From an uncultured Candidatus Micrarchaeota archaeon (lineage in GTDB: Archaea; Micrarchaeota; Micrarchaeia; Anstonellales; Bilamarchaeaceae), in assembly GCA_963714085.1 (NCBI GenBank), contig OY970229.1, positions 1,120,001 through 1,184,000 on the forward strand: a DNA stretch of 64,000 bases, written 5' to 3'. A model generated the notes under the pieces. The model had not been told where the DNA came from, ran no database searches, and saw only the letters and a list, made by a program, of their open reading frames with translations. Shown in pieces: positions 1-64,000 of the stretch (the stretch's first letter is position 1; each line of letters starts with the position of its first letter). Made by a program: the position numbers and the translations under genes.

Positions 1-135
1 GGCATGCTAACAAGGGAGGAGATGGCGCAGGCGCTCGACATGGCTGAGCGCGCGGAATCGAAGATACACGCCGTGCAGGCGGACTCGCTGAAGAGGCACT
101 ACGAGGAGGCCGGCGAGAAGAAATTCCTAATGTGA
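1..135 (+). CDS. rrp41: Exosome subunit Rrp41, C-terminal fragment (runs off window)
   Basis: Frame 1 reads GMLTREEMAQALDMAERAESKIHAVQADSLKRHYEE...stop at 133-135; directly upstream of rrp42 as in the archaeal exosome operon. Confidence 0.8.
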   Translation, partial: GMLTREEMAQALDMAERAESKIHAVQADSLKRHYEEAGEKKFLM

Positions 136-143
136 AGGTGGTC

Positions 144-932
144 ATGATGTCAGATGAACTCAAGGACATGGTTATGTCGCGCATCAGAAAGGACGTGATG
201 CTCGGTACGCTGGCCAAGGGCACCAGATACGACGGCAGGCGGCTGGACGAATTCAGGCCCATATCCGTGCAGAAGGGCGCCCTCACGAGCGCAGACGGCT
301 CGGCGCTGGCATGCATAGGGGGCACGAAGGTGCTGGCCTCGGTCAAGTTCGACGTGGCCACTCCGTTCGCGGACCGGCCGAACGAGGGGGTGCTGATCTC
401 CAACGCGGAGCTGCTCCCCACGGCATCGCCGAGCTTCGAGCCCGGCCCGCCGGACGAGAACTCGATAGAGTTCGCGCGCATAGTGGACAGGGCGGTCAGG
501 AGCGCGGAATGCGTGGACCTCAAGTCCCTCTTCATAAAGGAGGGCAAGGTGATGTCCCTGTTCCTGGACCTCTACGTCATGGACCACACGGGCAATTTCA
601 TAGACGCCGGGACGCTCGCGGCATCCGCGGCTCTGAGCGATGCGAAGTTCCCCAAGCTCGAAGGCGAGAAGATAGTCCGCGGCGAGTACGTGGGGCCGCT
701 AAAGCCCAGGGCGCTGCCCATCTCCACAACCTTGGTGAAGGTCGGGAAGACCTGGCTGGTGGACCCGACGCGCGAGGAGGAGCTGGTGCAGGACTGCAGG
801 ATTACGATCGCAACCACGGAGTCGCACGTATGCGCGATCCAGAAGGGCAAGGGCAGCCTGACGAAGCAGGAGCTGCTGGACAACATCGACATAGCGTTTA
901 AAAGAGGTAGCGAGATAAGAGCAATGCTGTAA
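144..932 (+). CDS. rrp42: Exosome subunit Rrp42 (RNase PH fold)
   Basis: RYDGRRLDEFRPI, ADGSALACIGGTKV, PFADRPNEG, FEPGPPDENSIEFARIVDR motifs; start could be 144 or 147. Confidence 0.95.
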   Translation: MMSDELKDMVMSRIRKDVMLGTLAKGTRYDGRRLDEFRPISVQKGALTSADGSALACIGGTKVLASVKFDVATPFADRPNEGVLISNAELLPTASPSFEPGPPDENSIEFARIVDRAVRSAECVDLKSLFIKEGKVMSLFLDLYVMDHTGNFIDAGTLAASAALSDAKFPKLEGEKIVRGEYVGPLKPRALPISTTLVKVGKTWLVDPTREEELVQDCRITIATTESHVCAIQKGKGSLTKQELLDNIDIAFKRGSEIRAML

Positions 933-937
933 GGTGA

Positions 938-1177
938 ATGGTAATGAGGACGCCTAAATATGGAGCGAGCATCAGGAAGCTGGTGGATGCCGCAGAGAAA
1001 TCCAAGAGGACCCGGTACGAGTGCCCGCGCTGCGGCAAGAAGAAGGTCGCGAGGAAGAGCAACGCGCTCTGGCAGTGCCGCTCGTGCAAGGCCGAGTTCG
1101 CAGGGGGCGCATACACGCTCAACACCGAGACCGGCGAGATAATGCTGCGTCTGGCCAAGGAATACGAGAAGTCGTGA
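938..1177 (+). CDS. rpl37ae: 50S ribosomal protein L37Ae (eL43)
   Basis: PKYGASIRK, CPRCGK...WQCRSC, FAGGAY. Confidence 0.95.
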   Translation: MVMRTPKYGASIRKLVDAAEKSKRTRYECPRCGKKKVARKSNALWQCRSCKAEFAGGAYTLNTETGEIMLRLAKEYEKS

Positions 1178-1186
1178 GGTTGTTAC

Positions 1187-1324
1187 ATGGGAGAATACAA
1201 AGACCTGAAAACCGGCGCAATAGTGGAAATCGACGACGAGAAGAGCTTCCAGTTCCCCTCGTCCGGCGCCAAGATGCTTCTCAAATCCAGGCCGCCCATA
1301 GCCAAGGAGTGCGGCACTGATTAG
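1187..1324 (+). CDS. rpoP: RNA polymerase subunit P (Rpo12), 45 aa, lacking the zinc-ribbon cysteines
   Basis: Not in ORF track; translated by hand as MGEYKDLKTGAIVEIDDEKSFQFPSSGAKMLLKSRPPIAKECGTD. Matches the Rpo12 pattern YK...G...P..G.++L.K.RP; syntenic between rpl37Ae and Brix; GAGGT SD upstream. Confidence 0.8.
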   Translation: MGEYKDLKTGAIVEIDDEKSFQFPSSGAKMLLKSRPPIAKECGTD

Positions 1325-1609
1325 ATGGCGCTACTGACGACCAGCAGATACGCGTCAGATGAGACGCGGAGGGCCGCGCGCGCGCTGGCCGCATCATCAG
1401 GCTCGCGCTTCGTGGCCCGCGGCAAGAAGACCATCGCGGAGCTAGCCGAGTTCGCGAGGCGGAACGGCGACGCGACCATAGGGGTTTTGGAGGAGAGGGG
1501 CGGGAAGCCCGCGTTCATATCATCGATGGAAGTGCTCGGGAGAGGCGGCTGGCGCTGGGCCGGCAGGAAGGAAGTTGGCCATGAAAGCGAAGGGAAGGAT
1601 CGAGGTTGA
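1325..1609 (+). CDS. Short Brix/Imp4-like ribosome biogenesis protein
   Basis: LLTTSRYAS..TRR.AR.LA, RGKKTI.EL, EERGGKP motifs; operon position. Confidence 0.75.
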   Translation: MALLTTSRYASDETRRAARALAASSGSRFVARGKKTIAELAEFARRNGDATIGVLEERGGKPAFISSMEVLGRGGWRWAGRKEVGHESEGKDRG

Positions 1610-1823
1610 GTTCGGTTCCGCGGCTTCGGCGAAATCGGCCGCTGCCGCTCTGGAGGGCGAGAAGGAATTCGGGCGCTCGGCATGCTCTGCCAGGCGTTCG
1701 GGCGCCTCGCTCAGCATAAGCATAGACGCCGAAGACGTGGTCGCGTTCCGGGCCGCTGCCAACAGCCTGCTCCGGAACCTCCAGGTTTTTGAATCTATCG
1801 AGAAGAATAATAATCATGCCTGA
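1581..1823 (+). CDS. pcc1: KEOPS complex subunit Pcc1
   Basis: IEVEFGS...LSISIDAEDVVAFRAAANSLLR; operon position. Confidence 0.85.
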   Translation: MKAKGRIEVEFGSAASAKSAAAALEGEKEFGRSACSARRSGASLSISIDAEDVVAFRAAANSLLRNLQVFESIEKNNNHA

Positions 1824-2193
1824 AACGGGTGCGAATATGAAAAGAGATACCAAGATAGACCAGGACATACTCGAATACGAGAATCTGGAGAAGCAGCTAG
1901 AGGTCGTGCTGATCCAGAAGCACCAGCTACAGCTGCAGCTCAACGAGGTGAAGCACGCGGCCGAGGAGCTCAAGAAGGCCAAGGGCGCCATATACCGCTC
2001 CATAGGGTCCATCATGATGCTCAGCGACAGGACGGAAGCCGAGAAGGAGCTCAAAGACCGGCAGGAGCTGCTAGAGGTCAAGCTCAACGCGCAGGCCAAG
2101 CAGGAGGAGAAGCTCCGCGATTCGGTCATGTCCGCGCAGAAGTCGCTCCAGGAGCGGATGAAGGACTATGGCGCCGCCCAGCCCGGAGGATAA
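1816..2193 (+). CDS. pfdB: Prefoldin beta subunit
   Basis: Coiled coils flanking IYRSIGSIM hairpin; operon position; start 1816 or 1837. Confidence 0.9.
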   Translation: MPETGANMKRDTKIDQDILEYENLEKQLEVVLIQKHQLQLQLNEVKHAAEELKKAKGAIYRSIGSIMMLSDRTEAEKELKDRQELLEVKLNAQAKQEEKLRDSVMSAQKSLQERMKDYGAAQPGG

Positions 2194-3142
2194 AGAGACC
2201 CTCAGGAATTTCCTCTCCGTCCACGGGAAATCCAGGCTGGTGGTGACGTCTCATCGGAAGACGGACGTGGACGGCCTGGCATCCGCCTACGCATTGCATC
2301 GCATCCTGCCCGGATCCATCATAGCCACGGACGAGCTCGACGAGAACGCGAAGGCGCTGATCGAACGGCTTGATATCGAAGTCAGGCCGATCAGGGAGCT
2401 GGACAGGAAGGATTACGCCGGCCTCGTCGTGGTGGACACCGCGGCGTACACGCTGCTCGAGCCCGCGAAGCAATGGAACATACTGCTTATCATAGACCAT
2501 CATCATCCCCAGGGCAGGGACATGAAGGCCGACGCCATCATAGTGGACGACAAGTCCCCGTCCACAGCCGAGATCATCGCCGCCCTGCTCCCTGAGATGG
2601 ACAAGGAGACCGCGTTCGCGCTGGCCTGCGCGGTGATATCCGACACCGCCCGCTTCAAGTCCGGGCGCGCCGAGACGTTCGAGACGCTGGCCAGGCTGAT
2701 GAGGATCTGCGGCGCCACCTATCACGAATTGCTCGAGATAGCCGAGCCCGAGGCGAGGCCGGACGTGAAGATGGCGATATTGAAGGCGTGCCAGCGGGTG
2801 AATGTCGTGTATTCCGGAGGCCTGGTGATTGCCACATCGGAGGTCAGCTCCAACGAATCGGACGCGGCGCAGGTGCTTTCCGAAGCCGCGGACGTGGCGT
2901 TCGTGGCCAGCTGGAAGGACCGCGAGCGCGAGACCCGCATATCCGCCAGGGCCCGCAAGTCGGTCTCCATAGAATTGAACGAAGTCATGAAGGACGTGGG
3001 GATATCTTTGGGGGGGAACGGCGGCGGGCATCCGAAGGCGGCGGGCGCGACGGTCAAGGTGCACACCAAGGAGGCCTTGGACCGATGCCTTGAATCCCTG
3101 ATGGCCAGGCTCGAGAACCCGGGCTGCGCTAGCGAACAGTGA
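2168..3142 (+). CDS. DHH/DHHA1 family phosphoesterase
   Basis: HRKTDVDG, VVVDT, IIDHH, ISDT, GGGHPKAAG motifs. Confidence 0.92.
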   Translation: MAPPSPEDKETLRNFLSVHGKSRLVVTSHRKTDVDGLASAYALHRILPGSIIATDELDENAKALIERLDIEVRPIRELDRKDYAGLVVVDTAAYTLLEPAKQWNILLIIDHHHPQGRDMKADAIIVDDKSPSTAEIIAALLPEMDKETAFALACAVISDTARFKSGRAETFETLARLMRICGATYHELLEIAEPEARPDVKMAILKACQRVNVVYSGGLVIATSEVSSNESDAAQVLSEAADVAFVASWKDRERETRISARARKSVSIELNEVMKDVGISLGGNGGGHPKAAGATVKVHTKEALDRCLESLMARLENPGCASEQ

Positions 3143-4430
3143 TCGTCTCTTCCCTGGCAGGCCCGTAGGAGACGTAGCGTATCGGGATTTTGAGCTCTTT
3201 TTCAACGAATGACAAGTAGTCCTGCATCTCTTTCGGGAGGTCTGCGCGCGTTTTCGTTTTTTTCCAGTCAAAGACCGGCCATCCCTTGAACGCCTTGTAC
3301 ACAGGCTTCATCTTCGCGAGCGCGTTTATGTCCGCGGGGAACTCGATAGTATGTTTCCCTCTCTCATTTTCATAGGCAATGCAGACCTTCAGCTCGTCCA
3401 TCCCGTCCAGGACGTCGAGCTTTATGAGCGCCAGCCCGTCCGTGCCGTTGAGCATCGCGCTGTAGCGCACTACGACGAGGTCGAGCCAGCCGCATCTCCT
3501 GGGCCTTCCGGTGGTGGTGCCGAACTCGCCTCCCTTCTGCCTTATCCTCTCTCCGGTCTCGTCCAGGAGCTCGGTGGGGAACGGGCCCGCTCCCACGCGC
3601 GTGGTGTAAGCCTTTGCAACGCCCACGACATTGCCTATCGCAGAGGGCGGTATGCCGGACCCGGTGCACGCGCCGCCAGCGGTCATATTCGAGGACGTGA
3701 CGTACGGGTAGGTGCCGTGGTCCACGTCGAGAAGCGCGCCCTGCGCGCCTTCGAGCAGCACTTTCTTGCCTTTCGCGAGCGCGCCATTTAGCAGGAAACG
3801 GGTGTCAGCGACATACGGGCGGACGGCTTTTGCCGCGGCGACGGTCTCGTCCGCGATCTTCGCGATATCCAGCACATCCCCTCCGAGCGCTTTGATGATC
3901 GAGTTCTTGACCGTTCCGATGCGCATGACCTTGGCCCGCAGCTCCTTCTCGTCCAGCAGCAGGTCCGCGACGCGCACCGCGGTCACCCTGGCCGCCTTGT
4001 CCGAGTAAGCCGGTCCTATGCCCTTTTTGGTGGTCCCTATGCCGCCCGTCCTCTCCTCCAGCCCGTCGAGCGCGACGTGCCAGGGCATTATGATGTGCGC
4101 GGATTCGCTTATCACCAGGTTCTTCATGGAGTAGCCCGCCGCCTCTATCTCCCCCAGCTCTTTGAGGAGCGTGCTGAGGTTCACGACCACCCCGTTCGCT
4201 ATCACCTTGGTCTTCTCAGGGTAGAAGACGCCGGAGGGCACCAGGTGGAGCTTGAATGTCCTCTCGCCGTGCCTTATGGTATGGCCGGCGTTGTCCCCCC
4301 CGTTGAACCTCACTACGTAATCGTGCTCCTGGGCCAGCATGTCCACTATCTTGCCCTTGGCCTCGTCCCCCCACTGCATCCCCACGACGACCGTGGCCTG
4401 GCTAACCCTCTCCTTTTCCATTGCCATCAA
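3129..4430 (-). CDS. purA: Adenylosuccinate synthetase
   Basis: GMQWGDEAKGK, GGDNAGHT, EGAQG, GTYPYVTSS, GTTTGRPRRCGWLD. Confidence 0.97.
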   Translation of the reverse strand: MMAMEKERVSQATVVVGMQWGDEAKGKIVDMLAQEHDYVVRFNGGDNAGHTIRHGERTFKLHLVPSGVFYPEKTKVIANGVVVNLSTLLKELGEIEAAGYSMKNLVISESAHIIMPWHVALDGLEERTGGIGTTKKGIGPAYSDKAARVTAVRVADLLLDEKELRAKVMRIGTVKNSIIKALGGDVLDIAKIADETVAAAKAVRPYVADTRFLLNGALAKGKKVLLEGAQGALLDVDHGTYPYVTSSNMTAGGACTGSGIPPSAIGNVVGVAKAYTTRVGAGPFPTELLDETGERIRQKGGEFGTTTGRPRRCGWLDLVVVRYSAMLNGTDGLALIKLDVLDGMDELKVCIAYENERGKHTIEFPADINALAKMKPVYKAFKGWPVFDWKKTKTRADLPKEMQDYLSFVEKELKIPIRYVSYGPAREETITVR

Positions 4431-5157
4431 CCAGCCTTATGAATATCTCCCCGAAGAGAGAGTCCTGCCTGATGAGTATGACCTCTTTCTGGGTGAGATG
4501 GAGCACGGACATCAGCGCGTATATGAGCTCGAACCGGTCCTCCCTGTCCTCCAGCAGGCGCGAGAAGAGAGTCCATCCCTCCTCGTCCGTGCTGCCCCGT
4601 ATGCGCGCCATGGTGTGTTCCATCCTCTCCTCAATGTCCACGTCGTTGAGCTTGAGGTTCACTATCTCGTCTATGCCGCCTTTGGGCTTGTGGACGAGCC
4701 GGTCGTCGGATTCGTATTTTATTATGCCCTCCATCTCCTCCACGAGCTCGTCCAGCGTGATCTGGCGCCTCGGGGGTATCCTGGAGGACAGCGTGAGCTG
4801 CGGCACGTCCTCCATAGGCACGCCCGGCTCCTCGCCGACCACGTAGTCGCTCATCTGCTCCTGGTACTGGAGGAGCTTGAGGTATTCGGATTTGTACTTG
4901 AGCAGTATGGCCGCGGCGAGTATGACGTTCGCCTGCACGAGCAGGTCCAGCTCCTGCATCTCACGGACCTTCTTCAGGAAGGCGTCGGAGATCTCGGCGA
5001 TGTCTATGTTCCAGGGGTCCAGGCGACGGCTCTCTATGAGCTCGAGCAGTATGGTCTTCCAGGACGGCTTGGTCACCATGCTGTCTATGTCCAGCCTGTG
5101 GGCGCGCGGTTCCGTTCCCGGGCTGGCTGAGGACGTGACTTCTACAGCGGTCGCCAT
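4402..5157 (-). CDS. scpA: Segregation and condensation protein A (kleisin)
   Basis: LDPWNIDIAEI, ILLKYKSEYL, RQITLDELV, LRQDSLFGEIFI-like C-terminal winged helix. Confidence 0.88.
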   Translation of the reverse strand: MATAVEVTSSASPGTEPRAHRLDIDSMVTKPSWKTILLELIESRRLDPWNIDIAEISDAFLKKVREMQELDLLVQANVILAAAILLKYKSEYLKLLQYQEQMSDYVVGEEPGVPMEDVPQLTLSSRIPPRRQITLDELVEEMEGIIKYESDDRLVHKPKGGIDEIVNLKLNDVDIEERMEHTMARIRGSTDEEGWTLFSRLLEDREDRFELIYALMSVLHLTQKEVILIRQDSLFGEIFIRLVDGNGKGEG

Positions 5158-5236
5158 GTCGTTATATCCGGAGGCGAGCAATAAATATCTATCCTTTTAA
5201 ATTCCCTACATCAATATCTGCCATATTGTTTTTGAG

Positions 5237-6367
5237 ATGGAGGTCATTACAATGGAGATAACGAAGCCGCTTACGCTCGATGGAGAGGAGCATCTGTCCA
5301 AGGCCATAACCGAGCTCATGGAGACCGGGACCGCGGTCCTGGTCACGAAGAACGACAAGTACTTCGGCATAATAGACGACCGGAACCTGCGGCACGGCAT
5401 CGCGGACTCGGCGAAGACGAAATGCGAGAATTGCGTGGTCAAGCCGCCGACCCTGAGCCCTGACACCACGATACTGGAGCAGATAGACGCGTTCCTGCTC
5501 GGCCATTTCAAGGCCCTGCCGGTGATAGACGGCCAGGGCAGGGCCCTCGGGATAACCACGCGCACCGACCTGCTGAAGGCCATGGTGGACGAGGGGCTCG
5601 TGCCGAAGAACAGGATATCGGAGCTCATGAGCTCACCGGTGTACACCATAGACGAAAGCGCGCCGGTGGCCCGGGCCAAGGGCATGATGAAGGAGTACGG
5701 CTGCCACCGACTGGTCGTCACCAAGCAGGGGACCCCGGTGGGCGTGATATCCACGCTGGACCTGGCGTCCTACCTCACGAAGCCGAACACCATCGAGAAG
5801 AAGCCCTACGTGATCAAGGAGGTCGACAGCGGGCTCGCGATGCCCATATCCGGCTATCTGAGGGCGGACGTGACGACCATAGCAGAGCAGTCCACGATAG
5901 ACGAAGCGGCCAAGCGGATGATAGACAAGGGCGTGTCCTCGGTGGTCGTGGTCTCGACGGCGGGCAAGGGGCTCGTCGGAGTGCTCTCGGCCATAGACAT
6001 ATTCAGGAGGATCCAGGAGATCGCCAAGGAGGAGATATCCATGTCGGTCTCGGGCCTCAGCGAGGACAACGTCTGGCAGTTCCCGGAGATAAAGACCAAG
6101 GTCGGCTCCGTGCTCGAGAAGTTCTCCAAATCATTCAACATCAGGAACGTCTCGGTCCACGTCAAGGAGGACAAATCCACGTTCGAGGTCTTCCTATACT
6201 TCGACACCGATGCGGGCCATATCTCGCTCTCGACCGAACGCAAGGCGCTCAAGGAGGCCGTGGACCAGCTTGCAGAGGAGCTTGACGCCGTGCTCTCGAA
6301 AAAGAAAGACAAGAGGTTCACGAAGGCCAGGCGGGTCAATACCGGCCGGGAAGATGAGGTCCTATGA
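5237..6367 (+). CDS. Four-CBS-domain protein with C-terminal HPF/RaiA-like domain
   Basis: Repeated CBS motifs (LPVIDG.GR.LGITTRTDLL, ELMSSPVYTI, LVGVLSAIDI); C-terminal beta-alpha-beta-beta-beta-alpha pattern ending LKEAVDQLAEELDAVLSKKKDK. Confidence 0.8.
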   Translation: MEVITMEITKPLTLDGEEHLSKAITELMETGTAVLVTKNDKYFGIIDDRNLRHGIADSAKTKCENCVVKPPTLSPDTTILEQIDAFLLGHFKALPVIDGQGRALGITTRTDLLKAMVDEGLVPKNRISELMSSPVYTIDESAPVARAKGMMKEYGCHRLVVTKQGTPVGVISTLDLASYLTKPNTIEKKPYVIKEVDSGLAMPISGYLRADVTTIAEQSTIDEAAKRMIDKGVSSVVVVSTAGKGLVGVLSAIDIFRRIQEIAKEEISMSVSGLSEDNVWQFPEIKTKVGSVLEKFSKSFNIRNVSVHVKEDKSTFEVFLYFDTDAGHISLSTERKALKEAVDQLAEELDAVLSKKKDKRFTKARRVNTGREDEVL

Positions 6368-6801
6368 GAAGGGCGCAAGTAGCGACGGAGTTCCTTGTGA
6401 TAATCGTCCTGGTGCTCGTAGTCTTCATACCGCTGCTCGTGTTCGTCTACCTCAAGACCAACGAGGCCAACGCGCAGATAGGCGAATACCAGGCAGAGCT
6501 CGCCGCGCTGAGGCTCGCCTACCTGGCGAACTCCGTAGGCGCCCTGGGCAGCAACACATCCATAATCGCGGAGGTCTACATCCCGCCGGGGGTCTCCGGC
6601 TTCAGCACCCAGACCGTCGGGCACGGCGGCGAGGTTGTGCTAACCCTGCAGACCCCGTCCGGCCCTAACGACGTCGTGGAGATCATCAAGTACCCGATCG
6701 TGAACCCCCAGCCTCTACAGACCCAGCAAGGCTGGGCTAATTTCAACATAACCTCGGTGTACGTGAACGGCGTCGCGGAGATCGACATAGAGCGATCCTG
6801 A
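6364..6801 (+). CDS. Class III signal peptide (type IV pilin-like) protein
   Basis: MRRA/QVATEFL followed by a hydrophobic helix. Confidence 0.8.
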   Translation: MRRAQVATEFLVIIVLVLVVFIPLLVFVYLKTNEANAQIGEYQAELAALRLAYLANSVGALGSNTSIIAEVYIPPGVSGFSTQTVGHGGEVVLTLQTPSGPNDVVEIIKYPIVNPQPLQTQQGWANFNITSVYVNGVAEIDIERS

Positions 6802-6816
6802 GCCGCCTGATGGGGC

Positions 6817-8007
6817 CTACTGCAATTCCCCGTCTTCCATGATGAGCTCGCCCCTGCGCATCACCGAGACCGCCCTGCCTCTCAGCCGCCTTCCCTCGAA
6901 CGGGCTCCATCTGCACTTGGTGAGGAGCTCCGCGCCCTCCACGACCCACTCCTGCTTCATATCGATGAATGTCAAGTCCGCGTCATATCCGGCTGCTATC
7001 CTCCCCTTGCCCTTGAGGTTGAATATCCTCGCCGGATTCTCGGTCATGGCAGGGATCACCCAGTCGATCCCGAGCAGGCCCTTATGGTGAGCATCCAGCA
7101 TGAGGGAGAGGCAGGTCTCAAGGCCCGGGAACCCGCGCGCCCCGGCCTCCTTGTCCTCCATGGTGTGCGGCGCATGGTCCGTGGCTATGCAGTCTATGCG
7201 TTCCAGCGAATGCCAGAGGGTGATGCGCTTCTGCTCGCTCCGGAGAGGCGGATAGACGGTTCCCATTGGCCCGAGCCTTTTGGCGTCCTTATCAGACAGG
7301 AAAAGGTAGTGCGGCGCGACCTCGCAGGTCGCCTTTTGTGCCTTCTTGAACAGCGTGATCTCGTGGGGCGTGGACACGTGGGCCAGGTGCACCCTCCGGC
7401 CGTGCTTCTGGGCCAGGAGCGCCGCGTACCTCTCGTTCGCGTAGCTGTTCTCGAGGTTCTTTTTTTCGTCGGGGGAATCGTCCGACGCGTGTACGACAAT
7501 GGGCCGCTCATGGTCGAACTGCGAGAAATGCCTATCCAGGGACTCCTTCTTCAGCAGGAGCCCGCCCGTGGTCTTGCCCATGTACGCCTTGAGCGAGCCC
7601 GGATCCGCCTTCTTCACTTCCTCGAAGTTCGAATCCGTGGTCCCGAAATGGAACCGCACGTCGCATAGGGCTTTCTTCCCCGCGAGCCTCCTCTTCTCCT
7701 CGAGCCGCTCCGCGGTGATGGTGGGAGGGTCGTTGTTCGGCATGTCCATGACCGTGGTGAAGCCCCCTGCCACGGCGGCCGCTGTTCCTGTCCTGAAATC
7801 CTCCTTGTACTCCGCGCCCGGCTCGCGCAGGTGGACGTGGGGATCTATGAGGCCGGGCACCACGAGCAGCCCGGACGCGTCTATGGGCTTGGCGCCGTCG
7901 GAGAGCCCCGAACCCACCTTCTTGATCCTCCCGTCCTCTATGAGTATGTCGGCCTCCCTGAAGTCGCCTTCCAGAAAAACCCTGCCGCCCCTGACAACGG
8001 GTGACAT
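6817..8007 (-). CDS. pyrC: Dihydroorotase
   Basis: PGLIDPHVHLREPG, GGFTTVMDMPN, ATDHAPH. Confidence 0.92.
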   Translation of the reverse strand: MSPVVRGGRVFLEGDFREADILIEDGRIKKVGSGLSDGAKPIDASGLLVVPGLIDPHVHLREPGAEYKEDFRTGTAAAVAGGFTTVMDMPNNDPPTITAERLEEKRRLAGKKALCDVRFHFGTTDSNFEEVKKADPGSLKAYMGKTTGGLLLKKESLDRHFSQFDHERPIVVHASDDSPDEKKNLENSYANERYAALLAQKHGRRVHLAHVSTPHEITLFKKAQKATCEVAPHYLFLSDKDAKRLGPMGTVYPPLRSEQKRITLWHSLERIDCIATDHAPHTMEDKEAGARGFPGLETCLSLMLDAHHKGLLGIDWVIPAMTENPARIFNLKGKGRIAAGYDADLTFIDMKQEWVVEGAELLTKCRWSPFEGRRLRGRAVSVMRRGELIMEDGELQ

Positions 8008-8011
8008 GGGC

Positions 8012-9766
8012 TCACTTCGAGGACAGTATGATCTTCCTGTCCATGACCAGCGTATAGATGAAGAGGACCGTGAGCGTGACGTAGCGCACCAGGCCGTAGA
8101 TCAGGAACTTCTGCCATGCCTGGTTCCTCGCGTTTATAACGCCGAGCAGGTCCTTGAAGGACTCCTTCTCCGCGGGGCCCATCTTGCTGTCGCTCAGCTT
8201 CTTGTGCTCCTTGCCGTCTATTATCGTGATCTCCTCCTGCTTGCCTATCTGCTTCTTCGCCTGGCCGTACCAGGGCGGCAGCGAGGATTTCTTCTTCATC
8301 ATGCCCTTCATGAAGTCGCCCACGCTCAGCGGCCTCTGGTAGACCTCCCCCTTCGCCTTCTCGTGGGCCTCATCCTTGGTCATCCCTTGCTGTATGTACT
8401 TCTCCGCTTTCTTCTCTATGGCGAAGAACGCCTCCCTCCACGGGTAGGTTGCGGCCTCGTCCACCACCGCCTTGAGGTCAGCGGACGCATAGCCCATGGT
8501 CGCGGCGCCGAGCAGACTGAACGGGATGAGGGACGTGAGGGGCCTCTTCTTGGCATGCATCTTGAGTATGGCGACGCGTGAGTCGTAATCCGGCTCGGGT
8601 ATGTAGAGCAGTTTGCTGAAACGGCCGGACCTCCTGAGCGCCGGGTCGACATCCCACGGCGCGTTGGTCGCGGCTATGACCAGGACGTTCTGGTTGTTGG
8701 CCTCCACCCCGTCCATCTCGTAGAGCAGCTGGTTCACGGCCATCTTCATGTACTGCTGGCCTTCCTGCTGGTCCCTCCTGCCTCCTAGCGCGTCCACTTC
8801 GTCGAAGAACAGTATGCACGGCACGTGCTTGCGCGCCAGCTCGAACACCTTGTGTATGTTCTTCTCGGTGTTGCCCACGTACATGTCCAGCAGGTCGGAC
8901 AGCTTCGCGTTTATGAAACCGGCCTGGCACTCGCCGGCAGCCGCCTTTACAATGAAAGTTTTCCCGCATCCAGGAGGGCCGTACATCAGTATGCCGCCGC
9001 CTCCGAGCTTGCCGTACTTGCGGGCCAGCTCCGGATTCATCATAGGGTAGACAATCGCCTCGCGGATCTCCTCCTTCATCTTCTTCATGCCCGCGACGTC
9101 GACGAACGTCATATTGGGCTTCTGGAGCATCTTTATGTCGGCCCCGGCCGTCCCGCCGCCGCCTTCGCCCTTGCCTTCCTGCTCCTTCTTGGCCTTCGCG
9201 CTCTCCAAGTGCGTCTTGGCTTCCGCGAGCTCCGGGTTCAGCTGCAGCGCCTTCTCGTAGTCGGCTATGGCGTCGCTGATACTGCCCGCGTACTCATGCG
9301 CCAGGCCCCGCAGGTGGTACGCTTCGGCGAAGTCCGCCTTTATCTGGATGACCTTGCTGAAATCCTCCACCGCCTTCTCGTATTCTTCGATAGATGCGTA
9401 AGAGAGCCCCCGGTTGTAGAAGGCCTTGAGATAGTTCGGGTTCAGGGTTATGGCCTTGTCATAGTCCTTCACAGCGGTCTGGAAGTCCTGCTTCCTGTAG
9501 AACGCGTCGCCCCTGTTATTGTAGATTATCGGGTTCTGGGGGTCGAGCTCCCCTGCCTTGGTGTAGTCAGCCACGGACTTGTCGAAGTTCTTGAGCTGGT
9601 AGTAGGAGAGGGCGCGGTTGAAGTACGCCTCGGAGAACACCGGGTTGAGGAGGATAGCCATGTTGTAGTTCTCTATGGCCTTCTCGTAGTCCGATTTCTC
9701 GTAGTAATCGTTGCCCAACTGGTAATACGTCTTCGCGTCTGTAGGATTCGGTTTCCGCTCAATCAT
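8012..9766 (-). CDS. TPR-repeat AAA+ ATPase with hydrophobic C-terminal tail
   Basis: About five 34-aa TPRs; GPPGCGKT, FFDEVD, ATNAPWDVDPALRRSGRF. Confidence 0.9.
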   Translation of the reverse strand: MIERKPNPTDAKTYYQLGNDYYEKSDYEKAIENYNMAILLNPVFSEAYFNRALSYYQLKNFDKSVADYTKAGELDPQNPIIYNNRGDAFYRKQDFQTAVKDYDKAITLNPNYLKAFYNRGLSYASIEEYEKAVEDFSKVIQIKADFAEAYHLRGLAHEYAGSISDAIADYEKALQLNPELAEAKTHLESAKAKKEQEGKGEGGGGTAGADIKMLQKPNMTFVDVAGMKKMKEEIREAIVYPMMNPELARKYGKLGGGGILMYGPPGCGKTFIVKAAAGECQAGFINAKLSDLLDMYVGNTEKNIHKVFELARKHVPCILFFDEVDALGGRRDQQEGQQYMKMAVNQLLYEMDGVEANNQNVLVIAATNAPWDVDPALRRSGRFSKLLYIPEPDYDSRVAILKMHAKKRPLTSLIPFSLLGAATMGYASADLKAVVDEAATYPWREAFFAIEKKAEKYIQQGMTKDEAHEKAKGEVYQRPLSVGDFMKGMMKKKSSLPPWYGQAKKQIGKQEEITIIDGKEHKKLSDSKMGPAEKESFKDLLGVINARNQAWQKFLIYGLVRYVTLTVLFIYTLVMDRKIILSSK

Positions 9767-9838
9767 GATACCAACTGGAATATCTCTACTTACACATAGG
9801 AGACGGTATTTTTAAGATTATCCTGCTGCCCGTCATCA

Positions 9839-11068
9839 CTACCCCATCTCCTCCTCGATTCTGAGCAGCTGGTTGTATTTCGCCGTGCGCTCTCCCCTGG
9901 CAGGCGCGCCGGTCTTTATCTGGCCCGCGTTTATGCCCACGCAGAAGTCCGCTATGAAGCTGTCCTCGGTCTCGCCGGAGCGGTGGGATACGACGACCTT
10001 CCACTTGCTGTGCCTGCAGAGGTTGGCCGCGGCTATCGCCTCGCTCACGGTCCCTATCTGGTTGACCTTGAGCAGCAGGGCGTTGCAGGACTGCTTCTCT
10101 ATGGCGGTCCTTATCCTCTTCACGTTGGTCACGAGCAGGTCGTCCCCGACCACCTGGATCCTCTTGCCGAGCGTCTCGGTCATCTCGCTGAACATGTCGA
10201 AATCGTCCTCGAAGAACGGGTCCTCTATGGAGGACAGGCCGAAGCCCTTCACCAAATCGACGTAGAAGTCCAGAAGGTCGTCCGCATCCACGGATTTCCC
10301 GTCCAGGTTGTACATCTTTTTTTTCTCGTCGTAGAACGAGCTGGCCGCGGCGTCTATGGCGATGCCCGTCCTCTTCCTGTAGCCGCATTCCACCAGCGCG
10401 TCCTCTATCGCCTCGAGCGCTTCGGAGGCATTATCCAGCTGCGGCGCGAAACCGCCCTCGTCGCCTACGTTCCTCGCCCCCGGTCCGTACTTCTTCACCA
10501 GCTGCTGGCCGAGCGTGTGATAAGTCTCGCTCGCCATCCTCAGGCGTTCGGAAAAGGTCGGCGCGTCCGGTATTATCATGAACTCCTGGATGGAGAGCCT
10601 GCCTCCCGCGTGCTTGCCTCCGTTGAGTATGTTGAACATCGCCCTGGGCATCTCGCTGCCCCCGAGATAACTGTGGAGCGGCTCGTTGTTGGACGCAGCC
10701 GCGGCCCTGGCGCAGGCCATGGACACCGCAACCATGGCGTTCGCGCCCAGCCTGGATTTCTCAGGAGTGCCGTCCAGCTCTATCATCTGGGCGTCTATGT
10801 CCTCCAGCGGCTCTATGGGCATACCGACTAAAAGCGGCTCTATCTTCTCATTGACGTTCTGCACCGCCTGCATCACGCCCTTTCCCAGGTAACGGCTGTC
10901 CTCGTCGCGCAGCTCCAGCGCCTCGTGGATCCCGGTGGAAGCACCGCTCGGCGCCGCGGACCTGCCGAACGAGCCGCCTTCGGTCTCCACGTCCACTTCC
11001 ACGGTAGGGTTGCCCCTGGAATCAAGTATCTCCCGCGCATGCACGCTCTTGATATGCAAGAATATCAC
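9839..11068 (-). CDS. eno: Enolase
   Basis: EILDSRGNPTVE, PSGASTG, GDEGG, SHRSGETED. Confidence 0.97.
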   Translation of the reverse strand: MIFLHIKSVHAREILDSRGNPTVEVDVETEGGSFGRSAAPSGASTGIHEALELRDEDSRYLGKGVMQAVQNVNEKIEPLLVGMPIEPLEDIDAQMIELDGTPEKSRLGANAMVAVSMACARAAAASNNEPLHSYLGGSEMPRAMFNILNGGKHAGGRLSIQEFMIIPDAPTFSERLRMASETYHTLGQQLVKKYGPGARNVGDEGGFAPQLDNASEALEAIEDALVECGYRKRTGIAIDAAASSFYDEKKKMYNLDGKSVDADDLLDFYVDLVKGFGLSSIEDPFFEDDFDMFSEMTETLGKRIQVVGDDLLVTNVKRIRTAIEKQSCNALLLKVNQIGTVSEAIAAANLCRHSKWKVVVSHRSGETEDSFIADFCVGINAGQIKTGAPARGERTAKYNQLLRIEEEMG

Positions 11069-11159
11069 CTGAGGGGCATATACCGCTAAAATTTATAAGT
11101 CATAGCAAATGCCCGGCCTGCATGGCGATTTTTAAGCACTCTGGCGCACACATAGCAAC

Positions 11160-11711
11160 ATGGCCGCCCTGGCAAGGAAACAATTGATAGCCTGCCCCAG
11201 TACCAGTCCAAGACATCCTCACAGGAGGTATAGGGTAAAGTTAGACGAATATACGGTATACGCCACGCGTGCCGAGCTTGTCGAATTGGCAAGGTTCGGA
11301 AAAAGAAGGGAGAACCTGGAAGCCAAGGTGGAAAAGGAGGGGGCCAAGGTCCTAGCGCGGCGGCAGGAGTATATGGAGAAAAACCCGCGCCATAGCATCC
11401 GCGAGAAGATGGACGCCGTGTTCGACCACATAGTCTGGGGGACCCTGTTCCTGGGAGCTGGGCTGGCAGGCATTCCGTTGGAGATCGGGAGCCTTACGCG
11501 CGGGTTCCGGGGCACTATGACGGAAGTATGCATGGTTTGCGCCGCGTCCGCAGTGGGTTTCATTGCGTCCTTGAGACACAGCGTGCCGCTATTGATGCGT
11601 GAAAGACTAACGGGGAAAAAGCTTGAAATATACGAGGGAGAACTGCTGGACGCGAAGGTCCAAGAGGCTGGATTCTGCCAAGAATTGCTGAAAAGAGACA
11701 GGTCCAACTAA
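11160..11711 (+). CDS. Hypothetical membrane protein (2 TM)
   Basis: 183-aa ORF with two hydrophobic segments; TTTTTAA box about 25 nt upstream. Confidence 0.55.
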   Translation: MAALARKQLIACPSTSPRHPHRRYRVKLDEYTVYATRAELVELARFGKRRENLEAKVEKEGAKVLARRQEYMEKNPRHSIREKMDAVFDHIVWGTLFLGAGLAGIPLEIGSLTRGFRGTMTEVCMVCAASAVGFIASLRHSVPLLMRERLTGKKLEIYEGELLDAKVQEAGFCQELLKRDRSN

Positions 11712-11739
11712 TTTCCTATAACCCTGCTGCGGTGGTCGG

Positions 11740-11931
11740 ATGAAACTCATGCTCGATGGAAGGAAAGCAAAGCAAATCAAGTTCAGCGGCAGCGTAGCGT
11801 CCTTGCTGAAGAAAATCGGTGTCCGTAGGGAAGAGGTCGTAGTGAAGCTCAACGGCCGTCTGGCGCCCGAGACCGCGTCCGTCGGAGCGAGCGACAAGGT
11901 GGAAGTGCTCAGGGTAGTCTTCGGTGGCTGA
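11740..11931 (+). CDS. Ubiquitin-like sulfur carrier (SAMP/ThiS/MoaD)
   Basis: 63 aa ending VVFGG; overlaps the downstream thiolase gene. Confidence 0.9.
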   Translation: MKLMLDGRKAKQIKFSGSVASLLKKIGVRREEVVVKLNGRLAPETASVGASDKVEVLRVVFGG

Positions 11932-12823
11932 GATGGACGGATGCTCGAAATGCGATAACAACGCGATCATCCGCCTGCACTACTGCGAGCGCAGCCTCTG
12001 CGCGGACCATTTCCTGCGCATGTTCGACAAGCGCTTCCGCTCCACGGTGCGCGAGTTCCGCATGCTGAGCAAGGGCGACCGGGTCGCGGTCGGGCTCTCA
12101 GGCGGCAAGGACAGCACGGTCCTGCTCCAGTGCCTCCACGAGCTGTCAAAGGACCTGCCCATGGAGCTCGTCGCAATAACCGTGGACGAGGGCATCTCCG
12201 GCTACCGCGATGCCACGCTCCGCATCGCGAAGAGGCAGACGAAGAAGCTCGGAATCGAGCATGAGATAGTCTCGTTCAGAAAAGAGATCGGCAAGCCGCT
12301 GGATTCGATAATAAAAAAACACGGCGGCCTGCCCTGCTCCTGGTGCGGTGTCTTTAGGCGAGGCCTGCTCAACCGGACCGCGAAAAGGCTCGGAGTGGAC
12401 AAGCTTGCAATGGGCCACAACCTCGACGACATGGCCCAGACCGTGCTCATGAACATATTGAGGAACGAGCCCTCGCGCACCGAGAGGCTGCTCGCGCCAG
12501 CCAAGCACTCCGAGTTCGTCCGGCGCATAAGGCCGCTCCTGCGCACCCCGGAGAAGGAGACCGCGGTCTATGCGATGCTACGCGGCATGGAGATGAGCTA
12601 TAAAGAATGCCCATATGCGCAATCCGCGTTCAGGCAGTCTGTGAGAAGGCAGCTCAACGAGATGGAGGAGCTCCACCCTGGTACGAAGTACAAGGTGCTC
12701 GGCAGCTTCCTCTCCGGTGGGAAAGCGCCCGAAGAGCGCAGGTTCGAGGCGTGTTCCTCATGCGGTGAGCCGGGCAGCTCCGCGCTCTGCAAGTTCTGCG
12801 AGCTGACTAATAAAGTAAAATAA
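11924..12823 (+). CDS. ncsA: tRNA 2-thiolation protein NcsA/TtuA
   Basis: SGGKDS PP-loop, CSWC, GHNLDD, N- and C-terminal Zn fingers. Confidence 0.9.
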   Translation: MAEMDGCSKCDNNAIIRLHYCERSLCADHFLRMFDKRFRSTVREFRMLSKGDRVAVGLSGGKDSTVLLQCLHELSKDLPMELVAITVDEGISGYRDATLRIAKRQTKKLGIEHEIVSFRKEIGKPLDSIIKKHGGLPCSWCGVFRRGLLNRTAKRLGVDKLAMGHNLDDMAQTVLMNILRNEPSRTERLLAPAKHSEFVRRIRPLLRTPEKETAVYAMLRGMEMSYKECPYAQSAFRQSVRRQLNEMEELHPGTKYKVLGSFLSGGKAPEERRFEACSSCGEPGSSALCKFCELTNKVK

Positions 12824-12844
12824 CCTTCCATTCCATAACCCTCC

Positions 12845-13636
12845 ATGGAAATCGTATTTCTGGGCACTGGTGGCGGCAGGGTCAACCTCATCAGGCAGAC
12901 GAGGAAGACCGGCGGGTTCCGGATAAACTCTGATTCTGCGAACATACACGTGGACCCTGGCCCGGGCGCGCTCATATACTCGGTCGAACACCACCACGAC
13001 CCGCTCACGCTGGACGCCGTGATCGTCACCCACGCGCACGTGGACCACGGCAACAACGCTAACCTCATGGTGGAAGGGATGTCCAGGTTCGCTCTTGAGA
13101 AGAAAGGGATAATCATAGCCAGCAGGAACACGCTGGAAGGCCCGGACCACCTCGTAACGAAATACCACCAGGACCATGCGAAGGAGATATACAGCGCGGT
13201 CTATGGCGAACGGAAGAGGTTCACCACCAAAAAAGGCAGCTTCGAGCTGGAGATAGTGGAGGTCAAGCACGACGAGCCCACCGCCTTCGGATTCAAGCTG
13301 TATCTGGAAGGGAAGGTCATCGGGTACACCTCGGACACCAACTGGTTCGAGGAGCTGGGGACGCGCTTCTCGGGCTGCGACCTGCTGGTGGCGAACTGCC
13401 TCAAGCCCTATTCGGACGGCATACCGGACCACCTGGAGAGCAGCCAGATAGTCAAGCTGCTCAAGATCGCGCAGCCGAAGAAGGCCGTGCTCTCGCATTT
13501 CGGGGTGAAGATGCTGCGCGCCGGCCCGGAGCTCGAGGCGCAGAAGATAGAGTACGAGAGCGAGGTCGACACGATCGCGGCCAAGGACGGGATGAGGCTC
13601 ATAATCGGCGACGAGATAACCGTGGCGAACCCTTAG
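12845..13636 (+). CDS. Metallo-beta-lactamase fold hydrolase
   Basis: FLGTGGG, VDPGPG, THAHVDH, YTSDT, LSHFG. Confidence 0.9.
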   Translation: MEIVFLGTGGGRVNLIRQTRKTGGFRINSDSANIHVDPGPGALIYSVEHHHDPLTLDAVIVTHAHVDHGNNANLMVEGMSRFALEKKGIIIASRNTLEGPDHLVTKYHQDHAKEIYSAVYGERKRFTTKKGSFELEIVEVKHDEPTAFGFKLYLEGKVIGYTSDTNWFEELGTRFSGCDLLVANCLKPYSDGIPDHLESSQIVKLLKIAQPKKAVLSHFGVKMLRAGPELEAQKIEYESEVDTIAAKDGMRLIIGDEITVANP

Positions 13637-13648
13637 TGAGGGAACCGA

Positions 13649-14659
13649 TCAACGCGGCCCAGGGGTTCCAAGAAGCTCGTCAGCCATCGGGAAGTAATTC
13701 AACTTGTGCTCTTTGTAGACATGGAGCAGTTCGTAATCCTGGGTCAATCCGGCAAAACGGTTCCTGAATCTTGCCATGATATCGCGGAATTCCGCCTCGT
13801 CGTTGACCTCCGCCTCGATTTCAAGGTCCCACTCCCCGAAGCACTCGATTAGATAAACGATTGCAGGCTCGGCCATGCAGAACGAGAGTATCTTCTTCTC
13901 GTCCACTTCGCTGAAGCTTCCCGTGGTTATTAAAGATTTGTAGTACATCCTCCCGATCTTCCCGAGATCGATGAGTATGCGGTATGACTGGATTATCCCC
14001 TTCTCCTCCATCTTTGCGATCCTCTGTTTCACGGTATTGAAGCTGGTTTTGAGCTCCTGCGCCATCTCCTGGGTGCTCATCCTTGCGTCCAATGAGAGGA
14101 ATCTCAGGATGCGGATGTCCAGCTCGTCAAGTTTCTCTTGGGGAGGTTCGAACCCATACCAGGGATTCCTCTCTTTCTGCTCCCTTTCCCCGACAAGATA
14201 GGCGCGCTCGAAATGGTAATTGACCATCGAGGGGGAGATGCTGTAATTCTTCATGTACTGGCCGATTTCCCTTTTTACCTCGTGCAAGAAAACATTGACC
14301 TCGATCGGATTTCTTGCGGAGAAAAGCACCTCAAGGTCCCACCGCCCGCTCGTGCTCACGACCCAGATGCAACGGGGGTGCTTCATGAAATAATCCACTA
14401 TCCCCAGCTCGTCTTTTTCAGATGTCTTTTGGAACCTTAGGTAGATGCGGTAGGTGAAAAAACCGAGCCTGTGCAGGTCCACCACCGCCATGGTTCCGAC
14501 TATGATCTTGTTCCTGAAAAGATTGTCAAGCCGGTATTTCACCAGTTGCGCCGAGAGCCCCACCTTTTTCGCAAGCTCGGACAGCGGCGCCCTTGCGTTG
14601 TAATCGAGTTCATGGAGGATCTTGAGGTCTTTTTTATCTGGTCTGGCCGGGTTTTTCAT
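13649..14659 (-). CDS. Tandem (double HTH-RAM) Lrp/AsnC family transcription regulator
   Basis: Two HTH units (DKKDLKILHELDYNAR..., LDELDIRILRFLSLDAR...), each followed by a G.WDL RAM-like domain. Confidence 0.88.
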   Translation of the reverse strand: MKNPARPDKKDLKILHELDYNARAPLSELAKKVGLSAQLVKYRLDNLFRNKIIVGTMAVVDLHRLGFFTYRIYLRFQKTSEKDELGIVDYFMKHPRCIWVVSTSGRWDLEVLFSARNPIEVNVFLHEVKREIGQYMKNYSISPSMVNYHFERAYLVGEREQKERNPWYGFEPPQEKLDELDIRILRFLSLDARMSTQEMAQELKTSFNTVKQRIAKMEEKGIIQSYRILIDLGKIGRMYYKSLITTGSFSEVDEKKILSFCMAEPAIVYLIECFGEWDLEIEAEVNDEAEFRDIMARFRNRFAGLTQDYELLHVYKEHKLNYFPMADELLGTPGPR

Positions 14660-14738
14660 ATATTTTTATTTATTACTATTATCTTTAATATTTATGCAAT
14701 TCTTAAAAGAAATCAACAATATCATTTTAAATATATAG

Positions 14739-14750
14739 AAAACGCGTTTT
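14739..14750. promoter_or_regulatory. 12-bp palindrome AAAACGCGTTTT, candidate operator
   Basis: Lies between TTTTAAATATA and the ATG at 14756, in the divergent intergenic region of the Lrp gene. Confidence 0.4.
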
Positions 14751-14755
14751 AGCAT

Positions 14756-16414
14756 ATGGAAACACAAAATAAAAAGATTGTGCTGGTGAGGTGCCCGCAA
14801 CCAGTGCTTGTTGGGGATGACGGGGCGCTGTATTCGCCGAACCGGACACGCACCCCGGAACCGACCCTGCCGCAGCTCCACGGGATTTTAAGGGATTTCG
14901 CAGAGCAGCACGGCGTCGGGATGGAGGTCGTGCAACTCGATCTACGTGACCCGAAGAACGGCGCATTGGAGCGGGTGCATTACGATGACATCGATGTCCC
15001 GTATTTGGGGAAGACGCTCAGAAAGATATACGAGGGCGTGAACATCGAAACGCTCAGGCCCATCCTTCAAGATGCGGATTTCATAGGGTTCACGAACAAC
15101 TTCGCGATGTCCAGGAATGTCGTCTGCGGGACTATACGGAAAGTCAGGTCCATGTTCCCTGAAAAAGAGCTCTGGATAGGGGGCCGTGATGTCTACACCG
15201 TTAGGATCAACGCCATCTACGCGGCAGCGGCAGGAGACAGGAACACGGTGGTTTTCGATGGCCACGTTTTCGATTCTTTGCCCGCTTACCTTCTATGGAG
15301 GATAAAGGGTTCTGGGGAGCCGTTCGGGGTGACCGTCTATGGTAAGGACGGCGAAACCAGAACGGTCCAGAAAAGGCCGCTTTCGGAAGGGGCGAATGCC
15401 AACGGAGAGGTAAGGATCCCATTGTCGGTGTATCCGGATCCTGCCTCGTTAGGATACTTCACCGGCTCCGGTGAAGGCCAGCCGGATCCGCCGTTCGGCA
15501 GGTTCGCGCATATGACGATGAGCTATGGTTGCCCCCACTCCTGCGGCTATTGCACTACGGGCAGGAGGGAAGGCTACCTAGTCCATAAGGACATGGAAAC
15601 CATCAAGAAAGAGCTCGATTTATACAAAAATCTGGGCGTTACGACCCTCGCCATAATGGACGATAACCTGCTCGCCCTCGGGACCAGGGATGTCACCAGG
15701 ATAATGCAGCTTGTGAACAGCTACGGATTCGGGATCGAATACGGGAACGGCCTGCAGCTGAGCCTCCTGAACAAAGACTGGGAATCCCTGAAGGGTCCGA
15801 TCCTTTCCAACTGCGACAGCCTCTATGCGCCGCTGGAGGATCTGACGCGGGACAGGGCCTATGAAAAGCTGGATCCGACCAGGTCCAATCTCGAACTGAT
15901 GCGGAAGATAGCAGCCGAAGCGCCTGCAAGGATGAGGTACCTGACCATGGGCGTGATCGTAGGTGTGCCTGGCCATACGAAAAATGCCCTTGAAACGACA
16001 TTCATGAGAAACGTCCAGAGGTTCCTCGAAGTCTTCAATCAAAGCCGCTTGCATGTCGGGATGACCGTGTTCAACTTCATCCCGCTCGCAGGGACGGTTT
16101 TCGGCGATATGGCGCTGGACAGCTGCAGGATGTTCGCAGACCCCGTATCCGCGCATCCCGAGATATGCAACTTCGGGGTCGTGAGCTATGCCCCGCCTGG
16201 CATGACGCACAGGGAAGTCTTCGACGCCTATGAAAAAGCGCTTGAATTGAATCCGGCCGGGAAGGAGCTCGGATTATCGTATACGAGGCTCCAGCGCTAC
16301 GGTGAGAACGCCCTCCCGGAAAACGAAAGATGGAAAATCCCCCAGGCATGGCGGACCCCCGGCCTGCATCTCAGAGCCCAAATGCCCGGATGCAAGAGAG
16401 GCATTACAAAATAG
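14756..16414 (+). CDS. Radical SAM protein, probably with N-terminal cobalamin-binding-like domain
   Basis: GCPHSCGYC motif, DDNL; N-terminal DFIGFT...LWIGG Rossmann-like segment. Confidence 0.85.
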   Translation: METQNKKIVLVRCPQPVLVGDDGALYSPNRTRTPEPTLPQLHGILRDFAEQHGVGMEVVQLDLRDPKNGALERVHYDDIDVPYLGKTLRKIYEGVNIETLRPILQDADFIGFTNNFAMSRNVVCGTIRKVRSMFPEKELWIGGRDVYTVRINAIYAAAAGDRNTVVFDGHVFDSLPAYLLWRIKGSGEPFGVTVYGKDGETRTVQKRPLSEGANANGEVRIPLSVYPDPASLGYFTGSGEGQPDPPFGRFAHMTMSYGCPHSCGYCTTGRREGYLVHKDMETIKKELDLYKNLGVTTLAIMDDNLLALGTRDVTRIMQLVNSYGFGIEYGNGLQLSLLNKDWESLKGPILSNCDSLYAPLEDLTRDRAYEKLDPTRSNLELMRKIAAEAPARMRYLTMGVIVGVPGHTKNALETTFMRNVQRFLEVFNQSRLHVGMTVFNFIPLAGTVFGDMALDSCRMFADPVSAHPEICNFGVVSYAPPGMTHREVFDAYEKALELNPAGKELGLSYTRLQRYGENALPENERWKIPQAWRTPGLHLRAQMPGCKRGITK

Positions 16415-16484
16415 ATCTCCCGCCTACCGGAAGATAAATGATGCTCGGGCTGATTTCAGCTTCCATTTGGTTAAGCCTGGGTTT

Positions 16485-18164
16485 CTAATCCCCGAGGAAA
16501 TCCGGGCCGCCTCTGTTTTTCCTGGAAGCCACGAACGTGATAACGAGGAGCGCGAGCAGCGCGGCCACCGGGGCCTGGCACGGCACGTTTTCCGGGATGT
16601 TCGAGCTGCCATTGGTCCCTATGCTCGAATTGACGCTCCTGTTCGCCGCTATGCTTTTGTTCAGCGCGATACTGGCGTTCAACGCGATGCTCTCGTTCAG
16701 CGCAATGCTTTTGTTCAACGCGATGCTCGCATTCAACGCGCGACTCGCATTAAGCGCGATACTGGCATTCAATGCCATGCTCTCGTTCAGCGCGATACCC
16801 GCATTCAGTGCAATGCTTTTGTTCAGCGCGATACTAGCATTCAACGCGCGGCTCGCATTCAGCGCTATGCTGGCATTCAACGCGATACTCGCATTCAGCG
16901 CAATGCTTTTGTTCAACGCGATGCTGGCGTTTATCCTCGCGGATTCCATCACCGCGGCTTCCTTCTCCGCAGCTATCAGGGATGGCGCGATCGAGGCGCT
17001 CTCGCTTGCGATGCTCCCCTCCTGCGTCTGGACGCAGCTCACGTCAAGGTAATCGAGCAATGTGCGTCTCGCATTTATCATCTGCGGTATCGCGTAATCC
17101 GGAGGGGGGCAGAAATCGTAGGTGCTGAAGATGGGCTGGTACATGACCGCGGTCTCGTGGCGGTTGAGCGTTTCGATATCCGAGAGGGCCGTATCCGCGG
17201 CCGAATAGGACGGCGCCTGGCTGAAGGCATGGGACGAGCCGATGGCTTGGTCCAGCGCGGCGTTGGCGCTGTCCACGCTCGTCTTATATGAAAGCATGGA
17301 ATCTATGAACGGCCAGCCCATCTGCCCGAAATACCAGCATACCGGCACCGAGGCGCACGCGTACTGGCAGGTGCTCCGGTTCACGCACGGGTACTCGTAC
17401 ATCCCGGTGATCTCCATGCAGTTGGTCTCCGGCCCTTGCTTGAGCGCTTTCGAGTAGTTGAGCACCGTGAACGGCTCTGAGAGGTCCCCGGAAAATGGCG
17501 GGCTCGCGGCCGCAGCGTATCCCGAAACCAGGGAGCTTATCGTTCCGTAGCTGGAGACCGCGCTGACATTCGTGCCGTTGATCATGAATACCGCGAAGGA
17601 GCCGTTCTTTTCCAGATAGGCCAGCGCGAGATGGCCGCTTTCGTAAAATACGGTGACGTTCTGGCTCCAGTTCAGCGAATCCAGGTGCTGACTGATGCTC
17701 TGGCGCAGTTCCGAGCCTGATTCCGGCACGAGATAGGCGCACGTTGCGTTCCAGCGGTTGAGCGGTGCCGCATTCAAGTCAATGCTTTCGACTAAGCCCA
17801 CGTCCCCCTTTACCGTGAACGAGACCTCGGTGCTTTCGTTCGGCCCCATTGGCGGCATGTCCCAGTAGGGCCAGCCGTCTGATTCGTAACCGTCCGGATT
17901 AAGGGCGTACGTCAGGTTCCTGGGGACGAACCACGCGTTCGTGCTTGAAAGCGTGAGCCGGAACGCGCTTGTGGAGGAGTCAGACGGATCGACGATCCTT
18001 ATCCTGAACGTGGTGTTGTACCCATCGTAAATAGTCGGAGGGTAGTCAACCGGGCAATCTATGTATCCGTAAGACCCGCCCGGTATGCTTACCGTATTGG
18101 CTGCGCCGGCCATGTGGAACATCGCGAGCACAATCATGACCGCGAGTAGTGTTTTCATAGCCAT
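16485..18164 (-). CDS. Secreted Cys-rich surface glycoprotein with repeat stalk and C-terminal TM anchor
   Basis: Signal peptide MKTLLAVMIVLAMFHMAGA; many NxS/T sequons; C-terminal hydrophobic helix plus RKNR. Confidence 0.85.
   Translation of the reverse strand: MAMKTLLAVMIVLAMFHMAGAANTVSIPGGSYGYIDCPVDYPPTIYDGYNTTFRIRIVDPSDSSTSAFRLTLSSTNAWFVPRNLTYALNPDGYESDGWPYWDMPPMGPNESTEVSFTVKGDVGLVESIDLNAAPLNRWNATCAYLVPESGSELRQSISQHLDSLNWSQNVTVFYESGHLALAYLEKNGSFAVFMINGTNVSAVSSYGTISSLVSGYAAAASPPFSGDLSEPFTVLNYSKALKQGPETNCMEITGMYEYPCVNRSTCQYACASVPVCWYFGQMGWPFIDSMLSYKTSVDSANAALDQAIGSSHAFSQAPSYSAADTALSDIETLNRHETAVMYQPIFSTYDFCPPPDYAIPQMINARRTLLDYLDVSCVQTQEGSIASESASIAPSLIAAEKEAAVMESARINASIALNKSIALNASIALNASIALNASRALNASIALNKSIALNAGIALNESMALNASIALNASRALNASIALNKSIALNESIALNASIALNKSIAANRSVNSSIGTNGSSNIPENVPCQAPVAALLALLVITFVASRKNRGGPDFLGD
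16632..16937 (-). repeat. Imperfect 18-bp tandem repeat encoding ALN(A/K/E)S(I/R/M)
   Basis: 15 ALNxxx units plus RINASI and AANRSV; codons vary between units. Confidence 0.95.
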
Positions 18165-18284
18165 CAGAAATGACAACCCGGGGAAGGTTTTAGTACCTTG
18201 GCGGAAAGGGGTTCCCTTCCGCACCCGAACCGCTTTTCTTTTATTCCTATTCTAATAACATCATCCCAATCACAGGTCGATTTT

Positions 18285-20639
18285 ATGCTCCAAGAAAGGT
18301 ACGACAGGACGATAGAGGAGAAATGGCAGAAGTGGTGGGCTGACAACAACACCTACAGCTTCGATGAGAAGGACGAGACGAAGCCGGTCTATTCGCTGGA
18401 CACTCCGCCGCCGTTCACGTCCGGCGACCTCCACATGGGCCATGTGCTGAGCTACTCGTATTTCGACTTCGTGGCACGCTACAAGCGCATGCGCGGCTTC
18501 AACGTCTATTACCCCCAGGGATGGGACACACAGGGGTTCCCCACCGAAGTGAAAGTGGAGAAGAAGTTCGGCAGGCTCCCCCCCGTGCAGTTCCGCGAGA
18601 AGTGCATAGAGTGGACGCGGGAGTTCATAGCGCGCATGAAGATGCAGATGAACCAGATGGGCTTCAGCCCTGACTGGCGCTACGAATACCGGACCATGGA
18701 GCCGGAATACCACAGGAAAGTCCAGCTCTCGCTGCTGAAAATGTATAATGATAAGCTGGTCTACAGGTCCAAGTACCCTGTCTACTGGTGCCCCAAATGC
18801 GTGTCCGCCATCGCGAAGGCCGAGCTCGACGACGAGGACAAGGACGGGACCATGCACCACATAAACTTCACGGGCCCGGACGGCGAAAATCTCATCATAG
18901 CGACCACCAGGCCCGAGCTCATGCCCGCGTGCGTGGCCGTGCTTTTCCATCCGGCAGACGAGCGCTACCGGAATCTTGACGGAAAAACAATCAAGACCGC
19001 GCTCGGGAAAGAGGTCCTGGCCATCGCGGACAAGGACGTGGACAAGGAGTTCGGCACCGGCCTGCTCATGGTATGCACGTTCGGCGACAAGATGGACGTA
19101 GTGTGGATGCACAGGTACAAGCTGCCCATGATAGACTCCATAGACCAGCACGGCAGGATGAAGAACTCCGGCGAGTTCGACGGCCTCAAGGTCGAGGAGG
19201 CGAAGAAGAAGGTCGTGGAGAAGCTCAAGGCGGAAGGCAAGCTCGTGAAATCCGTGCCCCTGAGGCAGACCGTGAAGGTGCACGACCGGTGCAAGACCCC
19301 GGTGGAGCTCATCCCCTCATTGCAGTGGTTCGCCGACATACGCACGACGGCCAAGCACATCAAGGCGTTCGCCGAGAGGATAAAATGGGTGCCTGATTTC
19401 GGCATAAGCTATCTCATCGACTGGGTCGAGGGCGCGGAATGGGACTGGGTGATCTCCCGCCAGCGCGTGTTCGGCACCCCGCTCCCGTTCTATTTCTGCG
19501 AGAAATGCGGCGCGACCGCCGGCGCCGAGCCTGGCGAATTGCCGTTCTATCCGGAGAAAGCCGCTGGCAGGGCCTGCTCGTGCGGAAGCAGGATGCTCCC
19601 GGAGACCAGCACCTGCGACGTGTGGGTGGACTCGAGCATAACGCCGCTCATAATCGCCGGATGGCCGGATGACGAGAAGAGGATGGCACGCTTGTATCCC
19701 GCGTCGCTGAGGCCCCAGGGTGTGGAGATTGTCCGTACATGGGCGTTCTACACCATCTACCGCAGCGGGGTGGCGCTCACGGGCATCCCGCCTTTCCATA
19801 CCATACTGCTCAACGGGAACGTGCTCGCACCGGACGGCAAGAAGATGTCCAAGAGCACGGGCAACATAATCTCGCCCTCTGACCTGCTGCGCGACTATCC
19901 GGCCGACGCCATACGGCAATGGGCCGCGATGTCAGGCGCCATGGCCAAGGACCGCCCGTTCAGCTACGAGGACATAAAGTACGCGAAGAGCTTCCTCACC
20001 AAGTTGTGGAACGCTGCGAAGCTGGTGGACAAGTCCCTGGAGGGCTACGAGGCGCGGGACGTCGATCCCGGAAGCCTCGGCACCATCGACAGGTGGATAG
20101 TAAGCAGGATGAACCAGGTCGTAGAGGAGTACACCCGCGACATGGAGGCCTTCGAGTTCCACAAGGCCATACGCGCCATGCAGAACTTCTTCTGGCACGA
20201 CGTCTGCGACAACTACCTGGAGTACGTGAAGCACCGGGTGTACGGCACGGACGCCAAGGCCAAGCAGGACGCGCAGCACTGCCTGGATTACGTGCTGCGC
20301 AATTCTATCCGCCTGCTCGCGCCCATAACCCCGCACATGGCAGAAGAGCTTAACCGCGAGGTGTTCAAGGCTGAAAAATCCATACACCTGAGCGCCTGGT
20401 CCGCCGGAGGCCCGGTGGACGCGGACGCCATATCCGCGCTGGAGCTGTTCAACCGGGTGGTGACGGAGCTGCGCCAATACAAGGCGAAGAACAAGATGGC
20501 GCAGAACGCGGAGCTGGCCAAAGTCCGCCTCAGCCTGCCCGGGCCGCTGGGCGCGGAGCTGGAATCAGAACTCAGGCTAATCAGCAAGCTGAAGGAAGTG
20601 GAGCAGATCAAGGGAGAATTCAACGTATCCGTTCTCTAG
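18285..20639 (+). CDS. valS: Valyl-tRNA synthetase
   Basis: DTPPPFTSGDLHMGH, DWVISRQR.FG, LRPQG, KMSKS. Confidence 0.95.
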   Translation: MLQERYDRTIEEKWQKWWADNNTYSFDEKDETKPVYSLDTPPPFTSGDLHMGHVLSYSYFDFVARYKRMRGFNVYYPQGWDTQGFPTEVKVEKKFGRLPPVQFREKCIEWTREFIARMKMQMNQMGFSPDWRYEYRTMEPEYHRKVQLSLLKMYNDKLVYRSKYPVYWCPKCVSAIAKAELDDEDKDGTMHHINFTGPDGENLIIATTRPELMPACVAVLFHPADERYRNLDGKTIKTALGKEVLAIADKDVDKEFGTGLLMVCTFGDKMDVVWMHRYKLPMIDSIDQHGRMKNSGEFDGLKVEEAKKKVVEKLKAEGKLVKSVPLRQTVKVHDRCKTPVELIPSLQWFADIRTTAKHIKAFAERIKWVPDFGISYLIDWVEGAEWDWVISRQRVFGTPLPFYFCEKCGATAGAEPGELPFYPEKAAGRACSCGSRMLPETSTCDVWVDSSITPLIIAGWPDDEKRMARLYPASLRPQGVEIVRTWAFYTIYRSGVALTGIPPFHTILLNGNVLAPDGKKMSKSTGNIISPSDLLRDYPADAIRQWAAMSGAMAKDRPFSYEDIKYAKSFLTKLWNAAKLVDKSLEGYEARDVDPGSLGTIDRWIVSRMNQVVEEYTRDMEAFEFHKAIRAMQNFFWHDVCDNYLEYVKHRVYGTDAKAKQDAQHCLDYVLRNSIRLLAPITPHMAEELNREVFKAEKSIHLSAWSAGGPVDADAISALELFNRVVTELRQYKAKNKMAQNAELAKVRLSLPGPLGAELESELRLISKLKEVEQIKGEFNVSVL

Positions 20640-21127
20640 CCGGATATGATCTTACCGGTTATCGTTCCGGATATCGTGTGCGACGAGTTGCTGCAAGCGC
20701 TGCCGGCCGCCGCAACTTCCGGCGTGCATGCCTCGTAGGTGACATTGGCGTTGAGCTGCAGCGCGCTTTTCGCGGGCAGATCGGTGCCGAGCGCAGCCAC
20801 CGAGGTGTAATTGGAGCCGCTCTGCACAATGACGCCTTTGGAGAAACCGCTGAAGGCCAGGTTGTCAGCCGGATCGTACGCCTGGACCTCAGTGATGTTT
20901 ATCGCGTACGGGAATCCGTTGTAAAGGCCGAGCGCGAGATTCGTATCGCTGTTGTTGTTGAAGAGCGCGAACTGGCAGGCCAGGTTGGAGCCGAAGTTGC
21001 ATTCCTCGGACACCAGGAACGTGGACGAGAGCACCCCGCTGCTCATCAAGAGGCCGATTATTATCACGAGGGCCAGTATCGCCCACCCATAGGTGGTCAC
21101 GTATTCTATCATGGATTGTCCACGCAT
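20636..21127 (-). CDS. Class III signal peptide (type IV pilin-like) protein
   Basis: MRG/QSMIEYVTTYGWAIL; paired cysteines. Confidence 0.85.
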   Translation of the reverse strand: MRGQSMIEYVTTYGWAILALVIIIGLLMSSGVLSSTFLVSEECNFGSNLACQFALFNNNSDTNLALGLYNGFPYAINITEVQAYDPADNLAFSGFSKGVIVQSGSNYTSVAALGTDLPAKSALQLNANVTYEACTPEVAAAGSACSNSSHTISGTITGKIISG

Positions 21128-21232
21128 GGATGGATTAACCGGCGTATGACTTAAATACATTTCGCTCTATGTGTTACTAGTAAAATGGCGTATTCTCATC
21201 AGGATACATCACGTTCAAAGGAGGTCGGATAG

Positions 21233-21421
21233 ATGATAGAGACATGTGGGAGATGCGGCGCCCAGACCGCGAAGCTCGAGGTCTGCGCCTACTGCAAGAA
21301 GAAGATATGCTACACCTGCATAAAGAGCCAGAAGAGGAAGAAGCCCGGCAAGATCTACATATGCAAGAGCTGCTGGAGCATCATGCCTTCGAGGAAGCGC
21401 TACAAGGATGTGAAAGGCTAG
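21233..21421 (+). CDS. Small basic Cys-rich zinc-finger protein
   Basis: Four CxxC motifs in 62 aa; GGAGGT SD upstream. Confidence 0.75.
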   Translation: MIETCGRCGAQTAKLEVCAYCKKKICYTCIKSQKRKKPGKIYICKSCWSIMPSRKRYKDVKG

Positions 21422-21538
21422 GATTCTTTGCGGGCTTTCCTGCGCCGCCGTGGCGTCAGGGAAGCTCAAGATTTTAAAAACAATCCATTTATTATCAGCC
21501 TGTTGCTGCCAGGGCAGTAAAGCTGAAAAGGTGATCAG

Positions 21539-21907
21539 ATGGGACTTTTGGACAAGATCTTCGGAAAAAGTGAAAATGTTGAAGTGCCTGATCTAGAGGA
21601 GGTCATGGAAGCCGAGGGAGACGTCGTCAGCCCTCCCGCCGAATTCTACGTCAAGAGGATAGACCTCAGGAACGAAGGCGATGGCGACCTGGTCGTGAAG
21701 GAGCTGGTTCAGAAGAACATAATCATATTGAACCTGCTCCCGCTCTCGAAGCAGCCGAACAGGTTAAAGGGCATAATCGCGAAGCTCAAATCGCACGCGA
21801 ACAAGTCCAACGGCGACATCGCCCTGCTCTCGACCGACGCGATCCTTCTCACGCCATCGAACGTGAAGATCGTGAAATCAAAGCCGAAGCCGAAGAAGAC
21901 GCTCTGA
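21539..21907 (+). CDS. sepF: Cell division protein SepF
   Basis: N-terminal amphipathic MGLLDKIFG; NIIILNL, GDIALL...ILLTPSNVKI. Confidence 0.88.
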   Translation: MGLLDKIFGKSENVEVPDLEEVMEAEGDVVSPPAEFYVKRIDLRNEGDGDLVVKELVQKNIIILNLLPLSKQPNRLKGIIAKLKSHANKSNGDIALLSTDAILLTPSNVKIVKSKPKPKKTL

Positions 21908-22000
21908 TTTTTTTTATCATTCTATGCCCCATTTCGGGGTTATTCCTTCTTTTCCACATTCCTCATGTTCTAAAACATTTCCGATTTAATTACTCCCATA

Positions 22001-22120
22001 GCTGAGGTCGCATAACCCGGTAGTGCGCCGGTCTTGAAAACCGGTCCCTCGTGGATTGCAGGTTCAAACGTTTCCCGTTCCGAAACCGGCAACTGGAAAC
22101 TGGATTTCCTGCCCTCAGCG
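22001..22120 (+). tRNA. tRNA-Ser(UGA) with 38-nt intron (22069-22106) at position 59/60
   Basis: Acceptor stem GCTGAGG/CCTCAGC + G73; anticodon arm CCGGT-CTTGAAA-ACCGG; long variable arm; T stem GCAGG/CCTGC interrupted by a BHB intron. Confidence 0.93.
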
Positions 22121-22134
22121 ATTTTTCCAAACCG

Positions 22135-23451
22135 TCAGCCGACCATCATGTTGTCCACGCGGATGTGCGGCCCCCCGTCGCTGACAGGCGCCTCCTGGCC
22201 GTTCTTCCCGCACATGCCCGGGCTGGTGCCGAAATCCCTGCCGACCGCGGCCACGTTCTTCAGCGTCGTGAGTATATCGCCGCTTATGGCCGCGTCGCGC
22301 ATCACCCGGCCTAGGACCCCGTTGTTTATCTCGTACGCCTCCTCGGCCTTGAACATGAAGCCCCCTGAGAAGATGTCCACGGAGCCGCCTTTCATGCCCT
22401 TAAGATAGACACCGTGCTTCACGTCGAAGACCTCCTCCCTGCTCTGCTCGCCCGGGAGCACGTAGGTATTGGACATCCGGACAATGGGCAGGCTGTCGTA
22501 GCCGTCCGCCCTCGCATGGCCGTTCGGCTCGTCTTTCGTCTCCTCCGCTGTCTCCCTGGAGTTGATGTATCCTTTGAGGACCCCCTTGTCGAGCACGAGG
22601 GTCTTCCTGGCCTCCATGCCCTCGTCGTCGTAGGCATAGGCGCCGAAATCGTCCGCTGTCGGGTCGTCCACTATGGAGAGCAGCCCGTTGCCTATCGTCT
22701 TCCCGACCTTCCCCGCGAGTATGGATTCGCGGTCCGTCACAGAATCAGCCTCCACCGCGTGGCCCATGGCCTCGTGCGCGAACACGCCGCTCAGCTCCGG
22801 GTCCAGGACCACTGTGAACTTGCCCCTGGGCGCGACCGGGGCGCCCACGAGCCTCTCCGCCTTCTCCCTTGACGATACGGCCGCCTTGTGGAGGTCCAGG
22901 CCGTGGAACCCCTTCCTGGAAGCCGAGGTTTCGACTCCCCTAATTATCATGCCCGCGTCCTGCGCCACGCAGCTGCAGGAAAGATAGGCGTAGCCCGTCT
23001 CCTGGACTATGGCCGCGCCTTCCGAGCTGTAGAACTCCTTCCTGAGCGAACTGTCCGAGCACGCGATCCTGCAGGACGTTATCTTCGTGCCGGCCATGCC
23101 CTTCTTCGCGTCGAGCAGCGCCTCCACCTGCTCCTCCACCGGGACCCGCTCGACGGAGCTATTCACCGTTTTCCTCTCGTGCTTCCCCTCGGCGAGCCGT
23201 ATCCTGCCCTTGTCCAGGGAGGCGAGACGCGCCGCCTTCTCGAGCAGGCCGCGCATGTCGGAGACGTCGTTGGACGACGCGAAGCCCCAGGAGCCGTCCT
23301 GCAGCACGCGCACCGAGGCGCCCTGCCAGCTCCCGGAATTCACCTTGACCTCGTCGTCCTGTATGCGGACGACGGCCTCGGTTCCGTTCTCGAGCCTCGC
23401 TTCCGCGTATTTATATCCTGAAAGAAGGCTTTCTATCTCCAAACCACTCAA
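22135..23451 (-). CDS. tldD: TldD family metalloprotease
   Basis: FAHEAMGHAVEAD, YDDEG, RMSNTY, CGKNGQEAPVSDGGPH. Confidence 0.93.
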   Translation of the reverse strand: MSGLEIESLLSGYKYAEARLENGTEAVVRIQDDEVKVNSGSWQGASVRVLQDGSWGFASSNDVSDMRGLLEKAARLASLDKGRIRLAEGKHERKTVNSSVERVPVEEQVEALLDAKKGMAGTKITSCRIACSDSSLRKEFYSSEGAAIVQETGYAYLSCSCVAQDAGMIIRGVETSASRKGFHGLDLHKAAVSSREKAERLVGAPVAPRGKFTVVLDPELSGVFAHEAMGHAVEADSVTDRESILAGKVGKTIGNGLLSIVDDPTADDFGAYAYDDEGMEARKTLVLDKGVLKGYINSRETAEETKDEPNGHARADGYDSLPIVRMSNTYVLPGEQSREEVFDVKHGVYLKGMKGGSVDIFSGGFMFKAEEAYEINNGVLGRVMRDAAISGDILTTLKNVAAVGRDFGTSPGMCGKNGQEAPVSDGGPHIRVDNMMVG

Positions 23452-23452
23452 C

Positions 23453-23923
23453 TCAGAGGGCCTTCCTGGCCTTCTCTGCGTACTCCCTTATGATCTTCTT
23501 CTGCTCGCGGTCCTTCACCGAGCCGCAGAACACGTAGCTTCCTATGGGTATGAGGACCAGTATGGTGCTGCCGAACGTTATCTCTATCTCCCTGGGCACG
23601 TCGCTGGAGCGCTTCATGAGTGCGTCCGTTATGTTCGCGGCGGATGCGATCATGCCGGCTGCGGCGTCGGTCAGCGGCATGGTGGAATGCACTATGGCGC
23701 CGTCCGCCCTGACTATGGCGCCATCCACGCCATGGATCTTCATGTCGTCCAGCACCCCGCCCGGCTCGTCCGAGATGGTGACCTTGGCGGGCGCAGGGGG
23801 CGGTTTCGCCACGGTCTCCCCGGGCTCCTCTTCGGCCGGCGCGGCCTTGGCCTTCCTGATCTCGCTTATGTCGTCCCAGTCGCGCTCGACTATCCTCTTC
23901 ACCGGCTTCTTCTCATCGGCCAT
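23453..23923 (-). CDS. Roadblock/LC7 (MglB-like) domain protein
   Basis: GVDGAIVRADGAIVHS...AGMIAS...EIEITFG..ILVLIPIG pattern after a low-complexity N-terminus. Confidence 0.75.
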   Translation of the reverse strand: MADEKKPVKRIVERDWDDISEIRKAKAAPAEEEPGETVAKPPPAPAKVTISDEPGGVLDDMKIHGVDGAIVRADGAIVHSTMPLTDAAAGMIASAANITDALMKRSSDVPREIEITFGSTILVLIPIGSYVFCGSVKDREQKKIIREYAEKARKAL

Positions 23924-23925
23924 TC

Positions 23926-24651
23926 CTATACCACCGCTATTCCAGAAGGTCCCAGCCTGACCGGTATCGGCATGCCCACCGAAGGCACGTCCAGCTCGAA
24001 TTTTCCGCCGGATTCGCGCAATGTGACCAGCTCGTCCATGCCGTGCTCCAGCAGGCTGAGGAGCTGCTTGTCGTGCACGCCCTCCTCCACCAGCAGGAGC
24101 GTGGTCGCGTCAGAGCTTTTGAGCCTCCCCTCGATTATCTGCAGGAACTTGGTCATCGACTCCTTTGGGTTGTAGAGCACGAGCGTTGACAGGGAATGGA
24201 AAAGCACCCTCAGCCTCTTGCCCGCGGACTTCCTGAGCATGTCGTTGAGCGCTATGGAGATGTCGTTCAGCGCGCCGGGCCCCGAGATATAGACGCATCT
24301 GTCGGTCGAGACGAGCTCCTTCTTCTGGCCGAGCGTCTGGGAATAGCAGTCTATGAAATAGACGTTGTCCTTGCCGAGGTCCAGCCCCATGCCGCCCGCC
24401 TTCTCTTGCATGGCGTCCGGCGTGGCGTCCGCGTTCACTATGAGGACGTTCTCCTTCTTCGGGTCCGCCGCGGCGCAGAACTGGTACGCGAAGGCCTCCT
24501 TCTCGCCGCCCGTGGGCCCTAGCAGCAGCACGTTGCCCGGGTTCGGGTAGCCGCCCTCCATGATGAGGTCGAGGTCCGCGATGCCGGTGGAGAGCCTGTT
24601 CCTCTTCAGTATGGGCGTCTTTTCGTCTACTCCTAGCGGCGGAAGTTCCAT
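23926..24651 (-). CDS. KaiC/RAD55-like ATPase with degenerate Walker motifs
   Basis: STGIADLD..MEGGYP; Walker A GPTGGEKE; FIDCYS; Walker B position VLFHSLSTL. Confidence 0.85.
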   Translation of the reverse strand: MELPPLGVDEKTPILKRNRLSTGIADLDLIMEGGYPNPGNVLLLGPTGGEKEAFAYQFCAAADPKKENVLIVNADATPDAMQEKAGGMGLDLGKDNVYFIDCYSQTLGQKKELVSTDRCVYISGPGALNDISIALNDMLRKSAGKRLRVLFHSLSTLVLYNPKESMTKFLQIIEGRLKSSDATTLLLVEEGVHDKQLLSLLEHGMDELVTLRESGGKFELDVPSVGMPIPVRLGPSGIAVV

Positions 24652-24781
24652 GGGCTTAAATAGGGGAGCAACAGTTTAAAATGTTCTGCCAGACGGGAGG
24701 GCTTATCATCCGGAGTGGTGTAAGGAAAAGCTGGAAAGGAGAAGATAAAAAGAAGGTTTTCGCAGCCGCTCCGTGATGCTT

Positions 24782-25213
24782 CTAGCTCGTAGCCACCGCT
24801 CCGGCCCCGCCGCAGGCGACGGTTCCGACATTGGGCATCATCATGTTGAGCAGGGTCGGTACGATCAGGTATATCACGATGCCGATCACCGCGCCGGTTA
24901 TCATGGCAGTGGCCCAGACCGACGCCCTCGCCCTGGTCTCGGCACCGAGTATCTGGCCTATGGCATAGACCGCGGCAGCCAGCACGACCAGCAGCATGGC
25001 GCCCACGGACAGGAACGTCTGTGCCGTGGCGCACAGGCTGTTCATGGCTGATACGACGCTCATTGCGCTCGGAATCGCACCACCATTAGCGCCAGGAGGA
25101 GGGGTTGTTTCTGTGCCGGCTTGCGCTTGTACGACAGATATGAAACTCATTATCATTATGACTATCGAAAGATACACCCATATCCTCTTGGATGCCGAAA
25201 CGACGTCGAACAT
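24782..25213 (-). CDS. VirB2/TrbC-like pilin paralog 1
   Basis: Signal peptide ending VQA; two hydrophobic helices joined by GAETRARA; GAGGTG SD. Confidence 0.75.
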   Translation of the reverse strand: MFDVVSASKRIWVYLSIVIMIMSFISVVQAQAGTETTPPPGANGGAIPSAMSVVSAMNSLCATAQTFLSVGAMLLVVLAAAVYAIGQILGAETRARASVWATAMITGAVIGIVIYLIVPTLLNMMMPNVGTVACGGAGAVATS

Positions 25214-25381
25214 AGTCCACCTCGGATATCCTTCCTGCTCTAATCGCAATGTCAATCTTTAAATAAGTTCTTACAGTCGAGGCTGCGGAACTGTGTCGCA
25301 TAACTCGTCCTGATAGAGCAGCCCCATGAATATTCCATCTGACTAAAACATCTCTACCAGGGCGCATCAGCCAACCGGTGT

Positions 25382-27184
25382 TCAGGTGTTGTTCAGGATG
25401 AGCACGTCGGTGACGTTGCAGTCATCGGAAGAGGGATATGCGGCGATCAGGCGCAGCGAGGTCTGGTTCGGGTTGTAATCCGCAGGCGGCGGGCCGGCAT
25501 AGACGTGCATGGAGTTCTCCCTGAGTATGGACTCGATGTCCGCTGCGGACTGGTTCTCCAGGCCGATGTACAGCGCCTTCTTCCCGGAGAGGTAGACCAG
25601 CTCCGGGTTGATGTTGTCCGGTGCGTGGCTGCATATGCCAAGAAGGAAGAGGTCGTTTTTCGCGGCGGCCGTGGATATGGAAGCCGAGATATCGCGGGTC
25701 GTCTGCACGGTGCTTCCGGAGAAGAAGCGGGCGTTCGAAGGCATGACGAAGATGAAGAAAAGCAGGACCACGGAAAGGACGATTTCCTTGCTCTTTATCT
25801 TGCCGAGGGCGCACATCGAGAGGCCTGCGACGGGCACCGACCAGAACGTCAGGTAATAGGTGTTGTTCCACGTCAATGTGCTGAAAGCCAGGGCGTAGAG
25901 GCAGACGCCTGCGAAAAGAAGCAGGTGCAGGTCAGCCTCCCCGGAGGACTTCCACTGGACGAAAGAGTCCATCAGGCCTTTCAAGAAGAAAACAAGGAGG
26001 AACGCGGAGGACACGAGAAGCGCGACCCCATAAATCAGATAGAGGTAGTATCCGTAGTTGAGAAGATCCAATAGCCCCGAGTAGTTCCCTATGACGGAAT
26101 TGCCCCCGTTAATAGTACAGCTGACCAGCTCAAGCAGGTAGTAGAGGACCACGATGGCCGTGGCTGCGATGAAAGCGGCGAGGAATGGCACGCGGTCTTT
26201 CTTGGCGCAGACGAGCTCGTAGACCGCGAACGGTAGCACCAGCGTCACAAGGGGAGGCTTGGACAGGAACAGCAGCGTCTCGGATATGAAAAGCCACGGC
26301 AGCATGCCGTTGGATTTCCGGAATTCCGCATAGACGTTGAGGAAGACGAGGAGGAGCACCATCGAGAGGCCTTCCGGCATGTAGGCCCGCGAGATGAAGA
26401 CGTTGAGGGGAAGGAGCGCGAAGAGAACGCAGGAGAGCAATGCCGCGGTACTGCTTCCCAGGAGCTTTTTCTGGAGCACGTAGAAAAGAGCCAGTGATAT
26501 GAGGGACAGCAGGACCGGTACGATGCGTATGTCCCAGTTCGTGATGCCGAACGCATGGAAAAGGGGCTGGGAGAGGAGCGGGAGGAACTGGAACTCGAGC
26601 CCGTTTATGGTGAAGACCTTGTCCGAGGCCTTGGCGTAATCCGTAAGCGGGCTGATCAGATCCGTACGATTGAGGAAGTATTCCTTGGCTATCAATATCG
26701 TCTGGTACTGCCTCCACCCATGGTAGTCTAGGAAATCCCCGTCAAGCTGCACGAAACGAACCAGGACGGAGATCAGGACGAGCGCTATCACTGCCCAAAG
26801 GAAAACTTTCCGGGGGACCGTGAAGGATACCTTCGGGGCGCAAAAGAGTAGTTTCACCCCAACATAGACCTGGAGGAACATGAAAAGCGAGATGAAAGGC
26901 GCAGATGCGGCAAACCCGTAGAAAAAAGTCGACACCGGAAGGAAGGCGAGTATCAGCGGGGCGAGCAGTATCAGCGCGGCTTCAGCCAATGCGGGTCTTT
27001 CGACAGGCAACGGCATGAAGACGAGACGGCCGATGAGATAGATGCCCGCGAGAGCCAGGAGGTAGGAGACGAAAAGCTCGCTGCGGTCGAGGCTTCCGTT
27101 CTGAAAGAAGAAGGAGACGGCGAGCGATATGAGGATGATTGTGCAGAAGATTATCAGCTCGTCTTTTGGAAAAGACATGAACAA
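25382..27184 (-). CDS. GT-C fold (PMT/ArnT-like) membrane glycosyltransferase
   Basis: Multi-TM; DYHGWRQYQT..IA, EFQFLP, SRAYMPE, LSKP motifs. Confidence 0.8.
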   Translation of the reverse strand: MFMSFPKDELIIFCTIILISLAVSFFFQNGSLDRSELFVSYLLALAGIYLIGRLVFMPLPVERPALAEAALILLAPLILAFLPVSTFFYGFAASAPFISLFMFLQVYVGVKLLFCAPKVSFTVPRKVFLWAVIALVLISVLVRFVQLDGDFLDYHGWRQYQTILIAKEYFLNRTDLISPLTDYAKASDKVFTINGLEFQFLPLLSQPLFHAFGITNWDIRIVPVLLSLISLALFYVLQKKLLGSSTAALLSCVLFALLPLNVFISRAYMPEGLSMVLLLVFLNVYAEFRKSNGMLPWLFISETLLFLSKPPLVTLVLPFAVYELVCAKKDRVPFLAAFIAATAIVVLYYLLELVSCTINGGNSVIGNYSGLLDLLNYGYYLYLIYGVALLVSSAFLLVFFLKGLMDSFVQWKSSGEADLHLLLFAGVCLYALAFSTLTWNNTYYLTFWSVPVAGLSMCALGKIKSKEIVLSVVLLFFIFVMPSNARFFSGSTVQTTRDISASISTAAAKNDLFLLGICSHAPDNINPELVYLSGKKALYIGLENQSAADIESILRENSMHVYAGPPPADYNPNQTSLRLIAAYPSSDDCNVTDVLILNNT

Positions 27185-27335
27185 ACCATGATGATGAAAG
27201 CTTATAAAAGTTAGAACTACGCTGCCTGGTCAGAACATCCATTGATACGAAACATCAAGCGTTGTATTCTCTAACGAGATCCATCATCAGGACCGGTGTA
27301 AGGGAAAGATAAAAAGAAGCCGCCACGAAGCGTTT

Positions 27336-27710
27336 CTAGCTCGTAGCGGGGCCGGTGCCAGTTCCGCCGCAGACGACGCCTCCGACATTGGGCATCATCA
27401 TGTTGAGCAGGGCCGGCACGATCAGATATATCACTATCCCGATGAGCGCACCGGTTATCATGGCAGTGGCCCAGACCGACGCCCTCGCCCTGGTCTCGGC
27501 ACCGAGTATCTGGCCTATGGCGTAGACCGCGGCTGCCAGCACGACCAGCAGCATGGCGCCCACGGACAGGAACATCTGTGCCGTGGCGCACAGGCTGTTC
27601 ATGGCTGACGTGATATTGCTTGCTTGCGCCGAAGCCACGAAACTCAATACCAATATGCCTAGCGGCAGATACTTCGCAATTTTATTGTTTGCCGAAACGA
27701 CGTCAAACAT
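27336..27710 (-). CDS. VirB2/TrbC-like pilin paralog 2
   Basis: Core nearly identical to paralog 1; GAGGTGA SD. Confidence 0.75.
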   Translation of the reverse strand: MFDVVSANNKIAKYLPLGILVLSFVASAQASNITSAMNSLCATAQMFLSVGAMLLVVLAAAVYAIGQILGAETRARASVWATAMITGALIGIVIYLIVPALLNMMMPNVGGVVCGGTGTGPATS

Positions 27711-27827
27711 CAGGTCACCTCAAATGTCCTTCTGGTCTAATCGCAACATTAATCTTTAAATTGGTTCCTATTGCTGCCTGGCACCGAATTATCTCGAATT
27801 AAAATGAGAATAATAGAAAAAAAGGAT

Positions 27828-28202
27828 TCAGCATGTGATTGAGCTTGCGCCGCTTCCATTCATCATCGTGCCGATAAGGGCCGGCACAATCAGGTATATC
27901 ACGATGCCGATCACCGCACCGGTTATCATCGCAGTGGCCCAGACCGACGCCCTCGCCCTGGTCTCGGCACCGAGTATCTGGCCGATGGCGTAGACCGCGG
28001 CTGCCAGCACGATGAGCAGCATGGCGCCCACGGACAGGAACGTCTTTGCCGTGGTGCACAGGCTCTGCATGGCATTCGTGATGCCGCTCGCACTTGGAAT
28101 TACGGTACTTTGCGCCTGCGCAATGGATGCGAAACTCATTATCACTATGCATATCGTAAGATACTTCCCTAACTTCTTGAATGCCGAAACCGCATCAAAC
28201 AT
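27828..28202 (-). CDS. VirB2/TrbC-like pilin paralog 3
   Basis: Core nearly identical to paralogs 1 and 2; GAGGTGA SD. Confidence 0.75.
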   Translation of the reverse strand: MFDAVSAFKKLGKYLTICIVIMSFASIAQAQSTVIPSASGITNAMQSLCTTAKTFLSVGAMLLIVLAAAVYAIGQILGAETRARASVWATAMITGAVIGIVIYLIVPALIGTMMNGSGASSITC

Positions 28203-28296
28203 CGGTTCACCTCAAAAGTCCTTTAGCTATGTTGTAGTTGTCCTAATCTGTGCATTAACATTTAAAAAGGTTCAGCCCAGTGAGTATGCGGATTCT

Positions 28297-29766
28297 ATGG
28301 GGATGGATATCAAAAAATTACTCTCAGATGAGCGGGCACTCCTGTTTTTGCTGGCGCTGCTCTATCTAGCCATCAGGATCCCCCTCCTTTCCTACCTTCC
28401 GTTCATACAGGACGAAGCGGTATACACTGTCCAGATATCCGAGCAGATGGCGCACTTTTCGTTCGTGCCCACCTACCTTGGATCCGGGACCGACTGGAAG
28501 CCGCCCTTGTTCTTCTGGGTGTACGCCGTACTTGTGAAGCCGCTTATGGGCTTGCCGCTTCCGCTCGAGGCGGTGTTCAAGCTGCCCACCCTCCTCTTCG
28601 GTCTGGCCAACATGCTGCTCCTGTACTACCTGATAAAAGCCATGACGTCGAACCGCGAGCTCGCTTTCATGACCGCCCTCATACACACAGGCATATTCCT
28701 GGTGGTGAACGTCAACACGACCGTGCTGATGGACACATTCATGATGACGCTGGTGCTGGCAGGCATTCTTTGCTATGTCAAGGAGTCCTGGGGCAGGCGA
28801 CGCTTCCTGGCCGGAGGGGCGTTTACATTCCTCACCTTCATGACGAAGTTCTGGCTGGCGCTCATCATCCCCCTGATGGCAGTCGCCTATTTTGCGAGCC
28901 GGGATAGGAAAGTCCTCAGGGACAGGGCATTCCTTCTATCCCTCCTCTCGATCGTGATTGCGTACCTGGTGTTTTCGGCGTTCTTCACATTTCCCGGCAC
29001 CGTCCAGGACGTAAGCTTCATATACACGATACAACACCGGCTGCTGGCCGTGTTTTCATTACCGCAGATCGTGTCATCCTTCGGCATGTTCTTCGTGTTC
29101 AGCATAGTATGGGTCGGGATCTCGCTGTTGGGCGCATACAAGTTCTGGAGGGCCGAGCCGCTGATGACGCTGTGGCTGGCGCTGGGTGTTTTCCCGATTT
29201 TCGGAGGGGTGTACTTGCTGTGGTACTACCTGCCGGTCATGGTCCCCGTCGCTTTCTTCTCTGCGCGCCTCCTTCTCGATAATCAGGGCAAGCAGAGGCT
29301 GGACGGGTTCTGCATATTCTTCACCATGCTGATCATGATCGCCGGGCTCGCTATCGGCTTCGCCTACTACAACGAGCTGTTGGGGGATTACGGCGGCCAG
29401 AGAACGGCCGGTGAACTCATCGCCCTCAAAGACAATACGGTGATTGTCGGCAACTACTGCCCCGCGGTCGTGGCTTATAAAATCCTAGAAGAAACCCGGA
29501 CCGGCAGCGAAAAGGATTTCGGATGGATACTCGCGGCCAATGCCACGGATTCCATAGTCCGAAGCTTCATATCTGATTACAACACATCTACGTATCCGCT
29601 CTCGTCGGATTTCGGCACGATGTTCGATACTACCAATACCATGTATCGGAAACCATCGAATGTTACACGCCCGGATTATGTTGTAGTGTGCGGCTTCCCC
29701 AACGTCACGGTCTCCGGCACCATGCTGTCGAACGAGTCGTATGTCCGTGTCTTCAAAACCGGCTAA
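28297..29766 (+). CDS. GT-C fold (ArnT/PMT-like) membrane glycosyltransferase
   Basis: QDEAVY, DWKPPLFFW, LMDT, MTKF; multi-TM. Confidence 0.85.
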   Translation: MGMDIKKLLSDERALLFLLALLYLAIRIPLLSYLPFIQDEAVYTVQISEQMAHFSFVPTYLGSGTDWKPPLFFWVYAVLVKPLMGLPLPLEAVFKLPTLLFGLANMLLLYYLIKAMTSNRELAFMTALIHTGIFLVVNVNTTVLMDTFMMTLVLAGILCYVKESWGRRRFLAGGAFTFLTFMTKFWLALIIPLMAVAYFASRDRKVLRDRAFLLSLLSIVIAYLVFSAFFTFPGTVQDVSFIYTIQHRLLAVFSLPQIVSSFGMFFVFSIVWVGISLLGAYKFWRAEPLMTLWLALGVFPIFGGVYLLWYYLPVMVPVAFFSARLLLDNQGKQRLDGFCIFFTMLIMIAGLAIGFAYYNELLGDYGGQRTAGELIALKDNTVIVGNYCPAVVAYKILEETRTGSEKDFGWILAANATDSIVRSFISDYNTSTYPLSSDFGTMFDTTNTMYRKPSNVTRPDYVVVCGFPNVTVSGTMLSNESYVRVFKTG

Positions 29767-29818
29767 TCGGTGACCAGAAGTCCAGCAATTCTTATAATCT
29801 AGGATGCATAATCACGCC

Positions 29819-30541
29819 ATGGAAGAGGGATTCGAATCAAAGCACCATTTGCTCGAGGAGACACACTGGTGGTTCGTGGCTCGCAGGGACATGATAATGC
29901 GGCTTCTCCGCGATGAGAGCAAAGAATCCAGGATACTGGACATCGGGTGTTCTGCCGGTGCGATGCTAAGGCAGCTCGAGCGCGCAGGCTTCGTGAACGC
30001 CTGGGGGATTGATACGAGCGAAAAGGCCGTGGAATCCTGCAGGGCGAAAGGCCAGAAAAACGTCTCCCTGATGGATGGCGCGAGCATGGCCTTTGGCGAC
30101 TCTGAATTCGACCTGCTCATCGCCTCGGACGTCCTCGAGCACATCGCCGATGACCGTATGGCGCTGTCAGAATGGAGGAGGGTGCTGAAGACCGGAGGCA
30201 GGCTGCTGGTGTTCGTGCCGGCGTTTCCCTTCCTCTGGAGCGGCCACGACGAGGCCAACAGGCACTACCGGAGATACGGGCGCAGGGAACTCGTCTCCAA
30301 ACTGCAGGATGCGGGCTTCTCGATCGAGCGCTCGACGTACTGGAATGCGGCCACGTTCCTACCCGTGCTTGCGGCCAGGCTCTCGCGGAGATTCCTGCGC
30401 CTGAAAGATGATGACCTGCACGGACAGCCGCTCCTCAACGGCCCGCTCACCGGGCTGCTGTGCTTTGAAAACGCGATAGCCGAACGTGTCCATATCCCGG
30501 TCGGAGTCAGCATCATGTCCTTGGCGGTGAAAAAAGGGTAA
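29819..30541 (+). CDS. Class I SAM-dependent methyltransferase
   Basis: HWWFVARR, ILDIGCSAG, DVLEHI, WSGHDEANRHYRRY. Confidence 0.9.
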   Translation: MEEGFESKHHLLEETHWWFVARRDMIMRLLRDESKESRILDIGCSAGAMLRQLERAGFVNAWGIDTSEKAVESCRAKGQKNVSLMDGASMAFGDSEFDLLIASDVLEHIADDRMALSEWRRVLKTGGRLLVFVPAFPFLWSGHDEANRHYRRYGRRELVSKLQDAGFSIERSTYWNAATFLPVLAARLSRRFLRLKDDDLHGQPLLNGPLTGLLCFENAIAERVHIPVGVSIMSLAVKKG

Positions 30542-30573
30542 TGGTTTTATTTGTTTCACCGCAATCTTTCCCC

Positions 30574-31263
30574 ATGATCTCCGTAGTCGTTCCCGTCTAT
30601 CACGAATCAGCCATCCTGCGGGCCAATGTCATGCGGCTGAAAAAAGCCATGGACGCCCTCAAGCAGAACTACGAGATACTGGTGATGGTGGACGGGAGCA
30701 CGGACGGCAGCCGGGAGATCGCGGAGAAGCTAGCCTCCAATCGCGTCAGGGTGCTGAACTCGGAGACCCGGCTGGGCAGGGGTGCCTCTCTTCGCAATGC
30801 CATGGCTGCGGCTAAGGGGGACCTGGTCATGTATACCGACGCCGATCTGGCCGTTGATCTCGCTTACTTGGGCCCGTTATTGCACGAGGTGGAGGAGGGC
30901 GCAGACATTTCCACGGGCTCGCGTCTCATGTCCGCTTCGGAAGTGCGCGGCAGAAGCCTGCTCCGGGAGTTCTTCAGCCGTAGCTACAACAGGATGCTCA
31001 GGCTGCTATTCAGGACATCGATAAAGGACCATCAATGCGGTTTCAAGGCATTCAGGAAATCCTCGGTCCTTCCAATTCTGGACGAGGTAAAAGCCAGGCA
31101 CTGGTTCTGGGACAGCGAACTGCTCATAAGGGCGCAGGACAATGGCCTGCGCGTCGCGGAGATACCAGTGAAATGGACGGACAGCTCGAAGAGCACGGTC
31201 GACCTGCGCCGTGACGTGGCCTGCATGGGCGCCGCGGCGTTGGAGCTGCGCTTCCGCATATGA
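30574..31263 (+). CDS. GT2 dolichol-phosphate glycosyltransferase
   Basis: ISVVVPVYHE, DGSTDGS, YTDADL, DHQCGFKAF, WFWDSELL. Confidence 0.9.
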   Translation: MISVVVPVYHESAILRANVMRLKKAMDALKQNYEILVMVDGSTDGSREIAEKLASNRVRVLNSETRLGRGASLRNAMAAAKGDLVMYTDADLAVDLAYLGPLLHEVEEGADISTGSRLMSASEVRGRSLLREFFSRSYNRMLRLLFRTSIKDHQCGFKAFRKSSVLPILDEVKARHWFWDSELLIRAQDNGLRVAEIPVKWTDSSKSTVDLRRDVACMGAAALELRFRI

Positions 31264-31316
31264 CGGCATCCCTGCCGGCAAACAGTTTAATATACGTCAC
31301 GCCCAATCCTCACTTC

Positions 31317-32090
31317 ATGCGCATCCGACTCTACTTGAACAAGTCCGTGCACGACAACGCCGCCGCCTACTACGAGCTCGCGAAGGAGGCGAGGAAGAAG
31401 CGCGAGGGGCTCAAAGACGCGATCGAGGAGACGAAGAAGGAGATGGAGAAGGCGAAGAAGAAAGGAGCGCAGGCCAAGACGGCGGTGAAGATAAAGCGCG
31501 AGAAGGAATGGTTCGAGAAGTTCCACTGGTTCACGACATCGGAAGGGAAGCTCGCCATCGGCGGGCGCAACGCGCAGCAGAACGACCTGCTCTTCGCCAA
31601 GCACATGGATGATAAGGACTTGTTCTTCCACGCGGACATCCAGGGCGCCTCCGCGCTGATGCTCAAGGGCGGCGCAGACGCATCCGAGCAGGAGCTCATC
31701 GAATGCGCCCAGTTCGCGGCCTGCCTCTCGAACGCGTGGAAGAACGCGAACGCCTCGGTGGACGTCTACGCGGTGAAAAAGGAGCAGCTCTCCAAGCATT
31801 CCCACGGCGGTTTCATCCCCGCGGGTGCGTTCGCCATAGCTGGCGAGCGCAGATGGTTCAAGAGCACGAGGCTCGGGGTAAGGGTCGGCATCGACGCGGA
31901 GTCGAAGCGGTTGATCATCGTCCCGGAGATGTCGAAAAGGAAGCTCTCGCCGGAAAGCACGCTCGCCCCATCCAGGTCCGGGAAGGAAAAGGGCGCTTTG
32001 GCCAAAGCGCTCGCCAAGACGTTCAATGTCCATCCCGACGAGCTGCTGGAGATACTCCCGAACGGGAAATCCAAAATCTCCAATAAATGA
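31317..32090 (+). CDS. NFACT RNA-binding domain protein (C-terminal part of Rqc2/NEMF)
   Basis: SVHDNAAAYY, WFEKFHWF, GGRNAQQND, FHADIQGAS, GAFAIAGERRW. Confidence 0.88.
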   Translation: MRIRLYLNKSVHDNAAAYYELAKEARKKREGLKDAIEETKKEMEKAKKKGAQAKTAVKIKREKEWFEKFHWFTTSEGKLAIGGRNAQQNDLLFAKHMDDKDLFFHADIQGASALMLKGGADASEQELIECAQFAACLSNAWKNANASVDVYAVKKEQLSKHSHGGFIPAGAFAIAGERRWFKSTRLGVRVGIDAESKRLIIVPEMSKRKLSPESTLAPSRSGKEKGALAKALAKTFNVHPDELLEILPNGKSKISNK

Positions 32091-32133
32091 AGCAATAAAA
32101 GAATTCCCTTTCCAATAGGCGTATCGTGGGGCT

Positions 32134-35046
32134 ATGGCGGGAAGGATCGAGATAGGCATAAACAGCGGGGTGCGCGACGTCACGGCGGAGCAGATGCAGC
32201 GCCGCATAAAGGCGGAGCTGAAGAAAGACGCCGCCTGCAGCTTCATAGAGGCCTATAGCATAGACGCGGACCTCACCGAGCAGGAGCTCGAGAGGCTCGG
32301 GAAGGATGTCTTCACGGACAGCGTCATCCAGCACTTCTCCTATAAAGGATCCCTGCAGCCGGACTCCTGGCGCGTGGAGATCGGATTCCTGCCAGGCGTG
32401 ACCGACAACGTGGGCAAGACCGCGAAGGAGGCCATAGCCGACGCGCTCGGCAAGGACGTGGACGTCTACTACAGCAGGATATACGCGCTCAAGGGGAGCC
32501 TCGACGAGGAGGACTGCGGGAAGGTCGCGGGGATGGTGCACAACCCGCTCGTGGAGAAATACGTGCTCCGCCAGCCCGGCAGCCAGTCCGAGCCCTACAT
32601 CCCCAAGGTAATCATCCATCACGAGCCCAACGTGGAGCACGTCTCTTTGCACATGTCCGAGGCCAGGTGGATGCAGCTCTCCAAGGAGAGGACGCTCGCC
32701 CTTGGCATAGCCGAGTTCCGCGCCATACAGAGGCACTTCAAGGGGGAGCGGGTCCAGGAGCAGAGGAAGGAGGTCGGCCTGGACAGCAAGATAACCGACG
32801 TTGAGCTGGAGCTGCTCGCCCAGACCTGGTCAGAGCACTGCAAGCACAAGATATTCAACGCGGACATAAGCTACCTCGAGAACGGGGAGACCACGGCCAT
32901 AAACTCGCTCTTCAATACGTTCATACGCGGCGCCACGGAACAGATAAAGAAGCCCTATGTCGTGAGCGTGTTCAAGGACAATGGGGGCATAATCAAGTTC
33001 AACCACGAATACGACATCGCGGTGAAGGTCGAGACACACAACGCGCCCTCGGCGCTAGACCCGTACGGAGGCGCTTTGACCGGCGTGCTCGGGGTGCAGC
33101 GCGACGTGCTCGGCACAGGCCTCGGGGCAAACCCGATCGCGAACACGGACGTGCTCTGCTTCGGGCTCCTGGACGAGACCGAAGTGCCCAAGGGCGCGCT
33201 CCACCCGCGCAGGATATACGACGGGGTCACCAAGGGCATAGAGCACGGCGGCAACAAGATGGGCATACCGACCGTGAACGGCTCCATAATATTCGACAGG
33301 GATTTCACGTGCAGGCCGCTGGTGTACTGCGGGACCATAGGCATCATGCCCTCGAAGATAGGCGAGCGGCGCACGTCCGAGAAGCAGATATTCCCCGGCG
33401 ACCTGGCGGTGATGGCAGGCGGCAGGATAGGCAAGGACGGCATACACGGGGCGACCTTCTCCTCGCAGCAGATCGACCAGCACACGCCGCAGTCCGTGGT
33501 GCAGATCGGGGATCCGATAACCCAGAAGAAGATGCTGGACTTCGTGCTTGAGGCCAGGGACGCCCTGCTCTACAACGCGATAACGGACAACGGCGCCGGC
33601 GGCCTCTCATCCAGCATCGGCGAGCTCGCGCAGCTCTCCGGCGGCTGCGAGATATACCTGGACAAATGCCCGCTGAAATACCCCGGGCTGGACCCCTGGG
33701 AGATCCTCGTCTCAGAATCCCAGGAGCGCATGACCCTCGCCGTGCCATCCGGCAACATGGAGAAGCTCACCCTGCTCGCCCAGAAGCACGGCGTGGAGAT
33801 AAGCGTGGTGGGCAAGTTCACGAGCAGCAGGAAGCTGCACGCCTTCTACAGGGACAAGACCGTGGCCTACATAGATCTCAAGTTCCTGCACGACGGCGTC
33901 CCCCAGTACAAGCTCGAAGCCGAGTGGAAACCGAGGCCGTTCCCCGAGCCGCAGATAAAGGAGACTGACCTGGGCGTCATACTCAAGATGCTCCTTTCCT
34001 CCCCCAACATAACGACCAAGGAGCCGGTGATACGGCGCTACGACCACGAGGTCAAAGGAGAGAGCATAATCAAGCCGCTCATGCGCGGTCCGAGCGACGC
34101 CGCGGTGATCAAGCCGCTCTACAGCTCGTGGGAGGGCCTCGCCATATCGCATGGCATATGCCCCAAGTTCGTGCAGGACAGCTACGCCATGTCCTCCCTC
34201 GCCTTCGACGAGGCGGTGAGGAACGCAATCGCCGTGGGAGCGAAGTTCGGCTATCTCGCGTGCCTGGACAACTTCTCCTGGCCAGACCCGGTCAAGTCCG
34301 AGAAGACCCCTGACGGCGAGCTCAAGCTGGCGCAGCTGGTGCGTGCATGCCTCGCGCTCTACGACTGCGCGACCACGTACGGGATCCCGATAATATCCGG
34401 GAAGGACAGCATGAAGAACGACTATTACTCCGGCGACCGGAAATATTCCATACCGCCAACCCTGCTCATCACCGTGGTGGGCAAGATGGACGACGTGCGC
34501 AAGGCCGTGACGTCCGAGTTCAAGGCCCCGGGCGATTCGATATATCTCCTGGGCATGACCCGGGACGAGCTCGGGGGAAGCGATTACTACCGGCTCTTCG
34601 GGGGCGTGGGCAACAACCCGCCCAAGGCGCGCCCGGCCGAGCACACGCCGATATACAGGGCGCTCGGGACCGCGATGGAGGCCGGGCTGGTCGCGTCCGC
34701 CCACGACGTCTCGGACGGAGGGGTCGCGGTCGCGCTCTCCGAGTCCGCGATAGGCGGCGACGTGGGCGCGGACCTGGACGTAAGCCTCATGCCGCGGGAC
34801 ACCGAGAAGGAGGACGCGCTGCTCTTCTCCGAGAGCCCGGGCAGGCTCGTGGTCTCGGTCGCGGAGGCCAACTGCGCCCGCTTCGAGGCCGCGATGAAGG
34901 GCTGCATCTGCGCCAAGGTCGGCCGCGTGCGCGGGGACCACCGCGTGATAATACGCAAAGAGGACAAGTCCGTGGTGAACGCGCTAGTCGAGGACCTCAG
35001 GGTCCTGTGGAACAACGGGCCGGAGAAGCCCGCCCCGAGGCTATGA
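32134..35046 (+). CDS. purL: Phosphoribosylformylglycinamidine synthase PurL with fused PurS-like N-terminus
   Basis: WSEHCKH, KVETHN, DNGAGGLSS, SESQERM, SGKDSMKND, HDVSDGG. Confidence 0.95.
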   Translation: MAGRIEIGINSGVRDVTAEQMQRRIKAELKKDAACSFIEAYSIDADLTEQELERLGKDVFTDSVIQHFSYKGSLQPDSWRVEIGFLPGVTDNVGKTAKEAIADALGKDVDVYYSRIYALKGSLDEEDCGKVAGMVHNPLVEKYVLRQPGSQSEPYIPKVIIHHEPNVEHVSLHMSEARWMQLSKERTLALGIAEFRAIQRHFKGERVQEQRKEVGLDSKITDVELELLAQTWSEHCKHKIFNADISYLENGETTAINSLFNTFIRGATEQIKKPYVVSVFKDNGGIIKFNHEYDIAVKVETHNAPSALDPYGGALTGVLGVQRDVLGTGLGANPIANTDVLCFGLLDETEVPKGALHPRRIYDGVTKGIEHGGNKMGIPTVNGSIIFDRDFTCRPLVYCGTIGIMPSKIGERRTSEKQIFPGDLAVMAGGRIGKDGIHGATFSSQQIDQHTPQSVVQIGDPITQKKMLDFVLEARDALLYNAITDNGAGGLSSSIGELAQLSGGCEIYLDKCPLKYPGLDPWEILVSESQERMTLAVPSGNMEKLTLLAQKHGVEISVVGKFTSSRKLHAFYRDKTVAYIDLKFLHDGVPQYKLEAEWKPRPFPEPQIKETDLGVILKMLLSSPNITTKEPVIRRYDHEVKGESIIKPLMRGPSDAAVIKPLYSSWEGLAISHGICPKFVQDSYAMSSLAFDEAVRNAIAVGAKFGYLACLDNFSWPDPVKSEKTPDGELKLAQLVRACLALYDCATTYGIPIISGKDSMKNDYYSGDRKYSIPPTLLITVVGKMDDVRKAVTSEFKAPGDSIYLLGMTRDELGGSDYYRLFGGVGNNPPKARPAEHTPIYRALGTAMEAGLVASAHDVSDGGVAVALSESAIGGDVGADLDVSLMPRDTEKEDALLFSESPGRLVVSVAEANCARFEAAMKGCICAKVGRVRGDHRVIIRKEDKSVVNALVEDLRVLWNNGPEKPAPRL

Positions 35047-35050
35047 TGAA

Positions 35051-36775
35051 ATGCTTTCTGAAATAAAGGACGAGGCCGCCAGCCTGCTTCATGCGGCGTG
35101 CGGGAAAAAGATCACCGAAGAGGAGGTCGCGCGGACGATGGAGCCGGGCAAGGAGGGCTTCGGCGACCTGGCGAGCAAGCTCGCGTTCTCCCTCGCGCCG
35201 ATTGAGAAAAAGAGCCCGGTGGAGATCGCGAAGGACATCGTCGCCAAGGTTCCCAAATCCAAATTCTTCTCGAAAGTGGAGGCGGTCGGCCCATACGTCA
35301 ACCTTTACATGAGCGACGCGGCCTACTCGTTCGCGCTGCAGAAAATCATGAAGCAGGGGACGAAGTTCGGGCGCGGGAAGAAGACCGGCAAGAAGATGAT
35401 GGTGGAATATTTCCACGCGAACACGCACAAGGGGGTGCACATCGGGCACATAAGGAACATCTCGCTCGGCGAGTCCGTGTGCAGGCTCCTGGAATTCTCA
35501 GGCAACAAAGTGATACGCGCGAACTATCAGGGAGACATCGGCCCGCACGTGGCCAAGTGCCTCTGGGGCTTCATCAACCTCTATGGCGGGAAGGCGCCTG
35601 AGGAGAAACGCGGCATATGGCTCGGCAAAGTCTATGCCGAGGCGTCGCAGAAAACCAAGGGCAACCCGGAGCTTGAGAAGCAGGTGCAGGACATAAACCT
35701 GAAGCTCTATTCCGGGGACAAGGAGATGACCCGGCTGTGGAAGGAGACCAGGCAGTGGTGCCTGGACGACTTCGAGGAGTTCTACAAGGTGTTCGGAGTC
35801 AAGTTCGACGCGTTCTATTTCGAGAGCCAGGTGGAAAAGCTCGGCAAGGAGACCGTGTTGAGGATACTGGACCAGGGCATAGCCAGGAAGGACCAGGGCG
35901 CGATAATAATGGACCTCAAGGGCGACGGCCTCGGCGTCTACGTGCTGCTCACGAAGGAGGGCTACCCGCTCTACTACGCGAAAGAGCTCGGCCTGGTCCA
36001 GATGCAGTTCGGCAAGTACGACCCCGACAGGCTGATCCACGTGGTCGGCAAGGAGCAGGAGCTCTACTTCAAGCAGCTGTTCAAGACCTTCGAGAGGATA
36101 GGCGCGGCCGGGGACAAGCTGTTCGAAAAAGCCGCACGCGCGTCTTATCATCTCATCTACGAGCTCGTCATGCTGCCTGAAGGCAAGATGTCCTCGCGCG
36201 AGGGCACGATGGTCCTCTACGAGGACCTGAAGGACAAGCTGCTGGAAATCGTGAAGGGCGAGGTCAGGAAGAGGCACGCTGACTGGGACGAAAAGAAAGT
36301 CGCAGAGACCGCGCTTTCCATAACGCTCGCCGCCATAAAATTCACCATGGTCCGCAGGGAGAGCAACAGGCAGCTCATATTCGACTGGGACGCGGCGCTC
36401 AGCCTGGAGGGCGACTCGGGCCCGTACCTGCAGTACGCCTATGTGCGCACGAACGGCATACTCAGGAAGGCTGAGTTCAAGCCGCAGATCGCCAAGGGCT
36501 ATGCGTTCACGGCGCAGGAGAAGACGCTGATAAAGCAGCTCTGCCAGTTCCCGGATTCCGTAGAAGGCGCGGCTTCGACCCTGTCTCCGCACGTTCTCTG
36601 CGGCTACCTGCTGGAGCTGGCCGCGGAGCTGAACAGGTTCTACACCACGTCGCGCGTGCTGAACGCGGAAACTGACGAGGAGAAACAGACCAGGCTCGCG
36701 ATGATCGCGGCGACCAATTCCGTGCTCTGGAGCTCCCTGGACCTGCTCGGCATAGGGACCCCGGAGAGGATGTGA
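35051..36775 (+). CDS. argS: Arginyl-tRNA synthetase
   Basis: HIGHIRN, NYQGD, KMSSREG, GDSGPYLQY, C-terminal PERM. Confidence 0.96.
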   Translation: MLSEIKDEAASLLHAACGKKITEEEVARTMEPGKEGFGDLASKLAFSLAPIEKKSPVEIAKDIVAKVPKSKFFSKVEAVGPYVNLYMSDAAYSFALQKIMKQGTKFGRGKKTGKKMMVEYFHANTHKGVHIGHIRNISLGESVCRLLEFSGNKVIRANYQGDIGPHVAKCLWGFINLYGGKAPEEKRGIWLGKVYAEASQKTKGNPELEKQVQDINLKLYSGDKEMTRLWKETRQWCLDDFEEFYKVFGVKFDAFYFESQVEKLGKETVLRILDQGIARKDQGAIIMDLKGDGLGVYVLLTKEGYPLYYAKELGLVQMQFGKYDPDRLIHVVGKEQELYFKQLFKTFERIGAAGDKLFEKAARASYHLIYELVMLPEGKMSSREGTMVLYEDLKDKLLEIVKGEVRKRHADWDEKKVAETALSITLAAIKFTMVRRESNRQLIFDWDAALSLEGDSGPYLQYAYVRTNGILRKAEFKPQIAKGYAFTAQEKTLIKQLCQFPDSVEGAASTLSPHVLCGYLLELAAELNRFYTTSRVLNAETDEEKQTRLAMIAATNSVLWSSLDLLGIGTPERM

Positions 36776-36874
36776 ACGAAAAACATTTTGCCATGCCTGC
36801 CCGCATCGCCAGCAGTCGCGACTGCGAGCATACCTGCTAGCGGTCTTCATCAAGTCAAAGCGCCTGAAACTCCT

Positions 36875-38158
36875 TCAGCCGCTGCCTGCTTCATTTCCAG
36901 CTGATCTAAACCGGGAGCCTTCAAAATCGAATGTCGAGAGGTAATCGGAAATCCGCTCAGCCCTCCGTATCATCCTGAATTCCCCATCTTCTGTCAAAAG
37001 GAATTCTGCGCATCTTAGTTTTCCATTGTACTGGAATCCCATTGCATATCCATGGGCACCGGCATCATGGAAAACGAGGACATCCCCATTCCTTATTTCA
37101 GGAAGGTCCCGGTCGATTGCGAATTTGTCGTTATTTTCACAAAGCGAACCAGTGACATCATACCGATAGTCCCTGGGTTGTTCCTCTTTCCCCAGGACCG
37201 TGATGTGATGATATGCGCCGTAAAGCGCAGGCCTCATGAGGTTTGCCATGCATGCGTCCATGCCGACGTAATGCTTGTGTTTTTTGGTCACGTGCCTTAC
37301 GGCTGAAACAAGGTAGCCGTGCGGTCCGGTGATAAGCCTTCCGCATTCCATAAAAAGCTGCGGCAGAGAGGCAAAGGCACCGGCCAGCTTCGCATACTCT
37401 TCCTGTATGCCCTTTGAAACAAGTTGAAGGTCAACCGCCTTCTGCTCTGGTTTGTAGGGGATCCCTATGCCTCCGCCGGTGTTGATGAATCCGACGGATA
37501 TCCCCTGCTCTGAAAGCTTGGCCGAAATCCCAAGAAGCATTTTTGCGGTATCAACGAAATACTGCGGGTTCAGCTCGTTAGATGCGATCATGGTATGCAA
37601 TCCGAATTTGCGTATCCCTCTCGAAAACGCCTCGTGGTACGCATCGAATATCTGGTCGCCAGGCACGCCGTATTTTGCTTCTTCCGGCTTTCCTATGATC
37701 GCGTTCCCTTCCCTTGAAGCTCCAGGATTATACCTGAAGCATATCAGGTCTGGCAGCCCGGCATGGGTCTCAAGAAAACCAAGGTGGGTTATGTCGTCAA
37801 GGTTTATTATCGCGCCGAGCGCCTTTGCATGGACAAACTCCCCTGCCGGGGTATCATTTGAAGTGAACATTATGTCGTGTCCTCTCATTCCGACCATTTC
37901 CGCCAACCTGAGCTCCGGCAGGGAACTGCAGTCAGCCCCGAAACCTTCATTTTTCAGGATTTCCAGTATATGGGGATTCGGGCAGGCCTTTACTGCGAAG
38001 TAGTTCCTGAAACCCCCAGAAACCCATGAAAAAACTTCATTCAATCCCCGCGCCGTTTCTTTCATGCCTTTTTCATCGTAGATGTAGAACGGAGTCGGAT
38101 GCTTCTTCGCAAGGTCCTGTACTTGTTCTTTTGTGAAAGGTAGGGTTTTTTGTTTCAT
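36875..38158 (-). CDS. lysA: Diaminopimelate decarboxylase
   Basis: YFAVKACPN, GGGIG, ECGR, RPALYGAYH, GSLCENND, GAHGYAMG. Confidence 0.95.
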   Translation of the reverse strand: MKQKTLPFTKEQVQDLAKKHPTPFYIYDEKGMKETARGLNEVFSWVSGGFRNYFAVKACPNPHILEILKNEGFGADCSSLPELRLAEMVGMRGHDIMFTSNDTPAGEFVHAKALGAIINLDDITHLGFLETHAGLPDLICFRYNPGASREGNAIIGKPEEAKYGVPGDQIFDAYHEAFSRGIRKFGLHTMIASNELNPQYFVDTAKMLLGISAKLSEQGISVGFINTGGGIGIPYKPEQKAVDLQLVSKGIQEEYAKLAGAFASLPQLFMECGRLITGPHGYLVSAVRHVTKKHKHYVGMDACMANLMRPALYGAYHHITVLGKEEQPRDYRYDVTGSLCENNDKFAIDRDLPEIRNGDVLVFHDAGAHGYAMGFQYNGKLRCAEFLLTEDGEFRMIRRAERISDYLSTFDFEGSRFRSAGNEAGSG

Positions 38159-38195
38159 TTTAATACCCGTTCTACTACTGCATCAATAATTTTAA

Positions 38196-39492
38196 ATGCG
38201 TTAGGCCCGGGAAATCCAACGTCTTCAGACGTTGGATGAAAGGGCCGGATCTGCTCAGCTCCGTCGAGCACCGCGGAAATCCACCCGGGCAACGCTTATA
38301 AACGACCTTTCCGGCAAATCCTTATGAGAGTGACGCGGGCCTGGAAGTACCGGCTCTATCCTTCAAGAAGTCAGGAAAAATTGCTGAACCGTCAGTTCTA
38401 CGAATGCAAAACACTCTGGAATTCCTTGCTGGATCACACAAAGGAATATTACGAGGAAACAAAGAAATTCCCGACTCGAAAGCAACTCTATACTCTGGCA
38501 AAGGATACGGGGCTTTATTCCCAGGTAGCCCAGAACGTCGCAGACAGGCTTGTGAAATCCCTGAAGGGGGTGATTGCCAGGAAAAAAGCCGGCAGGAAGG
38601 CAGGATTCCCACGGTTCAAATCATTTGAACGGGTGAAATCCCTGACCTATCCTCAGTTCGGTTTCAAGCTCAAAAACAAGCTGGAGCTGTCAGGGATTGG
38701 AAGCGTGGCAATCAGGAAACACAGGGAGATGGATGGTGAGATCAAGACCCTGACCATAAAGAAATCCCCTTCAGGGAAGTGGCATGCGATTTTCACGACC
38801 GAATCCGAAAGAAAGGCACCAGAGAGAAACAAAATGCCGAAAGTAGGGATTGACCTGGGGATAGAAACATTCGCCTATTTGAGCGACGGCTCAAGGGTAG
38901 AGAACCCGCGCAATCTCAGATTGGCAGAGGCCAGACTGAAGCTCGCCCAGAGGCGGATGTCGAACAGGAAGAAGGGCAGCTTGAACAGGGCCAAAGCCAG
39001 AAAAGAGGTTGCGATCGCATACGAGAGATTAACGGACAAGAGGAGGGATTTCCTGCACAAGGCAAGCCGCGCTCTTGTGGAGAATCATTCGCTCATAGCC
39101 ATGGAAGCGCTGAGCAACGAAGGGTTGGCGCGGGGTTTCCTGGCTAAAGAGGTATTGGACTGCAGCTGGGCGGAATTCGCCAGCATGATCAGCTACAAGG
39201 CGGAAGGAGCTGGTTGCGAAGTCGTGCTGGTTGACCCTGCTTACACCTCGCAGAGGTGCAGCAGCTGCGGCCTGATACGGAAGAAAACGCTGGCTGAGAG
39301 GTGGCACGATTGCACCTGCGGTGCATCCATGCACAGGGACCTCAATGCGGCGATGAACATACTCCAACGAGCTACTGGTGGAACGCCAGGAAGTCAGGCC
39401 TGCGGAGAAGAGACCTCTATCCGTTATAAACATAACGGGCAAGTATCTTCAATGAAACAGGAAGCCCACGCCTTTAGGCGTGGGTAGTTCAC
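38196..39492 (+). mobile_element. IS200/IS605-family tnpB-only element, copy A (1297 bp)
   Basis: Ends defined by comparison with copy B; left hairpin ATCCAACGTC-TTCA-GACGTTGGAT; right hairpin CCCACGCC-TTTA-GGCGTGGG ending TTCAC; preceded by TTTAA; no target duplication. Confidence 0.9.
38324..39487 (+). CDS. tnpB: RNA-guided endonuclease TnpB
   Basis: YRLYPS, GFPRFKS, RuvC residues GIDLG / MEAL / HRDLNAA, Zn finger TSQRCSSCG. Confidence 0.95.
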   Translation: MRVTRAWKYRLYPSRSQEKLLNRQFYECKTLWNSLLDHTKEYYEETKKFPTRKQLYTLAKDTGLYSQVAQNVADRLVKSLKGVIARKKAGRKAGFPRFKSFERVKSLTYPQFGFKLKNKLELSGIGSVAIRKHREMDGEIKTLTIKKSPSGKWHAIFTTESERKAPERNKMPKVGIDLGIETFAYLSDGSRVENPRNLRLAEARLKLAQRRMSNRKKGSLNRAKARKEVAIAYERLTDKRRDFLHKASRALVENHSLIAMEALSNEGLARGFLAKEVLDCSWAEFASMISYKAEGAGCEVVLVDPAYTSQRCSSCGLIRKKTLAERWHDCTCGASMHRDLNAAMNILQRATGGTPGSQACGEETSIRYKHNGQVSSMKQEAHAFRRG

Positions 39493-39535
39493 ATAGTGTA
39501 GACACGGCTAAAGAAGTGGAACGATTCCTGGGAAT

Positions 39536-40279
39536 TCATCCCCTTATGAATTTCAGCGTCTTTTCGAGGTCGCGCTTGAAGCCGCGCTTTTCAAAATACT
39601 TCAGGACTATCCCCACGTCGCGCTCGAGGAATTTCTGCGCTGCCGGGTGCTCGAGCACCACTCCCTGCCCGAAGTCTATGAGGAACGGCTGCGGGCCCAT
39701 GAGTATGTTGTATTCGCTCACGTCCGCGTGCACTAAGCCGACCCTGTACATCGCCCTGATGTCCTGCAGTATTGAATCCAGGTCCTTCTCGCCATGCAGC
39801 GGGCCCGATTGCTCCATTGTGGGGTACGGCAGCCCCTCCTCCCCCAGGAAGCTCATGATCAGCACATGGCCGTCCACATAGAGCGGCCTCGGCGCATGGA
39901 CATTGGCCTTGTCGCAGAGCTCCAGGTTCTTGAACTCCTTGTGGGCGAAGGCGCCGGCGATGCCCCGGTCGTTCATCTTGATGTTCCTGAACCTCGGATC
40001 GGCCTCCAGATAGCCGGATTTGCGGAAGAACGGCGCGGTCTCTATCTTGTATATCTTCACCGCCACATAAGCTCCGGACGCGGCCGTGGCGCGGAACACG
40101 TTGGCCTCCTTCCCGGTGGACACCGGGTAGTCCACGGTGTCTATTATCCCTTTCTTTATCGCCTTGGAGAGGATCAGCAGCGTCTGACGGTCGAACACCT
40201 CAGACTCTATCTTGAAGCGTTCCTTGAGCTGGTAGTCCTCCTTCAGCGGTTTTTTTCTTTTGGATACCTTGTGAGCCAT
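39536..40279 (-). CDS. rio1: RIO1 serine/threonine kinase
   Basis: STGKEANVF, VHADVSEYNIL, IDFGQGV. Confidence 0.93.
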   Translation of the reverse strand: MAHKVSKRKKPLKEDYQLKERFKIESEVFDRQTLLILSKAIKKGIIDTVDYPVSTGKEANVFRATAASGAYVAVKIYKIETAPFFRKSGYLEADPRFRNIKMNDRGIAGAFAHKEFKNLELCDKANVHAPRPLYVDGHVLIMSFLGEEGLPYPTMEQSGPLHGEKDLDSILQDIRAMYRVGLVHADVSEYNILMGPQPFLIDFGQGVVLEHPAAQKFLERDVGIVLKYFEKRGFKRDLEKTLKFIRG

Positions 40280-40397
40280 AGTAAACCAGGTATCCCTCTC
40301 AGCCAATGATTAAAATGCCGTTGTTCCGCGCCGCCCGGAGAAGGTGGCTGCCGGGGGCTGGCCAAGTATGTCGATAAGCCCTGCCGATTAGTCTGCC

Positions 40398-40748
40398 TCA
40401 GAGGTTGATTTCTCCTCTTTCCTTCAGTATCTTGGCCTGGAGCGGGTTGTACCTCCAGACTATGTCGCCCTTCTTGTCCGCCTCTATCTCGTAGGGCCGG
40501 ATTATGACCACGTCGCCTTCGCGCACCCATATCTTGTTGCGCATCTTGCCCGGGATCCTGCACATGCGCTCCTTCCCGTCCTTGCACATCACCTTCATGC
40601 GCGAGCCGCCCATGAGCCCGAGCACGATGCCCAGCAGCTCGCCCTCGCCGGGCATCCTTATCCTCCTGAACTCCTCCGCCTCGGACACCGGTCCGGTCCT
40701 CGCCGGCATCGGCCTCCTGTATCCCCCGCTATGATGGTGGTATGCCAA
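40398..40748 (-). CDS. eif1a: Translation initiation factor aIF-1A
   Basis: CKDGKERMCRIPGKMRNKIWVREGDVV, KGDIVWRY. Confidence 0.95.
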   Translation of the reverse strand: MAYHHHSGGYRRPMPARTGPVSEAEEFRRIRMPGEGELLGIVLGLMGGSRMKVMCKDGKERMCRIPGKMRNKIWVREGDVVIIRPYEIEADKKGDIVWRYNPLQAKILKERGEINL

Positions 40749-40752
40749 TAAA

Positions 40753-41175
40753 TCATCCCTTTATGGGCGCCCTCGCGCCGCAGCTCTCGCACACCAGCTG
40801 CCTGAAGCCGTGGCCCATCTCCTGTATGTTGGTGTCGGGCCTCTTGCACTCCTTGCAGATGACGTACCTGCTGACGAAATCCTCCAGCTTGGAGTTCACC
40901 ATGTCGCCGGTGAGCCTCCTGGCGAGCACCATGCGCTCGCCCTGCTGCTCCGCAGGCACGGCAAGCTCCTTGGAGAAGAACTTGATGAGCATGGACGGTT
41001 CCCTCCGTATCTTGTCCGCCACGGCCTTGAAGTTCTTGACTATGGTCTTGTTGCCCTCGGTGAAGTACTCGAATTTGGGCATCTCGAACCTCTCGCCGCT
41101 GTGCTTCGCCTTCTCCGGAAGGTTCTTGTAGACGTTGTCGAGCAACTGCTCGTATTCCTTCTGCTCGTCAGCCAT
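40753..41175 (-). CDS. eif2b: Translation initiation factor aIF-2 beta
   Basis: ERFEMP, GNKTIVKNF, YVICKECKRPDT, CESCGA. Confidence 0.95.
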   Translation of the reverse strand: MADEQKEYEQLLDNVYKNLPEKAKHSGERFEMPKFEYFTEGNKTIVKNFKAVADKIRREPSMLIKFFSKELAVPAEQQGERMVLARRLTGDMVNSKLEDFVSRYVICKECKRPDTNIQEMGHGFRQLVCESCGARAPIKG

Positions 41176-41221
41176 GAAATGGATTAACGGGGATAGAGTT
41201 TAAAAATAGACGATACCCGCG

Positions 41222-42481
41222 TCACGTCCCTTCCTGCCAGCTGTGGAGGTACTTGTCCTGCTCCTTGGTGAGCGTGTCCTTCCTTACGCCCATGGCCTCC
41301 AGCTGGAGCCGGGCTATGTGGTCGTCGATCTCGTCAGGGAGCTTGAGCACCTTCGCGGCCAGCTTCCCCCTGTTTTTCACCAGGTACTCGCAGGCCAGGC
41401 TCTGTCCCGCGAACGAGGTCGCCATGACCTCGGGCGGATGGCCCTCAGCGGCAGCGAGGTTGACCAGCCGGCCCTCCCCGCACAGGTAGACCGGCTTGCC
41501 GTCCACGTCGTACTCCTCTAGCTGGGGGCGTATCGTCCTCCTCTTCCATTTCGCGTTCATTCCTTCGACGTCTATCTCGTTGTTGAAATGGCCCGAGTTC
41601 GCGAGTATGGCGCCAGGCTGCATGCTTTTCACTTCGTCGGTCGTTATCACGCGCTTGTCACCGGTCACTGTCACGAATATCTCGCCTATCTTAGCCGCCT
41701 CGGCCATGGGCATGACCCTGTAGCCGTCCAGCCTCGCCTGCATGGCGCGGAAGGCGTCGACTTCCGTGACTATCACATCAGCTCCCATGCCCCTGGCCCT
41801 GAGCGCGACCCCCTTGCCGCAGTCCCCGTAGCCGCCCACCACGAAGTTCTTCCCTGCGATGAGGGTGTTCGCGGCACGCAGCAGCCCGTCTATGGTGGAC
41901 TGCCCTGTCCCGTAGTAATTGTCCAGGCAATGCTTGGTCTTGTTGTCATTGACCGCTATCATCGGATATTTGAGCACGCCGTCCTTCTCCATGGCGTGGA
42001 GCCTGATCACTCCTGTCGTGGTCTCCTCGCAGCCGCCTATCATCTTAGGGAGCATGTCCTTGTGCTTGGTATGCATCTCCGTGACCAGGTCGCATCCGTC
42101 GTCTATGGTTATGTCCGGATTCGTTGCGATCACGGCTTCGATATACCGGTAGTAATCCTCCTTGCCTTCTCCCTTGTGGCCGTAGACCATGAAGCCGTCC
42201 TTGGCCAGGGCAGCGGCGACGTCGTCCTGCGTGCTGAGCGGATTGCAGCTCGCGAGGGCCACCTTGGCCCCCCCTGCCCGGAGCGTCCTGACCAGAACCG
42301 CGGTCTCCTTGGTGATGTGGAGCGCGAGCCCTATCGTGAGCCCCTTGAATGGCAGCTCCTTCTCGAACCGCTTCCTTATGCTCGCCATTATCGGCATGCG
42401 CATCTCGGCGTAGCCTATGTTGAGGGCGCCCTGCTCCGCGAGCTTCATATCCTTGACTTCGTAATCCTTTCCTTTGTCCAT
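41222..42481 (-). CDS. ahcY: S-adenosylhomocysteine hydrolase
   Basis: SCNPLSTQD, EETTTG, GYGDCGKG, GRLVNLAAAEGHP. Confidence 0.97.
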   Translation of the reverse strand: MDKGKDYEVKDMKLAEQGALNIGYAEMRMPIMASIRKRFEKELPFKGLTIGLALHITKETAVLVRTLRAGGAKVALASCNPLSTQDDVAAALAKDGFMVYGHKGEGKEDYYRYIEAVIATNPDITIDDGCDLVTEMHTKHKDMLPKMIGGCEETTTGVIRLHAMEKDGVLKYPMIAVNDNKTKHCLDNYYGTGQSTIDGLLRAANTLIAGKNFVVGGYGDCGKGVALRARGMGADVIVTEVDAFRAMQARLDGYRVMPMAEAAKIGEIFVTVTGDKRVITTDEVKSMQPGAILANSGHFNNEIDVEGMNAKWKRRTIRPQLEEYDVDGKPVYLCGEGRLVNLAAAEGHPPEVMATSFAGQSLACEYLVKNRGKLAAKVLKLPDEIDDHIARLQLEAMGVRKDTLTKEQDKYLHSWQEGT

Positions 42482-42526
42482 GATAACACCACACAAATAG
42501 TACTATCGGGTTTGAACGGTTGTCTT

Positions 42527-42609
42527 AAAAAAGCTTGAGCGGGACCTCGAACCGCGGCGAATTCCGATTGGCAACTGTCGGAGACTGTTCGAGGCATTTA
42601 CAAACTCCC
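42527..42609 (-). ncRNA. Candidate structured RNA upstream of ahcY
   Basis: Three nested stems; G-U pairs form only on the minus strand; ends in U6; TATA-like element about 30 nt upstream. Confidence 0.45.
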
Positions 42610-42670
42610 AAATGTAATAGAAAGTGTAAAAAAGCGTATATTTATAAATAGTTTTGCGCATAATAACATT

Positions 42671-43255
42671 ATGAAACCCACCGAAGTTACTACCAGTGCC
42701 GGAGTAGGACCGCAGAGCAATAGGGAGCGCAAGGCCCTGCAAAAGGCTCTCAGGGCCATAGGGCCCGCGTCCGAAGGGCATATGTCCGGGCGCAGCCTCT
42801 GTTTGGGCGTATCCGCTCTAATCGGAGCCGCTGCCTTCGGAGTCGCCGTCCGCGGGAGCGTACACAAAGGAAACGCTAAAATAGACACTAATGTTGAATT
42901 ACTGTGTTCCGACCAGGGTGGCCTGGAGTCCGTAGGCGAAAGCGAGAGCGGGAGAGGCCTCACGTTCCGCACCACGGAGATAAGGGACACCGTCAAGGAC
43001 CTCGAAATGGCGGACCGGTTCAAGGATCACTTCGGTTATATGGTGGATGTCGTCTATGCAAATGCGTATAAATCGGCCACTGTCACCTTTGAAGTCGGCA
43101 ATCCTAAAGGAGGCACGTACCAACTCGACGGTTCTCGTCCGATTCCCCTGAGAGACGTACTGGCGATCCCATCATGCGCGGATAACATGAACGAAAAGAT
43201 CAGGGGCGCGATGGAAGTCGCAAAATTCAGGGTTCATCGCAATCAGGACCGCTGA
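42671..43255 (+). CDS. Hypothetical protein with one TM segment
   Basis: 194-aa ORF; TTTATAAATA box about 30 nt upstream. Confidence 0.6.
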   Translation: MKPTEVTTSAGVGPQSNRERKALQKALRAIGPASEGHMSGRSLCLGVSALIGAAAFGVAVRGSVHKGNAKIDTNVELLCSDQGGLESVGESESGRGLTFRTTEIRDTVKDLEMADRFKDHFGYMVDVVYANAYKSATVTFEVGNPKGGTYQLDGSRPIPLRDVLAIPSCADNMNEKIRGAMEVAKFRVHRNQDR

Positions 43256-43362
43256 ACCTGTCTTTTCTGCATCGACGCGGCCAAGAATGAGTCCGATAAA
43301 AAAAGCGTCGTGCGCGCGAGACTGGTCTTTTTTTAATCCCTAACCCTTCAAAAGCGGAAAAC

Positions 43363-45405
43363 ATGGAACTCATAGTGGCAGAGAAGCCGAAGGTAGCGGA
43401 GAAGATCGCCGCGGCCATCGGCACAGGAGTAAAACAGAAGAAAGTCGGCCAGGTATCCTATTACGAAGGCACGCACAACGGCGACGAATTCGTGGTCGCG
43501 CCCGCGGTAGGCCACATATACGGTCTAGCTGAGAAGAAGAAGACGAACACCTACCCGGTGTTCGACATAGAATGGGTCCCGTCCTACGTCGAGTCCAAGG
43601 AGTCGGATTACACCAAGAAATACCTCGACGTGCTGGAGAAGCTGGGTAAGAAGGCGGACGTGTTCGTCTCGGCGTGCGACTATGATATAGAAGGATCGAC
43701 GATCGCGTACAACGTCTTCCGCTTCGCTACCAAGATAAAGGAAGGCAAGAGGATGAAGTTCTCCGCCCTCACATCGGAGACCCTTTTGGAGGCCTACGAG
43801 AACCGGGGCGAATTCGACTACAACAACGCGTACGCCGGCGAGGCGCGCCACATCCTGGACTGGTACTACGGCATAAACCTGAGCCGCGCGCTCATGTCAG
43901 CGCTAAGGGCAGCGCACCGCTACAGGGTGATGTCCATAGGGCGCGTGCAGGGCCCTGCGCTGGACATACTCTGCGACCTTGAGCTGCGGATAAAGGCGTT
44001 CGTGTCCACTCCGTATTGGGAATTGACCGCGGAGGTCAAGGGCGCGGAATTCATGCATTCCAAGGGCAGGTTCCTGGAAGAGGGCGAGGCGCAGACCGCG
44101 CTGGAGCGGACCGCCCAGTCAGGAACGGTCGCTGCGGTCGAGAAGAAGGAGCAGGTGATAAAGCCGAACCCGAACTTCGACCTCACATCGTTGCAGGTGG
44201 AGGCGCACTCGGTATTCAACATTGCGCCTTCCGAGACGCTGGAACTCGCGCAGCACCTCTACGAGGACTCGTTCATATCCTATCCCAGGACGTCATCCCA
44301 GCAGATCCCACCGAGCATAAAGACCAAAGACATAGTCAAGCAGCTCGCCGCCAACCCGGAATACAAGGAGCTGGCAGAGCGGCTGATAAAAGAGAACAAG
44401 ACCACGCCGATCCAGGGCAAGAAGACCGACCCGGCGCACCCGGCAATACACCCGCTCGGGCAGAAGGGCAGCCTGGAAGGCAACGAAAAACGCTTGTACG
44501 ACCTCATAGTGCGGCGCTTTTTGGCGTCCTGCGCCTCCGATGCGAAGAAAGAGAGGACGAATGTCGCCCTGGACGCGGGGGGCGAGCCTTACGAGGCGGA
44601 CGGGGTTGTCACCACGGAACCCGGATGGATAACGTTTTACGGCCAGTATTACAAGTCCGAGGACAAGGAACTCCCCCAATTCTCCAAGGGCGAGAGCGTC
44701 CCACTGAACAATAAGCAGAAGACCAGGAAGGACACCAAGCCCCCGAAGCGCTACACGCAGGCGAGCGTGATATCCGAGCTGGAGCGCCAGCACCTGGGAA
44801 CCAAGGCCACGCGCTCCACCATCGTGGACACGCTGTTCAAGCGCGGCTACGTGGACGGCAAGCCCATAGAGGTCACGGACCTGGGGCTCAAGGTGCGCGA
44901 GGTGCTCCACAAGCACGCCCCTGAGATCCTCGACGAGGCGCTCACGCGCAAGATAGAGGACGACATGGAGCAGATACAGGACGGAAAGCTGGACAAGGAC
45001 ACGGTCATAGGCGAGGGCAAGGAGATACTCACCCAGACTCTGGAGCGCTGGAAGAAGGACGAAGCGAAGATAGGCGAGGAACTCCTTGAGGCGCTGAAAG
45101 CCACCATAGAGAAGGAGAACATGGTGGGCGAGTGCGACAAGTGCGGCAAGCAGCTGCGCATAATCAGGATGAGGACCGGCAGCCAGTTCATCGGCTGCAC
45201 CGGCTATCCGGCCTGCAGGAACACCTATCCGCTCCCCCAGGGCGCGCTCATAAAAACCAGCGACAGGAAATGCCCGGCCTGCGGCAAGCCCATGGTGTAC
45301 GTCATCCGCAAAGGGAAAAGGCGCTTCGAGATGTGCATAGACCCGGGCTGCCCGAGCAAGGCGGACTGGGGGAAGAAGCCGGAGACCCCCAAGAAACAGG
45401 AGTAA
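43363..45405 (+). CDS. topA: DNA topoisomerase IA
   Basis: LIVAEKP, ACDYDIEG, SIGRVQGP, ISYPRT, C-terminal Zn ribbons. Confidence 0.96.
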   Translation: MELIVAEKPKVAEKIAAAIGTGVKQKKVGQVSYYEGTHNGDEFVVAPAVGHIYGLAEKKKTNTYPVFDIEWVPSYVESKESDYTKKYLDVLEKLGKKADVFVSACDYDIEGSTIAYNVFRFATKIKEGKRMKFSALTSETLLEAYENRGEFDYNNAYAGEARHILDWYYGINLSRALMSALRAAHRYRVMSIGRVQGPALDILCDLELRIKAFVSTPYWELTAEVKGAEFMHSKGRFLEEGEAQTALERTAQSGTVAAVEKKEQVIKPNPNFDLTSLQVEAHSVFNIAPSETLELAQHLYEDSFISYPRTSSQQIPPSIKTKDIVKQLAANPEYKELAERLIKENKTTPIQGKKTDPAHPAIHPLGQKGSLEGNEKRLYDLIVRRFLASCASDAKKERTNVALDAGGEPYEADGVVTTEPGWITFYGQYYKSEDKELPQFSKGESVPLNNKQKTRKDTKPPKRYTQASVISELERQHLGTKATRSTIVDTLFKRGYVDGKPIEVTDLGLKVREVLHKHAPEILDEALTRKIEDDMEQIQDGKLDKDTVIGEGKEILTQTLERWKKDEAKIGEELLEALKATIEKENMVGECDKCGKQLRIIRMRTGSQFIGCTGYPACRNTYPLPQGALIKTSDRKCPACGKPMVYVIRKGKRRFEMCIDPGCPSKADWGKKPETPKKQE

Positions 45406-45415
45406 GTGTTTATTT

Positions 45416-46746
45416 GTGACGTGCTCCCACCCTTAAAAGGTGTGGGCTTCCCGTTTCCTCGTCAGCCATTTTGACTAACTCCACGAGCGTTACTTCCCGA
45501 ATGCCCTTCGGTAGCTCTATTGAGTATGTTTATCGCGGCGTTATGGTCCCTTCCGAGTGAAAGACCGCAGTAAGGACAGTCATGCCGCCTTTCATGCAGT
45601 TCTTTCTTGACCATTTCGCCACAATCACTACATATCTTCGTAGTGTTTGCCGGATTCACCAGCATTACTCTCGAACCAGCGCTTTCAGCCTTGTAAGAGA
45701 GTATACTGATGAACTCACTCCATCCTGCGTCATTGATTGATTTTCCATATTGGTTCTCAGCCATCTCTTGAGATGCCAAATCCTCCAATGCGATCATCGA
45801 GTGAGCATGAACCAACTTCGTTGAGAGTTTGTGCAGGAAGTCCCTCCTGGTGTTCCTGACCTTCTCGTGGATTACCGCAAGGCGTTTCCTTGCTTTCTTT
45901 TTGTTGCTGCCGAACCTCCTTTTTCTCGGCAACTGCTTCTGTTTCGCCCTGAGATTATCCTGATGCTTTTTCAGATGCCTTGGATTCTTGAATGCCGTTC
46001 CGTCTGAAAGGACTGCGAAGTTGATTAGCCCCAAGTCCAATCCAACTTGAGAACCATCGTTCTTTTGGACTGGTTTGGCTTCCGTCTCAGCAATTAGAAT
46101 CGCATACCACTTGCCAGACGCTTCTTTTTTCAGCATGAGTGTTTTGATTTTGCCGATGACTTCCCTATGGAGCCTGATGTTGATCTCTCCGAAGGGGCTG
46201 ACTTTCAGCTTCTTGCCGTGCAGAGAAAACCCGGACTGAGGATAGGTCAATGATTTCATGCGGTCTATGCTCCTGAAACGTGGAAACCCTGCATTTATGC
46301 CCTTCTTCCTCCTTGCGACCATGCCGTAGATTGACTTGTTCAGCCGCCTGAAAATATCCTGTGCTGTCTGGGAATACAGGCCGCATTCGCTTGCTTTGAC
46401 TATTCCATTCAGTTCGTTCATGCTGGAAAACTTCTTCTCCTGCTCGTATTTCTGTTTCGTAGCGTCGAGCATGTCATTCCAGAGGTCTTTCGCCCAATGA
46501 AGATGCAGCTGAAGCTCTGAACGTTGTGCTGCATTCGGATACAGGCGGAATTTGTAGGCTCGGTTCATGATAAAATCGCTGAAATGGTCTTTATAAAGAA
46601 GAACCAGCACAGTGCATTTCCGCGGAGGTATTTCCGTGGAGAATAGACCTCTCGTCCAATGACGAGGACGTCGTATCGTACTGGTGCCTTGAACTTTATA
46701 GTGTTTATCCCACCCCTAAAGGGTATAGGTTTTACCACTCACCTTG
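45416..46746 (-). mobile_element. IS200/IS605-family tnpB-only element, second lineage (element C)
   Basis: On the minus strand: TTTAT then CAAGG left end; subterminal hairpins near 46708-46730 and 45426-45446; right end GTCAC. Single copy, so ends are inferred from family conventions. Confidence 0.8.
45462..46568 (-). CDS. tnpB: RNA-guided endonuclease TnpB
   Basis: AYKFRLYPN, GFPRFRS, GLDLG / LEDL / RDHNAA, Zn finger. Confidence 0.95.
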   Translation of the reverse strand: MNRAYKFRLYPNAAQRSELQLHLHWAKDLWNDMLDATKQKYEQEKKFSSMNELNGIVKASECGLYSQTAQDIFRRLNKSIYGMVARRKKGINAGFPRFRSIDRMKSLTYPQSGFSLHGKKLKVSPFGEINIRLHREVIGKIKTLMLKKEASGKWYAILIAETEAKPVQKNDGSQVGLDLGLINFAVLSDGTAFKNPRHLKKHQDNLRAKQKQLPRKRRFGSNKKKARKRLAVIHEKVRNTRRDFLHKLSTKLVHAHSMIALEDLASQEMAENQYGKSINDAGWSEFISILSYKAESAGSRVMLVNPANTTKICSDCGEMVKKELHERRHDCPYCGLSLGRDHNAAINILNRATEGHSGSNARGVSQNG

Positions 46747-46767
46747 ATAAATATTTATGTGCCTAAT

Positions 46768-47541
46768 ATGGGCATGGCAGGATCACAACAATCGCTCCGT
46801 CCCCAGACCCAGATAGCTCCGACTGGTCAAGCCCGGTTCGAGACGAAAAAGCCGCTGGTGGACGCGGTGGTTTTCGGCCTGGATGACACGCTGATAACGC
46901 ACTCATACGGCACCATCACGCCCCCACGGCTGAGGGATGCCGACATACCAGACCTTCTGACGGAGCTCAGGGACAACGGATTAAGGCTGTTCGTAGCAAG
47001 CGGATATCCGCCGGCCAGCGCGCCGGGCCAGGACAACCCAGGTTTAATCAAGCTTTTGACCGACAAGGGGTACACATGCACCGGTAGCGTCACGGAAGGG
47101 GAACATTGGAAAACGGGCTACTCAAGGCCCAATCTAGAGGACCCGGAGGACTCAGGTGCGACGCTACTCATTCCGTCAGCCACGAGCCCTGGGAACGCGA
47201 CTCTTCAAAAGCATCTCCTCATGGAGGAGCTGGGCATCGACCCGTACCTGTTCGAGGCGATATTCTCCTTCCCACATGAGCGCCAGTCCACCATGGAACC
47301 ATACGTCCGGAGCAAAATCGAGATTTACGAGCGCGTCAGGGCGGACACCGGCATAAGCAGCGAACGGATACTGGTCGTGAGCGACAAGGAGGACGAGCGC
47401 AAGGCTGTCGAGGGCATCGGGATCAGATTCGTGCATGTCAAGCGCGCTACCGATGCGGTCTGCGAATCCATGGAAGGCGAGCCGGACATCACGCTCGGGG
47501 AAATGCTCAAGCACCATCTGTTCGGGAACGGCCAGCCATGA
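46768..47541 (+). CDS. HAD-like protein with degenerate motif I
   Basis: AVVFGLDDTL, LFVAS, ILVVSD...GIRFVHV. Confidence 0.65.
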   Translation: MGMAGSQQSLRPQTQIAPTGQARFETKKPLVDAVVFGLDDTLITHSYGTITPPRLRDADIPDLLTELRDNGLRLFVASGYPPASAPGQDNPGLIKLLTDKGYTCTGSVTEGEHWKTGYSRPNLEDPEDSGATLLIPSATSPGNATLQKHLLMEELGIDPYLFEAIFSFPHERQSTMEPYVRSKIEIYERVRADTGISSERILVVSDKEDERKAVEGIGIRFVHVKRATDAVCESMEGEPDITLGEMLKHHLFGNGQP

Positions 47542-47579
47542 AATGAATTCTTTTAAACTCTACCCCATATTCCATAGTC

Positions 47580-48773
47580 ATGCGGGGCATAGCTTCGGTT
47601 GACGTCAAAGGCAAGACGATACTGCTCAGGCTGGACCTCAACGTGCCCATAGAGGACGGAAAGATCGTCCCGGGCCCGCGCATGCAGGTGCACGCCTGCA
47701 CTGCCAAGATGCTCTCGGACAAGGGCGCGAGAGTGATAATACTCGCCCACCAGGGACGAAAGGGCAAGCCTGATTTCACATCCCTGGAGCAGCACGCCAA
47801 GCACCTCCACCACATGATAAAGAAGGACGTCGCATGGGTGGACGACATCGTCGGCCCACAGGCCAAGGAGGCCATAAAGGCGCTAAAAGACGGCGACATA
47901 CTCGTACTGGACAACGTCAGGAACCTGGATGACGACACCAATCATGATGGCAAGATAGTGGAGGAACTATCCCCGCTAGCGGATTATTTCGTCCTGGACG
48001 CGCTTTCAGTGGCGCATCGGAACCAGGCCAGCGTGACGGGCTTCACCAAGACGCTGCCCTCCTTCGCAGGGCCGCACCTGCTGGAGGACGTGGAGGCGCT
48101 CGAGAAGCTCAAGCACAGCAAGGACATCGTATTCGTATTGGGAGGGTCGAAAGTCGAGGATTCTTTCGCGATAATGAAGAAATGGCTGCGCGACGGGCGG
48201 GCGAGGAAGATACTCGTCTGCGGCGCGCTCGCCACGCTGATGCTGCACGCGAGCGGCCACAAGGTCGGCGAGTCCATGGAGTTCCTCAACCTCTCCAACA
48301 TGGAGGCCCACTGCGCCGAAGCCAAGGAGGTGCTGGCGGAATTCAACGACCGCATCTCGCTGCCCGTGGACGTCGGGCTTTCGGTGGGCATGGAGAGGCA
48401 CGAGTGCGGCGTGGCGGACGTCCATCGGGGACAGATATGGGACATCGGACCCAAGACCGTGGAGCTATACAAAGAGAGCATATTCAACTCGCACACCGTG
48501 GTGATGAACGGCCCGGCCGGGGTCTACGAAATGGACGCGTTCTCAAAGGGGACCCGCGGCGTGCTGGAGGCAATAGCCCAGTCCGACGCGTTCTCATTGC
48601 TGGGCGGCGGGCATACAGTGACCGCGGTGGAGAAGTTCGGGATCGAGAAGGAGCACTTCGGCCACATATCGCTTGCGGGCAAGGCCCTCATAGAGTTCCT
48701 GAGCGGGCACGAGCTCCCGGGCCTGAAGGCGCTGGAAGAGAATGAAAAGAAATTCCCGCTCAAAAAGGCCTAA
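47580..48773 (+). CDS. pgk: Phosphoglycerate kinase
   Basis: RLDLNVP, AHQGR, GGSKVED, NGPAGVYE, GGGHT. Confidence 0.96.
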   Translation: MRGIASVDVKGKTILLRLDLNVPIEDGKIVPGPRMQVHACTAKMLSDKGARVIILAHQGRKGKPDFTSLEQHAKHLHHMIKKDVAWVDDIVGPQAKEAIKALKDGDILVLDNVRNLDDDTNHDGKIVEELSPLADYFVLDALSVAHRNQASVTGFTKTLPSFAGPHLLEDVEALEKLKHSKDIVFVLGGSKVEDSFAIMKKWLRDGRARKILVCGALATLMLHASGHKVGESMEFLNLSNMEAHCAEAKEVLAEFNDRISLPVDVGLSVGMERHECGVADVHRGQIWDIGPKTVELYKESIFNSHTVVMNGPAGVYEMDAFSKGTRGVLEAIAQSDAFSLLGGGHTVTAVEKFGIEKEHFGHISLAGKALIEFLSGHELPGLKALEENEKKFPLKKA

Positions 48774-49186
48774 TCCTTGCTGTAGATATCCTTCACTTTC
48801 CCGGTTATCATGGCCTCTATGCCGAAGACGGTGTCTGTCTCCGGGATGATGATTATCGCAGGCCACTCCAGCCCGAGCATCCAGGCGACGCGCACCCTCC
48901 TGTGCCCGTCTATGAGTATGTCCTTGTTGCCCTTCGTCTTCCTGAGCACGATTATCGGGGTCGAATAGCCATGGCCGATGGCGGTGTTTATCATCTTCAT
49001 CTTCTCAGCGGCCGTCGACTCGGTCTCCTCCCCGGCGTAGGTGTAGTACAGTTCCCCCAGCTGCTCCTTCCGAAGCTTCCTGTCCTCCCTCCTGAACCTC
49101 ATCCCGGGATAAAGCTTCTTGTAGTATTCGATAAGCTTGTTGTACAGCTTCTCCTCTTCCTCAGGCGGCACCAGTCCGACGACCAT
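48770..49186 (-). CDS. Stand-alone ParB/sulfiredoxin N-terminal domain protein
   Basis: TPIIV...LIDGHRRVRVA. Confidence 0.7.
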   Translation of the reverse strand: MVVGLVPPEEEEKLYNKLIEYYKKLYPGMRFRREDRKLRKEQLGELYYTYAGEETESTAAEKMKMINTAIGHGYSTPIIVLRKTKGNKDILIDGHRRVRVAWMLGLEWPAIIIIPETDTVFGIEAMITGKVKDIYSKD

Positions 49187-49238
49187 CCAATCACCAGTGG
49201 CGCTATCGAAGAATAAGATTAAATAGGGAAAGCCCGTG

Positions 49239-52079
49239 TCAGCCCTTCTTCATCGCGATCTTCACGAGCCGTCCGTCTATCTCGTACTCGTTCATCTCTT
49301 TCGCGATTTCGAACTGCACCTTGGAGGCGTTGACCTCCGACGAGAGGCGCTCCGCATGCTTCTCCAGTATGGTCTCGAACTCCTTCTCGCTGGATATGAA
49401 GAGCGTTATCTTGTCCGTCTCCACGAGCCCGGCCTCCTTGCGCATGACCTGTATCCTGCGCTTCACCTCGTTGAGGACGCCCTCCTCGTAGAGGCCCTCG
49501 TCTATCTTCCGGTCTATGTGCACTATGCCGGAGCCGAACATCTGGGACGCGATCTCGCCCGCCGGCTCGGTCTCCACGGTGACGGCCTCCTTGGCGTTCA
49601 TCAGCGTCCTTATCACGCTGCTGAAGGCGTTGACCGCGTCTATGGTCTCGTGGGACTTGGTCTCCACGTAGAGCCGGCGTATCGGCCACCTGGCCTTTAT
49701 GCCCGCGGTCTGCCTTGCGGTGAGGCCGACAGAGCAGACTTCCTTCACGATGCCCATCTGGCTCTCCATCACCGCGTCTATGGCCGCGCTGTCCTCGTCC
49801 TCAAGCCCGAGCAGGAAGACGGACTCCGCGCCCTCGAACCTCCTGAAGAACCTCTGGTAGAGGTGCTCGCATATGAAAGGCGACACCAAGGAGAGCATCT
49901 TGAGCGACGATAACGCCGAGGCGTAGAGCACGTAGAACGCCGCGTCCGCGTTCTCCTCCCTGGCTATCCTGTCTTTCGCGATCTTCATGTAGAACCTGGA
50001 GATGTCCTCCACCAGGAAGCTCCTCAGGCCCCTCACAGCCTTGTTCAGCTCGTAGGACTCGAAGGATTTCCTGAAATCCCTCCGCGTGCTGTTCATCCTG
50101 CTGAGCAGCCAGGCGTCCTCGTGGCCCAGCTCCTTGGGCTTCTCCGGCCTCTTCTCGGGGTGGAACCTCTCGAGGAAGAGGACCACGTTGAACGCTATGT
50201 TGAGGTCCGTGCTCGCCTTCTTCATGTCATCCCAGCTGAATTTGAGCTCGTCCCACATGGTGTTGCTCAGGCCCCAGAGCCTGAAGCTGTCAGCGCCGTA
50301 CCTGTCGAGTATCTGCTCAAGGGGGGTGAAGTTGCCCACGGACTTGGACATCTTCTCTCCCTTCTCGTCCACGAAGAAACCGTGCATGAGCACGCGCTTG
50401 TACGGGCAGGCTCCGTACCTTATCATGCCTGAGCCTAGAAGCGAGTAGAACCATCCCCTTATCTGGTCCTGGCCCTCTATTATGAGGTCCGCCCGCTCGC
50501 CGTACTTCTTCCTCTCGTTATCATCCAGGGCCGCCCATACCGCGTTGCCGGAGTCGAACCACACGTCCAGCACGTCCGGAACACGGTCCATCTCTCCGCC
50601 GCATTCGCACTGCAGCTTTATCTCGTCTATGTACGGCCTGTGGAGCTCCTTGACGTCCTTGGGGAGCTCCTTCCTGGAGCCTATGACATTGATCTTCTGG
50701 CATCCGGGTTTTGAACACCTCCAGATGGGCAGCGGGATGCCCCAGTAGCGCTGCCTGGATATGCACCAGTCCGGCGCCCCCTGCACGAACTCCCTGAAGC
50801 GGTCCTTGGCGAACTCCGGATGCCATTCTGTCTTCTCTATCTGCTCCAGCATCTTCTCCTTCATCTTGGATATCGTGATGAACCACTGCTTCGTGCTCAG
50901 GAATATGAGCGGGGTCTTGCACCTCCAGCAATGGGGGTACCTGTGCTTGACCCTCTCCTCTGCCAGCAGCATGCCCTCGTCCGCGAGTATCTTTATCACG
51001 AGCGGGTTCGCGGCGCGCACGTTCTTGCCCGCGAGCTCCCCTGCCTCCTCGGTGTAGTTCCCGTGGGTGTCCACAGGGCAGAAGGGCTCTATGTCGTACC
51101 TCTTGCCTATGATGAAGTCCTCTGGCCCGTGCCCGGGCGCGCAGTGCACCAGGCCGGTCCCCTCCTCGACCGTTACGTATTCGTCGCTGAGCACGACCTT
51201 CCGCTCGTACTCCTTCCTTATCCTGCCCTGGAACGGATGGAGGTACTTGTAATCCTTGAGCTTCCTGCCGCTGAACTCCTCCACCACGGTGGCGGACTTG
51301 CCGACCATGGCCATGACCCTGTCCAGGAGGTCCTTGGCCAGTATCCACGTCTCGTTGTCCACCTTGACCTTGACGTAGGTCAGCGTGGGGTGCGCCATCA
51401 CGGCCATGTTCGCGGCCAGAGTCCACGGCGTCGTGGTCCATATGAGCAGGTACTCGTCCGGCTTGTCCACGGAGAGGAATTTCACGTATAGGGACGGGTC
51501 GGTCTCGTCGCCGTACTCGAGCTCGTAGTTCGCCATCGTGGTCTCGCACCTGAAGCAGTAGGGGAGCACGTAAACGCCCTCGGTGAGCAGGCTCTTCTTC
51601 CAGGCCTCCTGGAGCGTGAGCCAGCTGGATTCTATGAAGGGGTCCTTGTACGTTATATACGGGTTCTCGAAATCCATCCAGACCCCTAAAGAGAGGAACT
51701 GGCCCCCCATCACGCCCATGTACTTGGTGGCGAACTGCTTGCACTTGGCCGTGAACTTGTCTATGCCGTACTTCTCTATCTCGTGCTTGTGGCCTATCTT
51801 GAGCTCCTGCTCCACCTTCACCTCTATGGGCAGGCCGTGGGTGTCGTAGCCCGCCTGGGCCCGCACGTCGCAGCCGCGCATGCGCCAGTAGCGGCACACC
51901 GCGTCCTTCACGGTCTTGTTCCAGCCAGTCCCAGGGTGTATCTGGCCCGTGGCGTACGGCGGTCCGTCGCAGAAGTAGAACTTGGGGCCGCCCTCATTCT
52001 TCTTCATGGCCTTGGCCACGGTACCCTCGGCCTTCCAGAACTCTGCTATCTCTTTTTCTACCTTTTTGTGATCATACAT
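49239..52079 (-). CDS. ileS: Isoleucyl-tRNA synthetase
   Basis: DGPPYATG, GYDTHGLP, WTTTPWT, WCISRQRYWG, DQIRGWF, KMSKS. Confidence 0.96.
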   Translation of the reverse strand: MYDHKKVEKEIAEFWKAEGTVAKAMKKNEGGPKFYFCDGPPYATGQIHPGTGWNKTVKDAVCRYWRMRGCDVRAQAGYDTHGLPIEVKVEQELKIGHKHEIEKYGIDKFTAKCKQFATKYMGVMGGQFLSLGVWMDFENPYITYKDPFIESSWLTLQEAWKKSLLTEGVYVLPYCFRCETTMANYELEYGDETDPSLYVKFLSVDKPDEYLLIWTTTPWTLAANMAVMAHPTLTYVKVKVDNETWILAKDLLDRVMAMVGKSATVVEEFSGRKLKDYKYLHPFQGRIRKEYERKVVLSDEYVTVEEGTGLVHCAPGHGPEDFIIGKRYDIEPFCPVDTHGNYTEEAGELAGKNVRAANPLVIKILADEGMLLAEERVKHRYPHCWRCKTPLIFLSTKQWFITISKMKEKMLEQIEKTEWHPEFAKDRFREFVQGAPDWCISRQRYWGIPLPIWRCSKPGCQKINVIGSRKELPKDVKELHRPYIDEIKLQCECGGEMDRVPDVLDVWFDSGNAVWAALDDNERKKYGERADLIIEGQDQIRGWFYSLLGSGMIRYGACPYKRVLMHGFFVDEKGEKMSKSVGNFTPLEQILDRYGADSFRLWGLSNTMWDELKFSWDDMKKASTDLNIAFNVVLFLERFHPEKRPEKPKELGHEDAWLLSRMNSTRRDFRKSFESYELNKAVRGLRSFLVEDISRFYMKIAKDRIAREENADAAFYVLYASALSSLKMLSLVSPFICEHLYQRFFRRFEGAESVFLLGLEDEDSAAIDAVMESQMGIVKEVCSVGLTARQTAGIKARWPIRRLYVETKSHETIDAVNAFSSVIRTLMNAKEAVTVETEPAGEIASQMFGSGIVHIDRKIDEGLYEEGVLNEVKRRIQVMRKEAGLVETDKITLFISSEKEFETILEKHAERLSSEVNASKVQFEIAKEMNEYEIDGRLVKIAMKKG

Positions 52080-52211
52080 GATTATGCACCCCTATCCTCT
52101 GTCTTTCCTAAGTTAGCCCGAAAACCTATATAAACGGTTGTCGGCATATGGAAACGTTGATTAGGGAACATTTAAAAACAGTTTGTAACACAATAATAAC
52201 TAGGTGGAACT

Positions 52212-54185
52212 TTGACAGAACATAATCATACCCAGCCAGCGATAATCGTGAAGCCCGAGCTCAAATATGGCGGCCACATGATGAAGGTGTCCATGAAGTC
52301 GCCGGCCATCGTCCAATTCCCGGGCGGCCATCCTTTCTGCCAGGTCACAAGCGACGAGTTTCCCGACATGCTTGCGTCCCTGAGGGGCAAGATGCTGCCT
52401 CCGGACAAGGGTCCTTATGCGGATAACGAGAAAGGCGAACTCCACAAGATGGCCTTCCAGATGGCGGCTGCGGGCAAGGGCCGGCCCGACAGGCTCGAAG
52501 CAGAGTGCGAGTGGCTCATAGACGTGCTCCTTCCCAGGGGGGAAATCACCGGGGCGATTGGTGAGAAGAAAAAAGTCGACCTCTGGCCCATCGACGACGA
52601 GAGGAGCTTCGGGGACCTGCGTCTCATCGAGTGGAACGCAGCTGCCGGAGCCAGGCCGAGCTACCCGTTCATAACCTCCGGCAGCCTGCTGGGGCAGGAA
52701 ACAATCCAGATCGAAGGCAACGTCTACATGCCCGTCTTCTACGAAGAGGAGGCGCCCCTGGCCGGCGCAGGAGCCATACGCGCCCGCCACGAAGTGGACC
52801 ATACAGTGCAAGCATACCTGTCTCTCCTATACTGCAATGACGGCCTCCATAACGGCATCGCCGTCTTCCCGGACGACCATACGCTGCTTTCGTTCAGCAA
52901 CAGCAGGACGCACCGCGAGGTGAGGGCCATCGGCGTGCTCTCCGACCCCATGGTGATGGCCACTCAATGGCTCAGGAGGGCTGACCAGAAGCTGATACGG
53001 GAGACGGATTATGTCTCGAGGAAAATAGGTCTCCCACCGACAATCGAGAGAGATGAGAAAGGTCGGCCTATAGCCCACCGCATCATCGACGAGGAGTACG
53101 TGGACATTACAATAGCGATATTAAGGGCGATGGCGGCGCACGCGTCATTCCATTGCCTTGAGCACCCAGAACTGGAGACGTTCGACCAGAGATTCCGCGG
53201 CGTAAGGCTGGACTGGAAAAGCGCGCTCACCGCCCAACGCATCCAGTCCAGGCTCATGGATCTCCATAAGCGGCTGGAAGCCGAGGGCGTTGCACCCCAA
53301 AGGCCCGGTGGCATCCCGCCGGCCAATGTAGAGGCTTACATACTCAAGAAAATCGTTGAACCGCTCTGCTTCGGCTACTACACGTCCGGTCCTGACCACC
53401 CAAACATGGCGGAATGCCATGCCATGGTCTCGGGCTGCATAGCCGCGCTGCCAAGGTTCGGTTTCCCGGAAGAACGGCTTCCCGACCTGATTGCCCGCAT
53501 AGACGCGAAGATCGAAGCCATCAGGGGCACTGAGACCGCGCTGAGGATCGAGGCTGCCGACGCGGCGCAAGGGACCAATCTCCTCGCAGAGGCATACCTC
53601 AAGGACCTCGAGTCAGGCCTGGGCGAGCTAAGAGCAGCGCTCGAAGCAAGTTCAATATCCCAGGTCGAGGCGGTCAGGAGGGTGGAATCGATCACCGACA
53701 AGCTTGGCGAGGGCAGCCGGAGATGCGGCCTTGACCATGCCTTGATCGTGAACGGGAAAAGCCAGCTAGAGGCTTTCATCACAAAGACCCTGCCCACTCA
53801 CGAGTTCCCCCGGCGCACTGTCAAGGCGCTGTCCACCCGTCTCGATGACCAGTTCGACCCGAAGAGCGCGGTGAACATGGAGCACGAGGCTGAGCAGCGC
53901 AAGGAAGAGGTGTTCAATCGCGTCGCCCGGCTGGTACTCAGGCTGGCCTCAAATCCGCCACCTAAGATGAGCGAGGTGGTCGAAGTCGTAAAAGACATAA
54001 TCACCAACCTCGCGACCGACGCCGCCAGGTTCGGCCATGACAATGCGTCTATGAAAGCCGCCAATCAGCATATAATCGACTTTGTGCTTAAAATCCTGCC
54101 CAAGCATGGCGTGTCGGATGCGGCCCTGCGCGATATAAAGAGTTTTGCCAGGGAGAAGCTCAGCCCGCCTGCTGCGCCGAAGTGA
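52212..54185 (+). CDS. Large hypothetical protein with HExxH motif
   Basis: 657-aa ORF (start uncertain); ARHEVDH; helical C-terminal half. Confidence 0.7.
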   Translation: MTEHNHTQPAIIVKPELKYGGHMMKVSMKSPAIVQFPGGHPFCQVTSDEFPDMLASLRGKMLPPDKGPYADNEKGELHKMAFQMAAAGKGRPDRLEAECEWLIDVLLPRGEITGAIGEKKKVDLWPIDDERSFGDLRLIEWNAAAGARPSYPFITSGSLLGQETIQIEGNVYMPVFYEEEAPLAGAGAIRARHEVDHTVQAYLSLLYCNDGLHNGIAVFPDDHTLLSFSNSRTHREVRAIGVLSDPMVMATQWLRRADQKLIRETDYVSRKIGLPPTIERDEKGRPIAHRIIDEEYVDITIAILRAMAAHASFHCLEHPELETFDQRFRGVRLDWKSALTAQRIQSRLMDLHKRLEAEGVAPQRPGGIPPANVEAYILKKIVEPLCFGYYTSGPDHPNMAECHAMVSGCIAALPRFGFPEERLPDLIARIDAKIEAIRGTETALRIEAADAAQGTNLLAEAYLKDLESGLGELRAALEASSISQVEAVRRVESITDKLGEGSRRCGLDHALIVNGKSQLEAFITKTLPTHEFPRRTVKALSTRLDDQFDPKSAVNMEHEAEQRKEEVFNRVARLVLRLASNPPPKMSEVVEVVKDIITNLATDAARFGHDNASMKAANQHIIDFVLKILPKHGVSDAALRDIKSFAREKLSPPAAPK

Positions 54186-54192
54186 TGGGACC

Positions 54193-55212
54193 ATGCTATC
54201 AAGGCGAACATTCTTCTTCGGAACATTGGCCGCCGGAGCGCTCGTTGCCCAGCCCAAGATATGGCGGGCCATCCCTCCGGTGTACGCCGCCCACGCGTCT
54301 GCTTACGATCCTGATGTATTCCCGTTCAAGGCAGGCCCTCTTGTAAAGGCGATCGCGAAAGAGGTGAAGGCGGACACAGAGCTCCAAACCGCGAAAAACC
54401 TGCATTCGCGCCTCAAAGGCAGCGCAGCCGGAGGCCTCAAAGCCGTCGAGTCCAAGAAAACGTTCGGGGACGACCGGCCTCCGCGCAGCCCTGAGGAGAC
54501 GCTCATACAACGCTGCGGCGACTGCAGCGAGCTCGCCTACGTGGTGCTGAGCGCGGCAAAGGAGCTCGGCCTCGAGGCAGGGACGATAACGCTCGACTTA
54601 GGGAACGGCATACTCCACCTGCTCCCCTTCCTCAAGATAAAGGGCAAGAAATACATCATCGACCTCCAGACCGACGAATTCGGGAAAGGCAGCGTTGATA
54701 CGAGCTCAGGAAGGGTGGCATTCACCTACGAATCGCTGGGCGAGCCGGGCATGCCCAAAGTGCTGTGGGAGTCGACATTCGACCAGTCAGTCGGCCACTG
54801 GCACATGGAATGGGGCAACTACCTCAAATCCAATAAGGACCCGGCCAAGCTCAAGCAGGCGATCACCGCATTCAAGAAGGCGATCGAGCTCAACCCATTG
54901 GACACGCATTCGCCGGCTAAGCTGGACAACGCCTCGGTCTCGCTCGTGAACATCCTCATGAAGCAGGCGGACAAGAAAATCTCCGGCAAGACGAAGGACT
55001 GGCCGGGCGCGGCTTCGCTTTTCGAGGAAGCCATAAGCTACGCACCACTCACCATAACCAAGGAGCAGTTGGCATCGCTGCACCAGAGCGCGGGCACCTG
55101 CTCACACGAGTCTGGGAATCACGCCGCTGAAGCGGAGCATTACGAAGCTGCGTACGGTCTCACCAAAAACGAGTATTACAAGAAACTCGCCAACCAGGCC
55201 CGGGCCGAGTGA
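54193..55212 (+). CDS. Tat-secreted transglutaminase-like protein with TPRs
   Basis: LSRRTFF twin-arginine signal; GDCSELA...H...IID triad; C-terminal TPR-like repeats. Confidence 0.8.
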   Translation: MLSRRTFFFGTLAAGALVAQPKIWRAIPPVYAAHASAYDPDVFPFKAGPLVKAIAKEVKADTELQTAKNLHSRLKGSAAGGLKAVESKKTFGDDRPPRSPEETLIQRCGDCSELAYVVLSAAKELGLEAGTITLDLGNGILHLLPFLKIKGKKYIIDLQTDEFGKGSVDTSSGRVAFTYESLGEPGMPKVLWESTFDQSVGHWHMEWGNYLKSNKDPAKLKQAITAFKKAIELNPLDTHSPAKLDNASVSLVNILMKQADKKISGKTKDWPGAASLFEEAISYAPLTITKEQLASLHQSAGTCSHESGNHAAEAEHYEAAYGLTKNEYYKKLANQARAE

Positions 55213-55230
55213 AATAAAAATATTAAAAAA

Positions 55231-55917
55231 TCAGAATACTTTTTCTCCTACATAGACCTTGATCCCCGAAGGCGTCACCTTGAACGGCACCAGGTCGCGC
55301 GAATGAGCCGTGCCCCTCATCTTCATGATCTCGAGCGCCCTTATCCTCCGGTCCTCCTTGCCTATGTTGTAGAGGTTGATTATCCCGTCCATCACGAAGT
55401 GCTCTATGTCGTACTTCATCTCGTCCCTGGACGCGGTGACTGCCTCGACCGTCGTCATGCTGGTGCAGTCCAGGCCGCGCAGCAGTGAGAGGAACTCGAA
55501 GAGCGTCTGCCTGTACTCTATCTCGTTCTTGAAGGACATCCTTATCATGGTGGACGAGTCTATGACCGCCCGCTTCACGCCGTTCTCGGTTATGCTGTTC
55601 TCTATGATGCCGGCCACGTCCTCCAGGTCCAGCTTGTCGGGCTTGAGTATCTCTATCTTCTTGTCGTCTATGAGGTCCTTGACGTCGTTTATCATGGGGA
55701 ACGTGCTCGCCATGTTCTCGATTATGTCGTCCGTGGTCTCCTCAAGGGAGACATAGACCCCGGGCTCGCCCAGCTTAGCGCCTCTGTAGAGGTATTCGAA
55801 GCACAGCGAGGTCTTCCCGCATCCAGGCCCGCCGTATACGGCTATATGCCTCCTTGCCGGTATTCCGCCGTTTAGCATCTCATCCAGTCCCTGGATGCCA
55901 GTCATGACACGGTCCAT
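55231..55917 (-). CDS. KaiC-like ATPase, single domain
   Basis: TGIQGLDEMLNGGIP, GGPGCGKT, VIDS, KMRGTAHS. Confidence 0.92.
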   Translation of the reverse strand: MDRVMTGIQGLDEMLNGGIPARRHIAVYGGPGCGKTSLCFEYLYRGAKLGEPGVYVSLEETTDDIIENMASTFPMINDVKDLIDDKKIEILKPDKLDLEDVAGIIENSITENGVKRAVIDSSTMIRMSFKNEIEYRQTLFEFLSLLRGLDCTSMTTVEAVTASRDEMKYDIEHFVMDGIINLYNIGKEDRRIRALEIMKMRGTAHSRDLVPFKVTPSGIKVYVGEKVF

Positions 55918-55995
55918 AGTTGCACCTGCATCCCCTTATCCTACAATATTTATATGTGTTCGTTCAAAGATATCCGAAAGATGCGGGTGGGAAAG

Positions 55996-56973
55996 ATGAC
56001 CGATGCTGAGCTTGACATACTTCCATGGACTGAGAAATACCGGCCGAAGGACCTCGGCGCAGTGGCAGGGCAGACGGAGATCGTGAAGAGCCTCAAGGCC
56101 TTCGTGAAGATGAGGAACATGCCGAACCTGCTCTTCGCCGGCCCGCCAGGGGTGGGCAAGACCACCGCGGCCCTGGCGATGGCTTCGGAGATGTTCGCAG
56201 GCAACCTCCAGGGCAACTTCTGCGAGCTAAACGCCAGCGACGAGCGCGGCATAGACGTGGTGCGCGGCAGGATAAAGGACTTCGCCCGCTCCATGTCGCT
56301 CGGGGACGCGCCGTGGAAGCTCATATTCCTGGACGAGTCCGACTCGCTGACATCCGAGGCCCAGCACGCGCTCAGAAGGACCATGGAGTCCACGAGCGGG
56401 GTGACGAGATTCATACTCAGCTGCAATTACTCCAGCAGGATCATCGAGCCATTGCAAAGCAGGTGCGCGGTGTTCAGGTTCGCGCAGCTGCAGGAGCAGG
56501 ACGTGCGGAAGATGCTCGTGCACGTCGCGGAGAAGGAGAAGCTCAAGCTCGACGACGAGGCCTGCCAGGCGCTTTTCTACGTCTCAGAGGGCGACATGCG
56601 CAAGGCTCTGAACGCGCTCCAGGGCGCGGCGTTGCATTCATCCCACATCACGGCGGACCTGGTGCACAAGATCTCCAGCCGTGCCAAGCCCAAGGAGGTC
56701 GTGGACATGGTCCAGCTCGCCTTGGCAGGCGACTTCGCCAAGTCGCGGGAGAACCTCGACAAACTGGTGATCCACTACGGGCTGAGCGGAGAGGACATAC
56801 TGAACCAGGTGTACCGCGAGATACCCAACCTCAAGATACCCGAGAAGAAGAAGGTATTGCTCATGGACCGCCTGGCCGAGTACAACTTCAGGCTCGTGGA
56901 AGGCGCGAGCGAGCGCATACAGATCGAGGCCATGCTGGCGCAGTTCGTGTTAATCGGGGCAGAAGGTGCTTGA
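55996..56973 (+). CDS. rfcS: Replication factor C small subunit
   Basis: PWTEKYRP, GPPGVGKT, ELNASDERGID, QSRC. Confidence 0.96.
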   Translation: MTDAELDILPWTEKYRPKDLGAVAGQTEIVKSLKAFVKMRNMPNLLFAGPPGVGKTTAALAMASEMFAGNLQGNFCELNASDERGIDVVRGRIKDFARSMSLGDAPWKLIFLDESDSLTSEAQHALRRTMESTSGVTRFILSCNYSSRIIEPLQSRCAVFRFAQLQEQDVRKMLVHVAEKEKLKLDDEACQALFYVSEGDMRKALNALQGAALHSSHITADLVHKISSRAKPKEVVDMVQLALAGDFAKSRENLDKLVIHYGLSGEDILNQVYREIPNLKIPEKKKVLLMDRLAEYNFRLVEGASERIQIEAMLAQFVLIGAEGA

Positions 56974-57644
56974 GGGTGCTTCGGCCGGCGTTTCTCCTGC
57001 TCCTTTTAGTGGCGCTCTCCTTCGCCTATCCGTCCGGAGACATCGTCTTGACGCCGTTCGAGCACATGGATATGGGCAACACCAGCCAGCCCAAGTTCGA
57101 CGGCCTTGTCCTGAAGATGGATTGCAATGCCGGGACGCTGAAGATATACGCGTTGTCTGGCAATTCCCCTGTGGAAGGGGCTACGTCACTGCTCAAGTCG
57201 ACAAACTACGAGCAGCCGCTCATCGGCTCTGGCACCACGGATTCCAACGGGTACGTGGCCCAGCACATCCCAGGCAACCTATCGTTCTTCACGGGATTCT
57301 TCGTGCTCACCGTGGAGAAGCCCGGCTATGAGGAAAGGGAGGTCCATTTCGACATAAACGGCTGCTTCGGGAAGCCGTCGGGCCCCACCGTATACCTGCC
57401 TGTCACCGTGCAGCCGCCGGCTACCAAGAACGTCACACCTCCAGGCGTACCAGCCAATGCTTCGCAGCTGAATGCCACTCCGGGCAATGCGACCGGAAAC
57501 CCGGCCGGGAATGCGACCGTGAACCAGACAGCAACGGGAAACCAGACTGGAACCGCGGGCGCGATGCCGGCAATCCCGTCCTGCCCGCTGCCGCTGGCCC
57601 TGTTCGCAGCGCTCGGCGTCTGCTGGGTCAGAGTCCTGAAGTAG
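56970..57644 (+). CDS. Secreted glycoprotein with Pro/Thr/Asn linker and C-terminal TM anchor
   Basis: Signal peptide AFLLLLLVALSFA; clustered NxT/S sequons; ends SCPLPLALFAALGVCWVRVLK; start TTG 56970 or GTG 56976. Confidence 0.75.
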   Translation: MRVLRPAFLLLLLVALSFAYPSGDIVLTPFEHMDMGNTSQPKFDGLVLKMDCNAGTLKIYALSGNSPVEGATSLLKSTNYEQPLIGSGTTDSNGYVAQHIPGNLSFFTGFFVLTVEKPGYEEREVHFDINGCFGKPSGPTVYLPVTVQPPATKNVTPPGVPANASQLNATPGNATGNPAGNATVNQTATGNQTGTAGAMPAIPSCPLPLALFAALGVCWVRVLK

Positions 57645-57833
57645 CGATTCCGTACGAAAGCTCCGCTGTATAACATGCCAGACAGTCGTATGGTAAAAAA
57701 GAGCCGGGGTTTACACTCGGCATATCATCGTTCTTATTCGAGGAATAGGGGATATAATTGTATGAAAAAAATAAAGAATTAGTCAATCAACGCAGATTCC
57801 CGTCACCGGCGATCAAGCCGGTGGTTGTGAGTT

Positions 57834-57974
57834 TCAGAAGCGTGATTTCGGTTTGTAGCAGTTCCTGCAGTAAACTGGCCTTCCTTCGGTCGGTTTAAAG
57901 GGAACTTGACACGGCTGTCCGCACTTTGCACATACTGCATCGTACATCGGCCTGTCGCCACCTTCGTATGCCAT
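57834..57974 (-). CDS. CxxC-x17-CxxC small zinc-ribbon protein (46 aa)
   Basis: Not in ORF track; MAYEGGDRPMYDAVCAKCGQPCQVPFKPTEGRPVYCRNCYKPKSRF; AGGTGA SD. Confidence 0.88.
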   Translation of the reverse strand: MAYEGGDRPMYDAVCAKCGQPCQVPFKPTEGRPVYCRNCYKPKSRF

Positions 57975-58152
57975 TCATTTCACCTTATTTATTGGCGCTT
58001 ATGCGCCTTCCATGATAAGCCGCGTTTCTCTGAATCAGACTAGGATAATTTTCCAGATGCAATGCATCTACAAAATCAGGAATTTTACCCAATAGTTCGT
58101 TCAAAAGAACCAGCCTATCTGATATTATATATGAACGTCCTAGTATTTAAAC

Positions 58153-58989
58153 CTATCCCGTCGTCGGATGTCGTATTTTCTGCCGGGCTGCATAGCCCTC
58201 AACGCTCCTCAGGAACCTCAGAGCGGTCCTCAGATGGGCTAGCGGCATGCGCTGGTCCGGGGTGTCGAAATGGCCGTATACCACCGGTCCGAACGCGAAG
58301 GATGGCCATTTCCGCTCGTATACGCAGGCCTCGTCGTAGCCGTGGAAGCGCCGCGCCGCGACCTTCCTGTCCCTGAAGCGCCGCATGAAATCCGCGCTCA
58401 GCCTCTGAACCGCTGGCAGGGAGAAGCCGTCCAGATAGCAGTGGGTATGGTCGCCGGCGTCGAAAAGGCTATCGTAGCTCTTGGTCCAATCCAGCTTGTC
58501 CTGCGGATGCAATAATCGGGGATAAGTGACGTCCACGGCTATGCAGAAATCCGGCCTGATGCCGCGCCTCGTAAGCTCGGCAACGACCTCCCTGGCGCCT
58601 TTCGCGAACCTTTTCGGGTTCTCCTTTTCCGCCTCCTCAGAGGCCGTGAACACGTATATCGCACGGCCTCTCTTCGGGCCGCGCTGGGCGAGCAGCAGGT
58701 TGATATAGCAGCCCACGGCGTTATCCAGCACGCCGCTGAGCTCTATCCCTTTGCCGGACCTGCGGCTGCTGAAGCTTATGCGCCTGATGCGCGGGTCCAC
58801 GTCCAGATGCGAAGAGAACAGTATGGTCGGCTTCCCGGAGCCCTTTTCCACCCAGATATTCCCGTGCCGGTCTACGTTCGGATGGCAGCCCCGTTTTTGC
58901 AATTCCTTGAGTATATGGGCGTGCCTGGGGCCTTTCCGTGTATTGCCGTCGAACGGCTTCCTGGCTATTGCTCTTATCGCATCGACCAT
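58153..58989 (-). CDS. M20/M28/M42-type metallopeptidase
   Basis: SSHLD, GVLDNAVG, SEE, AVDVT, C-terminal His. Confidence 0.8.
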   Translation of the reverse strand: MVDAIRAIARKPFDGNTRKGPRHAHILKELQKRGCHPNVDRHGNIWVEKGSGKPTILFSSHLDVDPRIRRISFSSRRSGKGIELSGVLDNAVGCYINLLLAQRGPKRGRAIYVFTASEEAEKENPKRFAKGAREVVAELTRRGIRPDFCIAVDVTYPRLLHPQDKLDWTKSYDSLFDAGDHTHCYLDGFSLPAVQRLSADFMRRFRDRKVAARRFHGYDEACVYERKWPSFAFGPVVYGHFDTPDQRMPLAHLRTALRFLRSVEGYAARQKIRHPTTG

Positions 58990-59383
58990 TGGGTATGCCT
59001 ATAGGAAGCCGGCTATAAAAAGGATATTACCTGCCCAGTCTTGCCGAATAACCACTAAAAAGAGCGACTTATCAGGTAGATACCTCAACTGGCAGCCTTC
59101 TAAACGGAAAATCAGGTACCATTTGCAGTCCTGGTATTGCACATTCATCTAACAGCTGCTCGAACGGTATAGTGCCAGCTTTGAATCTGGGGTACGATTC
59201 TGCAAGTTTTTCCATATCAATGGGCCGCGGGTCTCGAAGAGTAATCCCTTCTTTATCCAACGGTTCTAAACAGACTGAAACCATGTGATGGTTGGTAAGG
59301 CCATAGTAAACATCCCATCCACCGGATACGATCTGCAGAAGTCTTGCTTGCCTGGTTTCTTCAACGCTTAAGTTTCCTTTTAA

Positions 59384-60680
59384 ATGCGTTAGGCCCGGGA
59401 AATCCAACGTCTTCAGACGTTGGATGAAAGGGCCTGATCTGCTCAGCTCCGTCGAGCACCGCGGAAATCCACCCGGGCAACGCTTATAAACGACCTTTCC
59501 GGCAAATCCTTATGAGAGTGACGCGGGCCTGGAAGTACCGGCTCTATCCTTCAAGAAGCCAGGAAAGGCTGCTGAACGACCAGTTCCACGAATGTAAGAC
59601 GCTCTGGAATTCCCTGCTGGAGCACACGAAGGAATACTACGAGGAAACAGGGAAATTCCCTACCAGGAAGCAGCTTTATCTTATGACAAAAGACACGGAA
59701 CTTTATTCCCAGGTAGCTCAGAACGTCGCAGACAGGCTTGTGAAATCCCTGAAGGGGGTGGTCGCCAGGAAAAAAGCCCGCAGGAAGGCAGGCTTCCCAC
59801 GGTTCAAATCATTTGAACGGGTGAAATCCCTGACCTATCCTCAGTTCGGTTTCAAGCTCAAAAACAAGCTGGAGCTGTCAGGGATTGGAAGCGTGGCAAT
59901 CAGGAAACACAGGGAGATGGATGGTGAGATCAAGACCCTGACCATAAAGAAATCCCCTTCAGGGAAGTGGCATGCGATTTTCACGACTGAATCCGAAAGA
60001 AAGATACCCGAGAGAAACAAGATGCCCAAGGTGGGTATCGACCTTGGGATAGAAACATTCGCGTATCTGAGCGACGGCTCAAGGATAGAGAATCCGCGGA
60101 ATCTCAGACTGGCAGAAGAACAGCTGAAGCTTGTCCAAAGGAGGATGTCTAATAAACGGAAGGGCAGCTCAAACAGGGCCAAAAACAGAAAAACGGTTGC
60201 AATCGCCTATGAAAGACTAACGAACAAGAGAAGGGATTTCCTTCACAAGGCAAGTCGTGCCCTTGTGGAGAATCATTCACTCATAGCCATGGAAGCGCTG
60301 AACAACGAAGGATTGGCGCGTGGTTTCCTGGCGAAAGAGGTATTGGACTGCAGCTGGGCGGAGTTCGCCGGCATGATCAGCTACAAGGCGGAAGGAGCTG
60401 GTTGCGAAGTCGTGCTGGTGAATCCCGCTTACACCTCCCAGAAGTGCAGCAACTGCGGTCTTATACAGAAGAAGTCGCTTGCGGAACGGTGGCATGATTG
60501 TCCTTGTGGGGCATCCATGCACAGGGACCTAAATGCAGCGATAAACATACTCCAACGAGCTACCGGTGGAACGCCGGGAAGTAAAGCCTGCGGAGAAGAG
60601 ACCTCTATCCGTTATAAACATAACGGGCAAGTATCTTCAATGAAACAGGAAGCCCACGCCTTTAGGCGTGGGTAGTTCAC
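59384..60680 (+). mobile_element. IS200/IS605-family tnpB-only element, copy B (1297 bp)
   Basis: Same ends, hairpins and length as copy A; preceded by TTTAA. Confidence 0.9.
59512..60675 (+). CDS. tnpB: RNA-guided endonuclease TnpB
   Basis: Close paralog of 38324-39487 with intact RuvC D/E/D. Confidence 0.95.
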   Translation: MRVTRAWKYRLYPSRSQERLLNDQFHECKTLWNSLLEHTKEYYEETGKFPTRKQLYLMTKDTELYSQVAQNVADRLVKSLKGVVARKKARRKAGFPRFKSFERVKSLTYPQFGFKLKNKLELSGIGSVAIRKHREMDGEIKTLTIKKSPSGKWHAIFTTESERKIPERNKMPKVGIDLGIETFAYLSDGSRIENPRNLRLAEEQLKLVQRRMSNKRKGSSNRAKNRKTVAIAYERLTNKRRDFLHKASRALVENHSLIAMEALNNEGLARGFLAKEVLDCSWAEFAGMISYKAEGAGCEVVLVNPAYTSQKCSNCGLIQKKSLAERWHDCPCGASMHRDLNAAINILQRATGGTPGSKACGEETSIRYKHNGQVSSMKQEAHAFRRG

Positions 60681-61214
60681 AATTCCGACTGGCGTGTGAG
60701 GGTTTTTTGCATATTCCGGAGATTGCGTGCTTCCCATTATCTTGTGCTCCTGGTACGTTTCGATATCCGTTCTGTACCCTATCTCCATCAATAACTGCTG
60801 AACGTTTTCATTGAGTTGCGAATATGCGGTTTGCTCGCTTGGAGGCACTTTTTGAAATAAACCATTTTCGTAAAATGCGGTTATTGCTGAGACAAAGTCT
60901 AATTTGTATGTCGTTGTCCTAGGATCGCATATTTGTTCTATAAGCAGTTTGACTCCCTTAAATTTTCCCGCATCACCAGGTCTGACTGCTCCAAGTATCC
61001 GCCTTAACTCCCCAATTAGTTCGACTTTTTTTCGCAGCTAATCGTTGCTCTATTGCCATATCTGGTACTTTGTGAGCATACATTTAAAATAGTCTTTATT
61101 TGCCCGAGCAATCGGTCATTTCCGGACTTCTCCAGCAAAGCTTTCCCGTCCGATTTAGCGCCAAAAGCCTCGATTTTACAAAACGCACATAAATCTTTAC
61201 GCGGAAATAACAGC

Positions 61215-62522
61215 ATGAATGTGAACAATAATGGCAACGGGAAGCCGAAACGCAAATTCCTTTTCGTATCAATCGAAGCGCTCATCGGCGACCTCGCATG
61301 GGCGGTCAAGAAGGAAGGCCACGAGGTGCGCTATTTCATAACCGAGAAGGAGCAGAAGGACGTGTGCGACGGCTTCCTCGAGAAAGTGGACGACTGGAAG
61401 GCGCACGTGGACTGGGCTGACGTGATCATCTTCGATGATTTCGGGTTCGGCGAGGATGCCGAGAAGCTGAGGAAGCAGGGCAAGCTCGTGGTCGGCGGCA
61501 GCGCCTACACCGACCGGCTGGAGATGGACCGGGAGTTCGGCCAGGCCGAGATGAGCTCAGTGGGCATATTCGTCATACCGCGCTGGAATTTCACCAATTT
61601 CGACGACGCGGTGGAGTTCATAAAGAAGAACCCGGACCGCTACGTGATAAAGCCCAGCGGCCTGGCGCAGAACGAGAAGGAGCTGCTCTTCGTGGGCCAG
61701 GAGGAGGACGGCGAGGACATACTGGACATACTCCAGCTCTACAAGAAGAACTGGGGCAAGAAGATAAAGTCGTTCCAGATACAGAAATACATATCAGGCG
61801 TCGAGGTCGCTGTGGGCGCGTTCTTCAACGGCGAGGACTTCATAATGCCCCTCAACGTCAATTTGGAGCACAAGAAGATGTTCCCGGGCGAGCTCGGGCC
61901 GAGCACAGGCGAGATGGGCACCGCGCTCTTCTGCACCAGCAGGAGCCCGATCTTCGAAGAAACGCTCGCGAAGATGAAGAGCAAGCTCGCCGCCTCGGGC
62001 TACGTCGGCTACATAGACATCAACTGCATAGTGAACTCCCGCGGCATATACCCCCTGGAGTGGACATCCCGCTTCGGCTATCCGCACATAAGCATACTCA
62101 TGGAGGGCATACTCAGCGAATGGGGCGAGTTCCTCTACGGGATCGCCAAGAAGGAGAAGCCGGAGCTGCGCGCCAAGAGGGCGTTCGTAGTAGGAGTCGT
62201 CGTCGCGGTCCCTCCGTTCCCGTTCCACGACCCTGACGCGTTCAAGAGGTACTCCGAGGACGCCACCATAATATTCAAGAAGCCCATCCACGAGGGCGTG
62301 CATCCTGGCGACGTGAAGTTCGTGGAGGACGACTGGCGACTGGCCGGCAACAGCGGCTACGCCCTGGTGGTCACAGGCTCCGGCACCACCATGGAGGAGG
62401 CCAGGAGCGTCGCCTACAACAGGATAAAGAACATAATCATCCCGAACATGTTCTACCGCACGGACATAGGCAAGAGATGGGGCGACGAGAGGGACAGGCT
62501 CATGACCTGGGGCTATCTCTGA
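61215..62522 (+). CDS. purD: Phosphoribosylamine-glycine ligase (PurD-like ATP-grasp)
   Basis: EHKKMFPGELGPSTGEMG, LEWTSRFGYP, MFYRTDIG. Confidence 0.82.
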   Translation: MNVNNNGNGKPKRKFLFVSIEALIGDLAWAVKKEGHEVRYFITEKEQKDVCDGFLEKVDDWKAHVDWADVIIFDDFGFGEDAEKLRKQGKLVVGGSAYTDRLEMDREFGQAEMSSVGIFVIPRWNFTNFDDAVEFIKKNPDRYVIKPSGLAQNEKELLFVGQEEDGEDILDILQLYKKNWGKKIKSFQIQKYISGVEVAVGAFFNGEDFIMPLNVNLEHKKMFPGELGPSTGEMGTALFCTSRSPIFEETLAKMKSKLAASGYVGYIDINCIVNSRGIYPLEWTSRFGYPHISILMEGILSEWGEFLYGIAKKEKPELRAKRAFVVGVVVAVPPFPFHDPDAFKRYSEDATIIFKKPIHEGVHPGDVKFVEDDWRLAGNSGYALVVTGSGTTMEEARSVAYNRIKNIIIPNMFYRTDIGKRWGDERDRLMTWGYL

Positions 62523-62554
62523 GCGTCTGGAAGGGCTTTACAAGAGGCATATCC

Positions 62555-63976
62555 ATGAAGACCCGCACCGAAGAGGATTTCATCGGCAAAATCGAAGTCC
62601 CCGAGGACGCGTACTACGGCTGTTTCACGGTGCGAGCGTCCGGCACATTCAAGCTCAGCGGCCAGAAGGTCGACCTGAGGCTCATAAGGGCGGTCGCGCT
62701 CATAAAAAAGGCCGCGGCAGCCGCGAATGCCGAGCTCGGCACGCTGGACAAGAGGAACGCGGAAGCCATAATGCAGGCTTCGGACGAGGTCATGGCAGGG
62801 AAGTTCGATTCCGAGTTCATAATAGACGCGTTCCAGGCCGGCGCAGGCACCCCGCTGCACATGAACGTGAACGAGGTGGTCGCCAACCGCGCCAACGAGC
62901 TGCTAGGAGGCAGAAAAGGCGCGTATTCCCCGGTCCATCCGAACAACCACGTCAACATGGCGCAGAGCTCCAACGACGTCACGCCCACTGCGTTGAGGCT
63001 GTCCTGCCTGCTCTCGCGCAAAGAATTGCTTGAGAGCATGGAAGCGCTCGAGGAATCCTTCGCGAAACTCGGCTCCGAGCACCAGAAAACCCTCAAGTCC
63101 GGCCGCACGCATCTCATGGACGCGGTCCCCATAACCTACGGGCAGGCGTTCTCGGCATGGGCAGGATCTATAGCCAGCGACCGGATGGGCGTCGTGGCGG
63201 CATCAGAGCGCCTCCTGGAGCTCGGTTTAGGTGGCACCGCGGTCGGGACCGGCATAAACACGCATCCTGGGTTCAAGAATAAAGTCGCGGCGAAGATAAA
63301 GGAGTTCTCTGGCCTGGATGTCCACCCTGCGGAGGACACAGTACGGACCACGAACGACATGAACTGCTTCCTAGCGCTCAGCGGCTCGTTACGCTGCTAC
63401 GCATCCACGCTCAACCGCATCTGCAACGACCTGCGGCTCCTGGGCTCAGGCCCGAACGCCGGCATAGCCGAGCTCGTCCTGCCCGCGGTGGAGCCCGGTT
63501 CCTCCATAATGCCCGGGAAGGTCAATCCATCTGTACCAGAAGCCGTCAGCATGTGCTGCTGGCAGGTGTGCGGCAACGACCGCGCCATCGAGCTCGCGGT
63601 GCAGTCCGGCCAGTTGGAGCTGAACTGGGGGACCCCTTTGATAGGTAACGGCCTGCTCCAGTCCATGGAGCTCCTTGTCAACGCGTCCTCCACGCTGCGT
63701 GTTAAATGCGTCGAAGGGCTGAAAGTCGACGAGAGGCGCGTTGCAGGGCTGCTCGACAAGTCCTTTGTCTATGCGACCGCGTTCAACCCTTATCTCGGCT
63801 ACTCGCTGGTATCAAAGCTCGTGACCGAATCCAACGCGACCGGCGTTCCCCTGAGAGAGCTCATCCTGCAAAAAGGGCTCATGGAGAAGAAGGACATCGA
63901 CGCGGTGATCGCGTCCGCGTCAGGGCCTTCGCTAACGGACAAGGAGCTGAAAGAAAGAGTGAAAGGCGCGCGCTAG
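62555..63976 (+). CDS. Aspartate ammonia-lyase / class II fumarase
   Basis: FQAGAGT, HPNNHVNMAQSSND, GRTHLMDA, GSSIMPGKVNP. Confidence 0.92.
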   Translation: MKTRTEEDFIGKIEVPEDAYYGCFTVRASGTFKLSGQKVDLRLIRAVALIKKAAAAANAELGTLDKRNAEAIMQASDEVMAGKFDSEFIIDAFQAGAGTPLHMNVNEVVANRANELLGGRKGAYSPVHPNNHVNMAQSSNDVTPTALRLSCLLSRKELLESMEALEESFAKLGSEHQKTLKSGRTHLMDAVPITYGQAFSAWAGSIASDRMGVVAASERLLELGLGGTAVGTGINTHPGFKNKVAAKIKEFSGLDVHPAEDTVRTTNDMNCFLALSGSLRCYASTLNRICNDLRLLGSGPNAGIAELVLPAVEPGSSIMPGKVNPSVPEAVSMCCWQVCGNDRAIELAVQSGQLELNWGTPLIGNGLLQSMELLVNASSTLRVKCVEGLKVDERRVAGLLDKSFVYATAFNPYLGYSLVSKLVTESNATGVPLRELILQKGLMEKKDIDAVIASASGPSLTDKELKERVKGAR

Positions 63977-64000
63977 ATTCAACCGAGGAACCTTCTCATG

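Follow-up and report, generated by a model that had tools for sequence, protein, structure and literature searches.

In this study, we show that the two elements that flank candidate TATA boxes in a 64,000-nucleotide stretch of an uncultured Candidatus Micrarchaeota genome (contig OY970229.1; hereafter the window) are tnpB-only IS1341-type elements of the IS200/IS605 family. Their presence at promoters is probably best explained as a by-product of the AT-rich target motif of these non-autonomous elements, followed by selection.

Results

Element A (copy A1, 1297 bp, plus strand) occupies positions 38196 to 39492 and follows the motif TTTAA (38191 to 38195), its predicted TAM, which is identical in 6/6 family-A copies. 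The ends were set by comparing the full copies in the genome (6 of family A, 2 of family C) and, for A, also from an empty allele: contigs of X3 and X4, runs from two studies on related strains about 93% alike, join position 38195 to 39493, so that 1297 bases are skipped and 2 bases at the junction are ambiguous. The coordinates and motif that the sequence-only reading had deduced for A were right, and the empty allele was seen in both studies at the junction it had proposed. The first 11 bases of A (38196 to 38206), read outward on the minus strand, provide the 5′ T of a TATA box, an A at −1 and a weakly BRE-like stretch whose strength varies with the promoter profile. By DNA folding, a left-end hairpin (38204 to 38246) carries the guide tetramer AAAT at 38212 to 38215, in agreement with guide/target covariation. 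The tnpB gene (38324 to 39487; NF040570, 295.5 bits, and Pfam matches) encodes 387 amino acids with the RuvC D/E/D residues and zinc finger intact, and its own TATA box (38296 to 38303) lies 28 nt 5′ of the ATG, a leaderless spacing. The right end (39461 to 39492), a predicted omegaRNA 3′ scaffold, contains the guide GAAG, a hairpin and the terminal TTCAC; by the known mechanism, positions 39493 to 39512 would specify the omegaRNA guide, which matches what lies 5′ of the lysA TATA box in the empty allele. All of these features, the outward reading excepted, are on the plus strand.

Divergent from A is a lysA-like diaminopimelate decarboxylase gene (36875 to 38158, minus strand), identified as an ORF with Pfam support and a TIGR01048 score of 290.6 bits against a cut-off of 297.9. 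Its candidate TATA box, TTTAAAA (38190 to 38196, minus strand), is rebuilt in the empty allele at positions −38 to −32 relative to the lysA ATG and falls in the second of the TATA peaks of this genome (−40 to −37; the main peak is at −31 to −28). In the filled allele the first T of this box is the first base of element A, and the promoter score is 12.4 versus 10.4 when empty.

Element C (copy C1, 1331 bp, minus strand), placed at 45416 to 46746 by copy comparison, has the terminal bases GTCAC and lies 3′ of TTTAT (46747 to 46751, minus strand), the 3′ half of a candidate plus-strand TATA box. The second family-C copy (C2) follows CTTAT, so that the earlier coordinates and the TTTAT at this site stood but the motif of the family, whose mode of insertion is deduced from these two copies, is TTAT. 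Its tnpB (45462 to 46568, minus strand) encodes 368 amino acids, 48% identical to tnpB of A, with intact catalytic residues. The gene topA (43363 to 45405, plus strand) stops 10 nt from the right end of C, and a HAD-like hydrolase gene with weak HAD matches (46768 to 47541, plus strand; likely start 46774) lies beyond the left end. Removal of C rebuilds TTTATAAA, which is off-peak relative to the ATG at 46768 (−24) but on-peak relative to the in-frame ATG that follows at 46774 (−30). The promoter score is 7.1 for the rebuilt empty allele versus 3.8 when filled; C damages its promoter, yet persists. An empty allele with the restored box, which the sequence-only reading led us to look for, was not observed: the X3 contig and genome G001 run topA directly into pgk, and both lack C and the 46768 gene.

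A second family-A copy in the window, A2 (59384 to 60680, plus strand), also follows TTTAA but is off promoter, interrupting an AT-rich ORF of 139 codons within a region that G001 lacks. Elsewhere in the genome, G001 empty alleles confirmed the junctions of A3 and A4, and at the A3 site the TATA box is conserved in G001. The empty alleles of A1, A3 and A4 all have clean junctions, with insertion 3′ of a conserved motif and without target duplication. A gene-less mini element of 118 bp is present at C1:778752, and compared with G001 the mini element F778 carries an additional TTAA; the empty allele of F272 could not be placed in G001.

The left end of elements in this family carries a guide tetramer that base-pairs with the target. 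Among 37 loci found by pattern, AAAT occurs with TTAA in 29 and AAAA or AAGA with TTAT in 8; a third pair, AAAC with TTAG, was found at 7 loci, where the sister elements have the same ends and the switch is one guide-base change. The guide tetramer thus matches the target motif in a three-way covariation. Moreover, tnpB is the sole gene between the ends (one ORF per element, NF040570 above cut-off), and end alignments and DNA folds show subterminal hairpins at both ends without terminal inverted repeats. These are features of the IS1341 group, which is defined as tnpB-only (PMC4615843, PMC13565253). The junctions of A and C are TTAA/TTAT and TCAC, and resolvase matches in the genome were all below cut-off, which led us to reject the IS607 group. 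That group has a serine recombinase TnpA and a GG-type junction.

The RuvC D-E-D triad and the zinc finger are intact in all 8 full copies, and a nuclease-dead TldR identity is therefore excluded. An Rfam scan of positions 30000 to 55000 gave 0 matches. None of 10 guides had a target in its own genome, the longest TAM-adjacent match being 7 nt, and self-targeting or regulatory guide use was rejected on this result. No Y1 TnpA was found in this genome (completeness 88%) by a motif script or PF01797; PF01797 matches occur in 25/98 genomes of the family, and one of these matches lies inside a tnpA-only element with family-A ends.

TATA positions were assigned from gene calls made here and from the distance to the ATG, and denote candidate boxes. 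TTTAA is intergenic at 1094 of its 1269 sites (86%) in a genome of which 16% is intergenic, and most ORFs are therefore spared, as had been claimed. TTTAT, in turn, is intergenic at only 39% of its sites. Genome-wide, 389/1264 TTTAA (31%) and 392/2920 TTTAT sites already fall in a TATA window, so that finding the two window elements at TATA boxes is unsurprising; for TTTAA, 213/1264 sites are in a divergent and 206 in a co-directional window. The elements lie at the TATA box of a divergent gene at 5/10 sites in this genome and 21/74 overall. The idea that they land in promoters thus fits a quarter to a third of sites, which are on TATA boxes, but most are elsewhere: the divergent window does not cover 53/74 sites, several of which directly follow stop codons or tRNA-like 3′ ends, and in this genome A2, A4, A5, A6 and C2 are off TATA boxes.

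With a background from this genome alone, although 64/74 sites come from other genomes, 16/53 element TTTAA sites are divergent versus 17–18% (p 0.012 against all sites, 0.024 against the intergenic 199/1088), an excess of at most about 1.8-fold, and co-directional sites show no excess (4/28 versus 16–18%). Among 42 elements with both ends, 14 are divergent-only versus 5 co-directional-only (p 0.03); the automatic co-directional count was 6/42 with A4 included. In the genome tally A4 was discarded as a co-directional TATA case, as G001 has TTCTAA there without that ATG spacing. Across four window and ORF settings the divergent enrichment gave p 0.002 to 0.24, with 0.13 and 0.24 at the 100-codon ORF cut-off; excluding this genome it was 13/46 (p 0.04–0.065), and the pattern-only set stood at background level (5/30). 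The genome-wide enrichment anticipated earlier was therefore recovered in some settings only, and is modest, criterion-dependent and fragile. A flank-based null (5/91 TTTAA sites) was dropped as overstating enrichment because trimming took away local intergenic DNA. The pattern of a promoter-targeting transposon, with most insertions at a fixed promoter position above motif expectation, was not found.

The left end of family A (A/T+T start), read outward, appears from its sequence to restore the TATA box that it cuts, which is new here, and the neighbouring gene may stay on after such an insertion. The replacement of BRE and upstream sequence, also proposed earlier, applies when the element points away from the gene. 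When insertion of A1 was simulated, the promoter score rose by 2.2 bits across 157 divergent promoters and fell by 19.4 across 154 co-directional ones; 2/300 random replacements matched this effect. Of 45 distinct TTAA-family 11-mers, which are not independent because family A is one lineage, 29 give the first TATA T and 36 an A at −1. Scored against intergenic DNA, the whole 11-mer reaches the 93rd percentile, 4 sister ends with TTAG targets reach the 74th and 3 sister ends that are probably bacterial the 5th. The property is kept at 44 non-promoter sites (median 96th percentile) and is therefore element-borne. With a refined profile the exact register is the best of 28 offsets and the BRE core is at the 75th–80th percentile, but when the profile is aligned on the TATA box alone, the register peak is gone, the BRE core (−10 to −2) drops to the 68th percentile (54th for A1), and TTAA ends differ from TTAG and bacterial-like ends at p 0.07. 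A stronger claim of a BRE in the left end (92nd percentile) was scaled back after controls; what is restored is the first TATA base and the −1 position, the BRE core varying with the profile. In other lineages 13/22 hand-placed ends are at or above the 90th percentile, although hand placement can be circular. As a bacterial control, a genome pattern scan gave 42 matches whose bacterial rows had neither a TTAN target at the expected distance nor tnpB. Plasmid copies in Methanomethylovorans and Deinococcus, with 2 left ends each, were too few to score.

Discussion

We propose that a Y1 transposase supplied in trans would insert these elements 3′ of their motifs, TTAA for A and TTAT for C, the target being chosen by base pairing with the four-base left-end guide. 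The enzyme step is established knowledge and the junctions and covariation are observed, while the source of TnpA is inferred. Landing at promoters would, on the counts, need no promoter-sensing step: in a 57% GC genome TTTAA is nearly all intergenic and about 3 in 10 sites are at a TATA box, and many promoter insertions should therefore follow. Selection would then act as a filter. An element that points away from the gene would be tolerated, since it exchanges upstream sequence only and, in family A, its left end remakes the TATA box; in the opposite orientation the gene would be parted from its box, and such copies are rarer, by a modest bias. Finally, judging from published homologues, TnpB with its flank-encoded guide would cut empty alleles and so retain the element; at promoter sites, the target would be the empty promoter allele. 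Targeting of intact promoter alleles by TnpB would simply follow from homing as already known, wherever an element sits.

The sequence-only reading went further and held that the target motifs mimic the archaeal promoter. That the motifs evolved to resemble TATA boxes, or that the transposase is drawn to open promoters with TnpB turned on the intact alleles, we consider very improbable. A divergent TATA box at both window sites and at half of the genome sites, its conservation in the empty allele of A3, the excess in some settings and the preference for TTTAA among NTTAA targets (53/63 elements versus 1278/3182 in the genome) all point that way, but bacterial elements use TTTAA and TTTAT, sister elements that share these ends have TTAG as their target, and most IS605 left ends seen on a haloarchaeal plasmid lack an adjoining TATA-like motif. 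A promoter-seeking enzyme should moreover hit both orientations, whereas the co-directional sites show no excess, and most sites lie outside the divergent window, several of them at gene 3′ ends. An unselected random draw from intergenic TTAA and TTAT, with no enrichment, agrees with the pattern-only set and with the two p values at the 100-codon cut-off; the orientation bias and p 0.002–0.024 in the remaining settings speak against it, and we regard it as unlikely.

A further reading would add to the by-product explanation rather than replace it: the start of the left end in family A, a BRE-like stretch plus the first TATA T, may have been selected as an outward half-promoter, such that insertion at a divergent TATA box builds a hybrid promoter. 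The percentile of the whole 11-mer, the register under the refined profile and the persistence of the property away from promoters argue for this, but the BRE core weakens under other profiles, A/T at the first two bases may equal a transposase preference, and the end of element C does no rebuilding (17th percentile); we hold this reading only tentatively. In its full form, that Micrarchaeotal IS1341-type elements carry a left-end half-promoter that rebuilds a divergent BRE-TATA promoter, and so occupy promoters cheaply as TnpB cuts the allele lacking the element, it is similarly a doubtful possibility.

Outward −35 boxes at the ends of bacterial IS form hybrid promoters. As in those, element end and host target sequence would here, as our computations suggest, together complete a promoter, but most of the TATA box comes from the host, and the element contributes the first base of the box together with what lies upstream. 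TTTAA is a target of the bacterial ISAam1 and IS605, and TTTAT of GstTnpB2 (PMC13565253; bioRxiv 10.1101/2023.03.14.532601). The closest characterised nuclease is SisTnpB1/TnpB7 of Sulfolobus islandicus, whose system shares with A a lone tnpB, the hairpin ends and insertion 3′ of TTTAA (bioRxiv 10.1101/2023.03.06.531077; PMC11043419), and, for SisTnpB7, the right end TTCAC (UUCAC) with the guide directly after it (PMC11043419). Unlike the Sulfolobus system, the relatives of the TnpB of A carry Micrarchaeota labels and the TAM is predicted; the available parts of the Sulfolobus TnpB accounts do not discuss TATA landing or a promoter-restoring left end. In the Geobacillus ISGst elements (bioRxiv 10.1101/2023.03.14.532601), TnpA and TnpB share an AT-rich TAM (TTTAT for TnpB2), a left-end DNA guide pairs with it, TnpB cuts empty donor joints, and gene-less PATEs resemble the 118-bp mini element; that system is bacterial, and its TAM therefore has no TATA meaning. 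Among titles and abstract openings, mostly from outside subscription journals, none on TATA landing or hybrid promoters of archaeal IS200/IS605 elements was found.

If promoter landing is a by-product only, the counts still explain in numbers why elements that target TTTAA do little harm in GC-rich archaea: 86% of targets are extragenic. Should the left end prove to be a selected half-promoter, archaea would have their own equivalent of the IS hybrid promoters, a strategy coupled to RNA-guided homing, which would explain persistence on promoters and could give gene sets a common upstream sequence. The motif variants TTAA, TTAT and TTAG also provide predicted TAMs for compact DPANN TnpBs.

Elements A and C and their junctions

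The window (contig C1:1120001-1184000) belongs to a genome (G000) that is a single contig of 1.57 Mb and 57% GC with six full family-A elements (A1-A6; protein identity to A1 82-92%), two family-C elements (C1 and C2), and, as partial copies, a 118-bp mini element of family-A ends and fragments of one left and two right ends. All eight TnpBs retain an intact RuvC acidic triad and zinc finger, and no Y1 transposase was found in this genome, whose completeness is 88%. Element A (A1, 38196-39492) and element C (C1, 45416-46746, minus strand) are ordinary IS1341-type elements; family A forms a single lineage in the tree. Homologues are present in 38 of the 99 family genomes, and the closest relatives of the tnpB of A in named genomes carry a Micrarchaeota label at seven of nine loci. 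The probable helper type for the tnpB-only copies is a tnpA-only element, carrying family-A ends, from the related genome G074 (L279, G074:C4, about 1380-2075, minus strand), which has a TTTAG target and an AAAC guide and whose insertion point lies directly after a tRNA-like 3' end.

Inspection of the sequence confirmed the junctions that the sequence-only reading had deduced for A and C. Its target motif TTTAA stands for A, all six family-A copies being preceded by TTTTAA (right ends TTCAC or TCCAC); however, the motif of C is TTAT rather than TTTAT, since the family-C copies, which end in GTCAC, follow TTTAT and CTTAT. The empty allele of A was seen in contigs of related strains from two studies (runs X3 and X4), which join 38195 to 39493 with an ambiguity of two bases, but that of C was not: an X3 contig and the related genome G001 pass from topA straight to pgk, without C or the gene at 46768. 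Empty alleles of A3 and A4 occur in G001 and follow the same junction logic.

In elements of this kind a guide tetramer at the left end pairs with the target. A search with an internal left-end pattern gave 37 loci at which the tetramer, 6-9 bases before the hairpin, covaries with the target (AAAT with TTAA at 29 loci, AAAA or AAGA with TTAT at eight), the expected 4-mer being present in 37/37 under a junction search that itself applied the guide/target rule; AAAC stands with TTAG at seven further loci. The principle of guide-TAM pairing is stated in a preprint (bioRxiv 10.1101/2023.03.14.532601). A longer spacer between target and tetramer (26-29 nt; 15-16 nt in family A) is apparent at the hand-placed loci L049, L054, L066, L067, L071-L074 and L078. 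Family-A left-end architecture with TTAT targets also appears at L128, L143 and L147 in bacterial-looking contigs, which suggests that this element family has passed between domains.

Target motifs and promoter positions

The idea that the target motifs mimic the archaeal promoter is not supported. The TAM measured for Sulfolobus TnpB is TTTAA (bioRxiv 10.1101/2023.03.06.531077; PMC11043419), a motif that also serves as the TAM of bacterial ISAam1 (PMC12477157) and as the target of IS605 (PMC13565253); Geobacillus TnpB2 has TTTAT as its TAM (bioRxiv 10.1101/2023.03.14.532601). TTAG is the target of sister elements that have the same ends, the G074 tnpA-only element among them. On a Haladaptatus plasmid, with junctions judged by eye, most of eight IS605 left ends have no adjoining TATA-like motif and several are preceded by TTAG or TTAC. 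Bacterial use, the TTAG sisters and the Haladaptatus left ends therefore indicate, as far as these sources go, that the target motif is not shaped by the TATA box.

Intergenic DNA makes up 16% of the genome and holds 1094 of 1269 TTTAA sites, as against 1134 of 2918 TTTAT sites. Of 1264 TTTAA sites, 213 abut the upstream side of a TATA position belonging to a divergent gene (the element would point away from the gene), 206 lie at a co-directional one, and 389 at one or the other. Because of this distribution ORFs are spared, as had been claimed, and a TATA position is met about three times in 10 without targeting. The further claim that the motifs concentrate in TATA boxes applies to about three in 10 TTTAA sites; the majority lie elsewhere.

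Enrichment was examined in 74 sites: 31 of the 69 family loci, namely those with a left end similar enough to family A to be placed (loci with a missing 5' end or diverged ends were left out), 10 G000 sites and 37 pattern loci, less four duplicates; the left ends of seven of the 31, and of A3, C1 and the further G000 sites F272 and F778 (the mini element), were hand-placed. Divergent TATA matches occur at 21 of 74 sites and co-directional ones at six of the 42 with both ends. Among TTTAA elements 16/53 are divergent (p 0.012 against all sites and 0.024 against intergenic sites, 199/1088, background counts being from G000 only), and 4/28 are co-directional, with no excess. Divergent-only exceeded co-directional-only matches (14 vs 5, p 0.03). 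The pattern-only set gave 5/30 divergent, the set without G000 13/46 (p 0.04-0.065), and four other settings 19, 14, 24 and 17 of 63 (p 0.023, 0.24, 0.002 and 0.13). The proposed genome-wide enrichment is thus a modest, setting-dependent divergent excess, one-sided and no more than about 1.8-fold, and selection after insertion fits it better than targeting does. Base composition appears to account for most of the overlap of elements and promoters, and a mild filter on orientation for the rest.

Among the 10 G000 left-end sites, A1, A3, F778, F272 and C1 are divergent matches, and A5, A6 and C2 are intergenic, beyond the TATA windows. A4 was counted as a co-directional match, but its motif is not conserved in G001. 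A2 interrupts a 139-codon AT-rich ORF, degraded, in an AT-rich stretch (59030-61170) missing from G001. Rebuilt junctions of 37 both-end elements revealed one clearly coding ORF (L035) and a few doubtful ones. The relatives L122, L093, L201 and L064 make up a second, terminator-like class of sites, either immediately following a stop codon or tRNA-like 3' end in a T-rich tract or preceding a tRNA.

The PATE-like mini element (L026, G000 contig C1:778752-778880), at a TATA position, joins the left-end 20 nt to the right end, with the same joint in runs X1 and X2; compared with the G001 empty allele its site has one additional TTAA, resembling a 4-bp duplication, an uncommon feature in this family. 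Two more loci are contig C1:1473570-1473661 and C1:1219515-1219549: a tRNA-like gene directly follows a decayed right-end fragment, and a segment similar to the tnpB promoter region lies at a TATA box preceding an unrelated ORF.

Predicted promoter rebuilding by the family-A left end

Divergent insertion separates the rest of the box from its first T and from all upstream sequence. The family-A left end starts with A/T and then T, which, read outward, returns the first T (29 of 45 distinct ends) and an A at -1 (36 of 45). The lysA promoter scores 12.4 bits filled and 10.4 empty, that of A3 11.5 and 11.1; across the 15 divergent matches for which both ends are present, the score changes by +1.4 bits on average and rises in eight. 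Placed in silico on 157 genomic promoters, the A1 end gave a mean of +2.2 bits, against -4.5 for random intergenic DNA (A1's value reached by 2/300), and co-directional placement over 154 promoters cost 19 bits. The property is element-borne, since it is also present at 44 non-promoter TTAA sites.

In percentiles trained without element neighbours, the whole left-end 11-mer ranks at the 93rd for TTAA ends, the 74th for four TTAG ends and the 5th for three ends from bacterial-looking contigs, one with sigma70-like spacing. The BRE part alone is weaker, at the 75th-80th percentile with a refined profile and the 68th under TATA-only alignment (A1 54th), where the register peak is gone. The C1 end reduces its promoter score from 7.1 to 3.8, and the C2 end would rebuild a promoter. 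Restoration of the TATA box by the family-A left end is well supported in silico; that end may, with lower probability, also be adapted as a half-promoter. No paper listed in the literature searches described, by its title or the opening of its abstract, TATA-landing or promoter rebuilding by archaeal IS200/IS605 ends.

In the published mechanism (PMC11043419; bioRxiv 10.1101/2023.03.14.532601) TnpB takes its guide from the DNA that follows the right end and cleaves alleles lacking the element. For A1 the predicted guide corresponds to the stretch preceding the lysA TATA, and TAM-adjacent matches of 10 guides in their own genome included none above 7 nt. By analogy, TnpB at these sites would act in ordinary homing, with no promoter-specific programme.

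Candidate boxes and neighbouring genes

An in-house gene caller gave 1331 genes; across 852 upstream regions TATA-like words are most frequent at -31 to -28 relative to the ATG and show a second maximum at -40 to -37. On a profile of 352 promoters (median 8.8 bits), the lysA box as rebuilt, beginning at -38, scores 10.4 bits, and that of C, beginning at -30 of ATG 46774, scores 7.1 bits (only 3.4 for ATG 46768). From sequence, both are plausible TATA boxes. lysA (36875-38158) has an atypical codon score and its DNA query had no match in G001 or G002, and the HAD-like gene (46768-47541) is missing at this locus from G001 and the X3 strain; both genes look recently gained or patchy. Upstream of topA, 42671-43255 holds a 194-aa ORF with no Pfam match and a low codon score, and an X3 contig differs across this segment.
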